DNA of 63,661 bases, filler included, from Reclinomonas americana ATCC 50394 (Eukaryota), in NCBI GenBank assembly GCA_048213135.1. It is 14 parts of 5 records of this genome, joined end to end, with 100 filler letters (N's around TTAATTAATTAA, not from the genome) between each part and the next. Parts side by side here need not be neighbours in the genome. Positions count along the whole stretch, not along the records: positions 1 to 7,427 come from PS015679.1; 13 more parts are not named here. One strand, given 5' to 3'. Below are positions 1 through 63,661 of the stretch, in pieces. The notes under the pieces are model-generated. The model did no database searches. It had not been told where the DNA came from and saw only the letters and a program-made list of their open reading frames with translations. The position numbers and the translations under genes were made by a program. How positions within the stretch are numbered: position 1 is the first letter of the stretch; each line of letters opens with the position of its first letter.

Positions 1-100
1 TCTCTCCTTCTCCTCCTCCTCTCTCTCTCTCCCCTCCCTCCTCTCTCTCCCCTCTCTCTCTGTCTCTGTCTCTCTCTCTCTGTCTCTCTCTCTCTCTCAC

Positions 101-306
101 CGTGACCAATCGCAGATGCAGTGTCACTATGCGCTCTGCGGTCTCAAACAGCGCCTTGGCCTCGTCCAGTCCGGGTGGGAGCAGGAAGGGCGAGTTGTAC
201 ACCTCGACCTCCTTGGCCTTCTTGCCCTGTGAGGAAGAGTGAGAGGGGGAGCGGAGAAGGAGGAGAGAGTAAGACGCACCTTTCCCTTCTTTCCTTTCTT
301 TGGCAT
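101..306 (-). CDS. 5' part of an uncharacterised protein with a Lys-rich N-terminus (two exons; continues off the window)
   Basis: Exon 306-280 (MPKKGKKGK) ends at a GTGCGT donor. After a CACAG acceptor, exon 226-101 reads GKKAKEVEVYNSPFLLPPGLDEAKALFETAERIVTLHLRLVT and ends at a GTGAGA donor. Phases match. Confidence 0.7.
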
Positions 307-457
307 GGTGCGACAGGAGAGAGAGACGTGCCTTTGCTGAAGAGTCGACAATCAACGTCTGTGTGCTGAGTCACTGCATGGATTGTCCTGTAGTGACAGA
401 TATCTGCTGGGTTTGACTTTTATTTTCCCGCGGAGCCGTGTTTCAGAACACACGGCA

Positions 458-3400
458 ATGGGTGCCTCGCACAGTGTGGAAGGTGGCAGTGGTAGTAACA
501 GGTTTGCTTCGATTATCTTGTGCTGAGTGAGTGAGAGTTTGTTGTTGACTTTCGTGCGGTGCTTCTCGCATCGGAGGAAGAGAGCGTGGGAGATGGGGAG
601 AGACAACGAATTGTCGGCACTGCGCGCTTTGGTGACGCGTGAAGGCGCGCACATCTTGTTGCAGAAAGAGGAGAGGGATGAGGGTGGCAGCACGGCGTAT
701 TTCTTCGCCGCGATGAAAGGCCATCTCTCTGTGTTGAAGTATTTGTTTGAGAGCGGCGTTGGAACACAACTCGCCCGGATGGTCAACGAGTCTGGTTTGA
801 CGCATCTGATGGCGGCCGCTACCGACGGACACAAGGAAGTGGTTACGTGGCTGCTCGCTGACGAGGGACGATGTCCTTCAGAGGTGGTCCGGTTGGTCTC
901 CAATGGGCGTTCCAGCTATCCGCTTTCCAGTGCATTGCATTATGCTGCGAGATATGGCCATGAAGCGATCGCGAAGCTCCTTGCCACTCGCTTTCCTGAC
1001 CTCATTCAAATGGAATCCCAGACGAGGATGACAGCGGCACAAGTGGCGCGGAGCTGTGGACATGAAAAGTTGGCCGATCTGCTCTTCAGCCTCCCCAGCA
1101 TCTCTTCACACAGGCCACAACTGCCGCAACAACAACAGCAACACAGACAGGCATCGCCATCACGACGATCATCATCAATATCATTTCGACATCCAGTACC
1201 ACCACCACCTCCCGGTCAACAACAACAAGCGCCATTGTCGCCGTCGCCATCGCCATCGCCATCACAGTCGCCAACTCCACCGCTTCCAGGTCAACAACAA
1301 CAAGCGCCATTGTCGCCGTCGCCATCGCCATCGCCATCACAGTCGCCAACTCCACCGCTTCCAGGTCAACAACAACAAGCGCCGTTGTCGCCGCCGCCAT
1401 CGCCATCACAGTCGCCAACTCCACCGCCCAATCCACTGCCACAACCAGCGATCGCGAGTCAACAGCTATCACAGTCGCGACCATCCTCAGTGACGTCAGC
1501 ACGACCTCCGCCACCGCCACCACCACCACCACGTCAACAACAACAAGAACCGCCGCCATCGCCATCGCCGTCGCCATCGCCATCGCAATCACCATCACAG
1601 CCACCAACTTCACCACCACCACCTCCTGGTCACCGGCAACAACAAGCGCCACCGTTGCCGTCACCATCATCATCACAATCGCCACGTGCACCTCCACCAC
1701 CACCACCACGTCAACTACAACAACAACAACAACTCCAATATCCACAAGCATCTCCTGTTCCTCACCTGTCGCCTCAAGAAGGATCCGGAGGTTAGTGATT
1801 TGTAATTTGCATTGCTTGCCCAGATGATACAGACCCTTATGGATCATTCATTCTGATTCTTCGTCTCCTGTACGACCAGCAGCCAATGCTGGTGTCGCTC
1901 TTCAGCTACAGAGGAAAAGGGCGTGTGAGATGGCAGGAGATGGTGATGTGGATGCACTCCGCGCATTGGTTACCAACATGGGTCCACAAATTTTGCTCTC
2001 AACAGTGGAGATGGGCGATGGTGGCGGCTCGTCATTTTACAGGGCCGCTTACTGTGGTCATATTCCTGTGATGGATTATCTGTGGCAGCTGACTGATGTT
2101 GGCCCACGGCTGTCAACTGTCGTTACTGACGGTGGTTGGACACCACTGATGTCTGCTGCATACGTCGGTCGTCTCAATGTGGTGGAGTGGTTGCTTGCCG
2201 ACGAGAAACGATGTTCACCGAAGATGGTGCGCGCGGTCACCCATGACAGTGCCAGGCATCCACAGTCTACTGCGCTGCATTTCGCAGCAGCAAATGGCCA
2301 CGAAGCCATTGTACGACTCCTCGCCACTCAGTACCCCGACCTAATTCAGATGGCAAACAAGGAGGGCAAGACACCGGCTCAGTGGGCGCGAGATACTGGC
2401 AAGCTACCAATATCCGAGCTGCTCGGCCATCTTGCTGCGCAGTCTGCTTCTGGCCAACTATTGCGACAAGATCCGCGCGCATACGTACGTCCTTCTCCAT
2501 CTCTTCCTGCAACAGGTGCGTCGCTTTATGTTGCCTCTACGTTGTTGGTATACTTGAATGCTCACGTACCCGACTCGCTATTCCCCTCGGAAACAGACGA
2601 CACAGACAACTCACAAAAGGTGAGTCTGAAAATCTGGTAGCGCTTTTGTACATCAATTTTCGCTCTGTACCGCGCGCTGACCATTCGCACGACTCGTCTA
2701 AATGTGCAGTCTGCTGCAGCAACTGCGAATGGTGCTCGACTCCAACGCGAGCTCGATGCAGCAATAATGGAACGAGAGCAGCAACGGCAGGAGCGGGATC
2801 GACAGCGGAGAGAACATGATGACGTTGTCGCGCAACTGAAGCGCGCCCTCGCCGACGAGCAGGAGAAGAATCTGCAGCTACAGCGGGAAAATGCCGAGAG
2901 TCGGCGGCAAGCTTCCGAAATGAAAAGCGACCTTGTCGCTGGGCGTGATGAGTGGCAGCGCAAGGCCGAAGAGCTGGAAGGCCAGCTGCGCGCCCTCGTC
3001 CATATGGACTTCCTCAAGTTTTACGTTAATTGCCGTCTCTTCTGTTGCCGTGTTTCAACTCACTTTGCAGGCGCTCAGCGAACGCCTTCGGATCTTGATG
3101 CTAACTGAAGTCGTTCACGAGATTATTCCGCTGGCACTCGGCTCGCTGTTGCAACAACTCCTCGCTGGGTTCTTTCCTGGCGAATTCGACATAGATCAAC
3201 TCTGCCTCTCTTCTCCACCCCCGAGGTGATCGATTGCATGCCTGCACTGTGTGCTGTACAGCGCTCCTTATGCTCACTCTTTCTCTCAGATACTGCCGTA
3301 TGACTCTGGACAAGCGAGGCAACATTCGTTTGCGGTCAGTCGAGCTTTTCCAGCCCAACTACGAACCAGTGCGAGCATTCAAACGCAGTGGATTGACAAA

Positions 3401-5489
3401 GGACATGGACGTGTCGCTGTTGAGCACACTTTTGCTACATACGACTTTCGTCTCTGCCGGTACTTGTCGTGATGCAGATCTGATGGAGAGTCTAGTGCGT
3501 CTCGACTCTGCCACGAACAAGGATCGCTGCGCAGTGCCACTGCTCGCAGATTCGGCCAAGGTATGCCCTCGTTGGTGCTGAGTGTGTTAGCTGGCCACGT
3601 GTTGCTAACATTTGACGTCACTCACTTCAGATTGGAGCCGTGGTGAGCTTGCGAGGTGTGCGCCATCGCATGGCGCACTTGGCCCGTCTGTCTGCACTTG
3701 AAGACGCAGAGTATGTGAGCGTCATGAGGCTGGTCCGCGACTCGCTTCACATTCTGTTCCCAGACGGTCAGCACGAAAGTATCCGCCGTCTTTTCCAGTC
3801 CTACGATAGTTGCGACAGCACTTGGAACTGAGTGTCTCATTTCATCGAACTCATACGTTTGCACAGAAGTCAGCAATATCAGCGTGACTGCCGAGTTGGT
3901 CACCCAGAGCTGTGCAAGATTTGCTGTGAGCGCTCCCGTTTTGCCGTTCTCGGACTTATTATCAAATTTGAGGCAACTAGCTATTGGTGCGATCTTCTTC
4001 GGCTGCTCGTATTCTGGAAGTCAGCTGGTCTCATTTCAACTTCGCTTCCCCTCGCAGGACAAAATGCTGTATTCCAAGCCTCTCTCAGTGTCGGTGGTGT
4101 ATTGCAAACTGTGGCATACAAGCGATATTTGGTGAGGTCGCAAGCTCGAGATGCACAATCGGCTGACTGGAAACGCATTCATGAGAGTTTTGAGAACGAA
4201 CACTCTCTGCTGATGCAACTCGAGTTGAGTGCTAACGTGATCATCGTGCTTGTATCTAGCCGCCGTCGCTCATGCCTGCATGCACACTTAGTCACCCACA
4301 CATTGTGAAACTGATGGCGGTGTGCAATGACGACCCGGATGGATTAGGACTCATTCTTGAATACGTCTGCCAAGAGAACGAAAAAGAAAAGGTCGCTGCG
4401 ACTTTGCATGACCTGGTGAAGGATAAGCGTGTGTTATCGCAACAGCTGCTCGGCCTCCTCACGCAAGTGACTTCAGCGGTGGTGTACATGCACTCGTGTC
4501 GACTGGTACATCGTGACCTGAAGCCACATAGTTGCGTCATGCAATTGGTGAGAGTTGTGAGGGCCCAGACGGACAGCGAATTGTACTGGAGAACGATACT
4601 AGTACTGAGAGTTTTCACGTACGCGTATACAATGTCAGCGCGCGTTTTGTCTCCGTGTCTCAGAGAGAGAGAGAGATCAGAGAAGTGCAGTTCTTGTGAG
4701 GGCTGTGTAGCAAGATATGAGAGCTCTTTCTGCAAGAAAGGAAGAAGACAAGTGCGCTAGCACTCCTTTGTTGAATGAGATGGTTACAGGACGAGCTTGA
4801 GTTCTACAGTGGCGTCGGATTCGGAGTTCGCAAACCCCTCGCTTGATTGATTCCACCTACCTACTTTCCCTCCATATCCCCTTAATATCCACAGACATTC
4901 TCATTGGCGACGAAGTTGATCGGCTTGTAGCAAAGGTGTGCGATTTCGGGGAGGCCAAGATTCACGGCACTCTCGGCAAGATGCAGTCGAATCACGGCAC
5001 GGCGGCGTACGCCGCGCCCGAGGTAATGTTGGATCAGGAGGTGCGCTCACGACTGTGACACTAATGTGGAACAAGTAAGAGTGGCTCTGGATTTCTCACC
5101 CTTCTTCCGCACCATGTAGTACGACGAACGAGCGGATGTGTACGGACTAGGTTCACTGCTCTGGTTCATCGCCACTCGCCGAGAACCGTTCTCTGGGATG
5201 TCATTGCCGGCCATCATGCGCCACATGCACGATGGCATCCCACCTGGCAATCTTGACGACGAAGCTGTAAGGGCAACAGTGCCGGAGGACATCCGCAGTC
5301 TCATTCGACAGTGCTGGGTTGCGTGTTTGATTAGTTGCTTGTCGCCTTGAGAGATTGATGTTGATTATGCGTGTGACGCAGAGGCCTCAAGCGACACGTG
5401 TGTCGGCATCGTACGTGCACGACGAGTTGAGGCGGCTTTGTGAGACTGCGCAAGCCGCAGTTAGTGCGGCTTCTGCTGGGCCGTCGTAG
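458..5489 (+). CDS. Multidomain protein: ankyrin block, Pro/Gln/Ser linker, second ankyrin block, coiled coil, HEPN-like domain (RHRMAH), TKL-type protein kinase
   Basis: In-phase exons: ~593-1790, 1880-2515, 2597-2619, 2710-3024, 3071-3225, 3290-3560, 3631-3766, 3867-3986, 4058-4223, 4292-4530, 4895-5040, 5120-5317, 5382-5489 (TAG). ANK motifs include ALHYAARYGH, TPLMSAAYVG and TALHFAAANGH. Kinase motifs are VAYK, HPHIVKL, HRDLKPHN, DFG, GTAAYAAPE and DVYGLG. The start is uncertain: possible first exon 458-501 (MGASHS...), otherwise ATG at 593. Confidence 0.85.
1214..1440 (+). repeat. Coding tandem repeat, about 3 x 75 bp (GQQQQAPLSPSPSPSPSQSPTPPLP)
   Basis: Units start at 1214, 1289 and 1364, inside the Pro-rich linker. 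Confidence 0.9.
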
Positions 5490-5675
5490 TGAGCAGGCTG
5501 GTGGCGACCTCAGCCGAGACCCGCACTACTTTATTTGCGAAGAAATTCTATACTTTGTATAGTCTATATTAGTCGCATTTATCTGTGAACTCAGTTACAA
5601 GCCATCGCTGTTCATAACTGTATTGACCGACATCTATGTGCATGAAAATATACATTGATTCCCGTCTCCTCACTG

Positions 5676-7427
5676 TCACTCACTGGGCTCCAGTGTGATT
5701 TTATCCTGCGCCATCCACCATGAGTTCCCTCTCCCACACACTCCCACACACACGCACCCTCCCATCCCCACACCTTACACAGCGGACACGACCGATCGCG
5801 CGTCGTCAACCATTCATCGACGCACTCTTGATGATAAAAGTGCCTGCCCCACAAACATAAGCCCCAAAGCACCCATCACTCCCCTTGCCCCACCACCACC
5901 CCACGCAACATGCACGGCAGCGTCCTCAACATCTCTCCCTCCTCATACGGCCCCAAACAAATCTCGCACGACTGATGATCGGCAGGCAAATTCGCTGCAT
6001 GACACTCGAACACCGGCAACTGGCGCAACAAGTGGCGCGGCAGCGGCGAGCGGGCGTGCGGTCTGGCGATAAACATACCGGGTGCTTGCTGCTGCTGTTG
6101 CTGTTGGTGAAGTGCCGCGAGCAGGCCGCCGAGGGCCAGTGGGTCGTGTGCGGGGCGGCCCTGTGGGAGGAGAGAACAAGGAGAAGGAAGCGGAAATGAA
6201 ATGAATGACAGGGGAGAAGAGTGACACGAGCAAGGAACAGACAGAGACGGGTAGGAGCGACACGAGCGAGGAACAGAAAGAGACCGGGGGAGAGCGACAG
6301 TGAGAGAGCAATGAAGCAAGAAAGAAAGAGAGAGGGCAAAAGAACACAGGAACAATTCGTGACTGCCAGAGTGCGCGCGAACTATGAAGGAACACAAAGA
6401 GAAAGAGAGAGGGGGAGAAACAGAGTGAGGAAAAGATAGACTGAGAGGGACAGAGAGAGACAGAGAGAAAGAGAGACTCAGAAAGAAAGAAAGTCTGAGA
6501 GAAACAGAGAGAGAGAAAGAAAGTCTGAGAGACACAGAGAGAAAGAAAGAAAAGTGATCAGGACAACAGTACACGGAAATCGCTTCTGGGTGTACATGAC
6601 AGAGCAGCAGAGGAACGAAGAAATGGTGGAACAGGTCACTGCATCCCAGCGAAAGAAGCCCAACAAAAGAATCAAAGTACCCGATAAAATGTGAGCGCAC
6701 AGAAACGTAGAAATGGTAGAACAGGTCACTGCATCCCAGTGTAAAAGGCCAGCAAAGAATCAGCATGCCCGAAAAATAGGAGCAGCAGAGGAACGAAGAA
6801 ATGGTGGAACAGGTCGCTGCATAACACCATCACAGCGACGCAGCACGGGGATCGCCCGACAGAGACAAAAGGAGAGCCTTTGAATAGCACGAGACGGGAG
6901 CAATGAGAGAGGAGAGGAGTAACAATAAAGAGAGAGAGGAGAGACAAACACAGAAAAAACACAGCAACGAGAATGAAAGTATGCGAAAGAGATCGTTTCT
7001 GAGTATTTGAGAGAGAGCAATACATCGTGAGTGGGGTGCACAAGAGAGAAAGAGAACGAGAGATATCCAATGGGACACAGTCAACCAGAGATAACCACAT
7101 TCGATACTCTCTCTCACGCACACTCACAGTCGAACACAGAGCGAGAGACAACACAGAAATGACGATGAACACTCAGCGGTACATCGCCCACGCCATCTCC
7201 TCACACCAACCCCACTCACCATTTGCTGCTGCTGCTGCTGCTGTTGCTGCCCCTCTGCCAGCAACCTCAACAACTGCTGCATCACCACAAACCGCTGCAC
7301 ATCGTCGTGCCCCGCAAGGAACTGCACCCCACCGGGAGCCGCCGCCGCCGCCGCCGCACCTCCCGCAGGCCCTGCCTGTTGCTGTACATGCTGGTGATGA
7401 TGATGATGTGGTGGTGGTTGCGGTGGG
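5676..7427 (-). CDS. C-terminal part of a RING-H2 E3 ubiquitin ligase
   Basis: Exons 7427-7220, 6160-5910, 5843-5774 and 5705-5676 splice in phase to CEICLGPYEEGEMLRTLPCMHFYHQECVDEWLTTRDRSCPLCKDKITLEPSE*, a canonical C3H2C3 pattern. Confidence 0.9.
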
Positions 7428-7527
7428 NNNNNNNNNNNNNNNNNNNNNNNNNNNNNNNNNNNNNNNNNNNNTTAATTAATTAANNNNNNNNNNNNNNNNN
7501 NNNNNNNNNNNNNNNNNNNNNNNNNNN
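7428..7527. other. Artificial contig linker (N-run, TTAATTAATTAA, N-run); 13 copies in the window
   Basis: The same six-frame-stop 12-mer embedded in Ns at 7472, 12556, 25350, 30869, 34394, 36939, 39209, 45342, 48556, 51182, 55144, 60974 and 62454. Confidence 0.98.
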
Positions 7528-7548
7528 GTCTACTACGTCTACGTCGTC

Positions 7549-7559
<11 letters not shown>

Positions 7560-7589
<30 letters not shown>

Positions 7590-10500
7590 CCTATCAGTTA
7601 CTGTCAGTTTCTCTTTGTTCAGTCTTCTTCTCTCTCTCTCTCAGTCTCTTGCAGTCTCTTTCTCATTCTGTCTCACTCTCTCCCCAACTCTCTCAGTCTC
7701 TTTATGACGCTTCACTCATTCAGTGTCTCTCTCCCTCCCTCTTTCCCTCTTTCCCTCTCCCTCTCTCTCTCCCCCCACAGATGACGACGGCTCCGACTCC
7801 TCCGGCGACCTGCTGCACGCCGCCGGCGCCGACCACCAGCGGCACCAACTGCAGCACCTGCCGTATCATCGCACGCCGGAATGCCGGCGCTACTTTGTGA
7901 TCTTTGTGGTCGGCTGCATGACGACGCTGGTGACGCTGTTGTGCCTCGGGCCGAACATGGAGCGCCTGTTCTTTGTCGCGGAGTTGCCGGCGGTCATGGT
8001 GGTGACGGGTGTGACGTCCATGTCGGCGGTGGCGCTGTTGTACAAGAGGTGCCGACCGGATTTCGAAGTGGGTGAGTTGGTGGGTGGGGCAGGGACAGGG
8101 AGAGGGTGCGATGATGAGGAAGGGGAAGGAGCCGGGAGACTTGGAGCTGAGTGATCAGGAGGCAAAGAGAGAAAGGAGAAGGAACAGGGGGACGGGGAGC
8201 CGAGTGACTCCGATTTGAAGTCGATAATGCTGACGAGAGAAGAGGAGAAACTAGAAGGAGGTGTGGGGGGTGAAAAGAGAAGACATCGTAGAGGAGGAAT
8301 AGAGCGTTGCACGAAGTGAGAGTGCGAAGATGACATGATGAGGTTTGGGGAGTTTCACGCCGGCCGTGTGGTGGCTGTCGGGCCACTCTCTGTCTTCTTC
8401 CTCGTATCATTTTCTCCATTGCCGCGACTCCTTCATGTGCCCCTCTCATTCTTACCACACCCAGTATACTGAAAGGGAAGATGACTGTTGGAGAAGAGTA
8501 ATTGTGTGTCTACATGGTATTGGTGTGGCAAGGTCTTTGTCGGCAAGAGATTCGTGGACATTTGTCGCATTACTGCAAAGCGGCGAATGAAGTGCTTGTG
8601 TTGCTGTGGCAGTGATAGGAGAAGATGTTTGTGCTGCTCTAGCTTGCCTCGTCACTCTCTCCTGTGCCGTGCTCATGCGAGCCTCGTTGTATTCTCCTAC
8701 TTCTGCGTCCTCTTGCAGCGAAGCTTCGCGATCTTTGAAACCCCTCACTCTGCGTCTCCGTCTATGCTTACTATGGTCTTGCTGGTTGCACTGTGATGGT
8801 CGTGGCTTGAAAGAGTCGGAAGACAGCATTGCTAGATTCCTCGAGGTGACGCACTCCCTCTCTTTGACCTCTTTGCCCTCATCGCACCCCCCCCCCCCCC
8901 CCCAACCAGGCCTCTTCTCCATCCCCGCCCGCTACCTCGCCGTCACCACCTGCCTCGGCTTCCTCGTCGGCCCGCTGCTGTGGGGCGTCGCACTGTGGAC
9001 CGTGTACGCCGTGTACGTGTGCGCCGTTGCCGGTGTGGCCGGAGTGGCGCACTTGCTGGTGGCGTGCTCGCGTCACCACGTGCACACGCGCCGTTTCCAC
9101 ATGCTGTGTACGGCATTTTACGCCTTGCTGGCGGTGGCGGGCGCGGTGTACGCCATTACGCAGTTGGTGCATGCGCTGGCCATTGTAGTGTTCGATCTGA
9201 CGGTGGTGCTGCTCGTCAACCGCAAGCGGTCGCGCATGCAGTTGCTGGCGGCGGCGGCGGCTGATGCGGGGAGTGGGTCGCCGGTGGCCGTTGCGCAGGG
9301 ACGGCGGCTGGGTGGGGCGGCGGAGAGGCCGCCACCAGCGCANNNNNNNNNNNNNNNNNNNNNNNNNNNNNNNNNNNNNNNNNNNNNNNNNNNNNNNNNN
9401 NNNNNNNNNNNNNNNNNNNNNNNNNNNNNNNNNNNNNNNNNNNNNNNNNNNNNNNNNNNNNNNNNNNNNNNNNNNNNNNNNNNNNNNNNNNNNNNNNNNN
9501 NNNNNNNNNNNNNNNNNNNNNNNNNNNNNNNNNNNNNNNNNNNNNNNNNNNNNNNNNNNNNNNNNNNNNNNNNNNNNNNNNNNNNNNNNNNNNNNNNNNN
9601 NNNNCGGCGACCCACCCCCCGCCGCCGCCGCCATCAACTGCATGCGCGACCGCTTGCGGTTGACGAGCAGCACCACCGTCAGATCGAACACCACAATGGC
9701 CAGCGCATGCACCAACTGCGTGATGGCGTACACCGCGCCCGCCACCGCCAGCAAGGCGTAAAACGCCGTGCACAACATGTGGAAGCGGCGCGTGTGCACG
9801 TGGTGACGCGAGCACGCCACCAGCAAGTGCGCCACTCCGGCCACGCCGGCAACGGCGCACACGTACACGGCGTACACGGTCCACAATGCGACGCCCCACA
9901 GCAGCGGGCCGACTAGGAAGCCGAGGCAGGTGGTGACGGCGAGGTAGCGGGCGGGGATGGAGAAGAGGCCTGGTGGGGGGTGGCAGTGAGGGCAAAGAAG
10001 TCAAAGAGCGGGAGTGCGTAACCACGAGGAATCTAGAAGTGCTGTCTTCCGACTCTTTCAAGCCACGACCATTACAGTGCAGCCAGCAAGACCACAGTAA
10101 GCATAGACGGAGACGAAGAATGAGGGGTTTCAAAGATCGCGAATTGCTGCAAATACAAAGAGGCTCGCATGAGCGCGGCACAGGAGAGAGTGACGAGGCA
10201 AGTGAGGAGTAGCTAAGAGCAGCACAAACGTCTTCTGCTCCCGCTGCCACACAGCAACACAAGCACTTCATTCGCCGCATTGCAGTAATGCGACAAATGT
10301 CCACCAATCCCTTGTGACAATGATCTTGCCACACCAACACCATGTAGACATATAATTACTCGTCTCCAACAGTCATCTTCCCTTTCAGGATACTGGATGT
10401 GGTAAGAATGAGTTGGGCACAAGAAAGAGTAGCGAGCGGTGAGAGGTAGCAACAGGAAAGGCTCCAACGGAGAATAAAACACGAGAGAAAAAACAGAGAG

Positions 10501-11310
10501 TGGCCCGACAGCCACCACACGGCCGGCGTGAAACTCCCCAAACCTCATCATGTCATCTTCGCACTCTCACTTCGTGCAACGCTCTATTCCACCTCTACGA
10601 TGTCTTCTCTTTTCACCTCCTTCTAGTGTCTCCTCTTCTCTCGTCAGCATTATCGACTTCAAATCCACGTCACCCAGCTCCCCGTCCCCCTGTTCCTTCT
10701 CCTTTCTCTCCTTGCCTCCTGATCACTCAGCTCCAAGTCTCCCTGCTCCTTCCCCTTCCTCATCATCACCCTTCCCCTGTCCCTGCCCCACCCACCAACT
10801 CACCCACTTCGAAATCCGGACGGCACCTCTTGTACAACAGCGCCACCGCCGACATGGACGTCACCCCCGTCACCACCATGACCGCCGGCAACTCCGCCAC
10901 AAAGAACAGGCGCTCCATGTTCGGGCCGAGGCACAACAGCGTCACCAGCGTCGTCATGCAGCCGACGACAAAGATCACAAAGTAGCGCCGGCATTCCGGC
11001 GTGCGATGGTACGGCAGGTGCTGCAACTGGTGCCGCTGGTGGTCGGCACCGGCGGCGTGCAGTAGGTCGCCAGAGGAGTCGGAGCCGTCGTCATCTGTGG
11101 GGGAGGGAGAGAGGGGAGAGGGAAAGAGGGAAAGAGGGAGGGAGAGGGAGGGAAAAGAGAGACACTGAGTGAGTGAAGCGTCACAAAGAGACTGAAAGAG
11201 TTCGGGAGAGAGTGAGATAAAATGAGAAAGAGACTGCGAGAGACTGAGAGAGAGAGAGAGGACTGAACAAAGAGAAACTGACAGTAACTGATAGGGCGAG
11301 AGAGACTAAG
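7560..11310. repeat. Large imperfect inverted repeat, about 1.7-kb arms either side of the 9343-9603 gap
   Basis: 7560-9260 is the reverse complement of ~9615-11310, with substitutions and indels concentrated in the intron. Confidence 0.9.
7781..9342 (+). CDS. Inverted second copy (paralog or allele) of two exons of the multi-pass membrane protein
   Basis: Exons 7781-8071 and 8910-9342 encode nearly the same peptides as minus-strand exons 11094-10804 and 9969-9604. The reading frame runs into an N gap. Confidence 0.7.
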
Positions 11311-11917
11311 AGAGACTGAGAGAGAGAGAGAGAGCGAGAGAGAGCGACTGACTGAGTGACTGACAGAGACTGAGTGACACTGGGAGAGCGAGAGCGACCA
11401 AGAGAGACTGAGAGAGAGAGGAGAGCGAGAGAGAGAGAGAGAGAGCGACTGACTGAGAGAGATTGAGAGCAAATGAGCGATATCGAGAGAGACTGAGTGA
11501 CTGACAGTGACAGAGTGACACAGAGAGAGCGAGAAAACTGAGAAAGACTGAGAAAGACTGAGCTCCTGAAAGAGACTGACTGAAACTGTGGTAGAGAGCG
11601 AGAGAAACTGAGAATAACTGAGAGAAAACAGAGAGACTGAGAGTAACAGAGAGAGACTGAGAGAGAGCGACCGAGAGAGGCTGAGAGAGAAAGACTGAGA
11701 GAAACACAGAGAGACTGTGAGAGAAACAGACAAGACTCGGAGAGACTGAGTCTCTATCCCAGTCTTTCTCATTCTCTCTCCTTCTCTCTTCTTAATCAGT
11801 TTCGCGAAGTCTCTAATAGTCTTGTCTGTCTCTCTTTCTCTCAGTGTCCCTCTCTCAGTGTCCCTCTCTCTCAGTGTCCCTCTCACAATCTCTCCAGTCC
11901 CTCTCTCACAATCACTC

Positions 11918-11954
<37 letters not shown>

Positions 11955-12611
11955 AGTCAGTCTCTCTGTCGGTCACTCTGTCAGTCTCTCTTTCTCTCGT
12001 GTAACTCAATCTCACTGAGAGGGACACTGACACAGAATGAGATACGGAGGGGTGAGAGACACTCGTACCATGCGCGGCATCCTCCGCATCGCCACGCAGC
12101 AATCGGTGATCGCCTCCTTGTGCTCCACCACCACCGACGTTGGCCGCGGATCGCCGTCCGCGGAGAAGCACATCGACGAGCAGCGAGGACAAGTCGACCA
12201 GGCATAGGAGGAGTAGAATGGTCAGCGAGATGCACCTGCGGAGGGAGGGAGGCCGGAAACAGTCAATGATGAGGAGTCGGAGAGAGCAGGAGGCGGAGAG
12301 ACAAGTCGGAGAATGGTAGAACACATAGTATGTCGAGAGGAGGGAAGAGAGGGGAGACAGAGGAGACAGAGGAGACAGAAGAGAGACAAGAGGAGAAGAG
12401 AGAGAAGAGAAAGAGAGAGAGAAGAGAGAACAGAAGGAAGAGAGAGAAGAGAGAAAAGAAGGAAGAGAGAGAAGAGAGAAAAGAAAGAAGAGAGAGAGAT
12501 GAGAGAGAAGANNNNNNNNNNNNNNNNNNNNNNNNNNNNNNNNNNNNNNNNNNNNTTAATTAATTAANNNNNNNNNNNNNNNNNNNNNNNNNNNNNNNNN
12601 NNNNNNNNNNN

Positions 12612-12683
<72 letters not shown>

Positions 12684-52399: not shown

Positions 52400-54282
52400 T
52401 ATATACACACTCGTTGAATCTTTCTCGCGCTCTTACACAATCTCTCACACTCTCTCACACATGCACTGCCTCCTCTCCTTCCCGTCCTCGGTCCTTGCCG
52501 ATCGCCCTGCCCTCTTTTTCTCACTCTGTTCGTTTCCGTCCTTCTCTAAACATCTCACACACATTCACTGTCTCTCCTTCTCGTCCCGTTCTCCTCTCCT
52601 TTGCTCTTCTCTTTTAACATGCAGTCACTCTGTTCGTTTCCATCTTCTAAATTTTTCATACACACAACAATCCTCTCCGCCCTCTCCTCTCCCCTTCCCT
52701 TCCCCTTCCCCTTAAAAATCCCCTTTCCCCTCTCACCCACCTCCATGGCCGTGCGCCCTCACATGCCCCCTCGTATGCTCCACAACATGCGCATACACCG
52801 CATGCAACTGCGCCAACTCATTCCGTCGCCGCGCGTCAGGCAGCAAATCCACCAACTCGTGCCACAAAAAGTGGTTGCCGCGAATCGCCTCCTGCACATA
52901 GGTGTAGTACTCCTCCGGCGCCAAGTCGCCACGTCGATACTTGGCCGACTCGTTGCGGAACTCCTTGAAGGCGTCTTCCGTGCCCAAGTGCTCGCGCAGG
53001 TGCCGCATAAACGCCTGATTGCGCGTCTGATCGCGCGACGCGTTGGTCTGGGCATCCTGACTCGCGCGCGCCATCACATCTCGCTTCAGTTCCTCTCGCT
53101 GCCGCACAATGGCACTGGCTCGGTCGCGTTCCGACATGGAATTGAGACCGGTGCGATGGCCGAGAATGTCGACGTTGAAGTTGAGTTGCAGGGCGGTGGG
53201 ATCCTCCAGCGGGTGCATGGTCGGCTGCGGAATGCCGGGCAAGTGGGCGCCCGACTGCAGCGAGATCACCGCCGACGAGCGCGACGCCGGGTGCGTAGGG
53301 TGCTGACGATGCAAGTGGGCCACCAGCTCAAAGTCGGAGGAAAACACAATGCCCGCCTCGACGCACTCGCCCACCGGGCACACGTAGTGGCAGGAGATGT
53401 AGTGGTCGAGGAGGTGGCGGTGGTCTTTGAAGTAGCGCCACATCATGCCGTCCTTGTCGCACACCTGAGTATTTGGAGAGGAGGAGGGGGTGAGTGTGAG
53501 GGGGAAAGAGAAAGGAAAAAAGAAAGGGAAAGGGAAAGGGAAAGGGATAGGGAAACAGGTCGCTCCGTCCGAGTGCTGTCTCTAATTAGCTAACTTTCCT
53601 TCTCTCTCGTTCACTCTCTATCAACGACAGAGAGAGAGAGAGACGGAGATAATGAGAGAAGAAGGCGAACAGAGAGAGAATGAAGAACGGAGGAACGAGT
53701 GAGGAGGCAGTGAAGAGAAACTAAGACACAGCTGACAGCTGAGAGNNNNNNNNNNNNNNNNNNNNNNNNNNNNNNNNNNNNNNNNNNNNNNNNNNNNNNN
53801 NNNNNNNNNNNNNNNNNNNNNNNNNNNNNNNNNNNNNNNNNNNNNNNNNNNNNNNNNNNNNNNNNNNNNNNNNNNNNNNNNNNNNNNNNNNNNNNNNNNN
53901 NNNNNNNNNNNNNNNNNNNNNNNNNNNNNNNNNNNNNNNNNNNNNNNNNNNNNNNNNNNNNNNNNNNNNNNNNNNNNNNNNNNNNNNNNNNNNNNNNNNN
54001 NNNNNNNNNNNNNNNNNNNNNNNNNNNNNNNNNNNNNNNNNNNNNNNNNNNNNNNNNNNNNNNNNNNNNNNNNNNNNNNNNNNNNNNNNNNNNNNNNNNN
54101 NNNNNNNNNNNNNNNNNNNNNNNNNNNNNNNNNNNNNNNNNNNNNNNNNNNNNNNNNNNNNNNNNNNNNNNNNNNNNNNNNNNNNNNNNNNNNNNNNNNN
54201 NNNNNNNNNNNNNNNNNNTCTCTCTCTCTCTCTCTCTCTCTTTCTTTCTTCTCTCTCTCTCTCTCTCCTCCTCTCTCTCCTC

Positions 54283-54328
<46 letters not shown>

Positions 54329-55240
54329 GCATCTCGATTTCACATGAGTCTTTATTTAGATCGATGCATTGACTTGGTCTCTGTGTGTGTGTGCGCGCGC
54401 AGGCAATCTGCTGCGCACGTCGCGTGTTCTCGACGAGATTCTGCGTCTGCGCGATATCATGTGTCGGCGATGCGGTGCGGGCCCGTTCCGGCACCTCAAT
54501 GACCTGAAGAAGCATGCGCGTGAGGAGCACGATTTGCATTTCTGCGATCAGTGCTTGAAGAATCGCAGGGCGTTCATCTCGGAGCAGCGCTTGTACTCGA
54601 GGCATAATCTGAAGAGGCACAAGAAGGAGGGAGACTATCCGGGATCGCATCGCGATGCGCAGCCGAATGATGGTGAGGCAGTGGCGGCGGAGAAGGAGAA
54701 GCAGAAGGTGGTGCTGATGTGTGGCTTGATGCGTGTGCAGGGTACGAGGACGGGCCGCTGAATGTCATCGAGCCGCATCCGCTCTGCACGTTTTGCAATG
54801 TGTTCCTGTACGACGAGGATGAGTCGTATCAGCACATGATTGCGGAGCATTATGGGTGTCAGGTGAGAGTGAGGGAAAAGGGGAAGGGAGGGGGAACGGA
54901 AAAGAGTAGAGATTGTGTCTCAGGCTATTCGTCTGCTCCTTTAGAAGAGAGAGATAGAGGGAGGGAAGCAAACGAAATAAGCAGACGATTCAGGAAAGAA
55001 GACAAACAGCAGGGAGACCACTCGGTGCAGTCTGATCGACTACTTTGTTTTTTCTTACTTTGTTAGTTCGTTCCTCCGTTCTTGTCTACCACTGTTTCAN
55101 NNNNNNNNNNNNNNNNNNNNNNNNNNNNNNNNNNNNNNNNNNNTTAATTAATTAANNNNNNNNNNNNNNNNNNNNNNNNNNNNNNNNNNNNNNNNNNNNG
55201 TGGTAGAAGGGGAAGGGGAAGAAGAAGAGGGGGCGGTCAT
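50825..55240 (-). CDS. ZNF598: ZNF598/Hel2-like ribosome quality-control E3 ligase (gapped; middle exons assembled on the opposite strand)
   Basis: Exon 53464-~52740 reads VCDKDGMMWRYFKDHRHLLDHYISCHYVCPVGEC...VFSSDFELVAHLHRQH and LWHELVDLLPDARRRNEL. RGG-rich and DFPGLP exons follow, ending KTVWGGSGKR*. Probable ATG at 55240; the RING exon is lost in a gap. Confidence 0.8.
54403..54862 (+). CDS. ZNF598: ZNF598-like C2H2 zinc-finger exons in inverted orientation
   Basis: Exons 54403-54672 and 54741-54862: CRRC...LKKHAREEHDLHFCDQCLKNRRAFISEQRLYSRHNLKRH...HPLCTFCNVFLYDEDESYQHMIAEHYGCQ. This joins in phase to VCD at 53464 on the minus strand. Confidence 0.85.
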
Positions 55241-55309
55241 TTCGCGTTGTGAGTGATTTTGGTGATGTTGGTATTTACATAGTGACATGTACAGAAACGC
55301 ACAGGTAAA

Positions 55310-55589
55310 TATCTCGTGAATGCACAGGCGGAGGCAACACAGATCGCACTCGAATGAAGCAGGTGCAGTAGTGGTGGCAGGGGAGGAGGACGGGTGCTCA
55401 ATTTGCTGTTTACGCACAGTACGTGCCACGTACAAAAACGCACAAGTGTCTTTCTACAAAATGCAAACGCGTGGTCATGTCCACACGGAAGCACTGCGCG
55501 CACAGGCGGGGAGCACACTTGGCAGCACAGGTCGCACTCGAATGAAGCGGGTGCAGTGGAAGGGAAGAAGAGGAAGAGGGGGCGCTCAT
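55310..55589 (-). pseudogene. Two degenerate copies of the ZNF598-like 5' end/RING start
   Basis: ATG 55589 gives MSAPSSSSS, then a frameshift to TAPASFECDLCCQVCSPPVRAVLPCGHDH. A second truncated copy reads TTTAPASFECDLCC near 55395-55325. The third copy starts MTAPSSSSPSPST at 55240. Confidence 0.65.
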
Positions 55590-55829
55590 TTCGTGCAATT
55601 TAGGGACACGAAGCACTCCTGATCCACTCTGACGATTCATTGGAGCCAAAGAACGAAGAAAACGAAGCGCAGGAACGAAAACGAAAGGCGAGAATGGCTG
55701 CTCATGAAACACGCATGATCAGTGGAGGCAAAGGGGAGAGGCACACTTGGTAGTAGGTACCAAGGAGAGAAAAAAGACAACGAAGAGGGCCGGTAACGCC
55801 AACGGAGCGCTGCTGCGTTTGCAGAAAGA

Positions 55830-58065
55830 TCAGCAAGGCCGGCTCTCACAAACCCCATAGTTACAAAACAAGCTTGAGCAACAATCGCCATCGCCTCCAC
55901 AGCTGCCGCCAGCGCCAGTGCACGGCGACACACACATCCCGTAATCGCAAATGCTGTTGCCGCAGCATTCGCTGTCGCATCCACAGCTGCCACCATTGCC
56001 AGTGCACGGCGATACACACCTACCGTACACACAATTGTTATCACAGCATTCGCTGTCGCGTCCGCAGCTGCCGCCATCGGGAGTCAGAGTGCACACACAC
56101 GACGCTCCGCCGTACGCCGTCGCACACGCTTGCGACACGCTGCACGTGGCCACCACCGTCGTCTTGCCGTACACGCACGAAAGCACACGACGGCTGTCCG
56201 GCGAGCACAGCGTCGTTCCGTCGCTCAGCGTGCACACACTGCAGTCCGAACCAGCAAGCCCCGCCGGGCATGTCGGCGGCGCCGCCGGCAGCGCGCGACC
56301 AATCGCCACCCATGTCACGTACGTGATGTTGTTGGTACCCGGATCCATCGTCGAAAACGTCATGCCGGTCGCATACAACTCGTTGCCGACTTGCTTCGTC
56401 GAGTACACCTTGGACGAGGTCAGCACGTAGTGGTTGATCGCACGAGTGCCCGCCGACTTCCACCCACGCAAGAACAGCTGCGTGGTGACAGTGGCCAGCA
56501 GCAAGCCATTCGGCGACGCCGGAGTCACAAAGCTGACAGTCTGCGACAGCGTGCTGCTCGTGTGCACAGTCTCTGCGGCAGAGTAAGCATCACCTCCCTT
56601 GCCAATTCACACAGAGGAGACTCACCCCCCGCCACCATGATGAAGCCGCTATTGTTGGTCGCATCCGGTCGCACAGGCGCCACCGCAAACCGAGCCGACA
56701 CCGCATCGACACGCGAGTCGCCAATCACAGTGGCCTTGATCAAGAAGTTGGACCGCGTCGCCACGCTGCTCGACAGCACAAACGAGTCGTCGCGCACTAG
56801 CTGCGTGCTGCTGTTCACCGGCTGGCGGTACGTCTGCACGCCCAACAGTGCCACCGGCATGATCGGCACCGACGCGAAGTGATACTGCGATGAAACGCTG
56901 GACAGCTGCGATCCAACAGGGGTGAGCAGCAGACAAGCGCGACGGAAAGCGTGAGAGAGAGAGAGACGACGCACAGCTGAGAAGTTCTTCGAGATCGAGT
57001 TGGTGGTCCACGCCGTGCTGGACAGAGTGCGCTGGCCGTCCATCGTATACGCATTCGTCTGGTGCACATAGTATGCCAGATAGTCTGTGGATGCAGACAG
57101 GTCAGCAAAAAGCAAGGACGCGTCGCTGCTACTGCCCCTCGAGTGCGAACGGCGATTACACCCACAGCAATCAATCGGCAGTCGAAAACAAACAAATGCC
57201 ACAGTGCAATACTCTCGGTCCACAACGCAACTCAGAAGCACCGACGGGCCTTCACCAGCCGGAACCGCCATCGGACTGAAAGCTGTCGACGCCACACCGT
57301 AGCACCGCGTGGCAAAGCCGGCCGCATTGAACACCGGCTCCGCGCAGAACGCAAACGTCCCGTCGGCAGCCTCGTCGGCACGGCTGCTTGCCGAGTTCGC
57401 GCAGAATCCTGAGCCGCACACATTGTAGCCGGCGAACGCCAGCAGCAGTCGTGGGCGCCGGTGGAATTGACGCGGGAACGTGAACGACACCGACTTTTGT
57501 GTCAGCGCGCGAGTGCTCATGTGCGGAGTCGATTGCGTCTGGATTGGCGGAGGAGCTGCTGGCGTCTCTTGACCACCAGCTTGAGCCATGAAGCCCGATG
57601 AGAACGTTTCGGATGTCGCCACGTACTCCCCATTGTTGGCCGCCACACACAGCTGCAACGCCGTGCCACCCGACGACGCATTCGGAGTGATCGACACGCG
57701 GAAGAGCCGGCAGCCAGTCTTGTGGATGCATGAATCGGCGCCGACACGAGACAGCGAGCCACCTGTGGCCTCCACAAAGGTCGAGTAGTCGGGAGTCGAC
57801 GAGCAAGGCAGACCGGCGGCCACCACCTTGAAGCTCGTGCAATCGGTAAAGTTGAGCGTCGCCGACCCAACCACGACGGCGTTGGCCTGGCCAAACTTGA
57901 GAATCGGCGGTGCGGCGAATGAGACGTTGGGAGTCGATGATGCAGGGATGATAGTGATGGCAGTCGTCTGTAGGCGGTACACCGAGGAACCACCGGACTG
58001 GAACCTGCACGCAACAAGTGTAAGAGTGAGACAGGGGTGTATGTGTGTGTGTGTGCATGTATGTG

Positions 58066-58127
<62 letters not shown>

Positions 58128-59432
58128 GACTTACGCAACTTGCCACACAGGTAGTACACGCCTGGAGTGGCAAGCGTGCACGAGCCAGCGGCAACAGCGC
58201 CGAGAGACCCCTGCGCGAACGACGCGCCAGTCGCCACCGAGAAGATCACATACTTGCTGGCCGGATCACTGGACTGCAGGCTGACGCTCGAGTTTGCCAC
58301 CGCTGATCCACTGCACGTGGACGAGGCGTACAGGCCAAACACGGCACCGCCGCCCAGCTGTCGGTTGGCAAAGTGGTCGCCGGTGACTTTGAGGCTGTAT
58401 GCGGCCAGGCCATTGACGAGGTCGGTGCCGGTGGATTTCACATCGACGGTGACTGTGATGGGAAGAGAAAAAAGAGAGGTGAGGAAGTGACCAATTTGGA
58501 GAGGGCGAGAGAAAGGGAGCAAGATACGAAGGACAGAGACGGGAGCACCACCACTACGCAACACACAAACACCGTCGCCACAAACTCGTTGCGGTACGTC
58601 GTTCCTCCAGCGCCGTCCAGATCGATGCACAAGTACCGCTCGCCACCACTGCCGTCACTGGCGGCCGAGAACGTCAGCGACGTGGCTGTAGTGATGGTGA
58701 CGGTGGACGGGGAGGTGCCCGTGCACGAGCGATCAGTGAACAGGGTGGCGGTGGTGGTGCCGGGGACAATGGGGATGGGGTTGGAGGCGATGGAGAAGTC
58801 CACAACCTGGCTGGCGACGCCGGCCTTGATGGCGAAGTTGGCGGGAGTGAGCACTGCATGCAGCAGGGGATTGCGGATGAGCAGAAGGCCACGTCGCACA
58901 CATGCATGCGAAAGTGTGGATACATGAACGAAAAGGTGATGAGTGGCCACGAGAAGACAGAAGCACAAGATAAATGATGGTCCGTTTCCGAGCGCGTTCG
59001 GATATTACACACAGAAGATAAATGTCGGCATAGGTGGAGACAGCGAGGGAGGGAGGGAGAGAGAGAGCAAGACCACCGCGAAGGAAACATGCATTTGCGC
59101 GCGAAAACAGGGGGTGTTTGCCATGAAATCGCGCGCGCACAAATTATGTGCAGTCAGATTCATGACCCTCCTCCGCCTCCTGTCGCAGAGGAGAGAACAA
59201 GCGCAAAACAAACACACACAGACACCGAGATGGAAGACAGAAAAGAAGAGAGACAGAGACAGAACAGAGGTGCCGAGAGTGTGCATATGTGCAACAGAAA
59301 TCTCCCGCGCAATCAAACACCAATCACACAAAAAAGATGTGGACACTCACCTGACGCGGAGGCGTGAGTGCACAGCAGCGCAAGAGTGGCCAGAGCGAGC
59401 AGCAAAACCGCGGCAAGTCGAGTGGCGAACAT
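55830..59432 (-). CDS. Secreted modular protein: beta-rich domains, probable H-type-lectin-like domains and C-terminal Cys-rich (knottin-like) repeats
   Basis: Signal-peptide exon from ATG 59432 (MFATRLAAVLLLALATLALLCTHASAS). Segments VSFTFPRQFHRRPRLLLAFAG, HFASVPIMPVALLGV and QTVSF...TYVTWVAIG resemble the H-type lectin pattern. Three GGSCxxDxxCC...CxYGxC repeats precede the TGA at 55830. Confidence 0.75.
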
Positions 59433-59521
59433 GCTTGCTTTCCTGCGAAAAAACCAAGTGAGTGATGCACACAGTACAGGGAGGGGAGAGACACTGGACA
59501 GCAGAAGCACAGAAGAGGCAA

Positions 59522-59581
<60 letters not shown>

Positions 59582-59996
59582 GGGAGTGAGAGGAGAGAGC
59601 AAACAGTTGTTGAGAGTCGGAAGATCAAGACAAGTGAGCTTTCCGATGAGAGGAAGAGAGAGATAAGAGAGAGAGAGAGAGGGAGAGAGAGAGAGCGACG
59701 AGGACACTGCAACAAAGAGTAAAGAGGAGGAACAATGGCTCACCGCAACACGTTTCAAGGGGCTGTGCGAGACCTGTGATCCGAATCAGTTGATCGAGTG
59801 GAATTGACTGAAAAAACCTCTGGGTAACGTGCCAAAACAGCGATAGCACGAAGGCTAGTGTTCTGCGTGCCCCTCTAGACTGCTTTGGTTAACGTTAGAT
59901 AGTCAGCTGCATGCTGCAAGTGTCCACTTTCGGAAATGTGCCAATTTCCCGGCTGCAATTTCGCGGCAATTGTCTGTTTTCACAGCTCCGGCTGAG

Positions 59997-60110
59997 GGAT
60001 CCATTCTTTTCAGAGGCCGAGATCCATTCTTTTTCGGTCCAGGTCGCCAGAGATCCATTCTTTTTCGGTCCGGGTCACCGGGATCCGTTCTTTTTTGGGA
60101 CCGATCCCAG
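59997..60110. repeat. Four short direct repeats GATCC(A/G)TTCTTTT at ~22-33-bp spacing
   Basis: Copies near 59998, 60021, 60052 and 60082, upstream of the lectin-like gene. Confidence 0.75.
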
Positions 60111-60479
60111 ACCCCAGACCCTCCCTTTCAAGTTCTTGGTAAGTTCCGAATGCCGGACGCAGGACCTTCTCGTTGAAGAAGGATCTGAAGAAGTGACCGT
60201 CGAGACTGCGCACACCTCCGAAGACATGGATCTGGTACACAACTGCACACAGTGGGTGTGCGGAGCAAACGGGGAGAACAACGAAGTGAAAAAAACGATT
60301 CGCGCACAGCGGACGAGACTCCTGCAGAAAAGTGAACACTTTGACGACACAGTCACCACACGACGGCACACTACAATCACAACACTCCATGCCGGGAACA
60401 GGAAACAGCGGCAGAATCAACAAAATTACAAAAAGCACCGTCGTGTGGGAGCGACGACAAGAGGAGACAGAGAACGGAA

Positions 60480-60697
60480 TTAGAGGGTCTCGTTGCCGAC
60501 AAGCAAAGCATTGTCGCGCTGCGCTGCAGCGGCGGCGGCCAGCGTGCGGCGACGGCGGATAAAGGCGTAGAGAGCCACGGCAATGAGGGCCACGGCGGCC
60601 ACCAGCGTAATGGGCAGCACAATGGCCAGCGTGGTGTTGTTGTTGCCGCCGGTCTTTGACGGTGGCGACGATCCTTGCGTCTCTTCCAGAGAGGTGG
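60480..60697 (-). CDS. Last exon of a type I membrane protein
   Basis: CTGAC branch point and CACAG acceptor, then ...NNNTTLAIVLPITLVAAVALIAVALYAFIRRRR...NETL* (TM helix plus basic stop-transfer). Confidence 0.75.
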
Positions 60698-60835
60698 CTG
60701 TGTGGGCAATACCCCGGAAGTCAGCATATGGGGGAAGGGGGGTATGGGGGAGAAGCGGGAAAAGGGAAGGGAGCGAGGGAAAAGGTAAGGGAGGAGGGAA
60801 ACGAAGTGAGGGAGGACAGACTGACAGACAGACAG

Positions 60836-60907
<72 letters not shown>

Positions 60908-61029
60908 GACGAACGAAGAACCGAACGAANNNNNNNNNNNNNNNNNNNNNNNNNNNNNNNNNNNNNNNNNNNNTTAATTAATTAANNNNNNNNNNNNNNN
61001 NNNNNNNNNNNNNNNNNNNNNNNNNNNNN

Positions 61030-62409
61030 AACGTGCGACTGGAGGAGAACGACATTGATCCGGAGTTGGTGAGTGGTGATGGTTTGTCGTCCGTGAAATG
61101 TGTGATGCTCACTCTGTGCTACTCGCACACAACAACAGGCTGCGCTGGACGCCGCCCACGAGACTCGTATTCGCGAGCAGCGCGATACTGACGACAAGCG
61201 TGCCACGCCACGTGGTGTGACTCCGCGCACGGCCGCCTTGGCGCGCCGCAACAGCACGCCGACCAACAGCATGTCGGCGCGTCATCGCTCACCACTGCGC
61301 CAGCCGCTGCAGCAGCCGCCATTCAGACCAGCGGGCCGCCCATCGCCGAGTCCGGCACGCAACGCCAACACCACTCCGCGCCGCACCATCGAGAGCCCTA
61401 TTCGCGGTCGCCCCACGGCCAAGAGCCCCATTCCGGGCTCCGGTCGTCCAGTGGACCCCTCGCGCGACAGCACACCGTCCAACTCTCGTGCTACCACACC
61501 ACGCGGTCGCACCACTCCCGCTGGTCTGCCTCCGCGCGACAAGACGCCGCTGCGCAAGGTGACTTTCACCTCGTCAGCCGACATTCAAAGTGTTTGGTGA
61601 TCTCACTCTCGCTCTCTCTTCCCTCACCGAAGCAGCAGACACCAGTGCAGGCGCCTGAGGGTCCGGTGGCCGTTCGCATCACGGCCAAGCTCGATATGCG
61701 GGCATGGTCGCCCATCAAGCAGCGCTCTCGCAGCCCGCTGGCCAACAACAGCAACAGTCCGTCGAACGTAACTGCAGCGGCGGCAGCTGCTACTGCTGCT
61801 GGTGGCTCGTCGTCACCAGTGTCTGGTCACCATCAGCGCTCCGCCACGTGGTCGCCGGTGGCGCTGACGGCGGAGAATGGCGGCGGCGACAAGGCCTCCC
61901 CGAGCGTGCACGGTTCGACTCGTCGCCCGCAGCCGCTGCGTCTGCCCGAAGAACCGCTGTCATCTTCGTGGCTGACGGCACCGTCGGTGGACACTGACTC
62001 GTCGGCATCACCACGACCGACGGTCGACGAGGCGTCGGTGCTCGCAAACTCGATGCCAGTGTCGCCCTCTGCTGCGGCGCAACAGCAGCCACCGTCACCC
62101 GCCATGGCGGGCATTCATGGCCTATTTGCTGGTGCCGCGCGCAAGATCCCCTCGCCGGTGCTGCCGTTTGCCGCGGCACTGCCGCAGCCACCGCGGGCCA
62201 TGTCGCCGGCCTTGTCTCGCAACACCTCCCCGACTCGCTCGCCGCCGGCGCTCGGCGCTGGCGAGACTCCGGCCCTGCCCACGGCAGCGCTTCCGAGCTG
62301 GCCACCGCAGGGAATGGCTGCTCGCTCGACAGCCACTCCACCACTGCCGCCACAGTTGCCGCCTCCACCACCTGCGGTGCGTGCCGTGGTGTTGCCGACG
62401 GCGGCGGCG
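61030..62409 (+). CDS. Internal exons of a Pro/Ser/Thr/Arg-rich disordered protein with many S/T-P sites
   Basis: Exons 61030-61068 (GTGAGT donor), 61139-~61590 and ~61632-62409, with long open frames rich in TPR/SP motifs. Both ends lie in gaps. Confidence 0.6.
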
Positions 62410-62818
62410 NNNNNNNNNNNNNNNNNNNNNNNNNNNNNNNNNNNNNNNNNNNNTTAATTAATTAANNNNNNNNNNNNNNNNNNNNNNNNNNNNNNNNNNN
62501 NNNNNNNNNCTTTCTCTCTTGTGTGTGTGGCCATGAAAAAGAGATGAGTTGGCCTACTTTTTTTTACAAGCCAACGAGCTGTGTGCAGCGCGCAGTGAGA
62601 GAAGCAGTGATACTTTTTCCCTTCCCCATTACCCCCTAAAATCCGTATGCGTGCGTTGATGTGTGTGTTTTGTGTGTTGCTTTTTTGTGTGTGTTGTTGC
62701 CCTATATCCTTACCCTCGACCGGTTACCAGAGAAACCTTCTGCATTAAAAAAAATAGACAAGAGATTGATACACACATACACTTCCACCACCACAAACTG
62801 CAGCAGCAGCAAGCAGCA

Positions 62819-63013
62819 TCACATGGTTGAGTTGATGACCGAGGCGAGGTACTCGTCGGGTGTGGGTTGTGCCGGACCGGTGCGTCGCTGGTTACTGGTG
62901 CGCGAGCGACGACCGCCGGCACGAATCACGTCAATGGCGGAATTGGCGCCCGCCGAGCCCGGGAGCGGCTGCAGACTGGTACCGAGCATTTGTTTGCGGC
63001 GGCGGGCGGCCTC
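62819..63013 (-). CDS. Probable terminal exon of an unknown gene
   Basis: Pyrimidine tract and CGCAG acceptor, then EAARRRKQMLGTSLQPLPGSAGANSAIDVIRAGGRRSRTSNQRRTGPAQPTPDEYLASVINSTM*. Confidence 0.55.
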   Translation of the reverse strand, partial: EAARRRKQMLGTSLQPLPGSAGANSAIDVIRAGGRRSRTSNQRRTGPAQPTPDEYLASVINSTM

Positions 63014-63661
63014 CTGCGCGAGGGGAACAAGGAAAGAGGGTGAGGGCGAGAGAGGGGAAGGGAGGGAAAGGGGAAGAGAGGGAAAGGGGTGAGGGAGGAA
63101 GGGAGAGAGAGGTGGTGAAGGAAAAGTGAAACACAGAAAGCGAGATGGAAAGGAAGCTGAAGCAAGAAAACAGCGATGGAAACGAAAACTGAGAGATGGA
63201 GAACTTGTGAACGTGGCGGGAGAGAGCCAACACTGTCAGAAGTAGGATGGGAAACGCTTAATGCAGACTGAAGGAGAGAAGAAACGGCCAGAGAGACGAC
63301 AGTTGACGTGGGAAACAACAAGAGAAATTCTCGTTGAAGACTGCAGGAGAGGGAGAGAGAGAAAAGGAAGAAGAGAGCGTGACGGAATGCGTGAGACGAA
63401 AAGTGGACAGAGAACCAGAGCAAGCGTGCGAACGCAAGGGGAAAAAAAGGCGACAAATAGTTGCTGCCAACTAGGGAATGGAGGGCAAGGGGGAAATGAA
63501 TGTGGACGAACACTGGTGAGAGAGAGAGAGAATGAGAAACGACAAAGGAAACAAGACGAGAAAATCTGGCTGTCAATTGCAGGAGAGGAAGGAACAGCGA
63601 GATAGACAGAGGAATGTGCGAGCTGACGAGATGCAGCAGACTGCAGGAGAGCATTGCAACA

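Follow-up and report, generated by a model that had tools for sequence, protein, structure and literature searches.

The 63,661-nt window of Reclinomonas americana DNA analyzed here (the whole stretch, filler included) contains on its plus strand, at 458–5489, a gene model of 13 exons whose 1277-aa product combines two ankyrin blocks, a charged helix, a helical domain of ~190 aa and a protein kinase. The helical domain carries RHRMAH, which agrees with the signature of HEPN ribonucleases. Taken as a whole, the protein is best explained as an ankyrin/divergent-HEPN/kinase protein with an RNase that would be activated by clustering, a reading that we propose tentatively and hold at slightly below an even chance.

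The gene model was obtained with a script listing GT..AG pairs that leave the frame open, and its basis is splice logic. The region is free of N, all introns are GT-AG, and the exons form a single open frame; 11 of the 12 introns are 64–97 nt long, and the remaining one is 364 nt. The script yields 13 in-phase exons, the number proposed in the first-pass annotation. Exon ends are not fixed, because several junctions have in-frame alternatives. Exon 1 (458–501), with the putative start codon, is uncertain, as several donor/acceptor pairs are possible in frame at intron 1; for intron 2 the acceptor may lie at 1879 or 1882, or the donor at 1768 may be combined with the acceptor at 1913; intron 4 has alternative donors at 2998, 3018, and 3025, and intron 7 in the range 3767–3809. 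The exon 1 peptide starts with Met-Gly and has Ser at position 6, which we take to resemble a putative N-myristoylation-type consensus. The stop codon (5487–5489) is situated 36 aa past kinase subdomain XI. Pfam was scanned exon by exon with 12 exon peptides, five of which matched ankyrin or kinase families.

Exon 2 (577–1790) encodes ankyrin block 1 and a Pro/Ser/Gln-rich linker, and exon 3 (1883–2619) encodes block 2 and a further linker. The presence of two ankyrin blocks, also claimed earlier, is borne out by Ank_2 (PF12796), which exceeds its cut-off of 27.3 bits both in exon 2 (5e-18, 65.9 bits; Ank at 6.5e-11) and in exon 3 (2.4e-17, 63.7 bits). Block 1 comprises ~4 repeats and a cap (aa ~20–190) and is followed by a low-complexity linker of 230 aa (79 Pro, 46 Ser, 45 Gln), within which Tandem Repeats Finder (TRF) detected a 75-bp repeat in 3.1 copies at 1202–1427. 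In a tblastn search of block 1 against the window, block 2 was found at 46.7% identity (2e-44), and in the DNA alignment of the two units 300 of 497 coding columns are identical. The units are alike from ~35 nt 5' of the internal Met codons, the AG acceptor included: 23 of 34 columns are identical in this stretch, compared with 9 of 30 farther upstream. Judged from these alignments, block 2 arose from block 1 by an old internal duplication, and the inclusion of the acceptor fits exon duplication within one gene.

By splice logic, the ankyrin part is predicted to be joined to the helical-domain/kinase part in one gene. It is unlikely, in our estimate, that the region holds two genes instead, one for an ankyrin and Pro/Ser/Gln protein ending at the TAG at 1796–1798 and another starting from the ATG at 1930 and running from block 2 through the charged helix and helical domain to the kinase. 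With intron 2 retained, the exon 2 frame does stop at 1796–1798, a Met opens each ankyrin block in a similar sequence context, and short intergenic spacers occur here, such as that of ~150 nt upstream of the ATG at 458. However, the two same-strand genes would be just 131 nt apart from stop to start, the donor gag/GTTAGT is located immediately 5' of this stop, and farther on there is an acceptor in frame that is preceded by a stretch rich in pyrimidines and, 30 nt upstream of it, by a branch-like CTRAY site; moreover, similarity at the coding level continues 5' of both Mets through the acceptor. If there are two genes after all, the fusion of the helical domain with the kinase stands, and the two sensor blocks fall.

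Exon 4 (2710–2997) encodes a 96-aa helix rich in Ala, Arg, Glu, and Gln, which had been described as a coiled-coil dimeriser. The helical region is present, but its heptads are weak, with hydrophobic residues in 11 of 28 a/d positions in the best register, and Pfam yielded only chance-level rows for this exon. It may form a coiled coil, though a weak one, or stand as a single charged helix.

The kinase starts ~40 residues after the helical domain. The intervening linker and the N-lobe are encoded by exons 8 and 9 (3867–3986 and 4058–4223), neither of which taken alone has a Pfam or PDB match, and the core and C-lobe by exons 10–13 (4292–4530, 4895–5040, 5120–5317, and 5382–5489). Pkinase (PF00069) matches exon 10 at 3e-11 (43.7 bits against a cut-off of 31.7), exon 11 at 3.6e-6, and exon 12 at 0.006; exon 13 has no family match. 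The domain retains the VAYK lysine, the alphaC glutamate, HRDLKPHN, DFG, APE, and DVYGLG, in full agreement with the K, E, HRD-N, DFG, and APE listed in the first-pass annotation, which did not mention that the Gly-rich loop (IGQNAVF) is degenerate. The kinase is of the Ser/Thr type with an intact catalytic core. The best PDB match of exon 10 is Ire1 (1.4e-5, followed by AMPK at 3.8e-5), that of exon 11 is Rad53/Chk2, and that of exon 12 is TAK1, exon 12 matching TAK1, MLKL, and RIPK1 chains weakly. Because the leading matches thus change from exon to exon, the candidate assignment of this kinase as a relative of Ire1 and RNase L was rejected. A search with exon 10 against longer proteins found no homolog, and a metagenome scan with the same exon yielded one locus, an unrelated kinase-like gene with 27% identity over the C-lobe and no helical domain.

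The helical domain is encoded by exons 5 (3071–3225; a helical, hydrophobic stretch leading into a loop rich in Pro), 6 (3290–3560; the middle part), and 7 (3631–3778; the end). Both of its motifs sit where they had been reported: DMDVSLLSTLLLH in exon 6 is encoded from 3402, and RHRMAH in exon 7 is encoded by 3661–3678 (aa 914–919) and followed by a loop and a second helix. The motif D(I/V)(T/S)LL is a putative marker of the DZIP3 family. DZIP3/hRUL138-like HEPN domains (PF18738), which are expanded in cnidarians, molluscs, and Capsaspora, have in common with the present domain D(I/V)(T/S)LL followed by Rx4H in the same order. RHRMAH agrees with the HEPN signature given in excerpts of PMC3710099, namely Rx4-6H with N, D, or H after the arginine. 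The same excerpts locate Rx4-6H where helix 3 ends, ahead of the loop to helix 4, and take R, the following polar residue and H together as predictive of RNase activity. When the 192-aa domain was shuffled 200,000 times, the two motifs occurred in this order in a fraction of 0.000145, the pattern having been picked after the fact. By itself, R[NHD]xxxH was found in 0.059 of the domain shuffles, and translating the window in all six frames yields it 52 times; within the protein it recurs as RDLKPH, in the kinase catalytic loop.

Profile and homology searches with this domain gave no family assignment. Exons 5, 6, and 7 were scanned singly as fragments of 51, 90, and 66 aa, exon-sized fragments being a weak test, and on this scale no family was matched at E<=10 in Pfam, PADLOC, or NCBIfam; neither PF18738 nor other families such as the MLKL bundle, Death, and RGS matched any of the three. 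The PDB sequence search with exons 6 and 7 returned chance rows only (E 0.2–1.4). With exon 6, phmmer gave zero matches at E<=0.001 among 1.84 billion representatives, and a metagenome scan found nothing. Word-indexed homolog searches against longer proteins found none for exon 6 and, at E<=10, none for exon 7. When the model was compared with the window by tblastn, neither the helical domain nor the kinase turned up a second time.

The ESM Atlas, by comparison, leans towards HEPN for exon 7, all scores being below the line of 0.9 and hence a lead only. The first match of the 49-aa exon 7 peptide was the Csm6 HEPN family PF09670 (0.89), with 154 features in common, compared with 170 typical for true family members. 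The named clusters were, in order, PF09670, PF27235, Ymh (PF09509), Cas_Csm6_HEPN (PF09659), HEPN_Apea (PF18739), DUF4209, and DUF4145; PF27235 is an unrelated-looking row, and Ymh, DUF4209, and DUF4145 are HEPN families according to excerpts of PMC3710099. The family or clan of the first match is common to seven of the ten best named matches, and the recognition value is 2480. The model may be reacting to the same short motif that had drawn attention in the first-pass annotation. For exon 6, only unnamed clusters were obtained, at <=0.83.

An AlphaFold model of the 66-aa exon 7 fragment, computed without an alignment, has pLDDT 69.9 and predicted helices at residues 7–19, 25–42, and 49–65. 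RHRMAH occupies residues 11–16 of the first of these and is followed by a loop (20–24) and the helix 25–42, a modeled placement compatible with the published helix-3 position in HEPN domains. The model of the exon 6 fragment (pLDDT 39.5) is not usable, and a fold search with the domain fragment model gave no informative match. The earlier claim that the domain is a DZIP3-type HEPN RNase agrees with the lean of exon 7 in the ESM Atlas and with the modeled placement of RHRMAH late in a helix; the single-exon profile and homolog searches gave no match. Our hypothesis, somewhat more probable than its negation, is that the ~190-aa domain is a very divergent member of the HEPN superfamily.

The main competing explanation, less probable in our view though a serious one, is that the protein is an ordinary lineage-specific ankyrin kinase, its ~190-aa region being a non-HEPN helical regulatory or scaffold domain, such as an MLKL-like juxta-kinase bundle or a death-fold-like adaptor, and RHRMAH and DVSLL being coincidental. 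ILK and TNNI3K combine N-terminal ankyrin repeats with a kinase, and MLKL-type proteins have a helical bundle directly ahead of the kinase or pseudokinase; we know of none among them with an Rx4H helical domain, and exons 5–7 have no sequence match to ankyrin-repeat kinases or MLKL-type proteins among the Pfam and PDB rows. The coincidence explanation agrees with the lack of profile, sequence, or fold matches of the three domain exons to any HEPN family, with the ease of obtaining R[NHD]xxxH by chance, with the merely putative link of DVSLL to the DZIP3 family, and with the sub-threshold ESM scores. Against it stand the dominance of several different HEPN families among the named matches of exon 7, the published polar residue after the arginine, and the expected placement of the motif among the helices; the MLKL bundle, Death, and RGS profiles lacked a match as well, and scans with exon-sized fragments have limited power.

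An intermediate scenario, which we regard as improbable, even more so than the two-gene structure, is that the domain descends from HEPN but acts as a non-catalytic module for RNA binding or dimerization, leaving the kinase as the sole enzymatic output. HEPN domains acting as non-catalytic binders are described in excerpts of PMC3710099, but the arginine, the next polar residue, and the histidine are all present here, a combination regarded by the same source as predictive of RNase activity. The reading as a divergent HEPN domain with a candidate RNase is compared with known systems below.

In RNase L and Ire1, a kinase or pseudokinase is followed by KEN, an RNase domain of the HEPN superfamily, and RNase L additionally has N-terminal ankyrin repeats. 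Like RNase L, the present protein unites in a single chain ankyrin repeats, a kinase fold and, should the HEPN reading hold, a HEPN-type RNase; by analogy with both enzymes, activation by self-association would be expected. In contrast to both, its kinase is not followed by a KEN (Ribonuc_2-5A) domain, its candidate RNase lies ahead of the kinase rather than behind it, and HRD, DFG, and APE are kept in the kinase; unlike in RNase L, the ankyrin repeats form two blocks parted by the 230-aa disordered linker. Membership in the RNase L/Ire1 family is ruled out, since the KEN domain is absent and the kinase has no specific kinship to these enzymes. Of the rearranged RNase L-like architecture suggested earlier, the order of two ankyrin blocks, charged helix, helical domain, and kinase holds. 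An independently assembled RNase L-like effector stays at the level of inference because the dimeriser coiled coil is weak, the kinase lacks Ire1/RNase L kinship, and the linkage of the parts relies on splicing logic.

The Pfam family of DZIP3/hRUL138-like domains was not matched by exons 5–7 scanned singly. According to excerpts of PMC3710099 (Table 1), DZIP3-type HEPN domains are eukaryotic and occur in fusions with ankyrin repeats and with domains of immune or apoptosis type, and lineage-specific expansions are described there in a unicellular relative of animals. A full-text literature search, with results mainly at the listing level, found no fusion of a DZIP3-type HEPN domain with a protein kinase.

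The proposed reading would make the region one gene for a large multidomain Ser/Thr-type kinase with a possibly myristoylated start and the ankyrin blocks at the front, and with the charged helix and helical domain leading up to the kinase domain. The ankyrin blocks would bind a partner or ligand, and the resulting clustering would bring together two kinase and two HEPN modules. The active site of HEPN RNases is formed across the dimer, and for this reason clustering would switch on cleavage of RNA, presumably metal-independent, while the kinase would autophosphorylate or signal alongside it. The logic would be that of RNase L and Ire1, except that the RNase module would come from a different HEPN family and precede the kinase.

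In its fullest form, this reading means that a unicellular eukaryote independently built a membrane-tethered, kinase-coupled HEPN RNase, with ankyrin sensors, a competent HEPN domain placed first and an active kinase, in which clustering by a ligand would trigger antiviral, stress, or cell-death cleavage; we consider this full scenario a speculative and unlikely one. The unfolded-protein and interferon responses depend centrally on the kinase-coupled HEPN RNases Ire1 and RNase L, both of which carry KEN after the kinase. If true, the scenario would provide a convergent counterpart of these two enzymes, differing in the HEPN family, the reversed domain order, and the apparently active kinase, and coupling of a kinase to a dimerization-dependent RNase would be a recurrent solution. 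It would also offer a simple protist system for studying how the state of a kinase governs RNA cleavage. Should the helical domain prove not to be HEPN, the protein is another lineage-specific ankyrin kinase, mainly of interest to annotators.

Scanning the window for Rfam families and tRNAs gave no match. The gene lies in gene-dense eukaryotic DNA: a divergent upstream gene is located ~150 nt from the ATG at 458, and the next gene downstream is on the opposite strand.

Listing all GT..AG pairs that preserve the open frame gives a gene model of 13 exons on the plus strand (458–5489), whose translation yields a product of 1277 aa with the stop codon at 5487–5489. The window consists of eukaryotic DNA, and there are no N letters within the gene. 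Eleven of the 12 introns are 64–97 nt long and the remaining one measures 364 nt; the mean GC content of exons is 0.557 vs. 0.42–0.54 for introns. The model reproduces the 13 in-phase exons described in the first-pass annotation, and the observation as a whole, i.e., the exon model, domains, and motif positions, is confirmed. At four introns other splice choices also keep the frame, and none of these affects the two motifs of the helical domain. They concern intron 1; intron 2, where the acceptor can lie at 1879 or 1882, or the donor at 1768 can pair with the acceptor at 1913; intron 4, with possible donors at 2998, 3018, and 3025; and intron 7, with possible donors across 3767–3809.

A Pfam scan of 12 exon peptides, run exon by exon, identified Ank_2 in exon 2 (577–1790; 5e-18) and in exon 3 (1883–2619; 2.4e-17). 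The two ankyrin blocks share 46.7% protein identity, with 300/497 identical coding DNA columns, and are old duplicates of each other. The linker between them (230 aa) consists mainly of Pro, Ser, and Gln; its coding sequence contains a 75-bp unit repeated 3.1 times with 93% matches (1202–1427), which is likely length-polymorphic.

The blocks might belong to two separate genes, given that without splicing the frame of exon 2 meets a TAG at 1796–1798 and that block 2 opens with a Met (1930) whose sequence context matches that of the Met at 592. Nevertheless, we consider such a split improbable. It would leave an intergenic gap of only 131 nt, and the TAG stop is immediately preceded by a donor, gag|GTTAGT. 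Moreover, the similarity of the ankyrin units of exons 2 and 3 begins approximately 35 nt upstream of these internal Met codons (560–600 vs. 1895–1935) and includes the AG acceptor, which suggests exon duplication within a single gene; 23/34 columns are identical in the similar stretch vs. 9/30 farther upstream. The acceptor at 1913 occupies the place in the second unit homologous to the AG of the first and pairs in frame with the donor at 1768, and hence the real intron 2 may be 1768–1913 instead of 1791–1882. The linkage of the helical domain to the kinase is independent of whether there are one or two genes.

Ala, Arg, Glu, and Gln are abundant in the 96-aa peptide of exon 4 (2710–2997). 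A charged helix is indeed present where a coiled coil had been proposed, but its heptads are weak, with hydrophobic residues at 11/28 a/d positions in the best register; either a weak coiled coil or a stand-alone charged helix would fit this peptide.

The helical domain (192 aa) is encoded by exons 5 (3071–3225), 6 (3290–3560), and 7 (3631–3778), the intervening introns measuring 64 and 70 nt. In its overall layout it may be similar to the DZIP3-type family, a likeness that was given no weight in judging membership. Both motifs reported earlier are found at the positions assigned to them: DMDVSLLSTLLLH, the D(I/V)(T/S)LL-type motif, is encoded from 3402, and RHRMAH (aa 914–919) at 3661–3678. 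The latter matches the HEPN signature Rx4-6H, in which R is followed by N, D, or H, and which is situated where core helix 3 of a four-helix bundle ends, ahead of the loop to helix 4 (PMC3710099). When the domain was shuffled 200,000 times, the two motifs occurred in this order in a fraction of 0.000145, but R[NHD]xxxH alone in 0.059, and the pattern had been picked after the fact.

Profile, search, and fold tests were applied to single exons, i.e., fragments of 49–90 aa of the unspliced domain. Scans of exons 5, 6, and 7, each on its own, gave no hit at E ≤ 10 to any family of Pfam, PADLOC, or NCBIfam, and exon 6 retrieved no protein at E ≤ 0.001 among 1.84 billion representatives. Word-indexed protein searches with exons 6 and 7 and a metagenome scan with exon 6 produced no match. 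Since the queries were such short fragments, these blanks reduce the odds of a HEPN domain only moderately. In the ESM Atlas, where scores below 0.9 are leads only and every exon 7 score fell under this value, the top named cluster for the 49-aa peptide of exon 7 was the Csm6 HEPN PF09670 (0.89, 154 shared features), followed by PF27235, Ymh PF09509, Cas_Csm6_HEPN PF09659, HEPN_Apea PF18739, DUF4209, and DUF4145. Seven of the ten best named clusters belong to the family or clan of the top one, and Ymh, DUF4209, and DUF4145 appear as HEPN families in PMC3710099. This signal may not be independent of the RHRMAH motif itself. For exon 7, whose open frame spans 66 aa, the AlphaFold model (pLDDT 69.9) contains helices 7–19, 25–42, and 49–65, with a loop at 20–24; RHRMAH occupies residues 11–16 of the first helix, and its predicted place in this fragment is compatible with the published placement of the HEPN motif. 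Structure searches with this fragment returned only unspecific matches, and the model of exon 6 (pLDDT 39.5) was unusable. On balance, we somewhat favor membership of the helical domain in the HEPN superfamily, while its belonging to the DZIP3 type is somewhat less likely than not; if the domain is not HEPN, the gene encodes a lineage-specific ankyrin kinase.

The kinase is supported by Pfam matches of Pkinase in exon 10 (3e-11; 43.7 bits with a cut-off of 31.7) and exon 11 (3.6e-6) and of PK_Tyr_Ser-Thr in exon 12 (0.0026). It retains VAYK, the alphaC Glu, HRDLKPHN, DFG, APE, and DVYGLG, and has a degenerate Gly-rich loop (IGQNAVF). The best solved-structure matches are Ire1 for exon 10 (1.4e-5, with AMPK a close second), Rad53/Chk2 for exon 11, and TAK1 for exon 12 (1.1e-5); none was found for exon 9. 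As the top matches differ among exons 10, 11, and 12, specific kinship with Ire1 was rejected. The protein stops 36 aa after the kinase and thus has no KEN domain.

The RNase L-like reading of the first-pass annotation therefore holds in part: the combination of ankyrin repeats and a kinase stands, whereas membership in the RNase L/Ire1 family was rejected, since the KEN domain of that family is absent, the kinase is not specifically akin to its kinases, and the domain order is reversed. The protein may work in the manner of RNase L/Ire1, although the complete RNase L-like mechanism seems unlikely. HEPN RNases are described as effector modules of ankyrin-bearing animal immune-type proteins (PMC8195603). 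Table 1 of PMC3710099 lists ankyrin, NACHT, DEATH, CARD, RING, TPR, and LRR as fusion partners of DZIP3-type HEPN domains, which are expanded in Nematostella, oyster, and Capsaspora; the partners in that table do not include a kinase. Judged from the listings of a full-text literature search, no paper on a eukaryotic protein with HEPN before a kinase was found. If the domain is HEPN, the product would be a eukaryotic HEPN effector for which both the kinase as partner and the domain order are new.

Thirteen identical spacers (44 N, TTAATTAATTAA, 44 N) were observed at 7428–7527 and 12 further places, e.g., 12512–12611, 25306–25405, and 62410–62509. These are artificial linkers with stops in all frames, a type that serves for chaining contigs, and hence the window is a concatenation of short contigs, many of which break at CT/GA microsatellites. 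The gene sits in the first piece (1–7427), so that only genes up to 7427 are certain neighbors. Approximately 150 nt separate the start codon of a divergent upstream gene (106–307, minus strand) from the ATG at 458; this neighbor encodes an N-terminus rich in Lys and Gly, behind which lies a short intron, and its tested exon had no Pfam match. The convergent downstream gene (5612–6130, minus strand), whose 3′ end lies at most a few hundred bases from the kinase gene stop, encodes a RING-H2 finger across two open frames (zf-rbx1, 2.2e-6; zf-RING_2, 6.2e-6; zf-RING_11, 6.2e-5).

Other pieces contain repeated plus-strand genes (25362–26900, 35102–36442, and 37372–38241) with BNR/Asp-box (Sortilin-Vps10-like) repeats and teneurin-like EGF modules (EGF_Teneurin, 1.2e-22; Sortilin-Vps10, 9.5e-13; BNR, 1e-7), identical sequence opening two pieces directly after the linker. 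Also observed were a threonyl-tRNA synthetase-like gene of several exons with internal N runs (16299–20480, plus strand; tRNA_SAD, 2.5e-6; tRNA-synt_2b, 9.5e-16), a WD40 repeat gene (42461–43294, plus strand; 7e-12), and a gene whose product carries a PAH domain of the ZNF598 type (52733–53578, minus strand; 6.4e-14).
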